From a virus, in the IMG/VR virus record IMGVR_UViG_3300042465_006864, positions 1 to 64,000 of that record: a stretch of 64,000 nt of DNA; one strand, 5' to 3'. The position numbers were made by a program, and so were the translations under genes. The notes beneath the pieces were generated by a model. The model ran no database searches. It had not been told where the DNA came from and saw only the letters and a list, made by a program, of their open reading frames with translations. How positions within the stretch are numbered: position 1 is the stretch's first letter; each line of letters starts with the position of its first letter. Below are positions 1-64,000 of the stretch, piece after piece.

Positions 1-916
1 TAAATTCATCTATTCTATTTGTTAAACTATATGGTATAGTTGTTCTATTTATACCAATATAATAAGCTTGACTATTTGCTGTTGGTCCTCTAACAAGAAA
101 AATACCACGATGAGCGTATAAATCATTACCACTAAAAGAAACAACTCCTGCACTACTAGTAGTCCAAGTATCACCAAACACTGGACTCGCACCAAATGTT
201 GTTGCACCAGAAGCAGCGACCACGTTAAGATCTTGGTTATACTGATCATCAAAATCTAAAAATTGCTCCCATGTTGTTTGAACAAATGTGGTGTCGTCTG
301 TGATTCTTTCGTTTCTGCTAGTATACCTAGAATCAGCTAGTCCTTTTGTAATTATATCAGATGAGGTGACTGCTAATTGATTTGGTAATCTATTAGCTGT
401 TCCATTGCCAACAATATTATCAGAGAATGTCTTTAGACCAGCGATTGTTTGGTCTCCAGTTGTGTATACTAAATTGCTTGCAGTTACATTGCCGCTCGCG
501 CTAATGTTTCCAGTCACACTTAAATTGCCTGATACAGTTAACGCTTCCGTTGGATTTGTCGTTCCAATACCAACTTTATTATTTCGAACTACCAAAGCAT
601 TGGAACCGTATGTGCCTATTGTAACAACGTCATTAAGTCCAGTGTCAACACTAACAATAGGCAAGCCAGAAGCGTCATTAACAGTAAAGACTGTACCTGT
701 AACTGCATCTGTTACGGCAAATAATGATCCGTTTGCACCATTAATTTGTAAACGTGATAGTGAACTGGTATTGAGACTGCTAATCGTTAATCCCGCACTA
801 CCATTATGAGCCAATGAAACTGCATTGCCCGTAAGTGCTGGCGATGTACTAGCTCCTGCCGTATCTGACGAAAAGAATATTGTTGAGCTATTTGGTATGG
901 ATAATATGTTTGGCAT
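1..916 (-). CDS. tail fibre / virion structural protein (runs off the left window edge)
   Basis: ATG at 916 (MPNILSIPNSSTIFF...); contains VGIGTTNPTEALTVSGNLSVTGNISASG, the same repeat type as 3782..4636; absent from the ORF track because it is truncated. Confidence 0.7.
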   Translation of the reverse strand, partial: MPNILSIPNSSTIFFSSDTAGASTSPALTGNAVSLAHNGSAGLTISSLNTSSLSRLQINGANGSLFAVTDAVTGTVFTVNDASGLPIVSVDTGLNDVVTIGTYGSNALVVRNNKVGIGTTNPTEALTVSGNLSVTGNISASGNVTASNLVYTTGDQTIAGLKTFSDNIVGNGTANRLPNQLAVTSSDIITKGLADSRYTSRNERITDDTTFVQTTWEQFLDFDDQYNQDLNVVAASGATTFGASPVFGDTWTTSSAGVVSFSGNDLYAHRGIFLVRGPTANSQAYYIGINRTTIPYSLTNRIDEF

Positions 917-931
917 CTGTTTATATTTATT

Positions 932-1615
932 TTAAATTCCGAATCGTGAACGTGTTGCGTTAAAGTTTTGTGCTATTTCTGAGGCACTAAGAGCGCGATT
1001 ATATACTAAATATTTTCCAATATTCCCAGCAATATAATTATCTAAGGTAGATCCATTGGTCTGAGAGGCTCCTATAGTTGCTATAGTTGGCGATGTATTA
1101 ATTATGCTAGATGTAAATGCTATACTACTTAAAAAATTACCATTAACATAAAGTTGTTTCTCTGAATCATTAACTTGCAATGTTAGATTTGTCCAGACAT
1201 TAAGAGTAGGCGCATAGCCTGTAGTCCATTGATTAGCAATATCACCAGTATCAAATCTAATTGTATTGCTTCCCGTCAATCCTAAAGCAAATATTGAAAT
1301 TCCATGACCCAGTATTGTGCGAGATGTATAAAAAGATTGATTCTTTACACCAGTAAGCTTCGCCCAAAATGATATACAAAACGGCTTAGCTGACAATATA
1401 CTGTTTAAAGAAATATAGTCATTCACACCATCAAAAACTAAACTACCCTTATTAGTACTGTCGTAACCAACATCATTCACAAGAGTACCGTTATTTCCTA
1501 AACCGCTACAATCAGTCCAAACTGTTCCAGAACCACTATATGAACTTGGATCACTAGCATCAAGTGCTAGTACGAGTCCTGCTTCTACAATATTTGGACC
1601 AACATCAGCACTCAT
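932..1615 (-). CDS. LamG/concanavalin-A-like virion protein
   Basis: GLVLALDASDPSSYSGSGTVWTD, FDGVNDY and YNRALSASEIAQNFNA motifs typical of phage LamG proteins. Confidence 0.8.
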   Translation of the reverse strand: MSADVGPNIVEAGLVLALDASDPSSYSGSGTVWTDCSGLGNNGTLVNDVGYDSTNKGSLVFDGVNDYISLNSILSAKPFCISFWAKLTGVKNQSFYTSRTILGHGISIFALGLTGSNTIRFDTGDIANQWTTGYAPTLNVWTNLTLQVNDSEKQLYVNGNFLSSIAFTSSIINTSPTIATIGASQTNGSTLDNYIAGNIGKYLVYNRALSASEIAQNFNATRSRFGI

Positions 1616-2298
1616 AAACCAAACCTCCCCTTTGTTACGTTAAAGTTTTGTGCTATTTCATCTACATTAAGAGCGCGGTTATATACTCTAAAACAAGAAC
1701 AATTCATGGGTATAGGATATGAAGTGTTAATCCTCCAACCTGAAATTCTTCCATTTCCGCTATTAAAATTTCGATAAGTTGAAGATTCGCCACTACCTAG
1801 TTGGGATAAGGTTTGAGAGACTGTGTTGATATATATTTTATTATTAGTATATGGTACATCGCTTCTCATTTCAAAAACATAATGCTTCCAATTATTTACC
1901 AATCCTAAAGAAGAAACAGTTGCAACAGGTATTCCAAGCATATCGCTAACACTTGTATTATAACCCAAACCACCATTGCCACAATAAACATCATACCTAT
2001 CCCACCCCATGATCATTTTATTTGCATAACTAGAACCAAGTTTACACCACATTTCAACTGTTGTGGTTGTTCCTAAGTTGGGAGCGGTAAAATCAACATA
2101 ATCATTGCTGCCATCAAATAGCAATGACCCTCGATTATCAGAGTTATAAGCAACGCCATTCACTAGAGTTGCGTTACTAGCATTCCCACTGCGATCAGCC
2201 CAAGTTGTCCCTGAGCCAGAGTATGACTTTGGATCGCTAGCGTCAAGTGCTAGCACGAGTCCATTTGTTACTATGTTGGGTGAATGATGAAGAGCCAT
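1612..2298 (-). CDS. LamG/concanavalin-A-like virion protein, paralogue of 932..1615
   Basis: Same terminal motifs (GLVLALDASDPKSYSGSG; YNRALNVDEIAQNFN); preceded by GTGTAA. Confidence 0.8.
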   Translation of the reverse strand: MALHHSPNIVTNGLVLALDASDPKSYSGSGTTWADRSGNASNATLVNGVAYNSDNRGSLLFDGSNDYVDFTAPNLGTTTTVEMWCKLGSSYANKMIMGWDRYDVYCGNGGLGYNTSVSDMLGIPVATVSSLGLVNNWKHYVFEMRSDVPYTNNKIYINTVSQTLSQLGSGESSTYRNFNSGNGRISGWRINTSYPIPMNCSCFRVYNRALNVDEIAQNFNVTKGRFGL

Positions 2299-2307
2299 TT
2301 TAATTAT

Positions 2308-2313
2308 TTACAC
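2308..2313 (-). promoter_or_regulatory. GTGTAA putative late-promoter motif
   Basis: 9 nt upstream of ATG 2298. Confidence 0.7.
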
Positions 2314-2316
2314 TTG

Positions 2317-3780
2317 TTAGGGTATGATGTTCCATTTTTGAGCAAGGTATCTTTGAACCTCACGACGATCATTTGCTGTTAAAAGTTTTGTGAAATAGAT
2401 AATTTCAGCAATGTCGCAATTACAAGGTAAATTTCCTGTATTATATGCTCCTACACCAAAACTTTGTGCTAGCTTTGTAAATACTCCTGGATCTTGCGAA
2501 AACGAATTTGTAGTAGCATGTGCTGTTCCATTAACTCTTTGAATATGTCCAGCATTTGTACTGGTAAGTTCGACTTCAACAATTCTAAAAACATTATTTT
2601 GCAAATTTTGAGACGCTGCTAACTTTGATGTAAGTTTAGTTGTTCCTGATGCTCCGTTTTGAGCTGTTTCGAGTCTTGCTGCATTTACAGCAACATAATT
2701 TGCCCCAAGTGGAGGATTTTCATAGTTATTAGCATGTGCAGCAAATATTTTATATTGTGTTGAATTTTTTGATGCCGTTACTAAAAAGTATGTACAATCT
2801 TGTGTTCCACCAAAAGCTGGAGTAGCAAGAAAATCATTACTACCATCAAATGCTAAAACATCTTTACCGCCTTGTACACCAAGTGTTCGTAGCGGTCTAT
2901 TAGCTAATGTAGCTTGTGTTGCATGTCTAGCATTGCCACTCTTATCTTCCCATCTTGCTACTGCACCACCTGCGCCAACCAAAGATCCTCCAGTTGTAGC
3001 ATCATAAAGAGTGTTGCTATCACTTGCATCCAACCATAATGCAGGACCAAGACTAAGAGGATTAAAGCCAAGACCCCATTTTTTAGCGAGATAGTTTTCT
3101 ACTGATTTGCGATCAGATGTTGAGAGAGCAGTGGGGAATATGAGTATTTCAGATATGTCGCCACGAAGGTATGAAACAATCCTTCCTCCTGACGCAGTTG
3201 ATCCAATTCGTGATATAGATCCGCTCGCCGCTCCAACAGGTCCTGAGTTTGTAAGAGGAGTCGCTACTCCATTAGTCCAAAGAGAATAATTTGACGCTCC
3301 GTTCGTTGATCCACCTGACCAAATGGCAGATATAATTCTGCTGCTATTTTCAGCAAGCGACCCGCCTCTACCATATGCTGTTGAATTTCCGTCTGAACCA
3401 ACCACCAAAGGTCCATAAGCATTATCATTATTAATGCCAATTTCAACCGCAGTCCTTGTTGTAGATGCCTGTAACACCTGAAAAATCGTTTGATACGTAC
3501 CACCACCACTTGATCTTTGTGCAACAACGAAAACAGTGAATGCGCTCAAATCAAATCGGGCAAACGTCATAGTATCATTCACTCCATCAAATCTCCTCAC
3601 TTGCCGACCATTCAAAGCATTACTAACAATCGCAGGTTGAGCTGATGCAGTTGCTTGTGTAGCATTTCGTCCATTGCCACTGAGATCTTCCCACACAGCA
3701 GGATCACTGCCAGTATCACTAAGCCATAGTGCTGGACTTAGACTGAGTGGATCAAAACTGTTACCATATGCTGTTCCCAT
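2317..3780 (-). CDS. virion protein with two tandem LamG-like domains
   Basis: Internal duplication: FDPLSLSPALWL...WEDLSGNGRNATQAT...YLAKKW and FNPLSLGPALWL...WEDKSGNARHATQAT...YLAQKW. Confidence 0.75.
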   Translation of the reverse strand: MGTAYGNSFDPLSLSPALWLSDTGSDPAVWEDLSGNGRNATQATASAQPAIVSNALNGRQVRRFDGVNDTMTFARFDLSAFTVFVVAQRSSGGGTYQTIFQVLQASTTRTAVEIGINNDNAYGPLVVGSDGNSTAYGRGGSLAENSSRIISAIWSGGSTNGASNYSLWTNGVATPLTNSGPVGAASGSISRIGSTASGGRIVSYLRGDISEILIFPTALSTSDRKSVENYLAKKWGLGFNPLSLGPALWLDASDSNTLYDATTGGSLVGAGGAVARWEDKSGNARHATQATLANRPLRTLGVQGGKDVLAFDGSNDFLATPAFGGTQDCTYFLVTASKNSTQYKIFAAHANNYENPPLGANYVAVNAARLETAQNGASGTTKLTSKLAASQNLQNNVFRIVEVELTSTNAGHIQRVNGTAHATTNSFSQDPGVFTKLAQSFGVGAYNTGNLPCNCDIAEIIYFTKLLTANDRREVQRYLAQKWNIIP

Positions 3781-3781
3781 A

Positions 3782-4636
3782 TTATTCTGCTGTTTCTACG
3801 ACCAAAGCTTCAACATCTTTACGTGTGCCATATACAACATAATGATACTCTCCAGCTGCTCCGCCTACAACTACTTTTTTATTATCTGCGCTTATTATAT
3901 ATAATGGCTGATGTGAGCCGTATGGTGTTAATGTAACTGTTACGCTATCGGATTCAACAAGCCAGTCCCAGTGATCAGGTAGTATTATAGTATCATCGCT
4001 TGTTTTCCCACGAACATATACACCGTGTTCATTGCTTTCAACAACACCATATTGCAAATAACCAGCTTTAGTTTGATGTGGTATTTTAAAGCTTTTTGTT
4101 GCTGCTGCTAAATGTCCAGTGCATGTTATGTTACCAGTTGCGCTGATGTTTCCAGATACTGTCAGACGCTCAGATGGTGTCGTCGTGCCAATACCAACTC
4201 TATCATTTACACTATCAACAAACAGTGTATTTGTATCAACTGTTAAATTTCCAGTTGCACTTATATTACCAACAACTGTCAGTTTTTCGTTTGGTGTCGT
4301 AGTGCCAATGCCGACATTACCGCCATTAATCCAACTATCTCCAGTTTTAGAGAGTTTATAAGCATTCACACCAAACTCTCTTAAGCTACCATTTAGATAA
4401 TTATCACCTCTTATCACAACCTGACCGTTAACATCAAGCATGAAAGTACTTTGTGGTGTAGTCGTCCCGATACCTACTCTATTATTGACACTATCTACAA
4501 ACAATGTATTTGTATCAACCGTTAAATTACCTGATATGCTTACAGGTTTAGTGAATGCTATACTAGCACCAGCATTCAGATTATTGAGCGCTGCATTATC
4601 TGCTAAGACTGATGATGTTGCTTTGGTTATTGCCAT
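3782..4636 (-). CDS. tail fibre protein with C-terminal chaperone-like domain
   Basis: Repeated NLTVDTNTLFVDSVNxRVGIGTTTP; C-terminal KSFKIPH...YVRG...ILPDHW...YVVYGTRKD. Confidence 0.75.
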   Translation of the reverse strand: MAITKATSSVLADNAALNNLNAGASIAFTKPVSISGNLTVDTNTLFVDSVNNRVGIGTTTPQSTFMLDVNGQVVIRGDNYLNGSLREFGVNAYKLSKTGDSWINGGNVGIGTTTPNEKLTVVGNISATGNLTVDTNTLFVDSVNDRVGIGTTTPSERLTVSGNISATGNITCTGHLAAATKSFKIPHQTKAGYLQYGVVESNEHGVYVRGKTSDDTIILPDHWDWLVESDSVTVTLTPYGSHQPLYIISADNKKVVVGGAAGEYHYVVYGTRKDVEALVVETAE

Positions 4637-4638
4637 AT

Positions 4639-7533
4639 TTAATTTTTTCCTCCGTAGTTAAGTTCATAGAGATACATATTAGTCGTTCCCGTAGATGCGA
4701 CTAATGTTTTTGCCATTTGACCAAGACCTCCAAATCCTAAATTTGGTCTAGCTGGCGCACCGCTAGCAACATAAGTTACACTGCCAATTAGAATAGTATC
4801 ATTTAACCAAAAATTGAATACTCCATTTGATTTATGTATGTATATTCTTGCTAATTTTTCGGCAAATGCGTCTGTATTCAAAAGCACATTTGAAATATAA
4901 TGTGAGTTTCCACCGCTTGTCCAAGTGCCATTTCCGCTTGAGCTATTTAATGAATATGAATTACCATCAATCCGTGTTACTGTCCAAATTCCATTTGCTG
5001 CTGTATTACCTAAACAGCCATCAATTTCTATTTGATCATTCGTAACAAAACCATGATTATTTTGCGTAATGACAATAGGTGATGCATTTGTAGCCGCAGA
5101 TATTGTGGATCTAAAATAAGGTAGTCCAAACCCATGAAAAATACGAATATCATAATTCGTTGATGAAGATCCATTTGTGATATGAACTCCTAGTCCGCCA
5201 TATACTGATACTATTCCATCAGTATTAATATTACCTGCAAAAAGCTTAACGAGTTGATTTGTTCTTACATTTGCACTATTGATAGCATATGTAAAATTGA
5301 ACACCCAATCAAACCATATCTCTGACATATCCCACTGGATTGATGAGTAACCATTTGCTGTAACTATTCCTAGTGGACATAAGGATAATTGATTTGCTTG
5401 TGAAAATGATTTAGATCCTAATGTAGTAGTAGTATACGCATTCAAATAGGACGGAGTTGGAGAAGTGCCTCCACCACTCGCATGAGATGTGTTCCAAGTT
5501 CCGCCAACATTACATTTGCGATTAATGATATATCCATTTAGTCCTGCATTTACTCGCGTAGTTAATACACTATCAAGAGAAGAATATAATTGATTAGGTA
5601 ATGATAAACTATTAGAAACTTGTAATGAATCTGCAATAGTTAAATCTTGAACAGTTAAGTCTGCATCCAACTTAGCACTTGTCACGCTACCATCAGCAGG
5701 TATGTTTTGTGATACCTGTAAACTATTCGTCGGTGATATGACAACTGCTTTGCTTCCACTTGGTAATGGACTTGTGAATGTTATGTTTCCACTAGCTACA
5801 GTATAGTCAACAACAGGCTCTTGTAAGATACCATCAATAGCCACAATGAGTGCTGATGGATTTACTAACCCGCTTGCTCCCGATATTGCATATCCAGAAG
5901 TAGCGCCATTACCTGTTACAGTTGTTCTTACTGGATCGACAACTGTTGCATAGTTATTAGGATTGCTTGCAGCGTAGAACTGTCCCGTTTGAAACTGTGT
6001 AATAAATACTCCAGTTTCTGTTTTTAAAGCATAATTTCCTGTCGCACTGTTCAATGTGGAAATTTGGGTTTGCAAACTTCCACTAATGCCAGTCATCTCT
6101 TCAACAGAAGCTATCGTATATAAAACACTTAGATCGCTAGCTCTAGTTCCAATTCCAAACTTAAACTTATCTGAATGATCAAAACCAAGAATCGCACCAG
6201 AATCATTAATCCCAGTCAAACCAGAACCAGTAACAAAAAACAAACCACCATCAACTGCTCCACCAGTTAAGTTGAGCATGATGTAGTTACTTGCTACGTT
6301 TGTGTTTGTGGTATTTACGATTGTTTCAAGACCAGTTACATACAAATTGTTGATGTATACTTTATCATGAAAGGTTTTGTCTCCAAGTATTGTTTCTGTG
6401 CCAGTTGTATTAACGTATCTGGATTCAGATTCGTTTTTGGTATAATAGTTGCCAGAGAACGAAAGATCGACTCCTGTAATAAATCCAGAAGGATTGCTGG
6501 CAGCATAAAATGCCCCTGTCTCTGATGGTCTCACAACTTCTCCAGTGACATAGCCCGATAAAAGACCACTAACAGTATGATCAAAATCAATCAGCGTTCG
6601 CACTTGGCTTGCTGTCAAATCTTCAGGATCGCTTGTTCCAGCAGAAATACGACCTTTGATGCGCTGAGAAGCCATATCTGCCAATTTAGTATTGGTAACA
6701 GCGTTTGTGGCGATAATGTTAGTAGTGACAGAAAGACTCGACAACTTGTCAGTTGTGACGTTAAAGTTAGCGATTTTAGCAGTTGTCACTGCGCCATCGG
6801 CAATTTTGCTATTGGTAATTGCAGAGTTATCTATCGAAAAATTTAAATTGCTGGAGCTATTGCCAGTAATAGTAATATCACCACGATCACCTGTTAAAGA
6901 ATTAAAACTAATAAAATCACCAGTCTCACTTGGACGAACTACACTTCCTGTGACATAAGCAGAAAGGTCAACTCCCGTAATAAATCCCGAAGGATTACTC
7001 GTTGGATAAAATGCTCCTGTCTGCGATGGTCGCACAACTTCTCCAGTTACGTATGCAGATAAATCAACACCAGTAATAAATCCAGAAGGATTGTTGGCAG
7101 CGTAAAATGTTCCAGTTTGCGAAGCGGTGATGAAGCTGCCTGTTTCAGAGGGTCTTACCACATCTCCTGTAACATATGCTGACAAGTCAACGCCAGTAAT
7201 GAATCCAGATGGATTAGAAGCAGGATAAAAAGCTCCAGTTTGCGAAGCCGTAATGAAATTGCCCGTATCAGAAGGTCTAACAACTGCTCCAGTCACTAAA
7301 TTAGTATACTGTCCAGATGTTAAGTGATAATAGCTATTGACAGAACCACCTTGTAAGCCACCTAAAAGATTGTGAAGAAGTTCATCACTTCCGCCGCTTT
7401 GATGCGTTACTGAGTGATTAATAATGCCCTGATTTAACGTCAAAGGATTAATGTAAATATTTTCGCCAGTATCATTCACTGTGATACTAGTAGTTTCTGG
7501 AGAGATTACATTAACAACAACTGAGTCTGGCAT
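4639..7533 (-). CDS. long tail fibre protein
   Basis: 964 aa, S/T/G-rich; repeats of NPSGFITGVDLSAYVTGxVVRPSxTG and IADGAVTTAKIA; IDGILQEPVVDYTV motif. Confidence 0.75.
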   Translation of the reverse strand: MPDSVVVNVISPETTSITVNDTGENIYINPLTLNQGIINHSVTHQSGGSDELLHNLLGGLQGGSVNSYYHLTSGQYTNLVTGAVVRPSDTGNFITASQTGAFYPASNPSGFITGVDLSAYVTGDVVRPSETGSFITASQTGTFYAANNPSGFITGVDLSAYVTGEVVRPSQTGAFYPTSNPSGFITGVDLSAYVTGSVVRPSETGDFISFNSLTGDRGDITITGNSSSNLNFSIDNSAITNSKIADGAVTTAKIANFNVTTDKLSSLSVTTNIIATNAVTNTKLADMASQRIKGRISAGTSDPEDLTASQVRTLIDFDHTVSGLLSGYVTGEVVRPSETGAFYAASNPSGFITGVDLSFSGNYYTKNESESRYVNTTGTETILGDKTFHDKVYINNLYVTGLETIVNTTNTNVASNYIMLNLTGGAVDGGLFFVTGSGLTGINDSGAILGFDHSDKFKFGIGTRASDLSVLYTIASVEEMTGISGSLQTQISTLNSATGNYALKTETGVFITQFQTGQFYAASNPNNYATVVDPVRTTVTGNGATSGYAISGASGLVNPSALIVAIDGILQEPVVDYTVASGNITFTSPLPSGSKAVVISPTNSLQVSQNIPADGSVTSAKLDADLTVQDLTIADSLQVSNSLSLPNQLYSSLDSVLTTRVNAGLNGYIINRKCNVGGTWNTSHASGGGTSPTPSYLNAYTTTTLGSKSFSQANQLSLCPLGIVTANGYSSIQWDMSEIWFDWVFNFTYAINSANVRTNQLVKLFAGNINTDGIVSVYGGLGVHITNGSSSTNYDIRIFHGFGLPYFRSTISAATNASPIVITQNNHGFVTNDQIEIDGCLGNTAANGIWTVTRIDGNSYSLNSSSGNGTWTSGGNSHYISNVLLNTDAFAEKLARIYIHKSNGVFNFWLNDTILIGSVTYVASGAPARPNLGFGGLGQMAKTLVASTGTTNMYLYELNYGGKN
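6460..7300 (-). repeat. intragenic coding repeats (FYxxxNPSGFITGVDLS / VTGxVVRPSxTG)
   Basis: Four GFITGVDLS and five VVRPS copies in the translation; boundaries approximate. Confidence 0.75.
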
Positions 7534-7535
7534 AA

Positions 7536-7868
7536 TTATCTAGTGGTACTTTTTTCTACATAAACAGGTCCATAGAGCAATTTGTCTGGACACTCCGACT
7601 CTTTATCGACATATAAATCCCAGCTACAAGGCGCAAGATCAATATTGGCAGTAGTTGAGCCATTTAAACTGATTTTTACTATACCACTTGGTATGCTGAG
7701 TATTTCAGTTTGCAAAACAGCTTGCAATTCATCATCAAAGTCACGACGAATTTGTCCAGTCACATTAGCTCCGCTGAGATTATAAACGCTGCCGTTTTTC
7801 TGTAACTGCACTGTTAAATTAAAACATGCCCTTTGCTCAATATGAATACCTGTCAATGATGCGCTCAT
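7536..7868 (-). CDS. small tail/baseplate adaptor-like protein
   Basis: YNLSGANVTGQIR...GIVKISL...WDL pattern typical of fibre-associated adaptors; preceded by GTGTAA. Confidence 0.55.
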   Translation of the reverse strand: MSASLTGIHIEQRACFNLTVQLQKNGSVYNLSGANVTGQIRRDFDDELQAVLQTEILSIPSGIVKISLNGSTTANIDLAPCSWDLYVDKESECPDKLLYGPVYVEKSTTR

Positions 7869-7877
7869 TAACCATTA

Positions 7878-7883
7878 TTACAC
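7878..7883 (-). promoter_or_regulatory. GTGTAA putative late-promoter motif
   Basis: 9 nt upstream of ATG 7868. Confidence 0.7.
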
Positions 7884-8288
7884 CCAATCAATCTCGTCTG
7901 GAGAATATTTACACGTAAGTTCTTCTCCAATTTGAATTTTTCTTGCGGCATAATAAATATCTCGCTCTTTGTCGTGAATTAAGTTTGGTTCATCAGAATG
8001 ATTGACGAAATAAGCTGCGCCAATATCGTTAATGTGGCAATCAATCCAAAAGCCGTATTCATTGTTATTGCAGACTTTTTTGATATGATCCAAGATGTTA
8101 TGCTCTACATTTTTAACTTCACCCCATCGAATGAAGCACAAGTCTTTTGGCGCAAAAACAACTTCGTTTTTATTAATTTCGGTAAGAGTAACAGCTCCAA
8201 CTCCTGCGCCAACGATAGAGCTTGGCACTAGCTTTACTAATATGCCATTGCATATTTGATTTGTTAATGCTTGTTTATTGAACGACAT
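7878..8288 (-). CDS. SET-domain protein (putative lysine methyltransferase)
   Basis: SET signatures: SSIVGAGVGAV, FVNHSDEPN (NHSxxPN) and ARKIQIGEELTCKY (GEELxxxY). Confidence 0.85.
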   Translation of the reverse strand: MSFNKQALTNQICNGILVKLVPSSIVGAGVGAVTLTEINKNEVVFAPKDLCFIRWGEVKNVEHNILDHIKKVCNNNEYGFWIDCHINDIGAAYFVNHSDEPNLIHDKERDIYYAARKIQIGEELTCKYSPDEIDWV

Positions 8289-8922
8289 TTTCTTCTTTTG
8301 GTTGAGTGGTGAATTCTGTCATGTAGCTATAATCAGTAAACAGTGTTCGTTTATTTTCGACGCTATACACTGTCAAGTCGATTTTATATCCAGGATTTTT
8401 GTCAATAGGTTTGTCAACCCATGCATTATCGTGCCACACAATGCGATTATTGGGGTAAGCATAAAAATTACCATTGTCCATTTTGAATACATGGGCGCAT
8501 TTATGTTCTGGTGTTTCAGAAAAATTAGTGTCTAAGATGCTCTTATTCTCCCATCCCCAATCAAGCGTGAACATATATTCTCCCGCTTCTCTGGTATTTT
8601 GCGGCGTAATAAGCAAAGCTCTAAGACCTTTCATTCGTGTGCGAACTTGAACATCAACATAAGGACTAAAACAATCCCAATACATTGCATGTTCCAATGG
8701 TACTGGATCGCAAGGCTTCCAACAGAATGCTGTAATAGGTCTGCGAGTCCAGTTAACTCCATTAGTTAAAAACGCTTCAAACAAAGGAACCCTCTTCTCA
8801 ATTGACGCTACAGAATGGACATCGCATGGAGTATATTCGCCATGCCCTTTTTCGTGATTAAAAAGATATTCATTGCGCAATAGGCAAGTAATCGTGGGAA
8901 TATTATGATTTAAATAAGACAC
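8275..8922 (-). CDS. hypothetical phage protein
   Basis: 215-aa ORF overlapping the SET gene start; GTGTAA 8 nt upstream. Confidence 0.7.
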   Translation of the reverse strand: MSYLNHNIPTITCLLRNEYLFNHEKGHGEYTPCDVHSVASIEKRVPLFEAFLTNGVNWTRRPITAFCWKPCDPVPLEHAMYWDCFSPYVDVQVRTRMKGLRALLITPQNTREAGEYMFTLDWGWENKSILDTNFSETPEHKCAHVFKMDNGNFYAYPNNRIVWHDNAWVDKPIDKNPGYKIDLTVYSVENKRTLFTDYSYMTEFTTQPKEENVVQ

Positions 8923-8930
8923 ATCTTATC

Positions 8931-8936
8931 TTACAC
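8931..8936 (-). promoter_or_regulatory. GTGTAA putative late-promoter motif
   Basis: 8 nt upstream of GTG 8922. Confidence 0.65.
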
Positions 8937-8975
8937 TTTTAGTAGAAAATTTCTACGCACTATTTAAAATCAGGT

Positions 8976-9458
8976 ATGATTCAACTCTATAAACCTAATT
9001 CAAAGTCGAGTGGATGCGCTTTTGCTTTCCGTCTTGGCACTACTGGTAAATTCAAAGACCCTTGCCTTTATGTCAACGCTATTATGCAGCATTCATGGGA
9101 TGAAAAAACCAAAAACGGTTCCTTTGCTGAGAATGCAAAAAACCCAGAAAAAACAGTAGTCATCAAACTAAACGAATTTGAAGTCGGCGGCATCATCAAC
9201 GCTATTGAAAACTATTCTGAATACAAAGCGTTTCATAGCCACGAAACAAATAAGACAAGCATCTCGTTTAAGCCTTACCAGAAAAATGATGGCACTAAAG
9301 CATTCTCTTTTTCTATTACCAAAAACTCAGCTTTGAAATTTGGTATTGGCATCGAACCTGGAGAAGCTTATGCCATCCGCGAGTTCTGTAAAGTGATCTT
9401 GCAAAAACTTTACGAAACTCGTTCAAACGCCCAAATGCAAAACCGCTCCGATGACTAA
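8976..9458 (+). CDS. hypothetical protein, possibly ssDNA-binding
   Basis: First gene of a plus-strand operon; beta-rich with aromatic/basic residues; function is a guess. Confidence 0.45.
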   Translation: MIQLYKPNSKSSGCAFAFRLGTTGKFKDPCLYVNAIMQHSWDEKTKNGSFAENAKNPEKTVVIKLNEFEVGGIINAIENYSEYKAFHSHETNKTSISFKPYQKNDGTKAFSFSITKNSALKFGIGIEPGEAYAIREFCKVILQKLYETRSNAQMQNRSDD

Positions 9459-11337
9459 AAAGAAAGTTCTCATACATAGTAATTTCTGCAAAGCTTTCAC
9501 AGGTTTTGGTAAGCACAAAAAGAATATCTTGCGCTATCTGTTTAATACAGGCAAGTATGAAATGTTTGAGTTAGCCAATGGCTTGATGAGACGCTGCCCC
9601 GAAACTGATAGCACTCCATGGACTACTTATGGCTCTTTGCCAGATGTCCAAAAGATGGCGGAAATCAATCAAGATCAACACAAGCAACGTCAAGCTGCGT
9701 ATGGTGCTTTTGGTATAGATGATGTTATCAATACAGTGCGTCCCGATGTGTATATTGGTATCGAGGATATTTGGGCATTTGATGGCTTTTACGAAAAGCC
9801 TTGGTGGAATAAAGTGAATTCCATGATTTGGACAACGCTTGATAGCTTGCCAATTCTACAATCAGCAATTGACGCTGCGCCTAAAATTAAACATTACTAT
9901 GTATGGTCTTCTTTCGCGGAAAAAGCATTCCAACGAATGGGTTATAATCATATTAAAACCCTCAGAGGAAGCTTGGACGTAAATCAATTCTATAGAATGG
10001 ACGATCATAGACGCGCTGCATTGCGTCAAAAGTTTAATTTGTCCAATGAATATATCGTGGGCTTTGTGTTTAGAAATCAGCTTAGAAAAAGCGTTCCTAA
10101 TTTGCTGGAAGGTTTTAAAAAGTTTAAACAACAAGTTCCTCATGCTAAACTGTTGTTGCATACTCATTGGTCAGAGGGATGGGACATTCCCACTCTTTTG
10201 CAAGAAAAAGGTATCGACAACAAAGACATTCTTACGACTTATTTCTGCAAACAATGCAAGAGCTATTTCATTGCGCCATTTATGGGGCAAGATCGCGACT
10301 GTCCAGCATGTGGCGGCAAAAAAACAGTAAGCACTACCAACATTAATCAAGGAGTAAGTGAAGCTCAACTGAATGAAATCTACAACCTTATGGACGTATA
10401 CTGCCATCCATTTACAAGTGGCGGTCAAGAGATTCCAATTCAAGAAGCTAAACTCACAGAGCTTATCACACTAGTCACAAATTATTCTTGCGGCGAAGAG
10501 TATTGTACAGAAGAAAGCGGTGGCTTGCCTCTTAATTGGGCAGAGTATAGAGAGCCTGGAACTCAATTTATTAAAGCGTCCACTGATCCTGATCACATTG
10601 CCGAACAGTTGCTTGCTGTTTATAACATGCCTTCGATTGAACGTGCAGCGATTGGTATTAAAGCTCGCAAATTTGTAGTGGACTACTGTTCTATCGAAGC
10701 AATTGGTAAAGAGCTTGAGTCTCTTATTGACTCTATGCCAGAAGTTGATTACGACTTTGATAATCCTCCTTCTCGATTCAATGCTGATCACAAGCCTAAT
10801 TTTGAAACAGATGAAAAAGAGTTCATCATCTCTCTGCATAAAGAAATGCTGGGCGAAGCGGTTGACGAAAATCACACTTCGTTCAAAATATGGAAAAACA
10901 AACTACAGCAAGAAATCAATCGCGAACAAATGCACAATCATTTTCGCAACGTCTGCTTGCAGCAACAGCAAAAGCCTGTAGAGTTTGAAAGTGTTCTTGA
11001 TAAAGATGACGAAGGACGAAGAATCTGTGTTCTTGCTCAAGGAACAGAATCTGATATTCTTTTGCTGAATGGTCTTATGGAAAATCTTCACAAACAATAT
11101 CCACAGCACAACATCTACTTCGCCACACGGCAAGAGTATTTCCCGCTGATTGAGGATAATCGTTTTGTTCATAAATGTATCTTATATTCTGAAATGTTGG
11201 AGAATTCATTTATTTTAGAAGGAGCTGGCGCTCATAAAGGTTATTTTGACCTAGCGTTTATGCCGACAACAACTACTCAAAAGAACATTTGTTACATTCA
11301 CAACGGCAAAGATAAAATTCAATTCGATTTACAATGA
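9451..11337 (+). CDS. glycosyltransferase (GT4/GT-B) with zinc-ribbon insertion
   Basis: FTGFG; FRNQLRKSVPNLL; YNLMDVYCHPFTSGGQEIPIQEA; CKQC...CPAC insert. Confidence 0.85.
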   Translation: MTKKKVLIHSNFCKAFTGFGKHKKNILRYLFNTGKYEMFELANGLMRRCPETDSTPWTTYGSLPDVQKMAEINQDQHKQRQAAYGAFGIDDVINTVRPDVYIGIEDIWAFDGFYEKPWWNKVNSMIWTTLDSLPILQSAIDAAPKIKHYYVWSSFAEKAFQRMGYNHIKTLRGSLDVNQFYRMDDHRRAALRQKFNLSNEYIVGFVFRNQLRKSVPNLLEGFKKFKQQVPHAKLLLHTHWSEGWDIPTLLQEKGIDNKDILTTYFCKQCKSYFIAPFMGQDRDCPACGGKKTVSTTNINQGVSEAQLNEIYNLMDVYCHPFTSGGQEIPIQEAKLTELITLVTNYSCGEEYCTEESGGLPLNWAEYREPGTQFIKASTDPDHIAEQLLAVYNMPSIERAAIGIKARKFVVDYCSIEAIGKELESLIDSMPEVDYDFDNPPSRFNADHKPNFETDEKEFIISLHKEMLGEAVDENHTSFKIWKNKLQQEINREQMHNHFRNVCLQQQQKPVEFESVLDKDDEGRRICVLAQGTESDILLLNGLMENLHKQYPQHNIYFATRQEYFPLIEDNRFVHKCILYSEMLENSFILEGAGAHKGYFDLAFMPTTTTQKNICYIHNGKDKIQFDLQ

Positions 11338-12497
11338 GTCACCTAATAGAAGAATATGCCAAAAATCTTGGCGTGAAAATTGGCAAGCCTGTTTTGGCGG
11401 AACATTTCTTTCCAGTCATTCCAGAGAAGTATATTACTGTATCAGTAGAGCCGCAAGTTCAGTCGAAGCAGTATAAGTATTTTGATATTGTGTTTGATAC
11501 TGTGCGCTCATTTTTGAGCAAGCAGTCGATTAAGATTATTCAAATCGGTTCGTCAAAATCACAGAGACTATCGTCTGTAGATGAAATGATTTTTGATCTT
11601 GATTTTAAAAAACAGGCATATATCGTCAAGAATAGTCTGGCGCATATCGGCGGCAATGACGCTCTTATGCATTATGCTAGCGCCAATGATATTCCTATTG
11701 TCACATTGTTTGGCGATTCTTACGCCGCCTGTTCTGATGGCTATTGGAGTTCAAACAAAACAAATATCGAAGCACCTTGGGCTGTTAAGCCTAGTTTCAA
11801 CGCTGTAGATCAACAAGATTCAATCAATAAAATTTTACCAGAAGATATAGCCAATGCGATTATTAAAAAATTTACGCCCGAAAAATCTATTCCACTCAAA
11901 ACTCGTTTCCTTGGCGATTTTTACCATCATCCTGTTTTTGAGTTGGTTCCAGACTTTTTTGCGCAAATGCCAGGAATGCCAGAAAAACACTGGTTCATGA
12001 GACTCGATTATCTTGACTCTTTTTCGTATGTAGAGTCGTGGTGCGAGTATCTGCAATCATTCTCATTCTTCACAGAGAAGATGATCCCCCATCAATTCAT
12101 CCAGAAAATTCGCGGCAAGTTAAAGAATATTACTTTTCTAGTAAATGAGGAAAGTGTTATTTCTGTTGATTACCTCAACTATATTAGCGGTCTAGGAATT
12201 ACCATCAATCTTTTAGTTAAAGATGCGTCGATCCTTCCAACGATTCGTAATAAGTATTTCGATTCCAACGTGCAAGTTTATGCTACTGCTGATAAGTCTA
12301 TTTTAAAAGATAAAAAAATCACTTTTAATCAGTCATTTTTTCACTCTAATAAAACAATCATATCTCGCGGCAAAAAATACCCCAGCACCTATCATTGGAA
12401 AAAAGACAAAAATATTCTTGACAAGAACCTCGTCATAGAAGATAATGAGTTGCTCCTTAGCGAATTAAATCATTTCTATATTTATGACACAAAATAA
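11334..12497 (+). CDS. GT9/heptosyltransferase-like glycosyltransferase
   Basis: IIQIG...AHIGGNDALMHYASANDIPIVTLFG...INKILPEDI resembles the GT9 C-terminal domain. Confidence 0.65.
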   Translation: MSHLIEEYAKNLGVKIGKPVLAEHFFPVIPEKYITVSVEPQVQSKQYKYFDIVFDTVRSFLSKQSIKIIQIGSSKSQRLSSVDEMIFDLDFKKQAYIVKNSLAHIGGNDALMHYASANDIPIVTLFGDSYAACSDGYWSSNKTNIEAPWAVKPSFNAVDQQDSINKILPEDIANAIIKKFTPEKSIPLKTRFLGDFYHHPVFELVPDFFAQMPGMPEKHWFMRLDYLDSFSYVESWCEYLQSFSFFTEKMIPHQFIQKIRGKLKNITFLVNEESVISVDYLNYISGLGITINLLVKDASILPTIRNKYFDSNVQVYATADKSILKDKKITFNQSFFHSNKTIISRGKKYPSTYHWKKDKNILDKNLVIEDNELLLSELNHFYIYDTK

Positions 12498-13248
12498 AAT
12501 AACCAGAGGTCCAGACGGACTAATTGAAAACAAAGAATACAAGTTCACTCCAGATGGCTTCGTCGATTGGCGAGCCATGATTGATCCTCAGTTTCTTTAC
12601 CCGAACAAAGATTTCTTTGAGATTAGAAAATTGTCGATTCCTGCTTCTATTGAAGGCTTAGATGATAAACAATTGCTTATTATGCTCGGCGGCATCAAAG
12701 AGCTGGCTCGTTTGCGAGGCTTTAAGAGCGTTCGCTATAGCATCAAACACGAAGCGCCAAATTATGTTACAGCAATTTGTTGTATTGAATGGATTGGTAA
12801 TTTTGAAACAAGCGGTGAAGAGGTTATTTTTGAAGATGTCGCAAATGCCACAGAAGCAAATACCGACAACTTCTGTTTGAAGTTCCTCGAAACTATCGCG
12901 TGTAATCGTGCATTTGTTCGTTGCGTTCGCAATTTCCTCAATATTCATATTGTCGGAGCAGATGAAATCGACAAGTCTAAAAACAAAGCAGTTGACATTT
13001 CTGATCTTGTGCAATCCAGCGTTATTCCTATTACGCCACAGGGAGCTTTGGAAAAGAACGTCAATGATAAACTTAAAATCTTCTCGTTCGAAGACTTCAA
13101 AACATATCTCCGCAATATGTGGACTAGCGCTACAGAAGCGAATGACGCAACTACTCTTGATCTTTTGGCAGACGCTAAAAACTGGAGCGGTTTCACAGAT
13201 ATTCCTGCCAAGACTGCGCGTGTCTTGATTAAGAAAATCAATGATTAA
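12484..13248 (+). CDS. hypothetical protein, possibly Rad52/Sak-like ssDNA-annealing protein
   Basis: FEDVANA...ETIACNRAFVRCVRNFLNI resembles the Rad52-type helix; weak. Confidence 0.4.
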   Translation: MTQNKITRGPDGLIENKEYKFTPDGFVDWRAMIDPQFLYPNKDFFEIRKLSIPASIEGLDDKQLLIMLGGIKELARLRGFKSVRYSIKHEAPNYVTAICCIEWIGNFETSGEEVIFEDVANATEANTDNFCLKFLETIACNRAFVRCVRNFLNIHIVGADEIDKSKNKAVDISDLVQSSVIPITPQGALEKNVNDKLKIFSFEDFKTYLRNMWTSATEANDATTLDLLADAKNWSGFTDIPAKTARVLIKKIND

Positions 13249-13696
13249 GCGTATTACAAATCCTGTAGAATTTGAAAAGCTTATTGACGATATATATGAG
13301 CTTTTTAAACAACATGATTTGTATGAAGGTCACGCCTTGGTAGCTCACAGCCCAGAGACTATCAAGGCTAACTTTTCCCATCCATCTATTTTGGCGTGGG
13401 ATTTATTAGTGTGGGGAAATTTACAAGGCGATAAATTTGATGCAATGATCGCTTTTAACAAAGTTCGATGCCCAAAATTCAACGAAGAGATGATTCATGA
13501 ATTTCTGTGGTTATCTAAAAATCCGAAAGCTGGTTATAAGCTGTTTAAAACGGCAGCTGATGCTGCAAGACAAATGGGGTGCAAATACATCACAATGTCT
13601 ACAGCAGTCAACAATCCTTATCACCAAAAAGTAAAATCATTCTACCGTAAAATGGGATTCATTAAAGATACCGAAACATACATTAGCAAACTATGA
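13241..13696 (+). CDS. GNAT-family acetyltransferase-like protein
   Basis: GYKLFKTAADAARQMGCKYITM...SFYRKMGF, the GNAT C-terminal motif. Confidence 0.7.
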   Translation: MIKRITNPVEFEKLIDDIYELFKQHDLYEGHALVAHSPETIKANFSHPSILAWDLLVWGNLQGDKFDAMIAFNKVRCPKFNEEMIHEFLWLSKNPKAGYKLFKTAADAARQMGCKYITMSTAVNNPYHQKVKSFYRKMGFIKDTETYISKL

Positions 13697-13851
13697 ACAA
13701 TAAAAAAGCAAAAAAACTGAGACAAATACTACCCCCTGAAAACGCGATGTCAAAACGCGCATATCGTCGAGCAAAGAAATTTTACTCTCGTTTGCCAGAA
13801 CATGCGAAAGCAGACTTCTTAGCTGGACTAGAAGCAATGGCAAGCAATTAA
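13693..13851 (+). CDS. small basic protein (52 aa)
   Basis: MNNKKAKKLRQILPPENAMSKRAYRRAKKFY...; ATGA overlap with the GNAT stop; below the ORF-track cutoff. Confidence 0.6.
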   Translation: MNNKKAKKLRQILPPENAMSKRAYRRAKKFYSRLPEHAKADFLAGLEAMASN

Positions 13852-15683
13852 AATATCGTTGCTTGTAGTTTGTAAGTCGCGCCAGTATAGCTACTGCCAC
13901 TCACATACAAACCGCATAACCCTCCCGCAAGACCCGTAAGCTGATATGTCGATGATGTATCGTTTACGGGTTCTTGTATTAAAGCAAGACCAGTAGTATT
14001 GACTACTCCTTTCAATTCAGAAAGTCGTCTGATATTTCCTGAGTCTTTAATTTCTACTAAGTATTTCACGCTAGTAAAAACTCCAGAATCAAACTCATGA
14101 ATAACACCTCTTCCATAGCAAAGTTTGCCTGTTTGATATATTGTTTGATTGAATCCAGTTCCATCGTAAATATTAACGGCATTTACGTCTGCGCTTGATA
14201 GCAATACATTTGTTTGTTTAGTTACAAACGTGGTCGGTCCAAATACAAAAGACTTACCAGATCCTAAAGCTCCGTATGGAACAACTGTGAAGTAGTATGG
14301 AATATTTTCTGTTAATTCTCCCTTGTTGATTGTCAAAGCGTAAGCATTAGATACGTTAACAACACTTTGCGAGAATAAATAACCCTCTTGAGCTGTAGGA
14401 TTAAGATACGTTAATTCGTTTACAGCAGAGCCAGCTCCAGTAGAAGCATAAACATCATAGCGATCCATTTGTATAAATCGCAAGTCATTCTGTAATACGA
14501 TTGAAGCATCAAATGATTCTGTCGCTTGTGACGCTCCACTAAATTCAGAATAATTCGGCACAATGTCCAAAATATTCGGAACATTACCATATGCCAAGAA
14601 TACGCCTGTGAAAATTGATCCATCAAATGAATTCGGCAGCTTGCATCTTACGCCGAAATCTTTTTTATAAGAGCCAAAAATATTTTCATTATCTAGCGCT
14701 GAAACAGTTACAGAGCGTGAATATTTTCCTGTGAAGAAATTCGCGGCGGCAGTTGTTCCATCTATATTTAAAATATCAAACACGCACCCACTAATTAACG
14801 GATTCTCCAAGAATTGTTGACTAGAAGAAATGGTGTTGAGCTGTTGGTCCAAAATATCGAAAAAGAAAGTAACATCTTTTTGCGAGTGAACGCCGCTGCC
14901 TGTGAAAATTTGGTTTAAGTTGCCAGTATCAACATTAAATGCTGGATCAAATTGAAACAAATTGATAGAACCTCCTGGAGTTGGATATGCCAAATCAAAA
15001 GATACACATAAATCTGCGCCAGTTGTTGGATTTATTTCGCCACTTCCACTTTCAACAATTGAAGGATTAACTAAATACGAACCACTTAATTCATACAAAC
15101 CAATTTCATAATATAACTTATTTGCAATGCCATTGTTTTGGTTGTTTATAAAACATAGTTGATTTGAACCCTCATTCAAAATCAATTCGCTAAAATAATA
15201 AGACTCTTCTGAAGTAGAATAGTCTTGATAAATAGATAATGAATAATCGCCATCATAATCGGTATACGATCCATAAGGACTGCCAGAACTATACAGCGTG
15301 CTTGTGACTTCAGTAGTTTCTCCTATTTTTAAAACCCATGGATTCGAGCCGCTCTTAACAAGAGAAAAGTTATAAATTGCTGCTTGTAGATCATAATAAA
15401 AGTTTCCTATTGGACCCTCTTTAAGAATAGAAGAACCTGTTGATTGAGTGCAATCATCATCAAAAGACCAATTTATTGCAATTGGGCATCCGCCACTTAG
15501 TATAGGACTAACACTGCTTAATTTTAATGAAGAATCAGCAGAACCAACAAGATAAGCTCCATCACCTTGACCAGATCCAGTAGTTGATCCTACATATCCA
15601 CTGTTAATTAAAATATCAAATAAATCAGAACCTGCCTGACCTGTTATTTTAATCCCAACGACCTTATTTTGATATGAAAACAT
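13848..15683 (-). CDS. tail-associated structural protein
   Basis: 611 aa, S/G/T-rich, directly downstream of the J-like gene; Fn3-like YYFTVVPY motif. Confidence 0.6.
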   Translation of the reverse strand: MFSYQNKVVGIKITGQAGSDLFDILINSGYVGSTTGSGQGDGAYLVGSADSSLKLSSVSPILSGGCPIAINWSFDDDCTQSTGSSILKEGPIGNFYYDLQAAIYNFSLVKSGSNPWVLKIGETTEVTSTLYSSGSPYGSYTDYDGDYSLSIYQDYSTSEESYYFSELILNEGSNQLCFINNQNNGIANKLYYEIGLYELSGSYLVNPSIVESGSGEINPTTGADLCVSFDLAYPTPGGSINLFQFDPAFNVDTGNLNQIFTGSGVHSQKDVTFFFDILDQQLNTISSSQQFLENPLISGCVFDILNIDGTTAAANFFTGKYSRSVTVSALDNENIFGSYKKDFGVRCKLPNSFDGSIFTGVFLAYGNVPNILDIVPNYSEFSGASQATESFDASIVLQNDLRFIQMDRYDVYASTGAGSAVNELTYLNPTAQEGYLFSQSVVNVSNAYALTINKGELTENIPYYFTVVPYGALGSGKSFVFGPTTFVTKQTNVLLSSADVNAVNIYDGTGFNQTIYQTGKLCYGRGVIHEFDSGVFTSVKYLVEIKDSGNIRRLSELKGVVNTTGLALIQEPVNDTSSTYQLTGLAGGLCGLYVSGSSYTGATYKLQATIF

Positions 15684-15686
15684 AAA

Positions 15687-18600
15687 TTATTGTAAAGAAA
15701 AGCCGACAATGGCTGGTTTAGTAATGCTTGTAGTGTTAGTTCCTGAGTAAGCAACAAATGTTCCTGTAGTAGCAGTAGATGAATTAATATTCGGAGATTC
15801 TGCCAATGCTGCAACAGATAGAGTCCAATTTCCGATATTAGTCAATCCAGTGAATTGTACACCAGTTTGATTAGTGATTGTTGATTCAAAATATCCAGCC
15901 AAAGAGTTGTCAATTGAAACACTATACCCTGTCGCACTTGCAACAGAAGCCCATTGTCCTGTAAGTTTGAAGTTGCTTGATGTCTGGTTGAATCCAGAGA
16001 ATGTTGCGATACTTGGCGTGGCTAATTGTTTAATCTGAGCATTACCAACATTAATTACTCCAGTGTAGTAAGTATTTTCTAGGAAGTCTTGAGTTATTGC
16101 TTTTTCAATTGTGTCAAATTTTCCTGTATCATAACGAGAAGCTGTAACGCCATATTCGTTTTGAGAATTTTCGCGGATTGAAATAATTTTGTATATTTGA
16201 TCAGATGCTGATGTTCGTTCAATTCTATATACACTTCCAGCTTTTACTGCTGGCAAGAAGCTGACATTGGGATCGTTTTTGTTAAGAGAAATAACGCTTC
16301 CATAATCAACAGTATTATCGTGACCAGTTAGTGATATTTTTGTGATCTGTGAAATATTGTAAGCATTGATTTCTCTATCTAAAATGCCATTTGTGACTGG
16401 ATATAAATCATCATCCCAGTTTATAGCGCCTGATATTTGACCAGTAGTTGCGCCACGTTTATTCGATGCTCCTGAGCTGTAAGCAAATCCAGTATAATTA
16501 CCGCTATCTCCTTTGGCTAGCGGGGAAATATCTGCACCATAAAATACGCCTGTATTGGTGATCACCTTATCGTATGTGTCGTTGTTTTGAAATGCCAATC
16601 CAGTAGCAAAAACAAAACCAGTAGCTCCTGTATTATAGTAGCAATATAATTTTTGACCAGCAGAACCAGTTCCTGTATATGCTGGAAATTGATATGGATA
16701 AATTGTAGAGTTGGCAAAACCATCAGTATAGCCCGAAAACTTATACAAACCACTCAAACTAGAATTACCTAACAACCCCGTAATAGAAAATTGTTCAACT
16801 CTTTGTCTTCCAGTTGTTGCTAATTGCTCTAATTCGGAAGATGTAGAATAGCCTGTTGGAGTATAAAGAGTAATGAATCCTGTATATTCTCCACTAATAA
16901 ATTGGTTATCAATTCGAAGTTTTTTGTTAACTAGGTCTACGTCTAATACTCTACCATAGTTAGTAGCACGGGTTTTCATTTCATCCTCAATGATAATCAA
17001 ATCTCCAGGTCTGCATAGAAGAGCTTCTAATCCAGCAGAAAAGTCTACGCTTTGATTTTCTTTTGTGGTTTGATAAATAATATGTTGACCAATGCGGCGA
17101 GCCATAGCTCTCGATGTAACACCCGATGTATTGATCGTTGTTTTGAAAACGCCTCTTTTACGAATGTCTTGTTCGTCTTGAATGTATTCTACTTTTGTTT
17201 TATAGTTATCGAAACGGTCTAAGTATACCACCTCAACAGTATTAAACTGCAAGTCTCTACGAACATTGCTATAGTTAAAGATTCCGTCTTTGGCATTTGC
17301 ATTATTAAACAAAGCAATTGGAGTTCTTGGTCTATCATCAAGAAAGTGAATTTCAGAGCCGCCAAAGAAAACTATGCCACGAAACAAGTTGGCAATTACA
17401 TTGATCGCGTCATAAACTTTTGTTTGTTCTTTGAATAGAATATTGCAAGAGAATCGCGGCTCCAATCCGCCAACGCCATCACTAACGCCAATAAAGTAAC
17501 CTTCATCATCTACTGCATCGCAGAATCTAGCGATTTTATAAAGCTCCCATTTATTGACTTGTGCTTCATCAATATAAGCTCCCAAGCCATAACGCTTACT
17601 CGTTAGTAGATCGTACAATATCCACGCTGGGTTGTCCGTCCAACCTTCGGTAAAAGAACCGTCCCAATCTCCTTCATAGATTTGTTTTGTAGTAGTGTAG
17701 TCTTTTGCGCTTTTGACATATCGAATATCTATTCTAGTTTCAGAATCTATGATTTTATAATTCGAGGGTATTTTAACTTTTTTTAATTTGCAGTCATAAC
17801 TACGCTCTGGAATCGCACCAAAAGCTCTAGCGTCTAATTTAATTCCAGCAATTGCTGAAAATGGATAAGAAAGTCTTTGGTCAATTATTTCAGTTACTTT
17901 GCCCAGTGAGATTTCTTTGTTGATAAGAGTTGAGTTTGTTTCGCAAGATAATTTAACAACTTTAATATATCGCTTGGTAGTAGATGGATCTTCGCCATCA
18001 TTAAGCGATGGAAGATCAAATGGACGAGTTAAGTTTGCGTCATTTAAATTTTCACCATCAATCAATTTAACAGAGTCTCTTAATAGATTCTCAGCTTCAC
18101 TATAATCTGCGCCGAAATCAATTATACAAGCACCTTCAATTAAGCCAACTATAGAATAAGAATACGATTTAACATCTTTTTTCTCTCCATTTGTTATCTT
18201 TCCAGTTTCAATTTTAATTGCTACGATTGAGGGGATTTTTGCACCAGCTTCTAACTTGCCAACATCTTTAACGCCTTCAGTAGTTACGTGTATTGTGTCT
18301 GATAGCGAATTAACAACAATTGAAAGTGATACCTTATCAACAAAAGGATTTTCGACAGTATGTGTTACAGCCAAAGAGTTATAATCTTTTTTCTCGTTGT
18401 CATTATTCCAATCGGAGTAATTGTTTTGAGCTTTTCCATAAGCTCTTTGATCATTCGATCCTTCTTGTCCAGCAATCAAATTAGTTTGAGATATGCTTAA
18501 ATTATTGCTATTTAAACCAGCAGCACCGAGTCTAAATTGAGTGTCTTTATTATTGACAACGATTCTTTGTATTGCTTGCGATTTAACAAACGGTCCAAGC

Positions 18601-19769
18601 AGCTTCGCCTCATAAGCATAATCATTGATAACTTTATCGAAACCGCTTAGACTGCTTTGAAATTCTTCGCCATTTTTAAATTGACACGATACATTAGAAA
18701 AATTAAATAATTCGTTAGCTCTATTAGATATTTGAGATGTCTTTTCTAACGCTTGCAACTGAATATCGTTTTTATTTAAAGCTTTTAATAAGCTTTTGGA
18801 AAAGTAATACCAATTACTGCTTGCATCTTTTGGATTTCTTAATTCTCTTAATGGAGCTGCAATAATAACAATACTCTTAACGTCTCCCGTGTACTGATTA
18901 TTGGAAATGACTGGTTGGGTTAATGTATATACATAATCGAACTTATCAGACAAACCTTTAATTGAAAAATCTATATCTTGACTGCTTTGAATTTGTTCAT
19001 TTAAATTTATTTTTTGATTACTCAAGTCAATGATAATAAAACAAGTATTAACAAGTCCAGGAATTCTTTTATTAGAAACGTAATTTGATTGACTCATTAG
19101 ACTTTTTATCTTATCTAATGTTTTGATATTTTCCTTGGCAATTGAGCGAACGATAGAGTCTTTATTGTTTTTCGACTCATTTAAAATATGATTTTGAAAA
19201 GAATTTAAAATCGCTGATTTTTGAACAATTGGAGATGCGTAATGAATTTCAATTTTATTATCTGCTAGACCCCAATACGCTGGCAGTGGATTTTTAACGC
19301 TTATATTTAGAAAGTTATTCCAACTTTTTTCATACAATGGAATCGTTGTGGCAAATCGCTCGATACCTAGCAATTTTGTTTTTGCAAAAAAAACTCCTTC
19401 AGTTGACAGCGGCTGCTTGACAATAGTTTTAAACTTTTCATTTTCAATGTAGATGCTACTAATCGCATTAGTTAAATTAGCAATCGACAAACTACCATAA
19501 CTTTTTGCAGGATTCAAGCTTTCAGTGTTTTGTATAGGTGTATTATCTAAATAAATACCTTTAAAAATACTTTCTTCTAATAAAGCTCCATTTTGATCTA
19601 CTAATCCGTCAATGGGTCCATCGGAAATTAAATCAATAATCTCTGCAACACTATATGAAGCAGTAGATTTAAATCCTCCTAGTTTTGGCGGATTTAGGAT
19701 AGCTGGTTCTGGCTTCGGCGCTCCTTTACCAGCACCTCTAATTAAAAGTTTTTTATTAACGTGTTTCAT
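15687..19769 (-). CDS. tail tip / host-specificity protein J-like
   Basis: IDLISDGPIDGL, YPFSAIAGIKLDA, WTDNPAWILYDLLTSKRYGLG, EPRFSCN, GVTSRAMARR, RPGDLI motifs of the lambda gpJ family. Confidence 0.92.
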   Translation of the reverse strand: MKHVNKKLLIRGAGKGAPKPEPAILNPPKLGGFKSTASYSVAEIIDLISDGPIDGLVDQNGALLEESIFKGIYLDNTPIQNTESLNPAKSYGSLSIANLTNAISSIYIENEKFKTIVKQPLSTEGVFFAKTKLLGIERFATTIPLYEKSWNNFLNISVKNPLPAYWGLADNKIEIHYASPIVQKSAILNSFQNHILNESKNNKDSIVRSIAKENIKTLDKIKSLMSQSNYVSNKRIPGLVNTCFIIIDLSNQKINLNEQIQSSQDIDFSIKGLSDKFDYVYTLTQPVISNNQYTGDVKSIVIIAAPLRELRNPKDASSNWYYFSKSLLKALNKNDIQLQALEKTSQISNRANELFNFSNVSCQFKNGEEFQSSLSGFDKVINDYAYEAKLLGPFVKSQAIQRIVVNNKDTQFRLGAAGLNSNNLSISQTNLIAGQEGSNDQRAYGKAQNNYSDWNNDNEKKDYNSLAVTHTVENPFVDKVSLSIVVNSLSDTIHVTTEGVKDVGKLEAGAKIPSIVAIKIETGKITNGEKKDVKSYSYSIVGLIEGACIIDFGADYSEAENLLRDSVKLIDGENLNDANLTRPFDLPSLNDGEDPSTTKRYIKVVKLSCETNSTLINKEISLGKVTEIIDQRLSYPFSAIAGIKLDARAFGAIPERSYDCKLKKVKIPSNYKIIDSETRIDIRYVKSAKDYTTTKQIYEGDWDGSFTEGWTDNPAWILYDLLTSKRYGLGAYIDEAQVNKWELYKIARFCDAVDDEGYFIGVSDGVGGLEPRFSCNILFKEQTKVYDAINVIANLFRGIVFFGGSEIHFLDDRPRTPIALFNNANAKDGIFNYSNVRRDLQFNTVEVVYLDRFDNYKTKVEYIQDEQDIRKRGVFKTTINTSGVTSRAMARRIGQHIIYQTTKENQSVDFSAGLEALLCRPGDLIIIEDEMKTRATNYGRVLDVDLVNKKLRIDNQFISGEYTGFITLYTPTGYSTSSELEQLATTGRQRVEQFSITGLLGNSSLSGLYKFSGYTDGFANSTIYPYQFPAYTGTGSAGQKLYCYYNTGATGFVFATGLAFQNNDTYDKVITNTGVFYGADISPLAKGDSGNYTGFAYSSGASNKRGATTGQISGAINWDDDLYPVTNGILDREINAYNISQITKISLTGHDNTVDYGSVISLNKNDPNVSFLPAVKAGSVYRIERTSASDQIYKIISIRENSQNEYGVTASRYDTGKFDTIEKAITQDFLENTYYTGVINVGNAQIKQLATPSIATFSGFNQTSSNFKLTGQWASVASATGYSVSIDNSLAGYFESTITNQTGVQFTGLTNIGNWTLSVAALAESPNINSSTATTGTFVAYSGTNTTSITKPAIVGFSLQ

Positions 19770-20443
19770 TATGAGGTTCTATCATTGTTAAGAGCTTGTC
19801 CATCTGAAAATAGAGAATTTTCTTTTTCAAATGCTTGTGGGTAAGATTTGATGGTTGATTGAATAACAGCAGAACCGACTCTAAGTCTGCCATAACCTAC
19901 AGGAACAGGAATGCCTTGTTCTGCGACATTAGCTTTAGAAGAAAACAAGAAAGATTGTTTTGCGGAATTAACATCCGCAGAAGGTCTATCCATTTTAGGT
20001 TTTGGGGCAAGCAGCATTTGAATACCCATCAAAGCAATTCCCACTCCAATGTTAGTTAAAGCGGTTCCCACTGTCCCCGCCGCAGCACCGAAGAAACTAG
20101 CGCCGAGTCCACCTGCAACAGCAAATCCAGCTCCAGCAGTCAATACACCCAAAGCAATAATAGCAATGATAGCGCCAGCTTTACCAGCACCACATACCAA
20201 AGGAACAATATCAATCTGTTGATTATCTGACACGATAGACAACTCTTCAATAGTAGTCATCTTTTTACCATCTACAAGCAAAGTAAAATAAATGCCTTGA
20301 TTAGCCAACTCCACTATTCGATGACGAAAATTATTATGAGTGCAAGAGATAGCATCAAAAACCTCTTTTGGGCGTTTGATTGCCAAGCTAAAAGTCTTTT
20401 TAAACTCTTTTGCTAATATACCATGTAGTGTTACTTGTGTCAT
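19769..20443 (-). CDS. tail assembly protein I-like
   Basis: MTQVTLHGIL..., IDIVPLVCGAG, hydrophobic Gly/Ala stretch, QGIPVPVGYGRLRVGSAVI; start moved to ATG 20443, overlapping the K stop. Confidence 0.88.
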   Translation of the reverse strand: MTQVTLHGILAKEFKKTFSLAIKRPKEVFDAISCTHNNFRHRIVELANQGIYFTLLVDGKKMTTIEELSIVSDNQQIDIVPLVCGAGKAGAIIAIIALGVLTAGAGFAVAGGLGASFFGAAAGTVGTALTNIGVGIALMGIQMLLAPKPKMDRPSADVNSAKQSFLFSSKANVAEQGIPVPVGYGRLRVGSAVIQSTIKSYPQAFEKENSLFSDGQALNNDRTS

Positions 20444-20844
20444 TTGAAAGCTTCCTTTAACCTTGCAAATGCTTTTACATCCAATTCGCATTCGCTAGGC
20501 TCATAAATGTGGAATTTTTTAGTATTGAGAGAGTAAATAACAAAAGGAACGCAACACGCCTCTGCCATTTTAATATCAAACTCAGATGGATTCTCATCTC
20601 CTATAATGTGGCTATGAAAAATAGCCAACATATCATTATCGTTGGCAAACATCAGATACGATGCTGGATTAATTGCAAAAAAGTTTTTAGGATCAGCGGC
20701 ATCATTCCTTTCAACTGTAGCTACATATTCGGGACTATCCCATCCAATGAATCCACATACTTCTTGCATCACTTGTCCATTGCAAGCATTGACGACGAAA
20801 TCGCGTATTTTAGCGATTGATTTGCTTTGTATTTCTTTAACCAT
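20440..20844 (-). CDS. tail assembly protein K-like (JAB/MPN domain only)
   Basis: EVCGFI...AIFHSH...PSEFD JAMM motif; lies between L and I; no NlpC/P60 domain. Confidence 0.85.
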   Translation of the reverse strand: MVKEIQSKSIAKIRDFVVNACNGQVMQEVCGFIGWDSPEYVATVERNDAADPKNFFAINPASYLMFANDNDMLAIFHSHIIGDENPSEFDIKMAEACCVPFVIYSLNTKKFHIYEPSECELDVKAFARLKEAFK

Positions 20845-23116
20845 ACTTTTCTGTTCCTGGGAATCCGCCAAATGGCAATTCTATGTTTTGTTTTTGAGTA
20901 TTGATAACTTGTGTAAGTGGTACTGAAGCAGTAACGCTAGTATTTAAACTAGATAGGTTATCACCTGATACGATTAGTTTTTTGCTAGAATTATTTTGTG
21001 CGTTAATTCCTGTAGTAGAATCATTGATTTGCATTTCCCACCATCCTATCAGGCTTTGTGTATTTGATTGTTTTCCAGAAAAATCACTATAGTCTCTATA
21101 CACCGATTGATTGTGATCGTCAATTCTCACGTTGATGCCGCTAGAGCCAGTCCAGAATGCTGTTGGTCCAAACTTAATTGGACTTACCAATTCCATATTG
21201 CTAACAATTTGATTTGATGCTTCGCGAGGACTTGGAACAAATTCGTTACCAGTTGGAAACTGCCAATCATTTAATCCAAACTTGAGGCGATATTGATTGC
21301 TTACAATGCCATTTTGATAATCATAATTTTTAAATTTAAAATATTCACCTACTGATCCAGATAAAGTAAAGCGACTTGTTTCAGATATTCCATCAGTCAA
21401 TTCAATATAGCCAGCAGTTGTTACAGTGGGCGATAGTCCAGTTGCATTTCCACCTGAACATATCAAATGCAATGGTCGCAATTCATCATTTTTCCATGGT
21501 AGAGTTAGAGTTCTATTTGTTTGTTGAGCGCCCGTGGTGCGTGTTGCAAAGTCTAATAAAAGATTTTGTCCAGAAAGGTATAAATTAATACCGCTATATC
21601 GACAGCCACCGCTGATATTGTGCAATACCGAATAAAGTTCATTCGGATATAAATCACGACCACTCAATCCAATCCATGTAGAGATTTGGAAAAAGTCGTT
21701 TCTATGCAAAGGGATTGTTTCTTGATCATAGTAAAGCAAATTTGGGGGATTGGTTTCAAATACAGCTACTTCACTTAACGATGGAACTGTTGTTACTCCA
21801 CTTCCTGAAATAATAATTTTTTTGACTAGCTGATTAGCAAATCCTGTAGTTGCTCGCGTTCCGTTCGTTGGCACACTAAGTGTTCCACTTTGAATTACCG
21901 AGTTAACATCATTAAATAAACGAATATAAGCATTATTAAAATGAAGCTTTTTAGATAGATTATCGTATAAATCAATTCGATTGATATTTTTAGCACTTGA
22001 CCATTCAAAAGTTAACATTGCTCCTGTTTTAGCTTTGCCGCTCGCTTGCCAAAAATCATTTGCTCCTGTTAATAAATTTACAACATTAGTTGCTGGCGAT
22101 CCAGGTATTGAAGAAGATCCAGATACGACAGCATCAGGAGCGATATTATTATAGCGTAGTGTTTTATTTCGCGATGTGAAATCAACAAAATTTGCTGTTC
22201 TTTGAATAGTTGATTCATTAAATTCAATTGCTCCTTTGCCAAAACGCAATTTGCAGCCATCTAGTTTTTTATTGCAGCCATCTCGCTTCCAGAGTGATGG
22301 ATTTTTATCGGGTATTGTAGAACTAGAACCGCTGTGTCCAGATTGACAAACATACCAAATTTTTGCAAATTGAGTTTGCGATGAATCGCTTGGATCAGCA
22401 ATGGTAATTTTTTGATTTTCAATATATGCAGCACTGCCCGAAGCATAGAACTGTTGCTCAGACCATTTTTTTTGAGCCTGATTAGTGAACCAGTCAACTG
22501 GATCTGCTACGTTCAACTTTTCTCCTTCTTCAGTAGCAACGGGAATGCCATTATAATTGCATCCATTGCCGCGATAATGCCAAGAACAATATCGAGACAT
22601 AATCAAACGATTGTTAATTTCAAAATTTTCTAAGTCTAATGGCGAAGTCAACTCTAGCTCAATAAATACTTTGTTCTCTGCTGTCTTTTGACCGATAACA
22701 AAAGTATCGTTAGAAAGTTCTGCTGATGCATCTGCTTGACTCCAAGGGTTTCCACCATCAAAGTTGACATCATCCAAATATTTTACAAAAGTTCTTTTGC
22801 GAACGATTTTAGCGAATTGCAGATCGTCATTATTAATCAACAAATCAGTGGCGAAATAATCCTTGTTGGAAATACGTATTTTGGGTCTAGCTAATTGACC
22901 GTTGGCATTTACTTCGAAGCCATCAGTTTCTACGGGAATAGGCAAATACTCAATACCTTGCCATACAATTCCTTTGTTATAGACAGATCCACCATGAAAT
23001 GCAATAAATGCATTTGGATTGTCAACAGTATTGAAATAGAGTAAAAAAAGCTCTATAATAGCTGTGGGTTGCAGCTCCAATAAACTGCTTGCTATCCGAT
23101 CTTGTCCTTGTGCCAT
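20837..23116 (-). CDS. minor tail protein L-like with large insertion
   Basis: IVWQGIEYLPIPVETDGFE, RKRTFVKYLD, ELELTSPLD, CSWHYRGNGC, GCNKKLDGCKLRFG and terminal LPFGGFPG. Confidence 0.9.
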   Translation of the reverse strand: MAQGQDRIASSLLELQPTAIIELFLLYFNTVDNPNAFIAFHGGSVYNKGIVWQGIEYLPIPVETDGFEVNANGQLARPKIRISNKDYFATDLLINNDDLQFAKIVRKRTFVKYLDDVNFDGGNPWSQADASAELSNDTFVIGQKTAENKVFIELELTSPLDLENFEINNRLIMSRYCSWHYRGNGCNYNGIPVATEEGEKLNVADPVDWFTNQAQKKWSEQQFYASGSAAYIENQKITIADPSDSSQTQFAKIWYVCQSGHSGSSSTIPDKNPSLWKRDGCNKKLDGCKLRFGKGAIEFNESTIQRTANFVDFTSRNKTLRYNNIAPDAVVSGSSSIPGSPATNVVNLLTGANDFWQASGKAKTGAMLTFEWSSAKNINRIDLYDNLSKKLHFNNAYIRLFNDVNSVIQSGTLSVPTNGTRATTGFANQLVKKIIISGSGVTTVPSLSEVAVFETNPPNLLYYDQETIPLHRNDFFQISTWIGLSGRDLYPNELYSVLHNISGGCRYSGINLYLSGQNLLLDFATRTTGAQQTNRTLTLPWKNDELRPLHLICSGGNATGLSPTVTTAGYIELTDGISETSRFTLSGSVGEYFKFKNYDYQNGIVSNQYRLKFGLNDWQFPTGNEFVPSPREASNQIVSNMELVSPIKFGPTAFWTGSSGINVRIDDHNQSVYRDYSDFSGKQSNTQSLIGWWEMQINDSTTGINAQNNSSKKLIVSGDNLSSLNTSVTASVPLTQVINTQKQNIELPFGGFPGTEKYG

Positions 23117-23124
23117 ACTCTAAT

Positions 23125-23130
23125 TTACAC
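23125..23130 (-). promoter_or_regulatory. GTGTAA putative late-promoter motif heading the L-K-I-J operon
   Basis: 8 nt upstream of ATG 23116. Confidence 0.75.
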
Positions 23131-23147
23131 TATTATAAATTAAAAAA

Positions 23148-23606
23148 ATGAACTTTCAGCAGTTAAACAACAGCAATCCCATAGTTCAATCAGCATTTGA
23201 AAATTTTTGCATTCGCTCTAAGCCTTATGATTTTTGCTCAATTAAAAATCCATCAATTCGCACAACACAAATTAAAAAATACTACGAATATCTTGTAGAG
23301 ACAACTGACATTTTTTATCTCATGCAAAGAGATCATTTAAGATTCTTTGTTTCCATTAAGCGCGAAGAATCTCAAATAACAATAGAATTTATTTTTGGCG
23401 ATGCCGCGACAATGCTAAAAGATTTTTGCGTCTTTCGCGACTACTATTGGAATCGCAATAATTGCCATCTTCCATTTGCCACAGAAATTAAACGCAAGCA
23501 CAAATTAAAACCATTTTTAAATTTCATACAAAAAAAAGATCCCAGCGCAAAATTTTCGCTTGACAATGGCAAGATTTTGGTATCATATAGCAGAGATGGC
23601 TTATAA
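23148..23606 (+). CDS. hypothetical protein
   Basis: 152-aa ORF divergent from the L gene. Confidence 0.6.
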   Translation: MNFQQLNNSNPIVQSAFENFCIRSKPYDFCSIKNPSIRTTQIKKYYEYLVETTDIFYLMQRDHLRFFVSIKREESQITIEFIFGDAATMLKDFCVFRDYYWNRNNCHLPFATEIKRKHKLKPFLNFIQKKDPSAKFSLDNGKILVSYSRDGL

Positions 23607-24114
23607 AAACAGATACGACAAAACAGGCGAAGCATTCGAGAGCGGCGATAAAGCTGAGTCCTCGTTTGAAAGCTCTATGATAAAAGCAGGTTTATCTTGC
23701 GAGAAATCCTCTTTTCAAGAAGAGATTCGTCACATTGACTATTGGGTCGAAGGAGCGAAGCTTCCAAGAACAGCAGTGGATGTAAAATCGCGCAAGAAAG
23801 TAAAACGCGCAGATGACAAATATAACGATGACGTAGTTTGGATTGAGTTTGCAAACGTGCAAGGAAAAAGGGGTTGGCTTTATGGAGCTTCCAACATCAT
23901 TGCATTTGAGCGTGAACACGACTTCCTACTTGTAGATAGAAAGCTTTTGGCGCGGCTCTGTGAAAAGCTATGCGATCTTTCCCAACTCAACGTAGAGGTT
24001 CGTATGCCACTATATACTGGCTACCAAAGAAGAGGGCGTAAAGATCTTCTTTCTTTGATTAAAATGACAGACATCGTTGACGGAATCAAACACACAATAC
24101 TTAAAAAACAATGA
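23596..24114 (+). CDS. PD-(D/E)XK nuclease-like protein
   Basis: HIDYWV...VDVKSRK...WIEFANVQGKRGWLYG; start set at ATG 23596 after TTGACA at 23560. Confidence 0.65.
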   Translation: MAYKNRYDKTGEAFESGDKAESSFESSMIKAGLSCEKSSFQEEIRHIDYWVEGAKLPRTAVDVKSRKKVKRADDKYNDDVVWIEFANVQGKRGWLYGASNIIAFEREHDFLLVDRKLLARLCEKLCDLSQLNVEVRMPLYTGYQRRGRKDLLSLIKMTDIVDGIKHTILKKQ

Positions 24115-24622
24115 AAATGCCTAAAGTAACAATCATTGGTCAAAACCATCTCTTTCCATGGAAGCTTGGCGACGAGCCTATTTGTGAGGAATTTAAACCA
24201 ATGCCCGAAAAATTACACAAAATAGTTCTTGACAAAGTTCAATACATAATGCAAATTAACTCCACGCAAATTGACGGCAACGAAATATTCATCGACTGTT
24301 ACGTTACCAACAATTTCGACACTGGACGAGTTGCTTTCAAATTGACTTATGAATAACTTTCAAACAATCTCAGCAATAATCATTCTAATTATCCTAGAAA
24401 CAATAAAATAACAATATGGCATACAGCAAATACAGAGTATTCGACAAAAAAAATAACTTCCATCAATCGTATGATGGAGCATTAAAAGGCGCAGAGCAAT
24501 GGGCAAGAGATTGCGCAAAGAAAATCGGCGGCTATGTTTTTCAATATAGCGAGTTCGATTTTGCCAATGGCACGAACCCATTCAAGCTTTACGATTTCGT
24601 AGATCAAGGCAAATCAAAATGA
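24111..24622 (+). other. two small hypothetical CDSs (24111..24356, 24416..24622)
   Basis: Co-oriented ORFs in operon context. Confidence 0.55.
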
Positions 24623-25149
24623 GCGTATATTTCGTAGGCGATCCACACTTGGGTCACAAGAACATCCCTAAATATCGACCATGGGTAAAATCTGTGGAAG
24701 AAAATACGACGATGTTTTGTAGTTATTGGCAGCGCACTATCCGCAAAAATGACACTGTTTACGTCATGGGCGATGCTGCATTTTCTGATGAGGCTTTGGA
24801 GGTTTACAAAAAACTGTGTGGTCGCAAAATCCTTGTAAAAGGAAATCACGATGACTATGTTTCAACAAAACTCCAAGCAGAAGTATTTGATGAAATCTAT
24901 GGCATGTTGTCATACAAGCGAACGTGGCTAACGCACTGTCCTATTCACCCGCTTGAAATGCGAGGTCGAGTAGCAAACATTCACGGACACGTTCACTCCA
25001 AAAGCATTCAAAAGAAAACTTGGTATGGCGCTTGGAAAGATGATCCTCAATACATCAATACGTGCGTCGATCATGTTTACGAAAAAACTGGAGGATATAC
25101 GATCTTTACCCCTCTTGAAGAAATCAAAGCAAAACTAAATATCAAGTGA
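24619..25149 (+). CDS. calcineurin-like metallophosphoesterase
   Basis: GDPHLGH, MGD, KGNHD, THCP, HGHVH motifs. Confidence 0.9.
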   Translation: MSVYFVGDPHLGHKNIPKYRPWVKSVEENTTMFCSYWQRTIRKNDTVYVMGDAAFSDEALEVYKKLCGRKILVKGNHDDYVSTKLQAEVFDEIYGMLSYKRTWLTHCPIHPLEMRGRVANIHGHVHSKSIQKKTWYGAWKDDPQYINTCVDHVYEKTGGYTIFTPLEEIKAKLNIK

Positions 25150-25556
25150 AAAATAAAAATGTAATTATTCTGCGCGGAGTAAGTGGATCTGGCAAATCCA
25201 CTGCTGCGACATTGTTTGGCGGCAATGTAAAAATTTGCTGCGCCGATGATTTCTTTACTTCTGATGAAGGCGTATATCAATTCGAAGCATGGCGCACTCC
25301 AGAGGCTCACGAACACTGTCGCAACGCTTTTGTTGCGGCATTGCAAGACGAACAGATTGATACTATCGTGGTAGCAAATACTAATAGTCGAGAGCAAGAA
25401 TTTGCTTTTTACGATGAAAAGGCAAAAGAAATCGGGGCGAATGTATTTTATTTTGTGATTGAAAATCGTCATGGAAACACTGATATTCACAATGTTCCCA
25501 TTGATGCAAAATCGCGTCAACTCAACAATATCATCAACTCTTTGAAACTTATTTAA
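25146..25556 (+). CDS. P-loop kinase (polynucleotide-kinase-like, AAA_33)
   Basis: RGVSGSGKST Walker A; ADDFF; VVANTN; HNVP. Confidence 0.85.
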   Translation: MKNKNVIILRGVSGSGKSTAATLFGGNVKICCADDFFTSDEGVYQFEAWRTPEAHEHCRNAFVAALQDEQIDTIVVANTNSREQEFAFYDEKAKEIGANVFYFVIENRHGNTDIHNVPIDAKSRQLNNIINSLKLI

Positions 25557-25909
25557 TGAAAACAATTATCGCTGGAAGCAGAGATAAAGTTTCCTATCAA
25601 GATGTAGTCGATGCCATCAAAACATGTCCATGGACAGTCACAGAAGTCGTCTGTGGTAAAGCGAGGGGCGCAGATACATTTGGAGAGACTTTTGCCTATA
25701 ACGCTAACATACCTGTAAAAGAATTTCCCGCTGATTGGAAAGCTCTTGGCAAGTCTGCTGGAATTATTAGAAATAAACAAATGGGCGACTATGCAGATGC
25801 ATTGATCGCAGTCTGGGATGGAGTAAGCAGAGGCACTAAGCACATGATTGATTACTCCACAAATAAAGGATTAAAAATACACGTTCATATTATTAAAGAT
25901 GACAAATAA
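25556..25909 (+). CDS. SLOG-superfamily YspA-like protein
   Basis: IIAGSR, GKARGAD, ADW...AGIIRNKQM, WDGVSRGTKHMI. Confidence 0.85.
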   Translation: MKTIIAGSRDKVSYQDVVDAIKTCPWTVTEVVCGKARGADTFGETFAYNANIPVKEFPADWKALGKSAGIIRNKQMGDYADALIAVWDGVSRGTKHMIDYSTNKGLKIHVHIIKDDK

Positions 25910-26573
25910 AGTAACCCTACTAGGGCATTATGGAAGCGACGAAATTATCGCTTGTAGCGCATGGACTTCAACAAGTCGCAATTTAACAGAGGATAAGAAA
26001 TCTCGTATCCCGAAATTGATAGACATGCTGTGGAGCAATGGACACGAAACGCCATTTGAAAAGGGGGTGGTTCACTTTCTAGTTGATACGGAAATTGCGA
26101 GTCACATTCATTTGCTTAAACATCGCATAGCATCCATCAATGCAGAATCCGCTCGATACAAAGAGCTAAAGGAAGACAAGTTTTATATTCCCAAGGATTG
26201 GGAGGGTATTCCTGCTTCATTTATTTCGGACAGATTTGGAACAACTATTGATGTCCATGGCGAAGATTGGACAACTGTCTTGGCAGAATATACCGAACTA
26301 GGCAATGAACTTTATCATAAATGCTTGGAACAACTTGAGCCTACTCTTGGGCGCAAACGATCAAAAGAAAGCGCTCGTTTCTTCAAGACTTACAATAGTC
26401 AAATTGAAGGAGATATAATGTTCAACATGCGATCTTTTGCTAACTTCATCAAGCTTCGTCGTAGCGAACATGCTCAAAAAGAAATTCGCGATATTGCTGA
26501 TGAAATGCTACAGCTTGTTAAACAAATAGATGGAAATCCTTTTGAACACACACTAAAAGCCTGGGGTTACTAA
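25899..26573 (+). CDS. thyX: flavin-dependent thymidylate synthase
   Basis: GHETPFE, KHRIASINAESARY (RHRxxSxxxxSxRY variant), NMRSFANFIKLR...HAQKEIR. Confidence 0.92.
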   Translation: MTNKVTLLGHYGSDEIIACSAWTSTSRNLTEDKKSRIPKLIDMLWSNGHETPFEKGVVHFLVDTEIASHIHLLKHRIASINAESARYKELKEDKFYIPKDWEGIPASFISDRFGTTIDVHGEDWTTVLAEYTELGNELYHKCLEQLEPTLGRKRSKESARFFKTYNSQIEGDIMFNMRSFANFIKLRRSEHAQKEIRDIADEMLQLVKQIDGNPFEHTLKAWGY

Positions 26574-26574
26574 T

Positions 26575-27122
26575 ATGAAAATCAATATTAAATACCACGA
26601 CATTGTTAATTATGTTCTGGGATTTTGCAGCTATCATCCACTGGAGCTAGTCATTGATCCTCTTCGATATAAAATCGGGGATGATTACATCAGCGATTCA
26701 AAAACTGGTTATTTGTTTTATCAAAACGATGACTATAGCAAATTTATGCAAAAAATCTCGACACTCAAAATGGCGGTAAAAAACTTTGATACCCTACAAG
26801 TTCAAGGTTTTTGCCGAGAAATCGAACAATTTGCTCCATTGGAGGTTAGACTATCATGATTTCAGCCAAAGTATCGCAGATAATTAGCGTCGATCTTTCA
26901 CCTTCCGAGGCAAAAGAGGTTGCGATCAAGTATATCTGTGCTGTTTTTGATTGGAAAGCATCTTATTCGATACGTGCAGATGGCGATAGCAGTGAAGATT
27001 GGGTGTTTCATAAAACGACTGTTTATTCTTCTCATTCCTTTGAGACTGAATTCAGAGTTCGAAAAGCAACCGAGCGAGACAAAATGATCTGTCAATTTAT
27101 TGAAGAAATGAAGAATACTTAA
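26575..27122 (+). other. two small hypothetical CDSs (26575..26859, 26856..27122)
   Basis: Co-oriented, overlapping ORFs after thyX. Confidence 0.55.
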
Positions 27123-27131
27123 AAAAATACG

Positions 27132-27137
27132 GTGTAA
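27132..27137 (+). promoter_or_regulatory. GTGTAA putative late-promoter motif
   Basis: 10 nt upstream of the amidase GTG 27148. Confidence 0.7.
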
Positions 27138-27147
27138 ATATAGGGAA

Positions 27148-27750
27148 GTGAAAAACCTTTTCTCAAAACTTACAAGTTTACTTGGGGCGAAATCTTCGAC
27201 CCCAAGTTTGCCGCTTTCTAGCCCCAAGACACCAAATAAAATGCCTAATAAATATCCTGAAACAGTTGCTTTGTCACCTCAAACAAACGGACCACGCGCA
27301 CGTAAAATTGCTCCAAAAGCTATTGTTATGCATGATACCGAAGGCAATTACAACGGCTCTATTGATTGGACTAGCAAAATCAATAATCCATCGACTGGCG
27401 AAAGACTTTATGCTAGCTATCATTGCATTATTGCGCGTGACGGCAGACGCACAATCACGAATCGCGATGATAATAGAGCGTATCACGCTGGCGTAAGCTC
27501 GTTTAAAGGCATGACTAGCCTCAATAATTGCTCTATTGGTGTAGCATTTGAGCGTAGTTCATACACAGAACCACTACAAACTGCCGCAATTGAGTCTGCA
27601 ATTGAATATATCGTGCCGCTCATGAAGAAGTGGAATATCACTCTCGACATGGTTACTGACCACAGAACCATTGCTCCAAATCGCAAAAAAGATCTCAATC
27701 CAAAAGAATTTGCTAAATTTTACGAAGCGTTAAAAAAGCATTTTAAATAA
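27148..27750 (+). CDS. N-acetylmuramoyl-L-alanine amidase (endolysin)
   Basis: IVMHDT, ASYHCII, RAYHAG, NNCSIGVAFE, DHRTIAPNRKKD (Amidase_2). Confidence 0.9.
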   Translation: MKNLFSKLTSLLGAKSSTPSLPLSSPKTPNKMPNKYPETVALSPQTNGPRARKIAPKAIVMHDTEGNYNGSIDWTSKINNPSTGERLYASYHCIIARDGRRTITNRDDNRAYHAGVSSFKGMTSLNNCSIGVAFERSSYTEPLQTAAIESAIEYIVPLMKKWNITLDMVTDHRTIAPNRKKDLNPKEFAKFYEALKKHFK

Positions 27751-27759
27751 AAAAATCTA

Positions 27760-27765
27760 GTGTAA
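27760..27765 (+). promoter_or_regulatory. GTGTAA putative late-promoter motif
   Basis: 10 nt upstream of ATG 27776. Confidence 0.7.
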
Positions 27766-27775
27766 ATAGCTGCAA

Positions 27776-28093
27776 ATGGAGCCAGAAAAATCAATAATCA
27801 AGGAGTTTTTGGAGGGTGGTTGGGTCATTCCTCTGATCGGTGCGGCAGCAATGTTAGCTCGCTTATTGTCGGCTCAGAAAAAAATTGGTATGATTGAATA
27901 CGCAAAAAAGATCACCGCAGCGGCGATCTCTTCTTCTATTGCGTGGTTTATTTTGGAGCAGACAGATATTTCGTCGCTCTATAAAGCTATTTGTTATGGT
28001 ATTATCGGTGTCATTAGTCCAGAAATAATCAATGGAATCATCAAACTTGGCAAACGATTCCAAGAAGACCCCGAAAAATACATCAAAAAGTAA
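27776..28093 (+). CDS. putative holin
   Basis: Three hydrophobic segments and a basic C-terminus; adjacent to the amidase. Confidence 0.7.
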   Translation: MEPEKSIIKEFLEGGWVIPLIGAAAMLARLLSAQKKIGMIEYAKKITAAAISSSIAWFILEQTDISSLYKAICYGIIGVISPEIINGIIKLGKRFQEDPEKYIKK

Positions 28094-28696
28094 TTATCTT
28101 TTATAGTAATCAAAAAAACAAGTCATTACTTCCATATTGATATTACTGAAATGACTAGCAGGAAGTAGATTCTCTGGCACTAGATCATGCAGTTTCTCGC
28201 ATTCATACAAGCTTTTGCGGCGTGACCACCGTTTAGTCAGAAACACATACTGATAATAATACAAATAAGTATTCGCATTACGAGCATAGATTTCGGGGCT
28301 GGTGATATTAAATTTCTTGATTAAATTCAGCGCTCTGCGCTCACAATCCCTCTCTACGGCAATTACTTTGACAAACTCGTCCCATTGCCGCAATGACACC
28401 TTGCCCTTATCTAAGGCGCTCCAAATGTCTCCAGACTCATACCATGCTGGAATACGCTCAACTGCCTGTGTCAGATGAGCAAATTCGTGAATAAATATAG
28501 TATGAAAATTAGGATTCTTGGTAGCTACAACCATTTCATCTCCATCGCAAAAACCGCCGCACTTAAAATCTTTAAATGCTTCTTGTGATACGGTTTTGCG
28601 TGGAACTAACGTAATTGTTTTTTCGTGCTTTTGGCAATATTCATGCACATATTCTTTGAACTTTTCAAAGTTTTTGAGATTAATTTTCGCCCTCAT
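28094..28696 (-). CDS. zincin-like metallopeptidase-motif protein
   Basis: IFIHEFAH (HExxH) with downstream E. Confidence 0.6.
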   Translation of the reverse strand: MRAKINLKNFEKFKEYVHEYCQKHEKTITLVPRKTVSQEAFKDFKCGGFCDGDEMVVATKNPNFHTIFIHEFAHLTQAVERIPAWYESGDIWSALDKGKVSLRQWDEFVKVIAVERDCERRALNLIKKFNITSPEIYARNANTYLYYYQYVFLTKRWSRRKSLYECEKLHDLVPENLLPASHFSNINMEVMTCFFDYYKR

Positions 28697-28964
28697 AAGT
28701 CACTATACCCAAAGCTTGAAATAAGTCTTTATCGCTTTTTGTCATCAGAGTCACGAAACATGGCGTAGAATCGCCAACGTAAGCGCCAATTTGATTGTAT
28801 TCAAAAAACTCTTCAGCTTCATCATACGACATTCCATCGTCTATTAGCTTTGCTAGAATTTTTCTTTTATCATAGCAAAGAATAGGGGGTCTGCCGAATT
28901 GCTCGACAACCCCCACAATGCATTTTTCATATCCGTCCATTTTCATAAATGGTTCTTCTGTCAT
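28680..28964 (-). CDS. hypothetical phage protein
   Basis: DGMSYDEAEEFFEYNQIGAYVGDSTP, a motif I recognise from phage hypotheticals. Confidence 0.7.
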   Translation of the reverse strand: MTEEPFMKMDGYEKCIVGVVEQFGRPPILCYDKRKILAKLIDDGMSYDEAEEFFEYNQIGAYVGDSTPCFVTLMTKSDKDLFQALGIVTYEGEN

Positions 28965-28991
28965 AAGCGTGTTTTGTTTTGTTATTGAAGT

Positions 28992-29086
28992 TGGCTAGCT
29001 GTGTAGGATTTGAACCCACATACTCCATTGAAGAGGAGATCTTAGTCCACGCAAGCATTAACGCCAGCATTTTAGATCAACAGCTA
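28992..29086 (-). ncRNA. aberrant tRNA-like RNA
   Basis: Acceptor TAGCTGT/ACAGCTA-G-CCA and T-arm GTGGG-TTCAAAT-CCTAC; no canonical D or anticodon arm. Confidence 0.65.
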
Positions 29087-29097
29087 ATAGAAAATTA

Positions 29098-29168
29098 TTG
29101 CGGGAACGGGGGTCGAACCCGTAGCTCTAGCTTATGAGACTCGCATGTTACCATTACACTATCCCGCG
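29098..29168 (-). tRNA. tRNA-Met(CAT), initiator-like (C1:A72 mismatch)
   Basis: CGCGGGA/TCCCGCA acceptor, loop CTCATAA, T-arm ACGGG-TTCGACC-CCCGT. Confidence 0.85.
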
Positions 29169-29197
29169 ATTTATTATAAGTTTTTTTGTGGTTGTTT

Positions 29198-29719
29198 TCA
29201 GTTGAATCTTCCCCTACCCATGTTTTCTTTTGCGGGTAAAGGTCTGATGTTCGAGTAATGCATTAGAGTTTTTAGCTCTTCAATATCATTTGCGGAAATT
29301 AAACATTTAATATGGTCAAAATGCCAAGTATCTCTACCTCTGTTTTCCCAAGTCATGTGATCTGTTAATTGATTTTGTATATAAGATTTAAATCCAGCAA
29401 AATCAATGCCAAAATATTGCTTCATACTTTGAGACATGTGACCATGTTTTGCCAATTTGTTTAAATCGTTTCTGATTTTAATAATCATTTTAACGAAGTC
29501 GCTCGAATGATAATGCAATTTGTCTTTTTGTCTTTTTGTTTCGCGATATTTTCTACGAAGTTCTTTTCTCGCAATTTCGTTTTCTTTATTGTATTGTAAA
29601 TATCTTTTGCGACAGCATTCTTTGCAAGGACTAGAAAGATAGCTATTTCCATTCTTAATAGAAATTAAACGGAATTCACTTTCGTTTTTCAATTGATCAC
29701 ATTTTTTACAGAGTTTCAT
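29198..29719 (-). CDS. HNH-type endonuclease with N-terminal Zn finger
   Basis: CKKC...CKEC; MTWEN...WHFDHIK...HYSNIRPLPAKEN. Confidence 0.8.
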   Translation of the reverse strand: MKLCKKCDQLKNESEFRLISIKNGNSYLSSPCKECCRKRYLQYNKENEIARKELRRKYRETKRQKDKLHYHSSDFVKMIIKIRNDLNKLAKHGHMSQSMKQYFGIDFAGFKSYIQNQLTDHMTWENRGRDTWHFDHIKCLISANDIEELKTLMHYSNIRPLPAKENMGRGRFN

Positions 29720-29723
29720 AATG

Positions 29724-30215
29724 TTAGCTACAATATTTGTCTCGCATGTTCATGAGTGAAAGTCTATCATCTAGTAGTTGATTGATTGTTGCCATCCACT
29801 TTGATTTTTTATCTACAGGAGCGTCATCCCATCCTTCTTTTGCCATAGACAGTTTATCGTCAATGGATTTGATAGATGCCAAAACGTCACCAGTTGTAAC
29901 ATTGTAGTCTTCGTTAATCTTCATTGTTTTGCGGTAGAGAGTTGTAGAAATATTCTGTTGCTGATTTTAAGGCGGGAAGAGAATGTATTTTTTGATTATA
30001 GTCGCGCAAGTGCAACTCCATCAAATAAGTAAATGCAATATCGCTTTTAGACATTCGTTGTAGTGATCGCCTTGCTTTCCAATACATCCACCAGTCCCAT
30101 TTATTGATTATCCAGTTTTTCATGGTGTTGAAAGAAATAAGATAGCAATAACTCCAAACATAACACACGTAATAAGTGCGTCCCATCCATTAGTTGTTGA
30201 AAGTAGTATGTCCAT
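29724..30215 (-). other. three small hypothetical CDSs (29724..29924, 29914..30123, 30120..30215)
   Basis: Overlapping co-oriented ORFs downstream of a minus-strand TTGACA at 30255-30260. Confidence 0.5.
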
Positions 30216-30261
30216 AATCTTGTGCGGGGCTATTTAAACAGATAGATTAACACTTGTCAAG

Positions 30262-30606
30262 TTATTTTTGCACCTTTTCTACTTTGACTCTTGTAATGCC
30301 TTTGTGTTTGAAGTCGAGAGATGTTGCTGCGGCGAGAGAAACGTCAATTACTCTGCCCGAAATAAATGGTCCTCTGTCATTTATCCTTACAATAACAGAT
30401 CGACCATTTGATAAGTTTGTTACTTTCGCGATTGCGCCGAAAGGTAATGTTCTATGTGCAGCGGTTAGCTTTGTATCATTGAGTCTTTCGCCGCTCGCAG
30501 TAATTGATCCCCTGTTTGTTTTCACAGAGTAAAAAGAAGCTTTTCCATACTCCAAAGCATTCGCTAACATTGTCGTGGCTAATAGTGCCAATAGTGTTTT
30601 TTTCAT
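30262..30606 (-). CDS. rlpA: RlpA-like (DPBB) lytic transglycosylase
   Basis: Signal peptide; [38 protein letters not shown]. Confidence 0.92.
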
Positions 30607-30839
30607 TGTTTTAAATTGTTGTAAATATCTTCTACGCCTGTAATTCGCTCGATCTCATTTCCCTGATCATCTTCGATAATAAGCATCGGAACATTTCTAA
30701 TGCTTTTTTCACGAAACCAAGGAATGTTTTCGGGTTCATTCATGCTTTTTATATTCACGGATATTGCAGATTTTTCCAGTCTTGCTTTGAGCAAGTGACA
30801 TGGACCGCAAGTTGCGCTCGTTGCTAGTGTTTTTTTCAT
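30603..30839 (-). CDS. thioredoxin/glutaredoxin-like protein
   Basis: CGPC and NVP motifs. Confidence 0.85.
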
Positions 30840-30851
30840 TTTTTATTTATT

Positions 30852-31541
30852 TTATTGTTCTCGACTCCATTCACAGCAAGGTAAATGTCTTCCATTTTCA
30901 TCCATTGCATACTCCCAATTGTTATCATCTGTGCTTTCCCAATCGCCATCTATCGGCTCCATATTACAGGAACACTTTCGTGGCACACAGTCGTCACAGG
31001 CGCATTCTCCATTAGGCATATAAACCCATGTAGCTTCTACCTTTTGACAGTATGAACATTTAGCCATATTACTCGTATACGATAATTGTTTTTTCTACAG
31101 GGAATACTTCGGGGATAGAGACTTCATCTTCCCATTCATAAGGCGATTCATCTTGCATTTCGGTTGCGCCAACTCGATAATTGAGCTTGAAAAATTTACC
31201 ATCAGAAATCCGCTTGGCAATTTTTTCATAACAAATTGACCATCGGGTTGTGTCTGTAATCTCTAATGTTACAGTTTCGAATAATTCGTGGTCGCCATAA
31301 GCAATTAGTCTTGCTTCTTTTGCTTTTAGTGTTAATGTTTCTTTCATATTTATTTTGTTTTTAGTTTTTGTTTTAATTGTTTTTTAAGTTCTTTGTTTTC
31401 TTTTCTCAACTTTGCAATTTCATCCGCTGCGCGGGGAATATTTTGACGAATTGTTTCTAACTCATTTTCAATGATTCGAATTGATTGCGACAATTTGTTG
31501 TAATGACGTAAAATATCAAGAATATCAAGGTCTTTTTTCAT
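30852..31541 (-). other. three small hypothetical CDSs (30852..31067 Cys-rich, 31069..31347, 31350..31541)
   Basis: Tightly packed co-oriented ORFs. Confidence 0.55.
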
Positions 31542-32650
31542 AATTCTAAAATCTTCTCCATTGCTTTGCGCACGATTTTATCATCAATGTCACGCTTGTC
31601 AAGCAAAATAAATGCAATCGCAGTCTTCCAATCGCGGAACTCTTCTTGAATTGCCATTGCTTGTTCTTTGCGATTGGAATAATCACGAATAAATAACATC
31701 CTCTGGTTGATATTGTCTACGCACTTTACGAATTTGGCATAGGCATCAGTGATTTCTTGGATAAACGGCTTGCACTTCTCTGCGATTTCATAATCCAAAA
31801 GCGTTTCGATATATTTATAAAAGTCCTTATAATTTGTGAACTTTGGTGATTGCATAAATACATCTAAAACATTATTAATGGTTTTAATTCCCGTTGCTAA
31901 TTTATGAAGTTCACAATATTCGTCTGCCTTAATTTTTTTGAGGATTTGACCATTTGGAGAATATAGAACGACACCCTCCTTACCTTTCCAAGCAGAAACA
32001 TCCATGATACATTCTTCAACAGAATCGTATTGGTATCTATCTGGACGATCAAATTGATATTGAGAAGCGCATATATCTAAATATTTTTGACTATAGTAAC
32101 AGCCTTCTTCATTTGACACTATACCAACTAAAGTTAATTTATACTCATCAGATTCTCTCAATACGATGATATTCGAGGGAGTAGTCCATTCAAAGAGCCA
32201 CGATTGTTCTAGCGCTGATATGCCGTCGAAAGCATCGTTGTTTTTAAAAAATTGCTTATACTTCTCCACCAGCAAATCTATTTCATAACCATTGGGCAGT
32301 AAACGAGCATTCACAGTGCCGCGAGTTCTAATTATCCACTGACCTTTGTATCGAGAAACGATTAAAAGACTACCATCCAACTTGTGTCTCGCTTCAAATT
32401 TCCAACAATCTTTCCATGGTTCAAATGCTGGTTGCTCTCCAAAGTTAGTGAATTTGCGAAATCCTTGGCTGATTACGAAATTATCAAATTTACGCACCAC
32501 ACAAGAACGGAAACGAGCATTTTCATCGTTCCATTTAACACTCATGTCTTTCGGCGTAATGAGCCAACATTCGTCACCAGCGATGACGCAATCTTTGTAA
32601 TTAAATTCTTCTTTGTTTGGTAGTTTCATATTAATAACTGATTTCTCCAA
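31538..32650 (-). CDS. RNA ligase (T4 Rnl1-like)
   Basis: KFTNFGE, motif I KLDGSL, FEW, motif IV EGVV, motif V KIK. Confidence 0.85.
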   Translation of the reverse strand: MEKSVINMKLPNKEEFNYKDCVIAGDECWLITPKDMSVKWNDENARFRSCVVRKFDNFVISQGFRKFTNFGEQPAFEPWKDCWKFEARHKLDGSLLIVSRYKGQWIIRTRGTVNARLLPNGYEIDLLVEKYKQFFKNNDAFDGISALEQSWLFEWTTPSNIIVLRESDEYKLTLVGIVSNEEGCYYSQKYLDICASQYQFDRPDRYQYDSVEECIMDVSAWKGKEGVVLYSPNGQILKKIKADEYCELHKLATGIKTINNVLDVFMQSPKFTNYKDFYKYIETLLDYEIAEKCKPFIQEITDAYAKFVKCVDNINQRMLFIRDYSNRKEQAMAIQEEFRDWKTAIAFILLDKRDIDDKIVRKAMEKILEL

Positions 32651-33020
32651 GTCGATCGTATACGCTTTTATTTCTTTTCGTCGATTCGATGATCACGACC
32701 TTTTTTCTGTTCTTACCATACCATTCTTTTTCTCCCTTTTCATCTAGGTATCGGTTTGGGAATTCCCACTCTTCCGTTTTAATTTGCTCTTTGATGATCT
32801 GATCAAGATGCTGTTGAACATCAGCGGGGATTTCCCAAGATTTGTATTGTTGTTTCCACTCCATTTCAATACAGAAACGAATATGTTCTGCGCATCGTTT
32901 CACCAATTCACATTCCACAATTCCAATGTTCATCCAATCTTCAACAAGACCATTCCACATTTTGATTTCGGGATTGCCTTTGATTTTTTGCAACTGTTCG
33001 ATTAATTGATTTTTTCTCAC
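32631..33020 (-). CDS. hypothetical protein
   Basis: 129-aa ORF after minus-strand TTGACA near 33050. Confidence 0.6.
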   Translation of the reverse strand: MRKNQLIEQLQKIKGNPEIKMWNGLVEDWMNIGIVECELVKRCAEHIRFCIEMEWKQQYKSWEIPADVQQHLDQIIKEQIKTEEWEFPNRYLDEKGEKEWYGKNRKKVVIIESTKRNKSVYDRLGEISY

Positions 33021-33122
33021 GCGCCAAAAGTATATTAATACCGATGACTTGTCAACAAAAAAAACTGAGCCAGAGTATTTTATTTCTCTAGCTCAGTGGG
33101 ATTTTTTAATCTATTTTAATGA

Positions 33123-33320
33123 TTATTTTTGCTTAGCTTTACCAAAGTTCAAAGCGACAATATCGACTACTTTGTAGACTTTGGACCAAGTGCTTCCAGC
33201 TTTAGGTGTCGGAGTCACAGCAGCCACAGCAGAAGCTAGTGCGACAGCGCTTGTTACCACTGGAAACCATGGGTAAGCTTTAACAATATCCAAGACGATA
33301 GGAATAAGTACTTCTGTCAT
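33123..33320 (-). CDS. small membrane protein (holin-like)
   Basis: Hydrophobic helix, AAVTPTPK...VDIVALNFGKAK; GTGTAA at 33329-33334, 8 nt upstream. Confidence 0.6.
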   Translation of the reverse strand: MTEVLIPIVLDIVKAYPWFPVVTSAVALASAVAAVTPTPKAGSTWSKVYKVVDIVALNFGKAKQK

Positions 33321-33345
33321 GTCTATTTTTACACTTAAAAATTGA

Positions 33346-33600
33346 TTAAATGGGATTTTTTTTCATCATGACGGTTGCATGACAAATGCGCCTATTATAT
33401 TCAGCATAAGAAATTGGCGTTTCAATTGTAACACCATCGTTATCTCTGAACCCATCAGGATCTAAAATAATGATTTCATCAAGCTGCGCCCATTCGATTG
33501 CTGTCTTTTTTGCAAAAGCTTTATCCCAATTTTCGCGACCTTGTTTTGAAAGAATTTTGCTCTTTATCTCGTCGCCTGTAATGTTATTTTTTGTAGCCAT
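33346..33600 (-). CDS. hypothetical protein
   Basis: MATKNNITGDEIKSK; start moved past the hairpin at 33610-33633. Confidence 0.55.
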   Translation of the reverse strand: MATKNNITGDEIKSKILSKQGRENWDKAFAKKTAIEWAQLDEIIILDPDGFRDNDGVTIETPISYAEYNRRICHATVMMKKNPI

Positions 33601-33609
33601 AAGTAATTT

Positions 33610-33633
33610 ATGAGGGGGCTTTCGCCCCCTCAT
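33610..33633. terminator. perfect 10-bp hairpin after rIIB
   Basis: ATGAGGGGGC-TTTC-GCCCCCTCAT (GAAA loop on the minus strand); U-tract weak, so it may be a stability hairpin. Confidence 0.5.
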
Positions 33634-33638
33634 TTTAG

Positions 33639-34652
33639 TTAACGCAAATCAACAAATTTCTTACCATTGTCAGAATACCAAGTAAAGCCTAAAGCGTTCA
33701 CGGCATCAGCAATTTCAGCCATGCTAGGGCAGTCAGGAGAGAAGCAGCTTTGAATTGCTCTGAAAGCAACATCCTCAATACCATCATCAAGTTTACGATT
33801 CAGGTATTTTTCCACTCTATCAATTACCTTGTTACGATTTCCAACTTCTTCTTTAAAAGATTGATCTTCCAAAGCTTCGCCATCGTTATCTGTGGCAGAA
33901 GCAAGGATTTCGCCTTGAACTTCTGACACGACAGTATAAGCGCAGCAACGCAATTTCTGACATTCGCAATCAGCAGGAACACTCACAACGTCTTTTGGAT
34001 TAATCTTTACGACTACCATTTTGCCGCGAGACCAGCCGCGAGCATAGTCCCACGAACCTGCATGAATACCGAACGAGCAATGGTTATTGCGATCATCGTC
34101 AACGCAATTGCGCTGCACTTCAATATGCTCACCTACACCATTGTAGATTCGTCCTTGGCTGTTTACAACACCTTGCAGCACTTTTGTTTTTGTATTGCCA
34201 GAGACAGAATAGAAGTCGTCGAGAAGACCACGATACGCCAAGAAACAACCGTCCTCTGTGATCGGAAGCTCTTTGTAAGACAAAAAGTCATACAGTTCGC
34301 GAACAGAATTATACGATGGATTCTGCTTGAGGTTTTCCCAGAACTTCTCTAGTAGAGTAACTGGCAGATTTTGCTCAATCAAAGAAAACACTTTCTGCGC
34401 CAATGGTGCTGGAAGGAGTTCTCCATAATACGAGACTTCTTTTGTTGCATTATTAACACTAAAACCTTTTTGTTCAATGTTAAGATTCACATCTGCTTCT
34501 TGCAGAGCTTTGTTAATTGCCTCCTCTTGTTTGTCGGATGGCAAGCGTAATGCCGCGATAATCGCTGCATATTTAGGGTCTGAGCTAACAAACTTTTGCG
34601 GTTTGTTGTTCATGAATAGGACGATTCCAGTTTGATTGATGATATACTTCAT
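33639..34652 (-). CDS. rIIB: rIIB-like protein
   Basis: LYDFL...LPITEDGCFLAYR, CSFGIHAG, VKINPKDVVSVP; adjacent to rIIA. Confidence 0.88.
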   Translation of the reverse strand: MKYIINQTGIVLFMNNKPQKFVSSDPKYAAIIAALRLPSDKQEEAINKALQEADVNLNIEQKGFSVNNATKEVSYYGELLPAPLAQKVFSLIEQNLPVTLLEKFWENLKQNPSYNSVRELYDFLSYKELPITEDGCFLAYRGLLDDFYSVSGNTKTKVLQGVVNSQGRIYNGVGEHIEVQRNCVDDDRNNHCSFGIHAGSWDYARGWSRGKMVVVKINPKDVVSVPADCECQKLRCCAYTVVSEVQGEILASATDNDGEALEDQSFKEEVGNRNKVIDRVEKYLNRKLDDGIEDVAFRAIQSCFSPDCPSMAEIADAVNALGFTWYSDNGKKFVDLR

Positions 34653-34660
34653 GCGGAGTT

Positions 34661-34689
34661 AATGTATTGTTATTTTGAGTGTTTGTCAA
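34661..34689 (-). promoter_or_regulatory. sigma70-like promoter
   Basis: TTGACA-N17-TACATT, 8 nt before the rIIB ATG. Confidence 0.75.
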
Positions 34690-34692
34690 GGA

Positions 34693-36630
34693 TTATTTTG
34701 AGGCTTTGATGAATTTTCTCACATCAGAGCGACAAGGTTGGAAGTAGTAACTTTTGAGTGCCAAGTTCGTAAAGGTTGATACTAATTCATTTTTATTGTT
34801 TTTTAATTCCTCAACGATCTTTTCAATGCAGTCCATTGTTTTTGAAAGTTTTGGATTATAAACATCTTGGTTGATTCTGTGCAGCAAAATGTTTCGTGTT
34901 TTATCTGTCAATAGATTTTTACACGCAGTAAATCGACTATGCAATGCAGATCGAGCAGACTGTGCTTTTCCGCTAATTTCATACAATTTGTTCAACGTGT
35001 CTTTCGTAGCGCTATCATCATATTTCAAATATCCAAGAGTAGCCAAATCTTTTTTCAAGGAAACAGACGAAAACGAATAAGAATTTTCAAATCCATTAGC
35101 ATACATAACGATTTTTTTGAACTGTGAAAGAGAATCGCTTTGAGCTAATTCCGCCAGAAAATCTTTTGCATCGTCAACAGAATGATCAACACCCCAATAA
35201 CGATTATGAAGTTCTAGTGCCGAAGCGCGGAAAGACGAACCGTAACCACGACGATAAACTGAAAACTTTCCATCAGTATAACCACCGCCCTTTTGTTTTG
35301 GGTAAAGTGAAGAAACTGGTCGGAATACCAAATCAGAATCAACTTGGTGATGCGCAATCGCCGCGCAAATATGCTCCATGTAATCTTTCGTTACGAAGAA
35401 AGCTGTTTTAGAATTGTCGGCACACCATTTTTTAAGCTTTTCAACTTGATCGCAGCGATGATAGTGGGAGTTGGAAACGATAGCAACAAACTTGCGACCT
35501 TTATGATCTAAAGCTGGGTGAGACACATCGCCCGATACACCAACTTTTACAAGAGACATCGCGACTTTAGCATGAACGAATGCTGAATTTTTAAATTTAA
35601 AAAATTGCGATTGATTCTTTTTGTTGAAGCACAATTCCGACAGTGGCAAGTCTCCAAGAGATTGTTTCTGTTGATTAATAAAATCCCCAAGAATTGCTTC
35701 ACACTTGGCGATGCCGTTGGTGAACTTTGCAGTCTCACGGAAAAACTCTCGCGAAATAGGAACTTCAAAAAATCCGACAGGAACATCAATCTGAATGGAT
35801 GTTTGCGGAGAGCAGTTTTTTTCAAATGCGAACTCGCTAAAGCTATCAGGAGTATTGTATTTAACTCCACCCATGGTGATGACGTAATGTTTACCAAAAA
35901 ACTCATCTGGTTTATCTTCAAACGAATAGAATCGAATGCCGTCTTTTTCCAAGATCAGGGTTTTTTTGATTTCTTTAATTACATGCGAGTGTCCACTATC
36001 GTCCACTACTTCTACTTTAGCCAACGTAGCAGTAGCAGCCATCGTTTGAGCGTAAACTAAAAACGTGCCAGTATCGCCATGATTCGAGCGATCTTCTTTG
36101 ATGTCGATTTCTACCAACAAACCGCTTTCAGCGGTTGGCTCTTGCGACATTTCAACCACCTGACCAATAGATGCGCCAGATTCGTCGCCGCCAAGAACAC
36201 ACGAATACACTGTCTTTGTGCCATTATAGAAAGAAGTAACGTAAAAAACATCTTGATAACAGTGACCTGCTTTTGCACCTACGCCGAAACCACCGATAGG
36301 TTGATCGCTGTTTGATTTTGTGGAGCGGAAGTATTTACCAAACACGTTGCGAATGCCGTTGTCATCCAAACCGTTAGCGAAGTCACGAACAAAGAAGCGA
36401 CCTTCTTTTACGCCAGTTTGAACAGGATTCTCGATGCCGTGTTTCAAGTGTTCATCGACAGCGTTGCTTACCCATTCACGCACAACGGCGAGAATTTTAT
36501 CGGTGTAGATATTGTCGCGGAAGATTTGACAAGCTTGTTTCATGCCTTCCAAATCCATATCCATGTTGGACACTTGCGAAGATTCAATTCCTTGAGTGAA
36601 GATAGGTGATGTGTTGAGTTGCGTTTTCAT
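34693..36630 (-). CDS. rIIA: rIIA-like protein (GHKL ATPase N-terminus)
   Basis: IYTDKILAVVREWVSNAVD, VRDFANGL, STK...IGGFGVGAK, PISRE; start moved to ATG 36630. Confidence 0.88.
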   Translation of the reverse strand: MKTQLNTSPIFTQGIESSQVSNMDMDLEGMKQACQIFRDNIYTDKILAVVREWVSNAVDEHLKHGIENPVQTGVKEGRFFVRDFANGLDDNGIRNVFGKYFRSTKSNSDQPIGGFGVGAKAGHCYQDVFYVTSFYNGTKTVYSCVLGGDESGASIGQVVEMSQEPTAESGLLVEIDIKEDRSNHGDTGTFLVYAQTMAATATLAKVEVVDDSGHSHVIKEIKKTLILEKDGIRFYSFEDKPDEFFGKHYVITMGGVKYNTPDSFSEFAFEKNCSPQTSIQIDVPVGFFEVPISREFFRETAKFTNGIAKCEAILGDFINQQKQSLGDLPLSELCFNKKNQSQFFKFKNSAFVHAKVAMSLVKVGVSGDVSHPALDHKGRKFVAIVSNSHYHRCDQVEKLKKWCADNSKTAFFVTKDYMEHICAAIAHHQVDSDLVFRPVSSLYPKQKGGGYTDGKFSVYRRGYGSSFRASALELHNRYWGVDHSVDDAKDFLAELAQSDSLSQFKKIVMYANGFENSYSFSSVSLKKDLATLGYLKYDDSATKDTLNKLYEISGKAQSARSALHSRFTACKNLLTDKTRNILLHRINQDVYNPKLSKTMDCIEKIVEELKNNKNELVSTFTNLALKSYYFQPCRSDVRKFIKASK

Positions 36631-36640
36631 GTCGGGGGCA

Positions 36641-36669
36641 ATAGTAATCAGAAATAGTGGACATGTCAA
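36641..36669 (-). promoter_or_regulatory. sigma70-like promoter
   Basis: TTGACA-N17-TACTAT, 10 nt before ATG 36630. Confidence 0.75.
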
Positions 36670-36706
36670 CAAGTTTTTTGAAAAAATTTTCGCGGCAAGA
36701 TTTTTG

Positions 36707-36734
36707 TTGACAAGCTGCTACGAAATGTTACTCT
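36707..36734 (+). promoter_or_regulatory. sigma70-like promoter (divergent)
   Basis: TTGACA-N16-TACTCT, 9 nt before ATG 36744. Confidence 0.65.
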
Positions 36735-36743
36735 GTGCGCCAC

Positions 36744-37649
36744 ATGAAATTAGGACTCGTATGCATCAGTGAAATCCTCAAGAAGAAAGACAAGTCTCTT
36801 GCCTTTAAAACCATGACACGCAAACGCTTTTTGGAGCTGGGTCGAGATGTTGCGCTTGTAGAGCTTTCGTCACGCATTCTACACAACTGCCGACTAACCA
36901 AACAAATTGTTTTGCATTGTGCCGCAAACGGTATTTCTCATTACCGTGTCTCTAGCTGTTTAGCTCCGCTCGTTACAGACAGCACTCTCAATATCTCCTA
37001 TAGCGATTTACCAGACATGTCGGCGATTGAGTCTGCATTGGCAGATGTTGGCGCAACAGCACAACACTGCGGCGTTTCTGTTTCTTCTCATCCTGATCAA
37101 TTCAATGTGCTTACATCATACAGTGCAGACGTTGTTGATCGTAGTATCAAAGAACTCAATCACCAAGCTTACATGTTGGATTTGATGGGACTACCACAAA
37201 ACTATTCCGCGCCAATGTGCCTTCACCTCAATCTCTCGCCTGACTTCAAGCGAGAAACTCTCGCCAGTTACATTGATCGCTTTGTGTCAGCATTGTTCTC
37301 TTGCTCGCCATCAGTTCAGAATCGCTTAGTATTGGAGAACGAGCATGGCGGCTATTGGAATTGCAAGAATCTATATAAATCATTTGGCGAGCTTGTTCCT
37401 TTGGTGTTTGACAACCTTCATGATGCAGTTAATCCTTCTGATTTTTGTCATTTTAAATTGTTCAAAAACACATGGCGCAATTACACTCCCGTCATGCACT
37501 GGAGCGAGGGTTTGCCTGATAAGCCTCGTAGTCATGCTGAGTTTGCATCTCACGTTCCTGCTGTAGTATCTATGAACAACGATTGTGTCTGGGAATTCGA
37601 ACTCAAAGGCAAAGACTTAGCAATCCTACAAGTTTTGAGTAATCAATAA
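36744..37649 (+). CDS. uvsE: UV-damage endonuclease
   Basis: LGLVC, YRVSS, SSHPDQFNVL, RLVLENE, LVFDNLH, HWSE, SHAE, ELKGKD motifs. Confidence 0.9.
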   Translation: MKLGLVCISEILKKKDKSLAFKTMTRKRFLELGRDVALVELSSRILHNCRLTKQIVLHCAANGISHYRVSSCLAPLVTDSTLNISYSDLPDMSAIESALADVGATAQHCGVSVSSHPDQFNVLTSYSADVVDRSIKELNHQAYMLDLMGLPQNYSAPMCLHLNLSPDFKRETLASYIDRFVSALFSCSPSVQNRLVLENEHGGYWNCKNLYKSFGELVPLVFDNLHDAVNPSDFCHFKLFKNTWRNYTPVMHWSEGLPDKPRSHAEFASHVPAVVSMNNDCVWEFELKGKDLAILQVLSNQ

Positions 37650-37656
37650 AAATATC

Positions 37657-37685
37657 TTGACAACATCCACAAAATACCATACATT
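37657..37685 (+). promoter_or_regulatory. sigma70-like promoter
   Basis: TTGACA-N17-TACATT, 11 nt before ATG 37697. Confidence 0.75.
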
Positions 37686-37696
37686 CCTCCGCAGCG

Positions 37697-39746
37697 ATGA
37701 AACTTGACGATTACATTTTACAATTTGCTAAACAAGATGAATGCACTTTAGGCGAATCTCTTTTGGAATATGCTTTTCCTAGCGAGGGCAGAGGTTGTTA
37801 TTCGAACTTCAAACTGCGCGATTCATTCGTTCCTTTTCCCGAAGGTTTTGATAAATACGCCCCTATGTTGCTAGGTGAACATTTATACATCGAAGAATGC
37901 ACCGACGAAGAAAGAGACAGTATTCATTGTTTTATTGATTCAGAAACAAATCTCAAAGTCGCATGGGCTTGGGATGGTGATGGTCATCTGATTTTTGAAA
38001 GCGATGACTTTTGTATTGAAAACCCCGATATTAAAAAATCCTCAAGATGGCGCAAAGCATGAAAAATGGAGTTGACGATTCGATGGTAAGAATGCCTGAA
38101 GGCTTTAGCTTAGGCATGACAGCATGGCACGAAAGATCAAAGCGAACTGTAAAGCTCATTGAGCGTCAGCTAGGAGATGGATGGTTATGCGAACCGATAG
38201 ATGGTGGTAGGGTATTCTACGAGCATAGTGAATTTCTTCTGCCGAACGCCTCTGTGATGGCATCGCTGCCGACATCGAACTCTGATAACTCAACCAAACA
38301 ATAAAATGACAAACAACACCGAAAACACAACTCACGAAGAAGCTGTTCGACTTCTCAATGAAAGGGCATCGAAAGAAGTAGATTTATACAATACAATTTC
38401 CAGTTATCAAAAAAGGGAAAGCTTTTTAATCCGAGATAAAGCTGCTGCCAATCGCTTATTATATGATTTATATCATGATGTCATACAAGGAGAGATCGCT
38501 AAGCAATTGAGGCAAAATCCTTTTTCCTTTCCTTCTGTTAAGGCAGTTAGCAAATTTATTGATCAATGAAAACATATACCTTCGAACAATTAGCAGAATA
38601 CATTCGCGGCTGGTCATATTCAGAGTCTGACATGAAAGCATTGACACTAAACGAAGTTCACTCTATGCTTGCGAATGCTGTCAGTCAATTCGAGTGCGAT
38701 CAAGACGGTTTTGAAATTGCCGTGAAAGTCGCCGAAGAAAAAAGACAGGAGCAACAAAAACAAATAAACGAAGCATGGCGCTCCGCAATACAAGGTGCTT
38801 CTGCAATAAAAAATAATAAAATATGAAATACCATTTAGAAAAAATACGAAAACACAAAACCGCTAAACCTGAAGACAAAATAGTCATCAAAAACATCAAT
38901 GTGACTCAAAACGAAAGAGGTCAATGGTTAGTGGATTTCGCTAGTAAAAATCATAAGTATCTTCAAGTGCGATATATAATGTCGTCTACACATATTGATC
39001 GTAAACCTCAATACTTGGATGATGGCTCTTTGGCAACATGCGAAGCTTTTGTAATAGACACACACGAAGAAGCTCAAGAAGACGGTTTCACGCTGCCTCT
39101 AAGCAGCACAGTCTTGTGGCTTATTCCCGAAACAAGGGAAGAGTCTGATGCCATTAATGGAGTAGCTGCTATCATGGCGACAAAGTGGTGCTATTGTTGC
39201 TGTATTGTTCCCTATAATGATTTTGCTCCTGACGACAATAACAAAAATATTGGAAAGCGTTTTAAACAAAAAAAATAATGAACAAAAGACAACAATACGC
39301 AATAGGACAGCACGATCTATGCTGCGAGTTTCTAATCATTGGCAAGAATCATCTCGATAGCGGCAAAACTCTTTTTGAAGAAGTAGTTTCCTTAAAGGAT
39401 CGTTTGCAAAAGGCGACAGATGAGCTTGATGAATGGCATGATGCCGCGAAACATGTGGATGCAGATTATGCTGATGAAGTTCATTGTAGCTGTGTGCCTA
39501 TTTTGCGCAAACAATTGCAGGATGCTCGAAAAGAAATTGAACAGCTTAAAGCAAAACAATAACATGGAAGAAGTTAAACAAGCCAGAGTGCTTTATTTTT
39601 TGACTGGCGTGTTTATTGCGCTTAAATTAACCGAGCAGATTCACTGGTCGTGGTGGTGGGTTTTTAGTCCACTTTGGATTCCAGCGGTATTACTGATCGT
39701 TATGTTGGCGATTTTTACGATACTGGAGCGATTTTTAATCAAATGA
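37697..39746 (+). other. run of small hypothetical CDSs (37697..38062, about 38059..38304, 38306..38569, 38566..38826, 38823..39278, 39278..39562, 39564..39746 membrane protein)
   Basis: Contiguous co-oriented ORFs; the last has a WSWWWVFSPLWIP transmembrane motif. Confidence 0.6.
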
Positions 39747-39770
39747 ATCAAAAAACATTATACACAAAAA

Positions 39771-40451
39771 ATGAGCAAAACAATAGCTATCGGAGACATT
39801 CATGGTGAACTCGATCACCTTAAAAATCTTTTCAAAAAACTATCTTTTACTAAAGATGATACCATCGTCTTTCTTGGTGATTACATTGATCGCGGCAAAG
39901 ATAGTAAAGGTGTAATTGATTTTGTTTTGTCTCTTGAGGATAAGTGCAATTTGGTTACTCTGCTGGGGAATCATGAGAGAATGGCTTTGGAATCTATGAA
40001 ATGGTCTAGCGGTCAAATATCTAGCGCACAAATGCAAAAGTCATGGATGATGCATGGAGGCTATGAATGCTTGGAATCTTATGATTGCAAAGCTGTTCGA
40101 GACGGCTATCTCACTAGAGCGTTACATAAAATGCTTGAACTTCATGGTCAATTTTTAAATAATTTAAAACTCACTTACGAAACCGAAAACCACATTTTTG
40201 TTCATGGATTTTTGGCTCACGAACAAGATGTAGAAGATCAGGAAGAGTGGCGATGCATTTGGGACTCATTCAGAGAAATTTATCCACACAAATCTGGCAA
40301 AACTGTTGTTTGTGGTCACTCTATCCAAAGAGGTGGAGTTGTTGATGATGGATTTAGAATTTGTATTGACACGGGATCGTTTTTGCCTGATGGTTACATT
40401 ACAGCAATGGTAATCGACGGACCAAAATATTCTTTCGTCAGCAGCAATTAG
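39771..40451 (+). CDS. Ser/Thr phosphatase-like metallophosphoesterase
   Basis: GDIHG, LGDYIDRG, LGNHE, FVHG, GHS, IDTG. Confidence 0.92.
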   Translation: MSKTIAIGDIHGELDHLKNLFKKLSFTKDDTIVFLGDYIDRGKDSKGVIDFVLSLEDKCNLVTLLGNHERMALESMKWSSGQISSAQMQKSWMMHGGYECLESYDCKAVRDGYLTRALHKMLELHGQFLNNLKLTYETENHIFVHGFLAHEQDVEDQEEWRCIWDSFREIYPHKSGKTVVCGHSIQRGGVVDDGFRICIDTGSFLPDGYITAMVIDGPKYSFVSSN

Positions 40452-40504
40452 TTCTTGACAAGAAGCTCAATAAACAATAAAAAAGGGAAACAAAACACAA
40501 AACA

Positions 40505-41591
40505 ATGGGAAAAAAAATAATCAAAACAGCGCAATTTATCACAGTAGCTGCATTCGCAGTCGTAATCGTAACATTCATTCCGAAAGCTTGCACACGACCA
40601 GATAATGCTACAAAATTGCTAAATCAACAAGGATATACTGACATCAAAATCACAGGATGGCGACCAATGATGGCAGGTAAAGATGATTCGGTATCGACTG
40701 GATTTGAAGCAACATCGCCCAGTGGTCAGCGAGTAAGTGGAGCGGTAACAAGTGGATTGTTATTTAAAGGCTCGACCATCAGATTTGATTAATCACTGAC
40801 AAACAAAAAAATGAACACGCGATATACAACAATCGGAACTGATCAAGTGCCGCATATCAAAAAACTAATCAATTGGTTGATTGCGGAAGTAATTTCTGCT
40901 GGTGGAGATGGTGATGCCTTATGGTATTCACGATTTTATTCTGTTGATGAAATCTTTTCTATTCTAAAAGAATGTGATCTTTATGATTTTACTATTGACA
41001 AACAAGATAATCGTATTACATTTGGCACGGGGCAAGAGCAGATAGCATCATTCAAATTGCAGTGTAAACCAAAACCAAAACCTTTATATCCAGCATGGGT
41101 GGACAAATTTTAAAATTATGGAATTCATTAAAGAACACGTAAACAAAGACTGGCTACCAGTCGTCGAAAAATTTCCTAAGATTTTCTTAGAACCATCAGA
41201 GTATGTTATTGATATTTGGGAAAAATACTACAAAGATTTCGTCAAGAAAGAAGATATGGTGAATCTACGCTATGGTTTTGAACATGGTATCGGTTGGAAA
41301 GATATTGTAATCGGCTTTTGTGAAGATTTACAGAAGCTTGCTGAAAAAGCTGCCGCAGAAGGTCACACCTTTCAATACAAAGGATGCATTATTAAAGAAA
41401 AATTTGGCAAATTCACTCCCCAAGGTGATTTGGAAAAAAGTGAGGGTGCATGGGAAATCTATCGCGATGAATATTATGGTATTTGTCGCAAATGGGAAGA
41501 AAAATCCTTGACAGTCTGCGAAGTCTGTGGTAAAGATGGTGAGTTGCGCAGCACAGGATGGTGGAAAACGCGCTGCGATGAACATAACTAA
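40505..41591 (+). other. three hypothetical CDSs (40505..40792 membrane-anchored, 40811..41113, 41118..41591)
   Basis: The last has KEKFG...CEVCGKDG...C; downstream of TTGACA near 40455. Confidence 0.6.
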
Positions 41592-41595
41592 TAAC

Positions 41596-42024
41596 ATGAG
41601 AGAATTAAAATTCCGCATCTGGGACAGACAAGCAAAAGCATGGGCTGAGAACGATTGCTCGCTGCATTGTTTCAGTAATTGGCAGATTGATCCATTCACT
41701 GGCAAACTGACTGATTTTGTTGGTGCAATTGACGGTGATCGTGAAACGCGCTATAATGCAAATCCTGCTCCCGATTATTATTTTCGTGGCAGTGAGATTG
41801 TGAATGAGCCGAGATATGTTCTTGTTCAATTTACTGGCATGAAAGACAAAAATGGAGTAGAGATTTATGAGGGAGACTTTATTTGTTTTAATAGAACAGA
41901 AGGTCTTTATAGTGATCAAAAGTATCCAATTGTTGCGGCAACTCATCCTTATGTTCAAAACCGTTCTCATTTAGGCGAAGTAATTGGCAACAGCTTTGAA
42001 AACCCTGAACTATTAGAAGCATGA
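41596..42024 (+). CDS. YopX-family protein
   Basis: MRELKFRIWD...QFTGMKDKNGVEIYEGD...EVIGNSFENPELL. Confidence 0.9.
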   Translation: MRELKFRIWDRQAKAWAENDCSLHCFSNWQIDPFTGKLTDFVGAIDGDRETRYNANPAPDYYFRGSEIVNEPRYVLVQFTGMKDKNGVEIYEGDFICFNRTEGLYSDQKYPIVAATHPYVQNRSHLGEVIGNSFENPELLEA

Positions 42025-42374
42025 ACAGAGAAATTAAATTTAGAGCTTGGCGCGAAAATAAAATGCATTATAACATTACAACCGCTCATTATGAGCATAA
42101 TGCAATGAGCGGAAGCGGGGGAGATTTGTGGGATTTTGCAGAATGGATGAAATGGAGCAAAGTCATGCAATACACTGGTCTTAAAGACAAGAATGGTGTA
42201 GAGATTTACGAAGGTGATATTCTCAAACACAATCATAAAGTCCAACAGGTTGAATCTAAGTTAGATTGGAACTGCGGATGTTGCGGATTTGTTTATGGAT
42301 ATAACATTGAAGATCCCAATGATATTGAAGTCATCGGCAACATCTTCGAGAACCCTGAACTTTTAAAACATTGA
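42021..42374 (+). CDS. YopX-family protein
   Basis: REIKFRAW...MQYTGLKDKNGVEIYEGDI...EVIGNIFENPELL. Confidence 0.9.
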   Translation: MNREIKFRAWRENKMHYNITTAHYEHNAMSGSGGDLWDFAEWMKWSKVMQYTGLKDKNGVEIYEGDILKHNHKVQQVESKLDWNCGCCGFVYGYNIEDPNDIEVIGNIFENPELLKH

Positions 42375-42799
42375 GAGAAATAAAATTCAGAATTTGGGAT
42401 AATCTAAAAAAAGAGTGGGTGACTAACAAATACATCTGGAGAATGAAAACCGATGTAAACGGTATCGGTGAAATTCATCCACATACATTCTATTGGAAGC
42501 AACATCCACATGGATTGAATTATCAACAATACACTGGTCTGAAAGACAAAAATGGGAAAGACATTTACGAGGGAGATATTGTAAACATTTTAAAAGAGAA
42601 TAAATGTTATCCTGTGAATTTCGGCAATTGTTATGCTTCTGCTGATGACAACTATTGCGGCACAGAGTGTTTTGGATACCATATAGACGGGCAAATTATG
42701 GGATCGCGTGCAAGAAATTGGGGAAATGGAGCATTAATCAGTGAAAATATGGAAGTCATCGGCAACATCTTCGAGAATAGTGAACTTTTAAAACAATGA
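42371..42799 (+). CDS. YopX-family protein
   Basis: REIKFRIWD...QYTGLKDKNGKDIYEGDI...EVIGNIFENSELL. Confidence 0.9.
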   Translation: MREIKFRIWDNLKKEWVTNKYIWRMKTDVNGIGEIHPHTFYWKQHPHGLNYQQYTGLKDKNGKDIYEGDIVNILKENKCYPVNFGNCYASADDNYCGTECFGYHIDGQIMGSRARNWGNGALISENMEVIGNIFENSELLKQ

Positions 42800-43897
42800 C
42801 AGGCAACGAAACAATCACAATTACAATAGAAGACTCCGATAGAAATATTCGCCTATCCACTCGTTATTCATTTTTGAAAGCAGATGGAGCGGTCATCACA
42901 AAAGGAAAATATCACAATTTAGAACTTGACAATCTGATTGAAAGATTTGATAATTATCGAAGACAAAATAGTCAGAAAAATGAGACCCTCTAAACAAAGA
43001 CAAAAAGAAGATTTGGAATTAGTCATCGCTGCGATGCGCAAAAACAACTTCCAACCTTACGAAGAAAAACTAAATCCATTTACTGAAGGAGTTCGCAAAG
43101 AAAGATTCGAGCGATACTATCACCGCGAACATAGAAGCTTTATCATTGCAGACAATAACTGGAAAGATTTATGCGAAGTATATGGATACCCTTACGAAAC
43201 ACCAAAACTATGAAATGGCAAGAATACAAAGAACATATGCGCGAAGAGTGGGAATTCCACAAACGCAATCCTGAACTGTTTTTTGTTTGGGCGGCATACG
43301 CAACAGCGATAATCATCGCTCTTTTCTCTGACAATTAATCAACAAAATGAAGCATAAATTTTATTATTACGAATACTCCGACGATGGTGGGCAAACTTGG
43401 ACAATGGGCGACTATCGCCGCTATTTGATGCCCATCATGGAGTTGGTAAGAGAGTGTCCTTATCCATCTCGCGTACTTAATCAAGATGATGAACAAATCA
43501 GTGAAGAAGAAATCCGCGAAACGCTCGAACATATGAAAACAATGGAAACAATTTTTGAAAAAGATATAATTCGCTGGGAGGAAAATATGAAATGAAACAG
43601 CTAACACAATATCGAAAACACGGCAATGATTTTTTATTGATTAAAAGATCAGGCAACGTAGGACTTTTCCAAGAAAAGAAATACAACAGCTATGAAGTAA
43701 TCACCATTCAATCACACAATGGGCGCGAAATCATGGGCAACGTAATTCCTCCAGCAGAATTTGCTCCTAGCGATGAATCTTGGGGATCAAAAGGATGGAC
43801 ATACACAATCGAAGCTGACGCTTTGAAAAAATTTGACGAATTGTGTGAAATTTACTTGACACCTAAGCAAGCAAAACCTACAATACCTGAGACATGA
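42796..43897 (+). other. run of small hypothetical CDSs
   Basis: 42796..42993, about 42980..43213, 43347..43595, 43592..43897. Confidence 0.55.
43856..43884 (+). promoter_or_regulatory. sigma70-like promoter
   Basis: TTGACA-N17-TACAAT, 9 nt before ATG 43894. Confidence 0.8.
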
Positions 43898-44580
43898 AAG
43901 AAATTACTACAAACTTATTAATCGCGATGGGTGATACTCATGGAAATTGGGGAGCTTGCATCGAAACTCTACAAGAGTATTATATTCGTGATGCTGTCGT
44001 CCTACACGTAGGAGACGTAGGCATCGGCTTTCTCCCTAAAGAAACACAAGAAGACATTTTAAAATCACTCAACTATGAGCTAGCAGAAAGAAATGTTAGA
44101 ATGTTTTGCATCAGAGGAAATCATGATGACCCACAATACTTTTCGGGCGAGTATGAATACTCCAACATTGTTCTTCTTGCTGATTACTCAAAAATGCTAA
44201 TTAACGGCAAAAAGTTTTTGTTTGTTGGTGGGGCGATTAGCATTGATCGCATCATGCGAACTCCTAATAAGTCGTGGTGGTCAGACGAAGTATTTGTTTT
44301 GGATGAGTCTCGCGCCGAAAAGTGTGACGTTCTTATCTCTCATACCGCTCCAAATTGGATTGGTCCAATCGACAAAATTGGAATTGGTTGGTATACAGAG
44401 CGTGATCCCAATTTGTGGGAAGAGTGTTGCGCAGAAAGATTAGCGATGAATCGTTTGATTGAAATCACAGAACCAGATCAACATTTTTGCGGTCATTTCC
44501 ATCGCAGTCAATCAGCAGTAAACGACAAATGCATTAGTCGTATTTTAAATGAGAATGAAATTTGCGAAATAATTTTGTAA
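43894..44580 (+). CDS. calcineurin-like metallophosphoesterase
   Basis: GDTHG, VGDVG, RGNHD, GGAISID, SHTAP, GHFH. Confidence 0.9.
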   Translation: MKEITTNLLIAMGDTHGNWGACIETLQEYYIRDAVVLHVGDVGIGFLPKETQEDILKSLNYELAERNVRMFCIRGNHDDPQYFSGEYEYSNIVLLADYSKMLINGKKFLFVGGAISIDRIMRTPNKSWWSDEVFVLDESRAEKCDVLISHTAPNWIGPIDKIGIGWYTERDPNLWEECCAERLAMNRLIEITEPDQHFCGHFHRSQSAVNDKCISRILNENEICEIIL

Positions 44581-44626
44581 AAAATAAAAATGGAAAACCT
44601 TCCAAAAAAAGTGTATTATAATTCAG

Positions 44627-44683
44627 ATGAACTATTATCCGACAAATGAACAACCACAAAACACATCCATTCGGGTGCGGTAA
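44627..44683 (+). CDS. putative attenuator leader peptide MNYYPTNEQPQNTSIRVR
   Basis: 18 codons directly after GTGTAT/TATAAT (44611-44622); codons match the downstream tRNAs. Confidence 0.7.
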   Translation: MNYYPTNEQPQNTSIRVR

Positions 44684-44717
44684 AGGTTTTTATTTGATAG
44701 CTTATCTTATATAACTC

Positions 44718-44745
44718 ACCTCATCCTAACAAGATGGGGTTTTTT
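44718..44745 (+). terminator. intrinsic terminator upstream of the tRNA cluster
   Basis: ACCTCATC-ctaacaa-GATGGGGT followed by a T-run. Confidence 0.75.
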
Positions 44746-44764
44746 ATTGCTTAAAATTCCAAAT

Positions 44765-44836
44765 GTTCGCATAGTGAAGCGGTTATCACTCTGAGCTTTC
44801 TACTCAGCATCACGGGTTCGAGTCCCGTTGCGAATA
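44765..44836 (+). tRNA. tRNA-Glu(TTC)
   Basis: GTTCGCA/TGCGAAT; CTGAG-CTTTCTA-CTCAG; ACGGG-TTCGAGT-CCCGT. Confidence 0.88.
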
Positions 44837-44842
44837 CTTTTT

Positions 44843-44926
44843 GCCGCGATCCCTTAGTGGTCGATAGGACTTGCCTTGTAAGCAAGATGCTTATGCACAT
44901 CGTCAGTTCGAATCTGACTCGCGGCT
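44843..44926 (+). tRNA. tRNA-Thr(TGT) with long variable arm
   Basis: GCCGCGA/TCGCGGC; CTTGC-CTTGTAA-GCAAG; GTCAG-TTCGAAT-CTGAC. Confidence 0.85.
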
Positions 44927-44977
44927 CATTTTGAAAAATATAGAGTTGAAATAAAGCGAAAAAAAATAAATATTAAC

Positions 44978-45412
44978 ATGAAGCAAAATCATATCAATAA
45001 AATAACTGATGAAGAGTTAATATCTGAATATAATAAAAATCCACATCTTGGTAAAATGTCACATAATTTACGATTACCTATAATTACAATTTGGAGGAGG
45101 CTTAGTAAATTGGGTTATAATTGTTCTTCTCCTAAAAACATTAATAAAATTATACCATTAAATGAAATATTACAAGGTCTGCATCCATATTATCAAACAT
45201 TTAAATTAAATAAACGAATTTTAAAAGAAAAAATACTGGAAAATATATGTGATGTTTGTAAAACATCCGAATGGAATAATAAACCAATCTCTTTGCATTT
45301 GGATCATATAAATGGCATTTCAACTGATCATAGGTTAAAAAATTTAAGATTTTTATGTCCAAATTGTCACTCACAAACAGAAACATATTGCGGAAAAAAT
45401 AAAAAGTGTTAG
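44978..45412 (+). CDS. HNH endonuclease inside the tRNA cluster
   Basis: CDVC...LHLDHINGISTDHRLKNLRFLCPNCH. Confidence 0.92.
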   Translation: MKQNHINKITDEELISEYNKNPHLGKMSHNLRLPIITIWRRLSKLGYNCSSPKNINKIIPLNEILQGLHPYYQTFKLNKRILKEKILENICDVCKTSEWNNKPISLHLDHINGISTDHRLKNLRFLCPNCHSQTETYCGKNKKC

Positions 45413-45492
45413 CTCCAATGACGGTGAATTGGGGCGGGCTGTAAACCCGTTGCCTTCGGGCTGAGTAGGTTCGAATCCTATCTGACACACCA
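45406..45492 (+). tRNA. tRNA-Tyr(GTA)
   Basis: GTGTTAG/CTGACAC-A-CCA; GCGGG-CTGTAAA-CCCGT; variable arm GCC-TTCG-GGC. Confidence 0.88.
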
Positions 45493-45497
45493 TATAT

Positions 45498-45575
45498 CTA
45501 GTCGTGGTGGAGCGGTCTAACACACCTGCTTTGGAAGCAGGAACAACGCAGGTTCAAATCCTGCCGACTAGACCA
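45498..45575 (+). tRNA. tRNA-Pro(TGG)
   Basis: CTAGTCG/CGACTAG-A-CCA; CCTGC-TTTGGAA-GCAGG. Confidence 0.92.
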
Positions 45576-45578
45576 AAT

Positions 45579-45652
45579 TGGACATTAGTGTAATGGTAAC
45601 ACCCAACTCTTTGAAAGTTGTATTGCTGGTTCGAGTCCAGCATGTCCTACCA
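45579..45652 (+). tRNA. tRNA-Gln(TTG)
   Basis: TGGACAT/ATGTCCT-A-CCA (1:72 mismatch); CAACT-CTTTGAA-AGTTG. Confidence 0.9.
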
Positions 45653-45670
45653 ATTTTTTAATCAAATAAA

Positions 45671-47017
45671 TTATCTACTAACTTCTTCCCAATCTAACGA
45701 AGCGAGAATTTTAGCTGGACTTCCACCAGTAGCAGTGCCAGCAGATACGACTAATGACAGTTCGAAAGGCGAGTTAGTTAATCCATTTCTTTCTAATTGG
45801 AATTTAAAAAGAGCCTCCTTTAAAATATCTAAAGATGGACTTGATTGATTTGTTTGGTTAATGAATCCAGCGGCGAGTATTCTACCTCCAGAAATACTTG
45901 TTGCATCTTGTTTATATTCTACCGCAGAATTCGCACCAGCAGAAATCCAATTACCAGTTCCTCCGCTTGTAGTTCCACTTGCAATTATTTTCCATTTAAA
46001 ATTGCCAGTTGTTGTTGGAAGCAGCGAAAGCGCAGTTAAGATGACAATAGCGTCTAATCTTGTTGATTTCAATTTAATGGTGATAACTGGATAGTCAGTA
46101 TTAGTAGTTGTGATTAAATCATAAGGAACTGTAACATCGGTGCTTATAGCTTGTTGAAGACCTCTGAGTTCATAACCACCTTCTGAAATTACAGAAGAGC
46201 ATATTTGTTTTAGCTTACTAGCGCCAGAAGTTGCGGCAGTATTTGCTATTTCATATCTAAGCGGCAAACAAGCGGTGGTAATGTAAGTCGATTCGATGAT
46301 GTTGGCGTGGTGAAAAGTGTGGCATAAAATAAATTTGCCGTCGATAACAAATCCCATCCTCACCGAACCAAGACCCAACCATTCTACATCCATCCACAAA
46401 ATTTGCGCTTTGCTTATGTCTAAAGTAATTCCAGATGCGCCAGTTCCATCTAGTTTATCTCCGTTCCAAGATGATTGTGACACTCTTGTTTCTGTTGCTG
46501 GACTGCCATTAACCAATGAGCGTTCAACAAAATTCAATGTCGAATCCACAAGCTCCAAATACATTCCATTGTCAGCACCAAAATAACCTACTCTTTGTCT
46601 AAGATTAGTTTTCGCGGGAGACATTACAAAAGTGTTTAAGTTAAGTAAACTTTTTCCTGGCTGATAAGCGAAAACTTTTGTTGTTTCTCTAGTAACGAAT
46701 GAACCAGAAGCGTTTGTTACATTCATTTCAATTAGTCCTTGATTTTGATTGAATGAGCCGCTGCCGCTAACTCCACTTGCCATTGACCAAAGATTGTTGT
46801 CGGCGTATCTGTGGCTTGAATCAAATAGCGTAAGTGGAGAAGAGGTTCTCATGCGACCAAACGCATCAAAAGCGGTCGAGCTGGCAGAATTAGAAAAACT
46901 CAAGTCTTGTTGTTCTAAAGGTCTATAATTATCATTTGTTCTGTCATATATGAATGCAATATTTCCAGCAGTATGTGATAATTGAGCAAGGTTTTGAAAA
47001 GTGTATTGATCCGCCAT
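45671..47017 (-). CDS. probable virion structural protein
   Basis: DAFGRMRTS, YQPGKS, WLGLGSVRMGF motifs; S/T/G-rich; GTGTAA at 47026-47031, 8 nt upstream. Confidence 0.65.
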   Translation of the reverse strand: MADQYTFQNLAQLSHTAGNIAFIYDRTNDNYRPLEQQDLSFSNSASSTAFDAFGRMRTSSPLTLFDSSHRYADNNLWSMASGVSGSGSFNQNQGLIEMNVTNASGSFVTRETTKVFAYQPGKSLLNLNTFVMSPAKTNLRQRVGYFGADNGMYLELVDSTLNFVERSLVNGSPATETRVSQSSWNGDKLDGTGASGITLDISKAQILWMDVEWLGLGSVRMGFVIDGKFILCHTFHHANIIESTYITTACLPLRYEIANTAATSGASKLKQICSSVISEGGYELRGLQQAISTDVTVPYDLITTTNTDYPVITIKLKSTRLDAIVILTALSLLPTTTGNFKWKIIASGTTSGGTGNWISAGANSAVEYKQDATSISGGRILAAGFINQTNQSSPSLDILKEALFKFQLERNGLTNSPFELSLVVSAGTATGGSPAKILASLDWEEVSR

Positions 47018-47095
47018 GTATTTAGTTACACTTTTAATTGTGGGAGTTTTTTAGAATTTTTTGTATTCTAAAAGTAAACAATCGTAAAAAAAAAG

Positions 47096-47124
47096 TTGAC
47101 AAACCATTCCACAAACGCTATTCT
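47096..47124 (+). promoter_or_regulatory. sigma70-like promoter
   Basis: TTGACA-N17-TATTCT, 8 nt before ATG 47133. Confidence 0.75.
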
Positions 47125-47132
47125 TCTCGCGC

Positions 47133-48348
47133 ATGAAAGCTTATCAACAAATTTTGGAAAAATCTAATCGCGACCGCTACAAGAAAGTCGGCAAGAAATA
47201 TGTTCTCTGCAACGACTTCGATGCCTACGAAGGATTAGAAAAAGGCTTCTGGTTGGTGAATGTGCGTGAAGGTTGCACTTCTATCAAGAAAATGGTTTAT
47301 CCTGCGAACGCAGAAATCGCCGCCGCCGCAAAACGAAAAGAAGAAAAACTTCTTGATATTATTCGTGAGGCTTCTGAGGCTCGACCAAGTAAACTTCCTA
47401 TTTCTCCAGAGGCTCTCGCTGATTGGAACACATTTATCGCAAAACATGGAGAAGAGTTTTCAATGCTGCAATATCCTTCGTGGCAGGAGAATGCTGAAAA
47501 AATCGTCAAAATACTTCTTGACAAAGAAGATTATTAATGGCAATCTTTCCCCGCAACAATAACTGACATATGACAGAAGAACAAATCGAATTCATTAAAA
47601 AATATTTCTTCAAAAACGAAGAATACGCTGGTTGGGACAATATCGCAACAAGACTTCTTCAAGAAGGTTCGTGTATTGTAGCTGGCAGTAGTAAACTTTG
47701 GCATGGTGGTATTGGAAACTTTATCAAATGCGTCCCTGCTGAAAATGCCATCGGTTGTTCTCTACTAACATTCGATAAAGATTCATTTTTACAATCGGTA
47801 TGGTTCAAAGAGCAAGCAGGTTCTCATATCAAAGCATTAGGACATCAAATCGGCGCTTTAAAGGTTCAGCAATATGCAATTGAACGCTTAGTAGAAAAAA
47901 AATAACTTTTTAAAAGCAAACAAAAATACAAAAACACCCAAAACATGAACATTGACTTCGACAACATAAAACCTATCGACGAAATGAGCGATTGGCAGCG
48001 CGAAAGCGCAATACATTCTGCTCGTTACATTCTGGAAGATGTGAGCATGGAGAAATTGGCAGAAATTACTGGTCTTCCCATGGGTGTGATTTCAGCAGCA
48101 TTCAAAATTATTTTCGTATCGAAAGATGCGGTGGATGAACCGAAGAGAACGACAAGACCAATTAGAATTAAAAAATAAAAACAAACATGAATAAAAACAC
48201 TCGTCAAAGTAGAAACGCTGGCTTCGCTAGCAAAAAAGACCAAAACAACAACGGCACAAAAGTATTCAAAGGTAGTTGTTGCGATACAGCATGGGACGCT
48301 CCTGCTAGCAAACATCGCAGCCGCAAAGTTTACAAGAAGCCACAGTAA
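47133..48348 (+). other. four small hypothetical CDSs (47133..47537, 47570..47905, 47945..48178, 48187..48348)
   Basis: Co-oriented; the last is a 53-aa basic peptide MNKNTRQSRNAG... Confidence 0.55.
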
Positions 48349-48377
48349 AAAGCTTTCGCTTCGGCAGTATAAATAAA

Positions 48378-48545
48378 TGACCAGAGCCTCCCTCTACTAT
48401 TCACTTAGCACGGAGACTGGTGGGATCGAGAAATAGAGCCTTCGGGTGCGCGGATAAAGTCAGTAATGACAGGCAGTAATTCTATTCTCCCTAAAACTCG
48501 TATATTGAAAAGGTAGTGCGCAGACCGTTCCGAAGCGGATTTTTA
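48378..48545 (+). ncRNA. putative structured non-coding RNA
   Basis: GC-richer intergenic stretch with several stems plus UUCG and GUAA tetraloops. Confidence 0.5.
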
Positions 48546-48573
48546 ATCAATAAATTATAAATATAATTTCATC

Positions 48574-48948
48574 ATGAACGAACAACAAAAAGAAAACCTC
48601 AAATTGGGAATCAAAGCTTTACGCGAAAATCCCTTAAAAGCAAAAGATCAAATGCGCGACTCATTTGGGGGACGATGCTGTCTCTGTGTCTTGTCAGAAG
48701 TGGCAGAAGATATTCAGGGTGTTCCTCGCGGAACTTTCACGTATCGCGAACCTTATGGACAATATGATATAACACCAACAAGCGATCTTGCCGAAATCTT
48801 CGGATTGCATAATGAATCTAGTTCAGGACAATTCAACTTTGTGATTAATAATAAGATGGCATCTATGTGGAATGATGGTTGCGGTTATACAAATGCAGTA
48901 TCTCATGCGGAAATTGCTGATATGATCGAAAAAGAATTTCTAAGCTAA
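48574..48948 (+). CDS. hypothetical protein
   Basis: GRCCLCVL...ND...HAEIADMIE, a pattern seen in phage hypotheticals. Confidence 0.65.
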   Translation: MNEQQKENLKLGIKALRENPLKAKDQMRDSFGGRCCLCVLSEVAEDIQGVPRGTFTYREPYGQYDITPTSDLAEIFGLHNESSSGQFNFVINNKMASMWNDGCGYTNAVSHAEIADMIEKEFLS

Positions 48949-48952
48949 AAAA

Positions 48953-49519
48953 TTATGTATTTAAAAGAACAGTAATTGCTATATTATCAGAACTTGTTAT
49001 CTCATCATAAACAATTGTAAAGCTAAAAGGACTTGTTTTTGTTCCATTGTTAAAAGTTATATTTGATATTTTTAATTCACTACCCGAAGACGCTTGCATA
49101 TCATCTATATCTGATGTGGTTGATGTTAATGTTCCACTGATGGTAGCATTACTCGATAAAACAAGTTGTGGTATTTCTGAAAATGAAAATGTAGCACCTG
49201 CTGATATATTTTTTGATATGCCATTGATAGTTACTGTAACTCCAGCAGTTGGGCAAGAAAATGATAAATTGACGCTTTTGGCTGCTGCAATAGAATTACC
49301 TGTAAATCTTCTACCTCCATCAAATGGGCTTACATATAAACCAGTTGGTTGATTTAGTCTTTCAATTTTTTTATTGTATTCTCTGATTAGGTGATCGTTG
49401 AAATCTTCTTTAGAAGTTGCGGCATCATACAGTGATTTAATTTCTCCTCTATATCCAGACCAAATAGCTAGTCCAGTAGTGTAATCAGAATGTATTTCAG
49501 CTTGAAGATTTCTCGGCAT
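48953..49519 (-). CDS. hypothetical late protein
   Basis: Start moved to ATG 49519 (MPRNLQ), 8 nt after GTGTAA at 49528-49533. Confidence 0.6.
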   Translation of the reverse strand: MPRNLQAEIHSDYTTGLAIWSGYRGEIKSLYDAATSKEDFNDHLIREYNKKIERLNQPTGLYVSPFDGGRRFTGNSIAAAKSVNLSFSCPTAGVTVTINGISKNISAGATFSFSEIPQLVLSSNATISGTLTSTTSDIDDMQASSGSELKISNITFNNGTKTSPFSFTIVYDEITSSDNIAITVLLNT

Positions 49520-49543
49520 GTTACTTTTTACACCCAAAAAACC

Positions 49544-49572
49544 TTGACAATCATTCCCAAAAACAATAAAAA
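49544..49572 (+). promoter_or_regulatory. sigma70-like promoter
   Basis: TTGACA-N17-TAAAAT, back-to-back with the GTGTAA motif. Confidence 0.75.
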
Positions 49573-49584
49573 TCTTAACACGAA

Positions 49585-49977
49585 ATGAAACGATCAATCC
49601 TATTAAAAAAGTATAAAAAATCCCTACATCGTCAAGTAGTTATTAGAAAAGCTTTTGATAATGCGTGGGATAACGCACAAAACACGACTCTTTTGTCTGT
49701 TTTATCAATCATTACGCCGCTTTATCCACTCTTCAAGAGTGAGTTGAGCTATCTCAAACTTCTCAACAAAATCAACAAAGAAACATGTGATGACCGATCA
49801 GGCGAAGAAACTTATGGATATGAATCGGAGCAATCTGTTTTGTATGATTTGAGCTACATTAGTGATCGGTGGATTTGTGAGTTTCGCTTGCAGTGGTTGA
49901 TTGATCTGATTGATAAACACAATGATGGAACTCTTGTGCCAAACTTTATCCCAGAAACTAATTCATCTGATGATTAA
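49585..49977 (+). CDS. hypothetical protein
   Basis: 130-aa ORF after the promoter. Confidence 0.6.
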   Translation: MKRSILLKKYKKSLHRQVVIRKAFDNAWDNAQNTTLLSVLSIITPLYPLFKSELSYLKLLNKINKETCDDRSGEETYGYESEQSVLYDLSYISDRWICEFRLQWLIDLIDKHNDGTLVPNFIPETNSSDD

Positions 49978-50455
49978 AACATACACAGCGCCAATCACTC
50001 ATCTTGAAGACGATGAGGTGTTTGCATTTGGAGCAAACGAACAGGGCTTCCATGGCGGCGGAGCGGCAGGATATGCATCTTTTGGCGGAACGGGCAACCT
50101 TTGGCGCTCCTACAACTATCATGAACTGCCTGATGGCTGGAAAGGAAAGTGGAACGTCAAAGGCAAAATTGGTCCACAGCAAGGCACAGAGGGCAAATCA
50201 TTCGCACTTGTCACTGTAACAAGACCTGGGGCAAGAAAAAGTATCAAAGTTGACTTTAAACCACTTTTTGAATGTTGTCATCGCAATCCACAGTGGAAAT
50301 TCTACTACGCGCAATCAGGAGAAAAAGGATTAAACGGTTGGACTCCACATGAAATGGCGCAATTCGTAGTAGATAGTGGCGCGATACCTGATAATTTGTA
50401 TTTTGATGCCACTTTCGCGCCATTTATAATCGACAAACTTAAAAAAAATGAATAA
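49970..50455 (+). CDS. macro-domain-like protein
   Basis: VFAFGANEQGFHGGGAAGYA resembles the (I/V)FVFGSNxxGxHxGGAA macro-like family. Confidence 0.55.
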   Translation: MIKTYTAPITHLEDDEVFAFGANEQGFHGGGAAGYASFGGTGNLWRSYNYHELPDGWKGKWNVKGKIGPQQGTEGKSFALVTVTRPGARKSIKVDFKPLFECCHRNPQWKFYYAQSGEKGLNGWTPHEMAQFVVDSGAIPDNLYFDATFAPFIIDKLKKNE

Positions 50456-51340
50456 AAAAGAAATAATCCAAGAAGAACTGGCAAAAATGGTAGAAACCAA
50501 GTCAAAAAAACCGTGCCGAATCAAGTATAAAGATCAATTTTTGATTACCAGCACAAAAAAGACTGTTTGGAAGACGCTAGGTGCGGCAAAAAATGCGTTA
50601 CGGCATCATTTTGGCAATAGAGCAACAGCTTATTCCCGTGGCTATAACAGCTATCAAGAATATTATAAAAGCGTTGGCAAAACACAACCTTATAGCTACA
50701 GCGAAGTCAAGCAAAGAGAAAAAGAATTCTTTGATGCTTTATATGAAGAGGTGGAATTTGTTTTTGTGTGAAAAATAACTTGACAACCCGCAAAAAATCT
50801 CGTAAATTGTCGCCGCAATAATATGAAACCAATCAAAGGAAAAACATATCGCCTAAAAGATGGAGATCGGATTTTAAGAGGCATTTATTCTGGTGAGGAA
50901 GATGGTTCTCCCACTATTTATAAATTTTTTATTTTCGATGATACTGATGATCGTAAATGGTTTTCAGAATCTGAAATCATCGAAGAAATACTTGAATTGC
51001 AAAAAATTATAAAATAAAAAATATGAGAACAAAACAATTTGAATTAAACAACAGCAGCATTGCTTATGGCGAGTCAATTGAAGGGTTGATTAAGACTCTT
51101 GAGAGCCTTAACGAACGAGCAAAGGAGCAAGGAGCAATTAGCACATCTATTTATTTCTTTCCAGGAAGCGATGGGTATATAGATATTTACGGCACTCGAT
51201 ACATGACACCTGAAGAGATTGCAAAAGCTGAAGCAGACGATGCAGTCAGAAACCAAAAACAACTTGACTACGAGCGCAGACAATACGAAGCTCTTAGAGC
51301 AAAATTCGAAACAACAAAAAACGCAGACAATCAAAAATAA
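50448..51340 (+). other. three small hypothetical CDSs (50448..50771, 50823..51017, 51023..51340)
   Basis: Co-oriented; TTGACA-N17-TAAATT at 50780-50808. Confidence 0.55.
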
Positions 51341-51385
51341 ATATTGACAAACTTCACAGTTTAGATACAGTTCGTTTAGCACATT

Positions 51386-51766
51386 ATGACAATCACACAA
51401 CAACTTAAAGTAAAGGAATTCCCATTCATCATCAGAAATTCAAAAGGTCAAGAGGTTTACTGGGAGAACTCCGATGGATTTTGGGTAAAACGTGAATACG
51501 ATTCCAATGGTAATGAGATTTACTTCGAGAACTCTTATGGAAGTTGGGAGAAGCGTGAATACGATTCCGATAGTAATCGGATTTACTTCGAGAAATCTAA
51601 TGGATTTTGGGCAAAAAGTGAATATGATTCTAATGGTAAAGAGATTTACTGGGAGAATTCCGATAGAGAAATCATTGATAATCGTCCCAAGACAGAAATC
51701 CAAAAAGCCATTGAACTTCTCACGAAAGAAGGATTGATCGTAGATGGTAAGATTTTAAAAAACTAA
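51386..51766 (+). CDS. 20-aa repeat protein (YFENSxGxWxKxEYDSxG)
   Basis: About 3.5 tandem 60-bp repeats; duplicate of the next gene. Confidence 0.8.
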   Translation: MTITQQLKVKEFPFIIRNSKGQEVYWENSDGFWVKREYDSNGNEIYFENSYGSWEKREYDSDSNRIYFEKSNGFWAKSEYDSNGKEIYWENSDREIIDNRPKTEIQKAIELLTKEGLIVDGKILKN

Positions 51767-51785
51767 GATACAATCATAACATAAT

Positions 51786-52169
51786 ATGAAAACAATAGCA
51801 CAACAACTTAATGTAAAGGAATTCCCATTCATCATCAGAAATTCAAAAGGTCAAGAGATTTACTGGGAGAACTCAGATGGACGTTGGCATAAACGTGAAT
51901 ACGATTCCAAAGGTAATCAGATTTACTACGAGAACTCTTATGGAAGTTGGGAGAAGCGTGAATACGATTCTAAGGGTAATCAGATTTACTTCGAGAACTC
52001 TAATGGATACTGGGCAAAAAGTGAATACGATTCCAAAGGTAAAGATATTTACTACGAGAACTCTAATGGAACAGTCATTGATAATCGCCCGAAAACAGAA
52101 ATCCAAAAGGCAATCGAACTTTTGACAAAAGAAGGATTGCTGGTAGATGGAAAGATTTTAAAACAATAA
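51786..52169 (+). CDS. 20-aa repeat protein, tandem paralogue
   Basis: Near-identical N- and C-termini to 51386..51766. Confidence 0.8.
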   Translation: MKTIAQQLNVKEFPFIIRNSKGQEIYWENSDGRWHKREYDSKGNQIYYENSYGSWEKREYDSKGNQIYFENSNGYWAKSEYDSKGKDIYYENSNGTVIDNRPKTEIQKAIELLTKEGLLVDGKILKQ

Positions 52170-52177
52170 AAACAAGC

Positions 52178-52735
52178 ATGAAACTATTCTGGGACATTGA
52201 TGAAACGCTGATTCACTCTCGCGCTTACATTCACGAAAAATACAAACACACATTCATTGTTGATGTTTACGACGAACTCTACTATACTTGTGTAAGACCC
52301 TGCGCGAAACAAGTGATTGAATACAGCCGCGAAGTATTCGGGGCAGATAATGTATATATCCTCACCGCTGCCGCAGAGCTTTACGCTCAACGCATCAATA
52401 AACTAGCGAAATGGAACTTCCCCGAAGATCATATCATTGGGCGCGAAACAACTGAGCGTTACTGCATCAATATACCAAGCCTGTATGGTAGCGACACTTT
52501 CGTAAGCGAACATCCTTTGGCTAATAAAAACAACCTTTTAATTGATAATTTATTTCCGCCATTTAATCATGAAAAGACATCATTAATGTTGATTAATCAA
52601 AAAAATTACTTGACAGTCGAAGACTATATTGGTAATAATCTTGACGACGACATCTTCAGAGATAAAGTGAAACATTTTATGGATGATGCGCTGAACCGTT
52701 ACGCTGACAATTTAATAGAACAACAAAAACAATGA
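52178..52735 (+). CDS. HAD-superfamily phosphatase (FCP1/NIF-like)
   Basis: WDIDETLIH (DxDxT), VRP, ILTAA, LLIDN. Confidence 0.8.
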   Translation: MKLFWDIDETLIHSRAYIHEKYKHTFIVDVYDELYYTCVRPCAKQVIEYSREVFGADNVYILTAAAELYAQRINKLAKWNFPEDHIIGRETTERYCINIPSLYGSDTFVSEHPLANKNNLLIDNLFPPFNHEKTSLMLINQKNYLTVEDYIGNNLDDDIFRDKVKHFMDDALNRYADNLIEQQKQ

Positions 52736-53675
52736 AAATCGGAGACACAATAACATGCATAGACACTTGCTATGCGCAAGAACTTATAGATGGTGGTGAG
52801 TATCGTATTGTCGATATTAACGAACGTGGCAACCTTCAAATCCAAACGATTGAAGATTATCAAACTTTATCCTATTACTACGATCCTGATAGATTTGAAC
52901 TAATCGTTGATGACGAGACGACTATCTCTAATGAGATTGTAGTTGATTTTGGCGGCATCAAGATTAGGCTTTATGATGATCGTTCTGTTTTATTTGGTGG
53001 CTCAGTGCCAACTATCGGATGTTCCGATAAAGAGATTGATAACCTCATTCGCGCTCTTCTCGCTTTTCGCAACGGTGAAACTTATTAAACAATAAATAAA
53101 TAAATAAAATGAATTATACAAACGAACAAATTAAAAAACCATCTCCTAATAGCAACATTAAAGACGTAATGGAAGAGTTGCATCACAACATTATGATAAA
53201 TCGAGAACTTATAGCTATTCTGGAAGACCGAACGCTTCCGATTCGCCTTGAGAGTCCGACAGTAGCTACAACAACTTCTGATAAACCGTACCCTCCTCTT
53301 TCCGCAATCGAAGCATCTATTTGGGATTATAAAGAAACAGTTCAGCGAAACAATAACGCGATAAATCACATTCTTGAAACTTTGCGACTTTAATACATGA
53401 AATTACAAACAGTCGCAGAAGTAGCTGCCATTGAAGGCAGTTGGGACACAAAAGCTTTGCGTATGACAGATCACGCGCAAAAACTCGAAAGTAAATCTCT
53501 TTTGGCGTTGGCGACTCTCAACTTATTAGTGGATGCAGTTGAACAGGCTATTGAGTTTGGCGATTGGAAAGTTGATGGGCGTTGTGATCCTGATATGGTG
53601 CTATCGTGCGCAAGAGACTTACTATTTGACAATGGATATGAAAAAAGTCTTGACACGCTAGCACAAGAAGTGTAA
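52732..53675 (+). other. three small hypothetical CDSs (52732..53088, 53109..53393, 53397..53675)
   Basis: Co-oriented ORFs. Confidence 0.55.
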
Positions 53676-53683
53676 TAATCTTC

Positions 53684-53975
53684 TGGCGCTGACATACCGC
53701 TTAGTATGTCCCTACACTCGCGTTCATTGCATTGAGGGCTAAGATGCACTCCCAGAGGGGTGCATTGACGAAGGCAGCACCAGACTAGGCATAGTTTAAG
53801 AGCCTTACGAACTTGAGCGACCTGAACAGTGGATGCGAGTGTGGGAAACCATAAAAGAACTAGCGCTAACATCAGATAAGCGTACTATGAGCTTACGAAG
53901 GCTAGCTTAAAAATTCGTGGCAAGTAAATGTAGGGAAATTGTCTGGTTGACTGTCGTGAACAGAGCGACTTAAAC
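53684..53975 (+). ncRNA. putative large structured ncRNA (about 290 nt)
   Basis: 19-bp long-range helix, several hairpins and a possible pseudoknot; follows TTGACA (53650) and GTGTAA (53670). Confidence 0.65.
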
Positions 53976-53987
53976 TTTCTAATAAAT

Positions 53988-55826
53988 ATGATTAAAAATA
54001 TATTAGTATATTCTTCCGTTGGAGACATTTGCACATTCTTTCCGATGTGGAAACACGATAAAATTCAATACGCTTTCAATTACTACGGCAACAATACAGA
54101 GCGAAAAGAGCATATTAAATCATGCTGCGACTACTTTAGCCACATAAAAGGCACGAAGTTTAATTTGTTTTCAAAATTATTTGGGACACTGCCTCTATTT
54201 GATTACTATGTATTGCTCGACGACGATCTTAATCTCACAGGCGCAGATATTATGCAAATGGTTGAGAAAATGGACGCTTTAGGCTACGGTGTAGGATCGC
54301 CATCACATTCTCCAGAGGGAAGCATGTCGTGGTCTATCATGAAGACTCAAGACAGCAGCGAATACCGAAGCGTCGATTTTGTTGAAATGACTGGCGTTAT
54401 TTTTAATCAACAAGAAATGAAAAGATTTTTGGATGCTTATACTCCTTACGCCGATCAAATGGTTGGTTTTGGCGTGGATTATATCATTCATAGCGTTTGC
54501 AATAAGCCGTTTGTTATTTTTGACAACGTATCAGTGGTAAATCCAACCAATGAACAAAAGGGAATCAAACAACAAGAAATAGAAACATATTTATCGGGGC
54601 AAAGTGATAGAGATATGTGGGAAAAAGTTCTTGCCGATCCTAACAATAGTTTTGTAGCTTATTCGCCGAAAACAATTAGCCTCAAAAAGAGAAAGACTGT
54701 CCCGAAAGTCAACATTGACAGCTTTTTAAAATCATTAAAAAAGAAAAAAGTACACGCCTTTCAATCTTTAGCGTCAGCTACTAAAAAGCGACTAGAGCAG
54801 CATGGATTGATTGTTGATTATATCAGTAACCAAAGCGGTCATCGCAAACCTGATTCTGATGTTTTAGTTATAGATTTCAATACAGCGTCTTTTGGAAAAG
54901 ATTGCGAGAGCGTTAATCAACACAAATACAAATACAAAAAAATTCTTTTAATAGGTTTTTTGGTTACGGATTACAACGGTCATGATTATAGTGATGACTT
55001 GGCTAAATTACCCCAACACACAATAGTCGAGGCGTTGGATGATTATAGCGATAGATTTTATAGCAAATTTCTATTAGGTCAATTTGTTGGCACACCAGAT
55101 GATGTCACGAATAAAGTCAGTGTTGTTTGCGCTTGCATGAATCGTAACGATGTTTTGCGAGTCAACATAACTTCTTGGCTGCATTTTTCGGAAGTTGGAG
55201 AGATTGTTGTTGTTGATTGGAGCAGCGATCAGCCTTTAGACTATCTAACAACACTAGACCCAAGAATCAAAGTAATAAGAGTAGACGGTCAAAAGCAATT
55301 TAATATATCACAGGCATTTAACTTAGCGATAGATAATGCAAGCTTAGAATACGTATTGAAATTAGACACTGATTACTTTTTAAATCCGTATTATAATTTT
55401 TTTAAACATCATCCAATGAATTCTGAGGTATTTTACGCAGGAAATTGGAATATCGACTCAGAGCTTCCCGCACCTATATTTCAACATTTGGCTGGATTGT
55501 GCTACGTTCAGAGAGATGTGCTAGCGTCAATCAACGGATATAACGAACATTTTTCGGGCTATGGTTATGATGATGCTGATTTACGCATTCGATTACAAAG
55601 TGTTCATGTTGGTAAATTGCTTCCAATTAAATACGATTACAGTATTATGCACATACCTCACGCAAGCTCGCTGAGAATAGCTCACTACATCGACAGTCAA
55701 TACAACGTATCAAACAACAAAGAAACTGCAAAAAACATGGGCATCGCTCCAAACAGAGTAAGATCGTGGACGATAAAAAATACACAAAACCCCAATTATT
55801 TTCTTGCACACGATCCAACTCTGTGA
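53988..55826 (+). CDS. multi-domain glycosyltransferase (GT-A N-terminus plus GT2/GT7C-like C-terminus)
   Basis: LLDDDL and VDFVEM; SVVCACMNR, VVVDWSS, LKLDTD, INGYNEHFSGYGYDDADL. Confidence 0.85.
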   Translation: MIKNILVYSSVGDICTFFPMWKHDKIQYAFNYYGNNTERKEHIKSCCDYFSHIKGTKFNLFSKLFGTLPLFDYYVLLDDDLNLTGADIMQMVEKMDALGYGVGSPSHSPEGSMSWSIMKTQDSSEYRSVDFVEMTGVIFNQQEMKRFLDAYTPYADQMVGFGVDYIIHSVCNKPFVIFDNVSVVNPTNEQKGIKQQEIETYLSGQSDRDMWEKVLADPNNSFVAYSPKTISLKKRKTVPKVNIDSFLKSLKKKKVHAFQSLASATKKRLEQHGLIVDYISNQSGHRKPDSDVLVIDFNTASFGKDCESVNQHKYKYKKILLIGFLVTDYNGHDYSDDLAKLPQHTIVEALDDYSDRFYSKFLLGQFVGTPDDVTNKVSVVCACMNRNDVLRVNITSWLHFSEVGEIVVVDWSSDQPLDYLTTLDPRIKVIRVDGQKQFNISQAFNLAIDNASLEYVLKLDTDYFLNPYYNFFKHHPMNSEVFYAGNWNIDSELPAPIFQHLAGLCYVQRDVLASINGYNEHFSGYGYDDADLRIRLQSVHVGKLLPIKYDYSIMHIPHASSLRIAHYIDSQYNVSNNKETAKNMGIAPNRVRSWTIKNTQNPNYFLAHDPTL

Positions 55827-55855
55827 TATAGTCAGCACACGAACATATAAACACA

Positions 55856-56146
55856 ATGATTAAAAACATTACAGCAGAAGAAATTAAAACAACATACCGC
55901 GACAATCATGGATTCGCATTTGTTTCGGCGCAACCAGTTTCTGACGATGCAATCTATCGACTGGCAGATTCATTGATTCAATTCAACATTGCGACTAAAC
56001 ATCCTATTGTCGTGACACGTTATCAACAAGGCGTGGTTTTTATTTACGATGATTTCGACGCTCCTAAGTTTTTCGCTAAGGCGCAATTTGCAGAGCAGGT
56101 GCTTGGTATTTGCAAAATAGTTCCATTTTTGGAGTATGTGAAGTAA
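55856..56146 (+). CDS. hypothetical protein
   Basis: 96-aa ORF. Confidence 0.6.
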   Translation: MIKNITAEEIKTTYRDNHGFAFVSAQPVSDDAIYRLADSLIQFNIATKHPIVVTRYQQGVVFIYDDFDAPKFFAKAQFAEQVLGICKIVPFLEYVK

Positions 56147-56153
56147 CAATTTT

Positions 56154-56308
56154 GAGCGTGTGGCGGAATTAGACGCAGTGGGTTCGACTCCCACCTCCTC
56201 CATTCTTGGAGAGACGAGAAACGGACGAGACTAACAGGTGAGAGTCCAGTGCTTCCATTTCGGGGGCAGCGTTAGTCATGCAGGTAATCAATCCTGCCAC
56301 GCTCGCCA
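56154..56308 (+). ncRNA. giant tRNA-like RNA with a large insert replacing the anticodon arm
   Basis: GAGCGTG/CACGCTC-G-CCA acceptor; Leu/Ser-type D-arm; GCAGG/CCTGC T-stem; second internal TTCGA arm. Confidence 0.7.
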
Positions 56309-56339
56309 ATTAAAAATAATAAAAACAATAAAAAAACAA

Positions 56340-57817
56340 ATGAAGTCAATTGATCTTGCGATGGCGTTTATCTCTTTAGCTCTAATAGCTATATTTGGGA
56401 CTTGTATGGCAATGTTTGGAGCTGATGAAGTGGCAAGTCTACGAAAGCAAGCTATAGAACGTGGACATGCTGAATACGTGGTAGACTCAAATGGAAAAAT
56501 AACTTGGCAATGGAAGGATGCAAAATGATGAATGTTAGTGTAATTGATGTTTTTTATAGCATTGTGATTCTTGCGCTATTTATTATAATTTTTAGGAACG
56601 CAATAGATAAAACGCATCAACTTTCGCATGATTTCAAAAAATTAACAGAGCTTGAAAAAGAATTAGAGACGCGAGATCTGAATCAAGCTGAGCGTGAGGA
56701 ATTAAAAAAAGAACTGGCCGCATTTGGCATAAAAAGCTATGACTGACCTAGAAATCAACGCCGCAATTGCAGAATCATTAGGCTACATGGACATTTACCG
56801 TTGTGGACAAAGTGGTAAACGCACTGAGCAGGGACTGTTGCACGGCAAACTGCTTTGCGGCACTCTGGATCAGCCGTCAATAAACTATGGGCGCGAGTAT
56901 GAGTTTATCAAACGATACACGCATTGTCTCAACGCGATGCACGAAGCTATGCTTGCGCACCCTCGCAAAGACCTGCTAAGAAAATTCCTATACTTGGAAG
57001 TATTAGAAGACCCAACAAACACAACAAACGAACCAGCATGGGCAACAGCTAAACAGTGGGCAACGGCTTACGTAAAATCATTAGGAAAGTGGAGCTACAA
57101 TGACTAATAAACAAAAAAGAAATAAACTATGAACTACCCATTTTACGAACCTGTAACTATTAGCATCCCAGAGCAAGACCTAAGAAACATTCTTGATTGC
57201 TTAGAGTCGGGGTTAGAAAGCTCACAAGAACTACTGATACAACACGATGTCAATTTCGGGCGCACAACCAAAAAAAATAAAATGCTCGCCAACATTCTGG
57301 AATCAGAAATCGAGCGTACAAAATCATCAATCACATTACTAAAAAATTCAATTGGAGCAGCGGAACAAATAATTAAAAATTACAAAAAACAATGAGCGAA
57401 ACACCAAGAACAGACGTTGGAGTAGATTATTGGATTAATACTGGCGAACTCACAGAACTAAGAGACATTTCAGAAGAAATGGAACATGAACTTTTTCGCG
57501 CCAATAATTTAATCAAAGATTGTTTGGCGGCAATGCCAGTTGGTTATATTCCAACTCATACCCGCGAAAACCTGCCATCTATGATCGCTGATTTGGCGAG
57601 AGAACTAGCAGAAGAAACTCAAAACAGCGAAAAGCTAGAGAAAGAACTCGCCTCAATGACCCAACAAAGAGACGCTTTGATTATGTTCCTAGAATGCGAA
57701 ATGAACTGGATGTTCTTTCGGGCAGAGTATCAATTAGGTGAGAATCCCACACAACACGAACTCAATGGCAACAAAGTGCGTGAATACTTACAAAGCAAAG
57801 GATGGGAGGCAAAATGA
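56340..57817 (+). other. five small hypothetical CDSs (56340..56528, about 56525..56746, 56739..57107, 57129..57395, 57392..57817)
   Basis: Contiguous co-oriented ORFs; the first two have TM helices. Confidence 0.55.
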
Positions 57818-57929
57818 CCATTATTTTCGGGGCAAGTAGTAATTTCAAATAATTTTACAACGAAACGCTTTAAAACAAATGCTTTGCTAATTATGAATAA
57901 GCGTTTGAACAGTATGTTTTTATTGTTTA

Positions 57930-59268
57930 TGGGACATTTTGACGCAGTAGTTTGAACAAGTGCGACATTTTGTCACAGCGTATTCTGAGCATACTTTTCT
58001 ATGATAAAAACGTAGGAGAAAAAGAAGCCAAATTACGAACGACAAACAGCTAAATACGGAGACACCGACTCGCGAAGCCAAAACGCTGGAACCATTGAGT
58101 ATCAATGGTTTTTTGCTCCTACCACTCCCCTTTTTACCACTTTCCATACAGTATAACATAGGGGGGAATATACAGTAACGTATAGGGTAAATACAACAGA
58201 AGAAACAGCGTATGGGAACAATATGAGGAAAGAGGGTAGGGTGGGGATGGATTCACTGACTTTAAACTCTTTTTTATTCAATTTTCCTTGATTTATCAAC
58301 GTTTTTCCACAATATATTGATTTTTCTCTTGACACTCTACTATATATGGTATATATTTTCCCCCTATGAAGAAAACGCTTATGTTTTTGTTGGTGGCGCT
58401 CCCGCTGGGAGCAGTATTGAGTATCGTTTTGTCCATTATCCTAGCAGGTGTGACATTTTGTCGCAGTTTCGCTGACTACTGGGCATACATCATCGTGCAG
58501 TTCTTTCCCCTATATGGAGAAAAAGAACCAGAACAGCAACCAGAACAACAACCAGAACAAATTAAAACAAACGTTTGGGACCGACACATCGCTCGCATGG
58601 AAGCATTGCAGCAAGAAGAAGAAAACAAAAAAAACTAAATTACGAACGACAAACGGCGAAATAAACGAAAACAAATTACGAACGATTTTCGGCTAAATAA
58701 ACAATTAAATTACGAACGAAAATGAGCCAAATAAACAAAGAAAAAATAGAACTAACAAAAAGATTCATTCGAAGCCTCGCGGAACTACAAGACGAGCATT
58801 ACACAATCTTGTTACAAGAGACAGACATATCTCCAAACGCAGAAGGCTTTTTGTTTGATTACGTATACAACAGCAATTGGACCACTTTCGAAGCGTACCT
58901 TGAGGCGTATGGTTACGATAGTCCAATTTACGAATCAGAAAGCGACAAATAAACTGCCCCAAATTACGAACGATTTAACCCGAAATAATATATGAAAGAA
59001 ACAGCACCAGCAAATAATGAAATTACGAACGATATTCTCCTAAATAAAGAAGGAGTTAAAATGAGCCTAGAAGAAATCATGTGGGAAGCTCGCCGCAGAA
59101 AGAATAGAAAACTTTATACTATGGCGCGGAACGAACTGGGTCTAGGTAAACATTGGCTACAGCAGAAGCGATTGCCCAAGTCGCGGCAGTGGGGCGGCGG
59201 CATTAAATAGTATTTAAAATTACGAACGATATTGCCCGAAATAAACGGGGGTGTGGCATTTTGTCGCA
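57930..59268. repeat. four copies of a 17-bp palindrome, consensus TGYGACATTTTGTCRCA
   Basis: At 57930 (degenerate), 57961, 58449 and 59252 (one mismatch). Confidence 0.75.
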
Positions 59269-59328
59269 CCTCCAATTACGAACGATTTTTTTCTAAATAA
59301 ATTACGAACCTCTTTGCCCGAAATAAAC
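58031..59328 (+). repeat. nine direct repeats AATTACGAACGA-N7-C-NAAATAAA
   Basis: Copies start at 58031, 58638, 58674, 58708, 58962, 59021, 59218, 59274 and 59300 (variant AATTACGAACCT). Confidence 0.9.
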
Positions 59329-59564
59329 AAATGAAACCATACTATTACGTAGCGATGAAGCTCACTAACGGATTGAAGGACATCTCAATCCTCTCCAGAC
59401 ACGACACTTTAGAATCTGCGGTTAAAGCTTCGGAGACGTATGCGGAACAGCGCCCGACTACAACATTCGAAGTGCTACAGTGTGTGGCGATCAGTAGCAC
59501 CCCAAAACCACTTGCCACAACCTTCTACTTAGATAAAGCCCTCAATAATATTCCTACTGATTAA
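58366..59564 (+). other. small CDSs interspersed with the repeats (58366..58638, 58722..58952, 58992..59210, 59331..59564)
   Basis: TTGACA-N17-TATATT at 58329-58357 precedes the first. Confidence 0.5.
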
Positions 59565-59622
59565 AAAATATTTAAAAAAGATCTTGACACATCGGTAGTT
59601 GGTATGGTAATTTCGCGGCGAC

Positions 59623-59877
59623 ATGAACTCAGACAATACAAAACGTGGTAAGGGCAGACCTGCTGGGAGCAATAGCTTCGTAAGAGTGCGCCTATGTGAT
59701 CTAGTAAATTTGATTGGAGCAAACGCTACTGTTCCTGTATCTAAGGTGTGGCTTCGCGAGAATGGATTTGAGGAAGCGGTAAATGCTCCGCTACCAACGA
59801 TTTCTTTTCGTGCTGTTGAACCAGAAGCAGAACCAGAAGAAAAAATCGAATTCTCTATCACTACATTTGAAGACTAA
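59623..59877 (+). CDS. small AT-hook-containing DNA-binding protein
   Basis: KRGKGRPAGS at the N-terminus; own promoter TTGACA-N18-TAATTT (59584-59613). Confidence 0.6.
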   Translation: MNSDNTKRGKGRPAGSNSFVRVRLCDLVNLIGANATVPVSKVWLRENGFEEAVNAPLPTISFRAVEPEAEPEEKIEFSITTFED

Positions 59878-59878
59878 T

Positions 59879-60145
59879 ATGAAAGCACAATCAGCATACT
59901 TCTCACTGTCTAATGACACTGGCTACGATGCCTTGGAAGTGCATACCGTTCAAATCTTTTTAGACGATTATGCAGATCAGCTGTCGGCAGGAGAAGAGAT
60001 TTGGGAAGGCGCATCAATAATCTGGAGCCTATACGGTCACACTCCAAACGAAGGATTAGAATGCATCGGTGATTTTAATTCTTTTGAAGCAGCATGTGAG
60101 ATTGCCGAGAAGTTGGGCGGAAAATTATTTCCAAAAACATCTTGA
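59879..60145 (+). CDS. hypothetical protein
   Basis: MKAQSAY...WSLYGH...LECIGDF. Confidence 0.6.
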   Translation: MKAQSAYFSLSNDTGYDALEVHTVQIFLDDYADQLSAGEEIWEGASIIWSLYGHTPNEGLECIGDFNSFEAACEIAEKLGGKLFPKTS

Positions 60146-60204
60146 CATCACCACGAAAATAAACCATACTCCTCCCCCCCACTAACAACCACAACTACAC
60201 TACT

Positions 60205-61110
60205 ATGTTTGACACACTCATTGGACAAGACCACATCAAAAAAAGCTTTGGCTTCTACATCGACGGCTCAGCGAACGGCGGCATCGTGCCTCCACTTCTT
60301 CTCACTGGTGCGCGAGGTTTGGGCAAGACAGAATACGCTCGCCAGATGGCAAAGAATCTCAAGAAGCCTCTGCTCGAACTCAACTGTTCTACCATTCGCA
60401 ACAATCGCCAGTTCTTTGAACAGATTTTCATTCCTGTGATTATGAACAACGACATTACAATCCTCTTCGACGAGTGCCATGCGCTACCAAAGGATTTACA
60501 AAATGCGTTCCTGACTGTGTTCAACGTAGAGAAAGGTTTCCGCAAGAACTTCGAGTGGGACGGCAGTTCGATGGAGTTCGACTTCTCCCGCCAAACTTAT
60601 CTGTTCGCTACAACCGAACCAGACAAAATCTTCGCTCCTCTTAAAGATCGCTTCGAAGAGATTGACTTTCGCCCCTACTCTGATGATGAGATGGCAAAGA
60701 TTCTCCAGAGTCGTGCTGATTGGGTAGAGTTTCAAGATGACGTTATGAATGAGATCGTTCCAACACTTCGCGGCAATGCTCGATCCGCAGTTAAACGCGC
60801 AAAACAAATCTGTCTCTACTGCGAGGGCAAAAACAATTATCAGTTCGGCGACAGTCAATGGAAAGATATGTGCGACAAGCTTGGTATCACTGCTGATGGT
60901 TTGTCAAACTCAGAGATTCAAATTCTTTCTGTGCTTAAACAGCGAGGTCCATGCACTCTGGCTATGCTGTCAGCTGCAACTGGATTCTCTCGCACCGCAT
61001 TGCAACGCGACATTGAGATGCACCTTCTCCGCAAAAACCTGATGCGTATCGACGGTAAACGCGAAATCACAGGTGCTGGTGTCAAAGCCCTAGAAAAACT
61101 TTCTGTGTAG
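60205..61110 (+). CDS. ruvB: RuvB-like Holliday-junction branch-migration AAA+ ATPase
   Basis: LIGQDHIK, Walker A GARGLGKT, ILFDECHAL, FATT, PLKDRF, RGNAR, C-terminal winged helix ...IEMHLL...GKREIT; promoter at 60142-60170. Confidence 0.88.
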   Translation: MFDTLIGQDHIKKSFGFYIDGSANGGIVPPLLLTGARGLGKTEYARQMAKNLKKPLLELNCSTIRNNRQFFEQIFIPVIMNNDITILFDECHALPKDLQNAFLTVFNVEKGFRKNFEWDGSSMEFDFSRQTYLFATTEPDKIFAPLKDRFEEIDFRPYSDDEMAKILQSRADWVEFQDDVMNEIVPTLRGNARSAVKRAKQICLYCEGKNNYQFGDSQWKDMCDKLGITADGLSNSEIQILSVLKQRGPCTLAMLSAATGFSRTALQRDIEMHLLRKNLMRIDGKREITGAGVKALEKLSV

Positions 61111-61119
61111 TTAGTAACC

Positions 61120-61147
61120 GAGGGGGCGGAGTGGTGTCCGTCCCCTC
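61120..61147 (+). other. 11-bp GC-rich hairpin after ruvB
   Basis: GAGGGGGCGGA-gtggtg-TCCGTCCCCTC; no U-tract. Confidence 0.55.
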
Positions 61148-61180
61148 AAATACCAAATTCTTTTTAGACAAATAAACAAT

Positions 61181-61369
61181 ATGGAAATACACATTCCCCA
61201 ACACATCCAAGAGGCACTAGACAAAAGCCCGAACGCTAGCGCAGCGAATACAATCATCGTTAGCCAACTAAGCGAAAAACTTTTTTCCGCACGGTGGAAC
61301 CTGCAACAGCACAAGATGGAACTTGATCAACTGTGGGAAGTGAATTGCGAAACACAACTCGCGAAATAA
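61181..61369 (+). CDS. hypothetical protein
   Basis: 62-aa ORF. Confidence 0.45.
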   Translation: MEIHIPQHIQEALDKSPNASAANTIIVSQLSEKLFSARWNLQQHKMELDQLWEVNCETQLAK

Positions 61370-61406
61370 CCAATTGCGAAATACTATTCGCGAAATAACA
61401 AATAAA

Positions 61407-61482
61407 GCGCTTGTAGCTCAGTGGTCAGAGCAGGGGTCTCATAAACCTTTGGTCATAGGTTCAATCCCTATCAGGCGCACCA
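61407..61482 (+). tRNA. tRNA with CAT anticodon (elongator Met or Ile2)
   Basis: GCGCTTG/CAGGCGC-A-CCA; GGGGT-CTCATAA-ACCTT; ATAGG-TTCAATC-CCTAT. Confidence 0.92.
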
Positions 61483-61494
61483 AATCAAACAAAA

Positions 61495-61522
61495 GCTTCC
61501 GTAGCTCAATTGGATAGAGCAA
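61495..61522 (+). pseudogene. truncated tRNA 5' fragment (Arg-like)
   Basis: GCTTCCG-TA-GCTC-AATTGGATA-GAGC-AA, then stops. Confidence 0.7.
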
Positions 61523-61525
61523 TAA

Positions 61526-61597
61526 GACCTCATAGTTAAAAGGATATAACCAATCTCTTCTAAAGATTAATTCCAAGTTCGATTCTTGGTGGGGTCA
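61526..61597 (+). tRNA. tRNA-Arg(TCT)
   Basis: GACCTCA/TGGGGTC; AATCT-CTTCTAA-AGATT; CCAAG-TTCGATT-CTTGG. Confidence 0.9.
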
Positions 61598-61957
61598 CTC
61601 TTCAGCGTGTCGTATTCTGTGGCAATTTGCGCACAACATTACACACTTATCTAATTCGTGCGTTATCTTATCCCAAGAGCGTAGGCGCAATTTTGCCCAA
61701 TCCGCATCTTTTTTACTTGGCTCTATGTGATGAAATTCAAACACTCCAGCAGGAAAGTTGGGGTAGCGAATACCACAATCAATACACAAGCTACCTTTAT
61801 AATTAATAGCTTCTATTTTTCTTTTTTTCCACCGATTTATGCAATATAGATCGAAGCATTTGCGGCAGTGGGATGAACCATTTTTTCTGTTTTTTTGTTG
61901 ATAAAAATCGCTGATCAATTTCTTTTCTTTGCAAGAGGTGCAGGTTTTAGTTTCCAT
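61595..61957 (-). CDS. HNH endonuclease
   Basis: CTSC...CRKC; CIDCG...FEFHHIEP...KCVMLCANCHRIRH; start moved to ATG 61957, 8 nt after GTGTAT. Confidence 0.88.
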   Translation of the reverse strand: METKTCTSCKEKKLISDFYQQKNRKNGSSHCRKCFDLYCINRWKKRKIEAINYKGSLCIDCGIRYPNFPAGVFEFHHIEPSKKDADWAKLRLRSWDKITHELDKCVMLCANCHRIRHAEE

Positions 61958-62090
61958 ACTAATATATACACTTAGAATTAAAAAATCTATGCAAAGATTA
62001 AAATTATCATTCCCTCGCCATTTTTTAATCAAAATAAATGTTGACAAACTGCCGCGATTTGCTACATTTCTCCCGCACCCAATTACTACT

Positions 62091-62654
62091 ATGCAGACAC
62101 AAGAAACAATACAAGAAATCGGCAACTACGAAAGCTCACTCGACACCATCGCCTGTGAACTCCTCCAATACGTCACACCCGAGACGAAAGAACTTTATTA
62201 TGCTTTTAGCAAGGCATTGCAGTTTGACCTCAGAGAAAAATTCGGAAACGTGTTCGAAAACTTCCTCGTCACGCAGAAAACAAAAAAAGAAATTCTTAAA
62301 GAAGCTTTTGAATACTATGCCGCCGATCCTTCTCGCAGAGCAACTAACGCAGAAGGCAGTTGCAGATACCTTATGGAAGACGGTCGCAAATGTGCCGTTG
62401 GTCGCTGCTTAATCGAAGGAAAGAAAATTTGCTTTAGCGGTATGCAAAAAGACGCTATCTTTGCAGAGATCCAAGCGAATCAAATCGACAATCTCGACTC
62501 TCATTTGTTGCCAGAGTATCGGGGGCATGATGTTGGTTTTTGGCAGGAGCTTCAATACTGGCACGATAGCTGTTTGAACTTTACAGAGACAGGTTTGTCT
62601 GAAAAAGGGCAGCAGCAAGCTGAGTTTCTTTTGACAAACTATGCCGACAAATAA
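62091..62654 (+). CDS. hypothetical protein
   Basis: CRY...GRKCAVGRCL...LQYWHD; follows TTGACA-N16-TACATT at 62041. Confidence 0.65.
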   Translation: MQTQETIQEIGNYESSLDTIACELLQYVTPETKELYYAFSKALQFDLREKFGNVFENFLVTQKTKKEILKEAFEYYAADPSRRATNAEGSCRYLMEDGRKCAVGRCLIEGKKICFSGMQKDAIFAEIQANQIDNLDSHLLPEYRGHDVGFWQELQYWHDSCLNFTETGLSEKGQQQAEFLLTNYADK

Positions 62655-62694
62655 CTTGACACAATCCCTAAAATCTATTACTTTTGCGCCCGAT

Positions 62695-63194
62695 ATGAAA
62701 GACTACCTTGGACAAGAATTGCAAGTTGGAGACCTAGTGATTTACTATGTAGGCAAATATAGAGAATTTGCGACGAACAAAATTGTTAAAATAACAAACC
62801 ATTTTGTATTTATTGATGAAGGCGATCCTCGGAGCAGACCTTTTAAGCAGAGAGGTGAACAAGTGATTAAAGCCCCCAAGTAATAAAAATTAACTTGACA
62901 CAACCCACAAAATAAACAACAATCCCTTCTCACCTTATGATTACATCAGAACAACTACTAGAAAATCGCAGCATCACAGAACCAACGGTCGCAACCCTAA
63001 TCTTAGATGTGCCGTGGAACGAAACAAATTACGGAAACATTCTGCGAAATTTTTTCGATAACGTAACAGAGGAAGTCTTTGATAATACAGAGATTCTCGA
63101 ATACGAGCCAGTCTCATACGATAGCGAAAAGCAAACCTTTCAAATCAAATATACTCTTGGGGTCGTTGACCTACTGGAACCAATCGAAGCATAA
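62695..63194 (+). other. two small CDSs (62695..62883, 62937..63194), each with its own TTGACA
   Basis: TTGACA-N17-TACTTT at 62656-62684; TTGACA near 62895. Confidence 0.55.
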
Positions 63195-63425
63195 TTCTAA
63201 CACCAAAACAAAATGAAACAAATAAAACAATTCTTTTGCCGCCTATTCAATCGCCGCCAGCCTACCTACGGCGCACAGATTTTCCAACAGCGCAGCTGGC
63301 TCACCAAGCAGGTCGATGATGCACTCTGGAAAAAATACCAAGGATTAAATTAAGTTCTTGACAAATTGCCCCGAAACAGCTACATTTCTCGCGCCCCCCG
63401 AAACAACTACTAAACTACTAATACT

Positions 63426-63959
63426 ATGCCTAATTGGACTCACAACAAACTAACCATAACAAACTCCACTCCAAAGCTCGAAGAGTTCCTCAAGGAACAC
63501 GGCTTGTCTTTTGAGGCTATCGTAAAACCAGAGCGTCCTGAGAATTACGGAGATGGTTGTTCTACTATCGCCGCCCAAACTGATGCTTGGGGAACTAAGT
63601 GGGACTTGGATGAAACCGAAGCAAAAGAAACCGCCGCTTCTCTTTTAGAGAATGACGAATGTATTTTCGATACAGCATGGTCGCCACCATCGGAAGCGAT
63701 TCGCGCACTGAGCGAGTTGACTGGTGCGTCTTTTCTTCTTGCTTACTATGAGCCAGGATGTTGGTTCTGGGGAGTGGAAGACATCTCCGAAGGTTTCATC
63801 TACCCCGAGTTAGATAGCAATGAAACACAAGAGCAGCTCCACGAATTTCTTGTCCAATACATGGACTACAGCACCGAAGAGGCTACTGAAGCTGTAGGCT
63901 GGGACGAAGAGGACGAAGAGGAAGAAGAAGAGAAGGAGGAAGAAGAATCCAAGGCGTAA
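63426..63959 (+). CDS. DUF1281/Api92-like ferredoxin-fold protein with acidic tail
   Basis: MPNWxxN, WGTKWD, FDTAWSPP, YYEPG motifs; promoter TTGACA-N17-TACATT at 63358. Confidence 0.75.
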   Translation: MPNWTHNKLTITNSTPKLEEFLKEHGLSFEAIVKPERPENYGDGCSTIAAQTDAWGTKWDLDETEAKETAASLLENDECIFDTAWSPPSEAIRALSELTGASFLLAYYEPGCWFWGVEDISEGFIYPELDSNETQEQLHEFLVQYMDYSTEEATEAVGWDEEDEEEEEEKEEEESKA

Positions 63960-64000
63960 ATGCCAAACGCCAAATAAGCAAATAACAAATAAGCGCACTG

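Follow-up and report, generated by a model that had tools for sequence, protein, structure and literature searches.

A freshwater phage carries a short leader ORF in front of an array of tRNA genes, and the codons of this leader match the tRNAs that follow it. The locus is fairly likely to be a multivalent ribosome-mediated transcription attenuator of the trp/his/ilv type, and the tRNAs are probably made only when ribosomes read the leader codons slowly. An attenuator had been proposed in an earlier, sequence-only reading of the window, i.e., the whole stretch of 64,000 nucleotides that was analyzed. Those computational tests suggested in that reading that were run, on sequences and modelled folds, all favour this proposal, and the codon-matched leader in front of the tRNA genes is real and stronger than had been stated before. 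The characteristics of an attenuator that were found are an ORF with clustered codons, a terminator without a promoter between it and the tRNA genes, predicted mutually exclusive pairings, and, in folds with masked ribosome positions, the register of the stall sites and the stop codon. The leader and the genes behind it are the following:

44627..44683, plus strand: leader ORF of 18 codons plus TAA (MNYYPTNEQPQNTSIRVR; ATG at 44627, TAA at 44681-44683)
44630..44665, plus strand: sensing codons 2-13, AAC TAT TAT CCG ACA AAT GAA CAA CCA CAA AAC ACA
44757..44764, plus strand: scar of a lost tRNA-Asn(GTT), from the comparison of the window with relatives
44765-44837, plus strand: tRNA-Glu(TTC)
44843-44927, plus strand: tRNA-Thr(TGT)
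44978..45412, plus strand: HNH endonuclease gene, an insertion that separates tRNA-Thr from tRNA-Tyr (Pfam HNH with E 0.0036, which does not reach the curated cut-off)
45406..45652, plus strand: tRNA-Tyr(GTA), tRNA-Pro(TGG) and tRNA-Gln(TTG)

The leader ORF was present exactly as it had been described, from 44627 to 44683, and the five tRNAs that had been named (Glu, Thr, Tyr, Pro and Gln, with the anticodons given above) were all found between 44765 and 45652. The earlier count of nine codons among codons 3-13 that are cognate to these five tRNAs holds, and it understated the match, which extends to the Asn codons via the tRNA-Asn of relatives. All of the sensing codons (12/12) are cognate to Asn(GTT), Tyr(GTA), Pro(TGG), Thr(TGT), Glu(TTC) or Gln(TTG), because the array of the relatives adds tRNA-Asn(GTT), which covers the three Asn codons. 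The match was thus counted against the six-tRNA array of the relatives, and all six amino acids are represented. When all six frames of the whole genome (133,831 bp) were searched, a strictly cognate run of 12 codons was found twice, once in the leader and once in a tandem EPEQQ repeat, and none of 100 second-order Markov genomes contained such a run. The leader ORF lacks a Shine-Dalgarno sequence, which is normal for this phage, because only 6 of its 119 long ORFs carry one (background 0.07). A further ORF of 22 codons (44646-44714) overlaps the leader in a different frame and is also open in all haplotypes.

Relatives of the leader were sought by blastn in the fetched loci with the leader as query, with an exact pattern of 32 nt from the terminator in viral_contigs, with the degenerate back-translated leader peptide and a 30-nt tRNA-Thr pattern, and via the phosphoesterase protein in viral_contigs and metagenome_contigs. 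These sequence and pattern searches led only to two viral contigs and two metagenome contigs (L086 and L088) with the leader, while the 'phages' collection of cultured phages gave no match over it. In total, three haplotypes of the leader exist, i.e., those of the window, of L086 and of the L001 type. The ORF is open in all three, its codons 1-14 do not differ in a single nucleotide, and the terminator is invariant. Between the window and the L001 type none of the 42 nt of codons 1-14 and no position of the terminator differ, whereas 7 of the 42 nt immediately upstream of the ATG differ. Downstream, 5 of 82 nt differ, all of them between nt 44 and 82.

The tRNA-Asn(GTT) was found in three relative contigs (L001, L002 and L088), where it heads the array directly after the terminator (at 5089-5164 in L001), and all three also keep the leader. 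The comparison of codon content and tRNA set in homologous loci revealed a retained leader and, in three contigs, a tRNA-Asn that fits its Asn codons. In the window the scar keeps the first letters of the tRNA-Asn of the relatives, and about 78 nt are absent before tRNA-Glu. A tRNA-Asn was not found anywhere in the whole 133,831 bp genome of the window phage, and the three Asn codons of its leader have a matching tRNA only in the array of the relatives. The tRNA-Asn has been lost in both the window and L086, and both leaders still list Asn three times, so that roster and array no longer agree in these two cases. The HNH gene lies outside the switch. Its product resembles annotated T4-like HNH and homing endonucleases, and the gene is missing from the L001-type relatives.

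The leader transcript is predicted to form three alternative structures:

44643..44696, plus strand: 1:2 hairpin (anti-antiterminator), predicted; outer stem AAAUGAACAACC with GGUUUUUAUUU
44673..44726, plus strand: 2:3 antiterminator, predicted; GGGUG.GGU...GGUU with AACU.ACC.CAUCC
44718..44745, plus strand: 3:4 intrinsic terminator, predicted; ACCUCAUC, loop CUAACAA, GAUGGGGU, then a T-run

The stem of the terminator comprises 8 pairs (4 G-C) at 44718-44740 with the T-run next to it, and its energy is -9.8 kcal/mol. It lies 34 nt behind the stop codon of the leader, and 19 nt separate its T-run from tRNA-Glu. The 1:2 hairpin was part of the minimum-free-energy fold of both haplotypes that were folded (-14.1 to -14.7 kcal/mol), and its inner stem is formed by CAUCC at 44664-44668 and GGGUG at 44673-44677. 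Both this inner pairing, which had been proposed as CATCC/GGGTG, and the proposed terminator were recovered in the minimum-free-energy fold. An antiterminator hairpin of segments 2 and 3 was predicted as well, but the exact pairing suggested for it was replaced by another register, in which GGGUG (44673-44677) pairs with CAUCC (44722-44726), GGU (44679-44681) with ACC (44718-44720), and GGUU (44685-44688) with AACU (44713-44716). This hairpin takes up the 5' arm of the terminator, and the leader stop codon is located within its own 5' arm. The 1:2, 2:3 and 3:4 pairings are therefore mutually exclusive in the predicted folds. The energy of the antiterminator is -14.7 kcal/mol for the window, -15.2 kcal/mol for L086 and -16.9 kcal/mol for L001, so that the window has the weakest of the three. 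For L001 the hairpin has a z of -2.84, and 2 of 200 shuffles folded equally well. The helix of the window contains mismatches at C 44672 and U 44708, and both positions are paired in the L001 type. A G>A exchange at 44675 turns a U.G into a U-A pair, and pairing is kept with both CAUCC segments. With three haplotypes and only five variable positions, helix variation is too sparse for statistics, the pair at 44675 being kept and 44672/44708 being mismatched in the window.

The effect of a ribosome on these structures was modelled with masks, for which a footprint from -15 to +14 relative to the first nucleotide of the A-site was assumed. Nascent RNA was folded up to nt 104 for the three haplotypes. 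With the ribosome at codons 4-10 the probability of the antiterminator was 0.97-1.00, and with the ribosome at the stop codon it was 0.00, in all three haplotypes. The swap between antiterminator and terminator under ribosome-sized masks thus occurred in the direction that had been anticipated. In the full-length RNA of the L001 type the probability of the terminator was 0.88 without a ribosome, 0.01-0.19 with the ribosome at codons 2-10, and 0.98 with the ribosome between codon 12 and the stop. In the full-length RNA of the window the terminator was favoured at equilibrium under every mask (0.59-0.98). The switch score was 0.77 for the L001 type, which was matched by none of 200 shuffles of nt 43-90, and 0.14 for the window, which was matched by 10 of 200 shuffles. 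In these models full-length RNA of the L001 type switches clearly at equilibrium, and that of the window only weakly.

Transcription could enter the leader from a promoter of its own or from upstream. One candidate was listed by the scan:

44591..44619, plus strand: promoter-like site TGGAAA-17-TATTAT, overlapping GTGTATTATAAT (9/12 matches; weak call)

A transcript starting from this site would begin near the ATG of the leader. The promoter proposed earlier consists of the letters GTGTATTATAAT at 44611-44622; these letters are present, but the scan listed the weak overlapping site instead, and the -10-like letters before the leader are not conserved in L001-type relatives. No terminator-like site was listed between the stop of the upstream phosphoesterase gene (44580) and the leader, and therefore read-in from this gene is possible. 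The scan listed no promoter-like site in the 19 nt between the T-run and tRNA-Glu, a gap in which a separate promoter for the tRNAs had been considered and which is too short to accommodate one. In addition, 151-nt contigs from two RNA libraries of different studies (Logan contigs) span the terminator and reach into tRNA-Glu; DNA carry-over is possible, and the contigs are taken as a faint hint of read-through.

Based on these results, the proposed attenuator would operate as follows. RNA polymerase would transcribe the leader, in which codons 2-13 form a roster of codons for the Asn, Tyr, Pro, Thr, Glu and Gln tRNAs of the array. When decoding is fast, the ribosome would reach the stop codon (44681-44683). 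Because the stop codon lies inside segment 2, segment 3 would then pair with segment 4, the terminator would form, and the tRNA genes would stay untranscribed. An untranslated leader would lead to termination too, because the 1:2 hairpin forms first. When any of the rostered codons is read slowly, the ribosome would stall over segment 1 and leave segment 2 free; this segment would pair with segment 3 to form the antiterminator, and the polymerase would continue into the tRNA genes. The tRNA products would relieve the stall, and the locus would act as a negative-feedback gauge of decoding capacity. We infer from the arrangement that the leader is translated, that ribosomes stall on it and that read-through changes as a result. 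A depletion of the tRNAs might be caused by the rare-codon pool of the host, by host shut-off or by anticodon nucleases.

It was also considered that the terminator is the ordinary terminator of the upstream phosphoesterase operon, that the tRNAs stem from constitutive leak-through, and that the ORF and its codons arose by chance in an A/C-rich spacer. The sensing stretch is indeed A/C-rich (its 36 nt include 19 A and 10 C), a composition that makes Asn, Thr, Gln and Pro codons more likely, and neither terminator-like sites (5 versus 3.2 +/- 1.7 in shuffles) nor promoter-like sites (18 versus 13.1 +/- 4.2) are enriched in the region. Other tRNA arrays that were examined have no analogous leader. 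However, all 12 codons fell into the cognate set in just 13 of 2,000,000 composition-preserving (mononucleotide) shuffles of the 36 nt. Moreover, the cognate run starts right after the ATG and is present only in the frame of the leader, the remaining two frames being devoid of one. The tRNA that fits the Asn codons was seen only in relatives, and codons 1-14 are invariant between variable flanks. This explanation is highly improbable. The same low probability is assigned to the explanation that the 18-residue peptide is itself the product, a small phage protein with a composition merely co-adapted to the phage tRNAs. The ORF is open in all haplotypes, and yet the C-terminal residues of the peptide change (I>T, V>M) while the synonymous sites of codons 1-14 are frozen, which argues for selection on the codons or the RNA rather than on the peptide. 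Furthermore, the 12-codon set makes up just 24.8% of the codons in 89 long ORFs of the phage, and the ORF is interlocked with the hairpins.

A further explanation is unlikely as well, albeit less so than the two just described. It states that the codon-matched ORF acts post-transcriptionally, on the processing or stability of the tRNA precursor (e.g., via access of RNase E or RNase P), or that the system works the other way round, with read-through promoted by a ribosome that arrives at the stop codon; in both versions termination would not be switched. The codon match requires translation, but it leaves open what translation controls, and the full-length RNA of the window holds the terminator at equilibrium under all masks. 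Several findings stand against this. The stop codon is located in the 5' arm of the antiterminator, which itself recruits the terminator's 5' arm, and the terminator is invariant. Under masks, nascent RNA of all three haplotypes switches in the classical direction, and the L001 type does so at equilibrium too, with no matching shuffle. Transcription attenuation remains the favoured explanation for the locus.

Comparable leaders were searched for in 80 control loci that share the neighbouring structural gene, several of which have tRNA arrays, and in 15 loci that share a tRNA-Tyr segment. For the protein of this structural gene, matches were found in cyanomyoviruses and in Puniceispirillum phage HMO-2011. 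No comparable codon-matched leader was found before other tRNA arrays in either group, and therefore these loci provide no independent co-variation across different tRNA sets. Among the small ATG ORFs upstream of tRNAs in other loci (n=204) the next best cognate run was 7, with a 23-codon set. In a scan that did not require a start codon the leader reached a log10 p of -7.8 and the next best candidate -4.5. The second tRNA cluster of the genome (Met and Arg genes from 61407) lies directly 3' of a gene and has neither leader nor terminator. Three individual candidates were rejected. MGIYYS before a Met-Tyr-Gly block (L006, L008, L009 and L015) comprises 6 codons, runs into the tRNA, has no terminator, and was regarded as chance. 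In the tRNA-Tyr loci, MDVILCMNDVNV before Ala-Asp-Met-Met-Ile-Val-Asn and MMKGFDMEE before Phe-Met-Glu are both weak, no terminator was visible for either, and they were not counted as support (binomial p between 1e-3 and 1e-4, with 538 ORFs x 8 set sizes examined).

In a more general form, the results lend a slight preference to the view that phages carry a class of 'tRNA-roster' attenuators, in which the leader lists the tRNA genes that follow and which serve as on-demand homeostats with feedback by the product. The trigger could include the cleavage of host tRNAs by anticodon nucleases, so that the leader would be a counter-defence sensor, and this extension is put forward with much less confidence. 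tRNA genes are generally treated as promoter-controlled. If the proposal is true, the synthesis of the decoded species would be set by that species itself, via the speed of the ribosome, and a direct feedback from elongation to tRNA supply would have been assembled from the parts of classical attenuation. This would account for the timing and dosage of phage tRNA arrays, and it would provide a compact natural multi-codon sensor (about 120 nt) with which reporters could follow tRNA availability. The codon content of leaders would also predict the content of tRNA genes, and rosters would record the history of tRNA gain and loss; at this locus the roster rule correctly predicted the missing tRNA-Asn.

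Several known systems share properties with the locus. T-box riboswitches bind one uncharged tRNA directly, via a specifier codon and the T-box sequence, and need neither ribosome nor ORF. They are similar in that tRNA status is coupled to the choice between terminator and antiterminator upstream of translation-related genes. A T-box was discarded for the phage locus, because an Rfam cmscan of 43500-46500 with E values up to 10 listed only the five tRNAs and chance-level matches; this region contained no match to a leader family, and positions 640-1240 of L086 contained no family other than tRNA. The trn operon of Anabaena sp. PCC 7120 is a stress-induced long tRNA array whose control relies on the repressor TrcR and on direct repeats located at the promoter (PMC8421152, PMC10272220). 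As described there, it resembles the phage locus in being an accessory tRNA array that is normally not expressed and becomes active upon impairment of translation (PMC8421152, PMC10272220). In contrast, the Anabaena array is cellular and not phage-encoded, and the main text of PMC8421152 does not contain 'leader', 'attenuat' or 'terminator'. The main texts of openly accessible papers, searched in full text, yielded no description of an attenuator of a tRNA array like the one proposed here.

The closest parallels are leader-peptide attenuators. Multivalent examples are known from amino-acid operons of enterobacteria, i.e., the thr leader (Thr and Ile) and the ilvGMEDA leader (Ile, Leu and Val), and trpL and hisL belong to the same type. 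The phage locus has in common with them a short ORF with clustered regulatory codons of several kinds, exclusive 1:2, 2:3 and 3:4 pairings, a terminator just before the regulated genes, and a stop codon at a site where a ribosome that terminates there covers segment 2. At the sequence level, these leaders and that of the phage are not homologous. In contrast to them, the phage leader is phage-encoded, regulates tRNA genes instead of biosynthetic enzymes, and carries a roster in which each of six amino acids corresponds to a downstream tRNA; its feedback would use tRNA supply and decoding rate, not the synthesis of amino acids. The pheST operon of E. coli with its pheM leader, in which attenuation controls phenylalanyl-tRNA synthetase, is similar in another respect, because here too a leader-peptide attenuator governs a component of the decoding apparatus and not a biosynthetic pathway. 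pheST responds to one amino acid and has a protein product, whereas the phage locus comprises six codon families, and its RNA products are themselves the decoded species.

The virus record comprises 133,831 bp with direct terminal repeats and a G+C content of 38.6%, and the window is its first 64 kb. Re-reading of the sequence confirmed the leader ORF, the hairpin and the tRNA array of the earlier sequence-only reading, which had proposed a ribosome-sensing attenuator. The region is organized as follows:

43894-44580: calcineurin-like phosphoesterase gene (Pfam Metallophos, E 1.5e-15)
44611-44622: promoter-like letters GTGTATTATAAT, read from sequence
44627 (ATG) to 44681-44683 (TAA): leader ORF of 18 codons, MNYYPTNEQPQNTSIRVR, read from sequence
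44718-44740: terminator-like hairpin of 8 pairs, then a T-run; top terminator-like site in 43000-47000
19 nt beyond the hairpin and T-run: tRNA-Glu(TTC), then tRNA-Thr(TGT)
44978-45412: HNH endonuclease gene, inserted between tRNA-Thr and tRNA-Tyr
ending at 45652: tRNA-Tyr(GTA), tRNA-Pro(TGG) and tRNA-Gln(TTG)
45671-47017, minus strand: 448-aa virion structural gene, neighbour of the array

Nine of eleven leader codons had been described as cognate to the five tRNAs. This was correct, and the three codons unmatched by the window's five tRNAs are Asn codons, which were now matched by a tRNA of relatives. A phosphoesterase protein search of viral and metagenome contigs recovered the leader in four further contigs. 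Three of them (L001, L002 and L088) represent one haplotype, with 93% identity to the window over 182 nt, and L086 represents a second one, with 98% identity. In the L001 type, tRNA-Asn(GTT) is the first gene past the terminator (5089-5164 in L001), and the Glu, Thr, Tyr, Pro and Gln genes come after it. Every one of leader codons 2-13 (NYYPTNEQPQNT) is cognate to this six-tRNA array (12 of 12), and all six tRNAs are represented. In the window and in L086 tRNA-Asn(GTT) is gone via a deletion of about 78 nt (site 44757-44764), which left the initial letters of the gene at window positions 44757-44760, and no other tRNA-Asn is present anywhere in the window's whole genome. The site of loss is the start of the array and not the point where the HNH gene is inserted.

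The HNH gene is absent from the L001-type relatives, and in one DNA-run contig the stretch between 44932 and 45430 is replaced by 31 other letters, showing that the insertion is polymorphic in nature. The variable arm of tRNA-Thr(TGT) (44843-44927, 85 nt) is long and resembles that of class II tRNAs, which is unusual for tRNA-Thr. The window and the L001 type have identical copies of this tRNA, and a search for its 30-nt core gave matches in contigs of these two types only.

The codon match was compared with chance using a strict set of the 12 codons read by the six anticodons, which make up 20% of all genome triplets and 24.8% of the codons in 89 long ORFs. Runs of 12 such codons occur twice in the six genome frames, once in the leader and once in a tandem EPEQQ repeat at 58525. 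None of 100 second-order Markov genomes had a run of 12; their longest runs were 6 to 11. Because the sensing stretch is A/C-rich, its own 36 nt were shuffled as a further control: all 12 codons were in the set in 13 of 2,000,000 shuffles, and in about two-thirds of these each of the six amino acids was also represented (4.5e-6 of all shuffles). Neither alternative frame of the stretch contains a 12-codon run, and the run starts immediately after the ATG, immediately upstream of the tRNA array. A chance origin of the codon match is considered excluded.

As controls, 80 loci were collected from viral contigs via the neighbouring structural gene, and several of them carry large, variable tRNA arrays flanking this gene on both sides. 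Among 204 small ATG ORFs ending at most 200 nt from a tRNA, the L001 leader had a run of 12; the runner-up reached 7, for a set of 23 codons. A start-free scan gave a log10 p of -7.8 for the leader and -4.5 for the second-ranked candidate, making the leader a clear outlier. A search with a tRNA-Tyr segment yielded 15 further large-phage loci, in which the best ORFs were weak and lacked terminators. Two candidates with weak cognate enrichment and no visible terminator were rejected, namely MDVILCMNDVNV at L095 1734-1772 (also in L099 and L102), before Ala-Asp-Met-Met-Ile-Val-Asn, and MMKGFDMEE at L103 6446-6475, before Phe-Met-Glu; these contigs belong to unrelated large phages. Co-variation of leader codons with the tRNA set is seen in the Asn case only, and the 80 and 15 loci yielded no other, independent array preceded by a leader matched to it.

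The structural protein has 61-65% identity to cyanomyoviruses and Puniceispirillum phage HMO-2011. Array content flanking its gene differs greatly among several of the closest relatives, and the locus appears to be a hotspot of tRNA gene turnover. In a further contig (L089, 4684-4964) the phosphoesterase gene directly precedes a homologue of window ORF 47133-47537, and thus the leader, the tRNA array and the structural gene are missing there as a block. Window positions 41527-42799 hold three tandem paralogous ORFs, each ending in a ...GN(I/S)FEN(P/S)ELL... motif, and the third has a Pfam YopX match (E 5e-20).

The MFE fold of the 124-nt leader (window -25.1 kcal/mol, z -2.09; L001 -25.8 kcal/mol, z -3.08) contains both the 1:2 anti-antiterminator hairpin and the 3:4 terminator. 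The 1:2 hairpin spans nt 17-70 (44643-44696), and its inner stem, CAUCC (44664-44668) with GGGUG (44673-44677), is the 1:2 pairing that had been proposed. When the L001-type RNA was cut before the 3' arm of the terminator, a long 2:3 antiterminator was predicted (-16.9 kcal/mol, z -2.84; 2 of 200 shuffles were as good). In it, GG(G/A)UG of the 1:2 stem re-pairs with an identical CAUCC (44722-44726) in the terminator 5' arm, joined by pairs of GGU with ACC and of GGUU with AACU; the exact 2:3 pairing of the sequence-only reading was in another register and was not recovered. The energies for the window, L086 and the L001 type were -14.1, -14.1 and -14.7 kcal/mol for 1:2, -14.7, -15.2 and -16.9 kcal/mol for 2:3, and -9.8 kcal/mol in all three for 3:4.

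For masked folding, the ribosome was assumed to extend from 15 nt upstream of the first nt of the A-site codon to 14 nt downstream of it. With nascent RNA to nt 104, the probability of the upper 2:3 stem was 0.97-1.00 in all three haplotypes with the ribosome at codons 4-10, 0.44-0.49 at codon 12, and 0.00 at the stop codon. For the full-length L001 type at equilibrium, the terminator probability was 0.88 without a ribosome, fell to 0.01-0.19 with one at codons 2-10, and was 0.98 for positions between codon 12 and the stop inclusive; the switch score of 0.77 was matched by none of 200 shuffles of nt 43-90 (maximum 0.45). The full-length window copy was weaker, with terminator probabilities of 0.59-0.98 whatever the mask and a switch score of 0.14, equalled by 10 of 200 shuffles. 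The masked-fold prediction was therefore borne out for nascent RNA in all three haplotypes and for the full-length L001 type, and weakly for the full-length window. In these models the behaviour is as expected of a trp-type attenuator, and the predicted switch is clearest in the haplotype still holding all six tRNAs.

Between the window and the L001 type, 7 of the 42 nt before the ATG differ, none of the 42 nt of codons 1-14, and 5 of the remaining 82 nt (44670, 44672, 44675, 44684 and 44708), with no difference in the terminator. Among the three haplotypes, the G>A change at 44675 turns U.G into U-A and keeps the pairing with both CAUCC partners, and 44672 and 44708, which form pairs in the L001 type, are mismatches in the window; the G of L086 at 44708 gives a G.U pair. 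At 44684 and 44708, four sequencing runs had the L086 letters and no others. In a different frame, a second small ORF of 22 aa (MNNHKTHPFGCGKGFYLIAYLI, 44646-44714) overlaps the leader, stops 3 nt short of the terminator stem and is open in all haplotypes; it shows no codon match (7 of 21 codons cognate).

No Shine-Dalgarno sequence precedes the leader ATG. This phage hardly uses it: GGAG, GAGG or AGGA was found at -20 to -4 in 6 of 119 long ORFs, versus a background of 0.07. The regions upstream of long ORFs in the whole genome are A/T-rich and G-poor. The proposed promoter letters GTGTATTATAAT are present, but the promoter scan lists TGGAAA-17-TATTAT, a weak call without conservation of the letters. 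In the window, transcription may also enter from the phosphoesterase gene. In the four relatives an insert of about 220-370 nt between this gene and the leader begins with TTGACA-17-TACAAT or TACAAA and holds structured RNA-like units. In RNA libraries of two studies, two 151-nt contigs span the terminator into tRNA-Glu; they give a weak hint of read-through, only weak because DNA carry-over is a possible source.

The insert (L086 664-1040, L001 4690-4905), with its near-consensus promoter at the start, has one unit of about 150-190 nt in L001 and two in L086. Each is closed by a long-range stem and ends in ...CCCA or ...CACCA, then a T-run, and looks like a tRNA-like stable RNA. Neither Rfam nor ARAGORN matched the units, which the window's genome lacks.

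Taken together, every sequence-level test applied favoured the attenuator reading, and we infer that the leader is probably a ribosome-mediated attenuator of the phage tRNA array; a link to anticodon nucleases is speculation. The thr, ilvGMEDA, trp and his leaders are multivalent leader-peptide attenuators. The phage leader has the same anatomy, but it targets tRNA genes, its roster of six families mirrors the array, and its setting is a phage. No description of tRNA genes under leader-peptide attenuation was found in full-text literature searches. Among regulated accessory tRNA arrays, the closest found was the Anabaena trn operon, and the main text of PMC8421152 contains no occurrence of 'leader', 'attenuat' or 'terminator'. 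That operon is described as controlled at the promoter, via repeats and the repressor TrcR (PMC8421152, PMC10272220), in contrast to the attenuation proposed here.

What the first reader, a model, noticed from the sequence alone, without database searches (positions are those of the whole stretch)
53650..53975. Unassigned highly structured RNA of about 290 nt with its own promoter signals
Seen: a gap with no credible plus-strand ORF, preceded by TTGACA (53650) and GTGTAA (53670). It contains hairpin GACATAC/GTATGTC (53691-53710); a 19-bp helix CCTACACTCGCGTTCATTG (53711-53729) with CAGTGGATGCGAGTGTGGG (53827-53845), whose G-U pairs favour plus-strand RNA; hairpin ATGCACTCC/GGGGTGCAT; closure GGCGCTG/TAGCGCT; a possible pseudoknot ACCAGAC (53779) with GTCTGGT (53941); and an alternative partner TGTAGGG (53929) for CCCTACA. 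I see no RNase P, tmRNA, SRP or group I/II hallmarks. Inference: a novel phage ncRNA or ribozyme, or a conformational switch upstream of the glycosyltransferase.
Basis: partly seen in the sequence, partly recalled or inferred. Interest (0 to 1): 0.75.

Follow-up and report, generated by a model that had tools for sequence, protein, structure and literature searches.

The report
New conserved phage RNA with swappable domain
The gap holds one member of a widespread family of structured phage RNAs that is absent from Rfam, built from a small 5' pseudoknot, a long helix, an unvarying internal loop and a far end that differs completely even between near-identical phages; what it does is not yet known.

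Summary
The + strand of 53676-53987 folds far better than shuffles (z -4.4; minus strand -0.7). I collected about 50 distinct relatives from viral and metagenome contigs. They show a conserved core at 53685-53845:
- a 5' hairpin that is really an H-type pseudoknot with the leader;
- the 19-bp helix P1;
- an invariant asymmetric internal loop (53728-53739 with 53814-53828);
- a distal domain of 21-115 nt with unrelated sequence, even in a phage whose flanks are 94-96% identical.

Covariation is strong: 95.6% of cells paired against 30-41% in slid controls. One junction pair occurs as U-A, A-U or G-C in 42 of 42 sequences.

No Rfam 15 family matches the window or 22 loci of relatives. There is one copy per genome in 6 of 6 phage records. 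The unit is co-oriented with its neighbours and has no terminator of its own. It sometimes starts at a sigma-70-type start site and sometimes abuts a tRNA.

A switch for the glycosyltransferase is unlikely, because that gene is absent in a relative that keeps the RNA.

Best reading: a docking RNA for a conserved partner. This is inferred, not shown.

The parts
53650..53679 (+). Sigma-70-type promoter (-35 at 53650-53655, 18-nt spacer, TG, -10 at 53674-53679). The predicted start lies about 53684-53687, at the first base of the pseudoknot.
   Evidence: 11 of 12 plus TG. The hexamers are kept while spacer and upstream gene differ in L003 and L036. Promoter-like sites lie before the unit in 9 of 47 members against 9 of 175 control regions.
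53685..53710 (+). 5' H-type pseudoknot: stem S1 53685-53688 with 53698-53701; 2-nt loop 53689-53690; stem S2 53691-53697 with 53704-53710; 2-nt loop 53702-53703. It abuts P1 with no spacer.
   Evidence: S2 covaries (helix 1: 5 of 7 pairs change on both sides). S1 has 3 or more pairs in 22 of 23 versions and 4 or more in 17 of 23. The figure for 4 or more is 16.6% in 470 cross-pairings and 10.1% in shuffled leaders. At least seven different complementary pairs of strands occur.
53711..53729 (+). P1, 5' strand (19 nt). Its last two bases (53728-53729) never vary.
53730..53739 (+). 5' half of the invariant internal loop: 2-nt CA bulge (53730-53731), covarying base 53732, then seven unvarying bases.
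   Evidence: The 5' half was identical in all 19 true hits of a scan that asked only for the 3' half.
53740..53813 (+). Variable distal domain (74 nt here, two hairpins). It is 21-115 nt in relatives with unrelated sequences. Its first and last bases form the first pair of its closing stem in most members.
   Evidence: It is 44.6% identical to L002, with 40 gap columns, while the flanks are 91-96% identical. The closing pair is A-U in most and G-C in L071 and L074.
53814..53826 (+). 3' half of the invariant internal loop. Base 53826 pairs with 53732.
   Evidence: that pair is U-A in 27, G-C in 9 and A-U in 6, with none unpaired of 42. In a scan that left five of these positions free, the 7 new true hits changed only the first one, in 2 of the 7.
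53827..53845 (+). P1, 3' strand.
53846..53987 (+). Clade-specific 3' extension, 96.4% identical to L002 and more conserved than the neighbouring ORF (90.0%). It holds small hairpins and a second, weaker promoter-like site (53947-53976) just before the ATG at 53988. No intrinsic terminator.
   Evidence: It is present after the unit in L002, L003 and L036 and in short contigs of four RNA libraries.

Best explanation
WHAT IT IS
The window holds one member of a previously uncatalogued family of phage structured RNAs.

SHOWN
- It is a modular fold on the + strand: a compact 5' pseudoknot that takes in the first transcribed bases, stacked on a long helix P1.
- P1 leads to an asymmetric internal loop of about 28 nucleotides that does not vary.
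- Beyond that loop lies a distal domain that is free to vary and is exchanged wholesale between close relatives.
- It is made from its own sigma-70-type promoter here. In other phages it lies inside operons or next to tRNA genes.
- It runs in the same direction as its neighbours, has no terminator of its own, and occurs once per genome.

INFERRED
- The invariant loop is the working part. It is a docking site for a highly conserved macromolecular partner, most likely a host protein machine such as RNA polymerase, the ribosome or one of its proteins, or an RNA-processing enzyme.
- P1 and the pseudoknot hold the loop in shape and protect the 5' end.
- The distal domain is either decoration or a lineage-specific effector.
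- Whether it acts on its own transcript (as a leader that modifies transcription, processing or stability of what follows) or after release as a stable small RNA is open. I put it at roughly even odds.
For: STRUCTURE
- Fold z is -4.38 on + and -0.70 on -.
- Covariation on 11 sequences: 95.1% of cells paired, 12 pairs changed on both sides against 1-5 in slid controls, and 0 of 500 shuffles reach the covariation score.
- Covariation on 42 sequences: 95.6% paired against 29.7-40.8% slid.

CONSERVATION NOT IMPOSED BY THE SEARCH
- Scans that fixed only one half of the loop, or only the 5' hairpin, returned members with the other parts intact.
- With five loop positions freed, the 16 members already in hand were re-found unchanged. 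The only plausible new member (L094, of 7 new hits) carries one change.

COPY NUMBER, SETTING AND EXPRESSION
- One copy in G000 and one in each of 5 further viral records of 44-83 kb.
- Downstream coding runs on the same strand in 25, on the opposite strand in 3, and is unclear in 17. Upstream the figures are 32, 1 and 11.
- Terminator-like sites follow the unit in 4 of 47 members against 8 of 150 controls.
- Promoter-like sites lie just before the unit in 9 of 47 members against 9 of 175 controls. The -10 ends 5-7 nt before P1 where there is no pseudoknot, and 5 nt before the pseudoknot in the window's clade.
- No protein family is shared by the flanks of the different lineages, so a partner is not encoded next to it.
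- Short contigs (151-357 nt) from RNA libraries of four studies carry the 3' strand of P1 plus the 3' extension of relatives. This is a weak hint of expression only.
Against: - No partner is identified and nothing here tests binding.
- The invariance of the loop would fit a catalytic or ligand-binding core equally well.
- Most members were retrieved with patterns that fix parts of the loop, so more divergent members, which would tell which loop bases pair, are missing.
- The RNA-library contigs may derive from DNA and were found with this stretch.
- The orientation, promoter and terminator counts come from crude scripts of my own, using ORF lengths and consensus matching.
- tRNA genes within about 150 nt were seen in only 5 of 41 loci by ARAGORN, plus one lineage by Rfam.
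- The rapid wholesale exchange of the distal domain is not explained by a simple docking site.
Confidence: 0.5

Rival explanations
1. It is a new class of self-cleaving ribozyme. The invariant loop would be the active site, cutting the transcript to free tRNAs or downstream messages.
For: - About 28 invariant nucleotides are flanked by helices that covary freely, with an optional peripheral domain of any size.
- It is scattered in phage intergenic regions with unrelated neighbours.
- It lies directly before tRNA genes in three lineages.
- From recall rather than any call: a published report describes HDV-like ribozymes next to phage tRNAs.
Against: - No match to any ribozyme family of Rfam, even at E up to 10.
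- All conserved bases lie in a single internal loop. No conserved distal loop, junction or pseudoknot could fold back on it.
- The pseudoknot is absent in about half of the members.
- One copy per genome, whereas small ribozymes often come in several.
Confidence: 0.08
2. It is a riboswitch or conformational switch that controls the gene downstream.
For: - It lies at the 5' end of a transcript in several lineages.
- A ribosome-binding site and start codon follow P1 within 10-35 nt in some members.
- Internal loops can bind small molecules.
- Several neighbours are nucleotide-metabolism genes.
Against: - P1 is 11-19 bp and the window's fold is -100 kcal/mol, too stable for a ligand-driven switch.
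- No conserved expression platform and no terminator.
- Downstream features include tRNAs and unrelated small ORFs.
- The alternative pairings proposed for the window are not conserved.
- The glycosyltransferase gene is absent in L003, which keeps the RNA and its extension.
Confidence: 0.06
3. It is a processing and stability element with no specific partner. The long helix would be an RNase III-type site or a 5' stabiliser, as in the early transcripts of T7-like phages.
For: - A long, nearly continuous helix with an asymmetric loop lies inside operons, co-oriented and without a terminator.
- The 5' end is buried in a pseudoknot.
- The same pseudoknot module stands alone before scaffold and capsid genes in Staphylococcus and Lactobacillus phages.
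Against: - Such sites occur several times per genome and tolerate sequence change. Here there is one copy and about 28 bases that do not change between lineages whose helices have diverged completely.
Confidence: 0.12
4. It is a structured primer or origin transcript for phage DNA replication.
For: - Single copy.
- A strong promoter lies directly before it.
- In 10 of the 24 loci scanned it lies among replication, recombination or nucleotide-metabolism genes: RecT, two SSB, a PDDEXK nuclease with a helicase, DNA polymerase A, AAA_24 and others.
Against: - In the window's own genome the replication genes lie more than 60 kb away.
- In other lineages it lies next to portal or lysis genes.
- The tRNA contexts do not fit.
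- No AT-rich unwinding element was looked for.
Confidence: 0.05
5. It is a chance structure or a remnant with no function.
For: None beyond the absence of any experiment.
Against: - Covariation controls.
- Recurrence in about 50 distinct versions from many samples.
- The non-coding flanks are more conserved than the adjacent ORF.
Confidence: 0.01

Closest known systems
HK022 put RNAs and other cis-acting processive-antitermination RNAs (comparison from recall; no call tested it)
   Same: It is a promoter-proximal, non-coding, structured element. It reads on into heterogeneous downstream genes without a terminator. Conserved unpaired bases sit in a helical frame, as expected for contact with a universally conserved enzyme.
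   Different: No sequence or fold similarity could be tested, and I saw no put model among the Rfam results. Put sites are two short hairpins, not a pseudoknot plus a long helix with a variable three-way domain. Only 9 of 47 members have a promoter-like site just upstream. No terminators to be overridden were identified.
Protein-docking rods such as SRP RNA domain IV, Y RNA (Ro-binding stem) and phi29 pRNA
   Same: A long helix is formed by the two ends of the RNA. Invariant asymmetric internal loops or bulges serve as the recognised site. The distal part is variable or modular. There is a three-way architecture, as in pRNA and in the bacterial Y RNAs (recalled).
   Different: No Rfam hit to SRP, Y_RNA, YrlA-like or pRNA families. 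No Ro/TROVE-like or RtcB-like product among 149 ORFs of the genome by PHROGs. The phage has an ordinary large terminase.
Stable RNAs of unknown function encoded with phage tRNAs (T4 species 1 and 2 RNAs; ROOL and GOLLD near prophage tRNAs; recalled, apart from the Rfam models)
   Same: Phage-borne and non-coding. It is sometimes co-transcribed with tRNAs: a tRNA begins 0-10 nt after the unit in three lineages.
   Different: There is no hit to ROOL or GOLLD. From recall, those RNAs are about 580-800 nt, against a core of about 160 nt here. Most members are not next to a tRNA (5 of 41 loci).
preQ1-I type H-type pseudoknot riboswitches (for the 5' module only)
   Same: Same topology and size: two short stems, a 1-3 nt first loop, and in the group-D lineage (the relatives whose junction pair is G-C) an A-rich third loop.
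   Different: No Rfam hit at E up to 1-10. The short middle loop, which in preQ1-I holds the ligand-pairing base (recalled), is 0-1 nt here in most versions (none more than 2) and is not conserved.

Membership tests
Any curated Rfam 15 family (4227 models, including ROOL, GOLLD, 6S, tmRNA, RNase P, SRP, group I/II introns, hammerhead, twister, twister-sister, pistol, hatchet, HDV-like and the riboswitch classes) | Score at or near the family's gathering threshold over the element | tested here: not met
   Whole window at gathering thresholds: only 8 tRNAs, elsewhere in the window. Window 53550-54100 at E up to 10: one noise hit, 12.6 bits against a threshold of 48. Twenty member loci at E up to 10: nothing over the element.
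tRNA / tmRNA | Cloverleaf recognised by ARAGORN or the Rfam tRNA model | tested here: not met
   no tRNA or tmRNA at 53650-53987.
Bacterial Y RNA (YrlA-like) with Ro | A tRNA-like domain on a Ro-binding stem, with a gene for Ro (TROVE) nearby | tested here: not met
   No Rfam hit. No Ro-like product among 149 ORFs of 90 aa or more (PHROGs only, shorter ORFs not scanned). A T-arm-like hairpin occurs only in the extra tandem unit of L036.
Box C/D-type kink-turn | A regular stem, then a 3-nt bulge directly followed by tandem sheared G-A pairs | tested here: not met
   The covarying pair 53732-53826 leaves a 2-nt bulge, one Watson-Crick pair and a single base before the candidate G-A step. That is not the canonical layout. 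Non-canonical variants cannot be judged from sequence.
RNase III processing signals of T7-type early transcripts | Several sites per genome between cistrons, with weak sequence constraint | tested here: not met
   One copy in each of 6 of 6 records, and an invariant loop.
Riboswitch (generic) | An aptamer followed by an expression platform (terminator or sequestered ribosome-binding site), with functionally coherent downstream genes | tested here: not met
   Terminator-like sites in 4 of 47 members against 8 of 150 controls. Downstream genes are heterogeneous and sometimes tRNAs. Ligand binding itself is not testable here.
Self-cleaving ribozyme (generic) | Site-specific self-scission | not testable with these tools
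   Contigs cannot show RNA ends.
Processive antitermination RNA (put-like) | Acts in cis on the transcribing polymerase to read through terminators; promoter-proximal | tested here: inconclusive
   A promoter-like site lies directly upstream in 9 of 47 members against 9 of 175 controls. Action on polymerase is not testable.

The most novel reading that the evidence does not exclude
The family is a two-part device: an invariant docking scaffold that plugs into a universally conserved host machine, and a cassette-like distal domain that phages swap by recombination at the invariant loop. The window and L002 have flanks that are 91-96% identical but unrelated distal domains. On this reading the distal domain would be a lineage-specific decoy or effector in a phage-host arms race. 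Two observations would fit an RNA toolkit of translation-apparatus mimics: in one lineage the neighbouring module is a copy of the 23S rRNA L11-binding hairpin, and in another it is a unit carrying a T-arm-like hairpin.
Probability: 0.2. Interest if true: 0.9.

Novelty: categorically new. Interest (0 to 1): 0.78.

Why it matters
New classes of structured RNA with this degree of conservation are rare. Past examples have turned out to be ribozymes, riboswitches or parts of ribonucleoprotein machines.

This one is common in phages of lakes, rivers, wastewater and the sea. It appears in 14 DNA runs holding most of the stretch and in 34 metagenome contigs. It was not found in one representative genome of each of 185,579 prokaryote species, for the size class searched.

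Three features make it a tractable target for biochemistry and cryo-EM, and a possible handle on how phages manipulate conserved host machinery:
- an absolutely conserved loop;
- freely covarying helices;
- a distal domain replaced wholesale between near-identical phages.

Its 5' pseudoknot module also occurs on its own in cultured Staphylococcus and Lactobacillus phages, so that part can be studied in the laboratory now.

Tried and rejected
SEARCHES THAT FOUND NOTHING
- blastn of the gap against 50,697 GenBank phage records: no match. A short member, L010, likewise gave none.
- The genome-contig scan returned one hit (L064). It lies in coding DNA of a MAG, has no helix, and scores 17 bits with the model. 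I count it as chance.
- Papers: none of the 15 papers listed (of 1,418 holding any of the four strings) prints either of the two longer loop strings. The listed hits come from one of the 9-letter strings, in primer-like contexts.
- I read passages only of a catalogue of about 8,500 unnamed candidate RNAs from IMG/VR (PMC10690425).

CHANCE HITS DROPPED
- 8 of 27 stretches.
- 2 of 9 new stretches.
- All 14 new stretches.
- 6 of 7 new stretches.
All lie in coding DNA with no flanking helix.

IDEAS TESTED AND DROPPED
- A conserved protein partner encoded nearby: clustering all ORFs of 70 aa or more from 60 loci gave families only within single phage lineages.
- A first fixed-register test of the pseudoknot gave no signal because the register was wrong, and a second script crashed. 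The flexible test with controls is.
- RNA libraries: contigs cover only 53837-53951. The uncovered parts say nothing.

Its breadth beyond the 93 GenBank records is therefore unknown.

Full report
WHERE IT LIES

The window is the first 64 kb of a complete 133,831-bp virus record with direct terminal repeats. PHROGs on 149 ORFs show a tailed phage with siphovirus-type tail genes, rIIA/rIIB, an Rnl1-like RNA ligase, several phosphoesterases, ThyX, ribonucleotide reductase and its own replication genes. It carries eight tRNA genes in the window. DNA runs that hold the stretch come from lakes and other fresh waters.

The finding sits in the gap between a 92-aa ORF (53397-53675) and a 612-aa ORF (53988-55826). 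The latter has a family-2 glycosyltransferase domain. The only ORF across the gap is an antisense frame with no family match.

Mostly yes. The + strand of 53676-53987 folds to -100.4 kcal/mol with z = -4.38, and 0 of 100 shuffles do as well. The minus strand gives z = -0.70.

The promoter-like site at 53650-53679 matches 11 of 12 consensus positions with a TG. The region as a whole has no excess of such sites. However, this one keeps both hexamers in relatives whose spacer and upstream gene differ.

RELATIVES

GenBank phages hold nothing similar. A near relative found through the glycosyltransferase (L002) gave the key observation:
- The promoter, 5' hairpin and base of the helix are 94% identical to the window.
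- The 3' junction and P1 3' strand are 91% identical.
- The 3' extension is 96% identical.
- The neighbouring ORF is 90% identical.
- The interior 53721-53812 is replaced by an unrelated, longer sequence. The helix is extended by different but again complementary bases.

Pattern scans then brought in many more versions.
- Viral contigs gave 19 of the 27 stretches, 7 further stretches and one. The remaining stretches were chance hits in coding DNA.
- One metagenome scan gave 34 of 34 true hits.
- In all there are about 50 distinct versions.
- The single hit in 185,579 prokaryote species genomes is a chance match without a helix.

ANATOMY OF THE FAMILY

The anatomy comes from alignments A2 and A3. 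In window coordinates:
- P1 (53711-53729 with 53827-53845) is 11-19 bp in the family. It covaries at nearly every position except the two pairs next to the loop.
- After a 2-nt CA bulge comes a pair, 53732 with 53826. It is U-A in 27 sequences, G-C in 9 and A-U in 6, and never unpaired.
- The next seven bases on the 5' side and twelve on the 3' side do not vary.
- The distal domain (53740-53813) is usually two hairpins. It is 21-115 nt long and unrelated in sequence between lineages. A subset shares a first small hairpin. Its closing pair is A-U in most members and G-C in two.

Counts on A3: 95.6% of 700 cells are paired against 29.7-40.8% when partners are slid by 1-3 columns. The covariation score is 0.607 against 0.04-0.16. 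On the 11 viral sequences: 95.1% paired, and 12 pairs changed on both sides against 1-5 in slid controls.

Most members were retrieved with patterns that fix parts of the loop, so its invariance is partly by construction. Three kinds of scan argue that it is real:
- Scans that fixed only one half, or only the 5' hairpin, returned the other parts intact.
- A scan that left five 3'-loop positions free returned one U-to-C change, in two lineages.
- A scan that left five paired-looking loop positions free re-found the 16 known members unchanged. The only plausible new member (L094) carries one change, a G to U.

THE 5' HAIRPIN IS A PSEUDOKNOT

In every lineage that has a hairpin abutting P1, the 3-5 bases that lie one to three bases upstream of the hairpin are complementary to the first bases of its loop. 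In the window these are 53685-53688 with 53698-53701.
- Of 23 distinct versions, 22 have at least 3 such pairs and 17 have at least 4.
- At least seven different complementary pairs of strands occur.
- Under the same search freedom, 16.6% of 470 cross-pairings and 10.1% of shuffled leaders reach 4 pairs.

That helix loses two of seven pairs without compensation in L003 (read from the sequence printed) and has no counterpart outside the window's clade. The pseudoknot is absent from about half of the family, where P1 begins directly.

THE OTHER LONG-RANGE PAIRINGS

The 7-nt pseudoknot and the alternative partner for the start of P1 are in the sequence. With a third segment, they slightly exceed chance: 5 complementary 7-mers against 1.1, reached by 3% of shuffles. 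Three points count against them:
- Two of the three partners lie in the distal domain. That domain is replaced in L002 and L003 while the 3' partner is unchanged.
- The three segments are not collinear as one helix would need.
- The third loses one pair in the relatives.
I see no support for a switch.

CONTEXT

- A covariance model (R1) finds one copy in the window's genome and one in each of five other viral records of 44-83 kb.
- One locus, L036, has an extra tandem unit. It shares the pseudoknot and P1 but has a different interior with a T-arm-like hairpin.
- The unit runs with its neighbours. Downstream coding is on the same strand in 25, opposite in 3 and unclear in 17. Upstream the figures are 32, 1 and 11.
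- It is not followed by terminators: 4 of 47 members against 8 of 150 controls.
- Promoter-like sites lie just before it in 9 of 47 members against 9 of 175 controls. The -10 ends 5-7 nt before P1, or 5 nt before the pseudoknot, so transcription would start at the first base of the structure.
- tRNA genes lie within about 150 nt in 5 of 41 loci by ARAGORN, plus one lineage by Rfam. In three lineages the tRNA begins 0-10 nt after P1.
- The flanking genes are those of early or middle regions: RecT, SSB, nucleases, helicase, DNA polymerase A, ThyX, NAD-salvage and nucleoside enzymes, methylases. There are also three homing-endonuclease-type genes, once portal and head genes, and once a lysozyme.
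- No protein family is shared across lineages.
- In L003 the same RNA with the same extension precedes the homologue of window ORF 55856-56146. The glycosyltransferase gene is absent there, so it is an insertion unrelated to the RNA.

EXPRESSION

Four RNA libraries from four studies each hold one short contig (151-357 nt). Each covers the 3' strand of P1 and the 3' extension (53837-53951). In two of them (X15, X17) the unmatched end shows a relative's loop and helix. These are contigs from runs that were found with this stretch, and DNA carry-over cannot be excluded. I count this as a weak hint only.

WHAT IT IS NOT

- No Rfam 15 family matches the window at gathering thresholds.
- None matches the gap at E up to 10.
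- None lies over the element in 20 member loci.
- None matches the stand-alone pseudoknot loci.

This covers ROOL, GOLLD, 6S, tmRNA, RNase P, SRP, pRNA, group I and II introns, the known self-cleaving ribozymes and the riboswitch classes. The genome shows no reverse transcriptase, Ro-like or RtcB-like gene by PHROGs.

HOW IT MOST LIKELY WORKS (INFERENCE)

The conserved information is confined to one asymmetric internal loop held between two freely covarying helices. This is the signature of a site read by a conserved partner.

Several things argue against a ligand-driven switch: the long, very stable P1, the absence of an expression platform, the single copy and the heterogeneous neighbours. 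The absence of any conserved element that could fold back on the loop argues, less strongly, against a ribozyme.

The lineages share no nearby protein, and the loop is identical in phages of very different size and gene content. The partner is therefore probably a universally conserved host machine, such as RNA polymerase, the ribosome or one of its proteins, or a processing enzyme.

The pseudoknot that swallows the first transcribed bases, stacked on P1, would shield the 5' end.

I cannot tell whether the RNA acts on its own transcript or after release. A put-like leader would fit the promoter-proximal position and the missing terminator. A released stable RNA would fit the tRNA contexts, the single copy and the short RNA contigs.

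The wholesale exchange of the distal domain between near-identical phages remains unexplained. It is the most intriguing feature.

NOVELTY AND CAVEATS

I found the element in no curated family and in none of the papers that I searched. All functional statements are inference. The orientation, promoter, terminator and pseudoknot counts come from simple scripts of my own. The family as collected is biased towards members with an intact loop and a distal domain of 50-80 nt.

Noticed in passing
L020:5901-5946 (-), also in L022 and L024; begins 3 nt after P1 of that lineage's unit: A 46-nt copy of the 23S rRNA GTPase-associated centre hairpin (the L11/thiostrepton site). It matches Rfam LSU_rRNA_bacteria model positions 1098-1144 at 18.2 bits, E 0.0022, with a long run of identical consensus positions. 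This is a phage-borne rRNA-fragment mimic beside the RNA.
   Followed up: partly
L105:1501-1526 (Staphylococcus phage B166), L106:1501-1528 (Lactobacillus phage phiEF-1.1), L109:1201-1226, L107:1201-1227 plus a second copy about 40 nt upstream (crAss-like cr7_1), L108:1201-1226 (Pasteurella phage): The 26-28-nt pseudoknot module of one lineage of the family recurs on its own, at 92-96% identity, in 93 GenBank phage records: 83 Staphylococcus, 7 Lactobacillus, 2 crAss-like and 1 Pasteurella (each E-value is weak, 0.004-0.5). In the three Staphylococcus and Lactobacillus records that I opened (of 90) it lies between the head-morphogenesis (or a hypothetical) gene and the scaffold and major capsid genes. 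In the crAss-like phage it lies before a primase gene. In the Pasteurella phage it lies 94 nt before a tRNA-Lys followed by an HNH gene. It is unannotated or called a predicted promoter, and has no Rfam match. Its stems covary.
   Followed up: partly
L036:311-499 (-): A second unit lies in tandem upstream of the typical one. It has the same pseudoknot and P1 but a different interior that contains a T-arm-like hairpin. A promoter-like site precedes the pair.
   Followed up: partly
L039:568-625 and 996-1124: A 5' half-unit (pseudoknot, P1 5' strand and 5' half of the loop) is followed by unrelated sequence, with no 3' half before the next tRNAs. One of those Rfam tRNA matches spans 129 nt, that is, it carries an insertion.
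   Followed up: no
window 53988-55826 and 55856-56146: The glycosyltransferase ORF and the next ORF begin with the same first five residues. In L003 the RNA is followed directly by the homologue of the second ORF. The glycosyltransferase gene therefore looks like an insertion by recombination at the shared start.
   Followed up: partly
window 51386-51766 and 51786-52169: Two adjacent paralogous ORFs (126 and 127 aa) are built of short repeats of about 23 residues. Neither has a PHROG match.
   Followed up: no
window 31538-32650 (-), 24619-25149, 39771-40451, 43894-44580: An Rnl1-like RNA ligase (phrog_562) and three phosphoesterase-type ORFs lie in a genome with eight tRNA genes in the window. 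Together they could form a tRNA-repair set.
   Followed up: no
window 41527-42799: Three consecutive paralogous ORFs of the same family of unknown function (phrog_98).
   Followed up: no
L061:5941-6420 (-), L058:905-1504, L033:472-1158: Homing-endonuclease-type genes (HNH with AP2; HNH; NUMOD3 with HTH) lie 130-260 nt downstream of the unit in three unrelated lineages. Such genes often settle beside highly conserved targets (recalled, not tested here).
   Followed up: no
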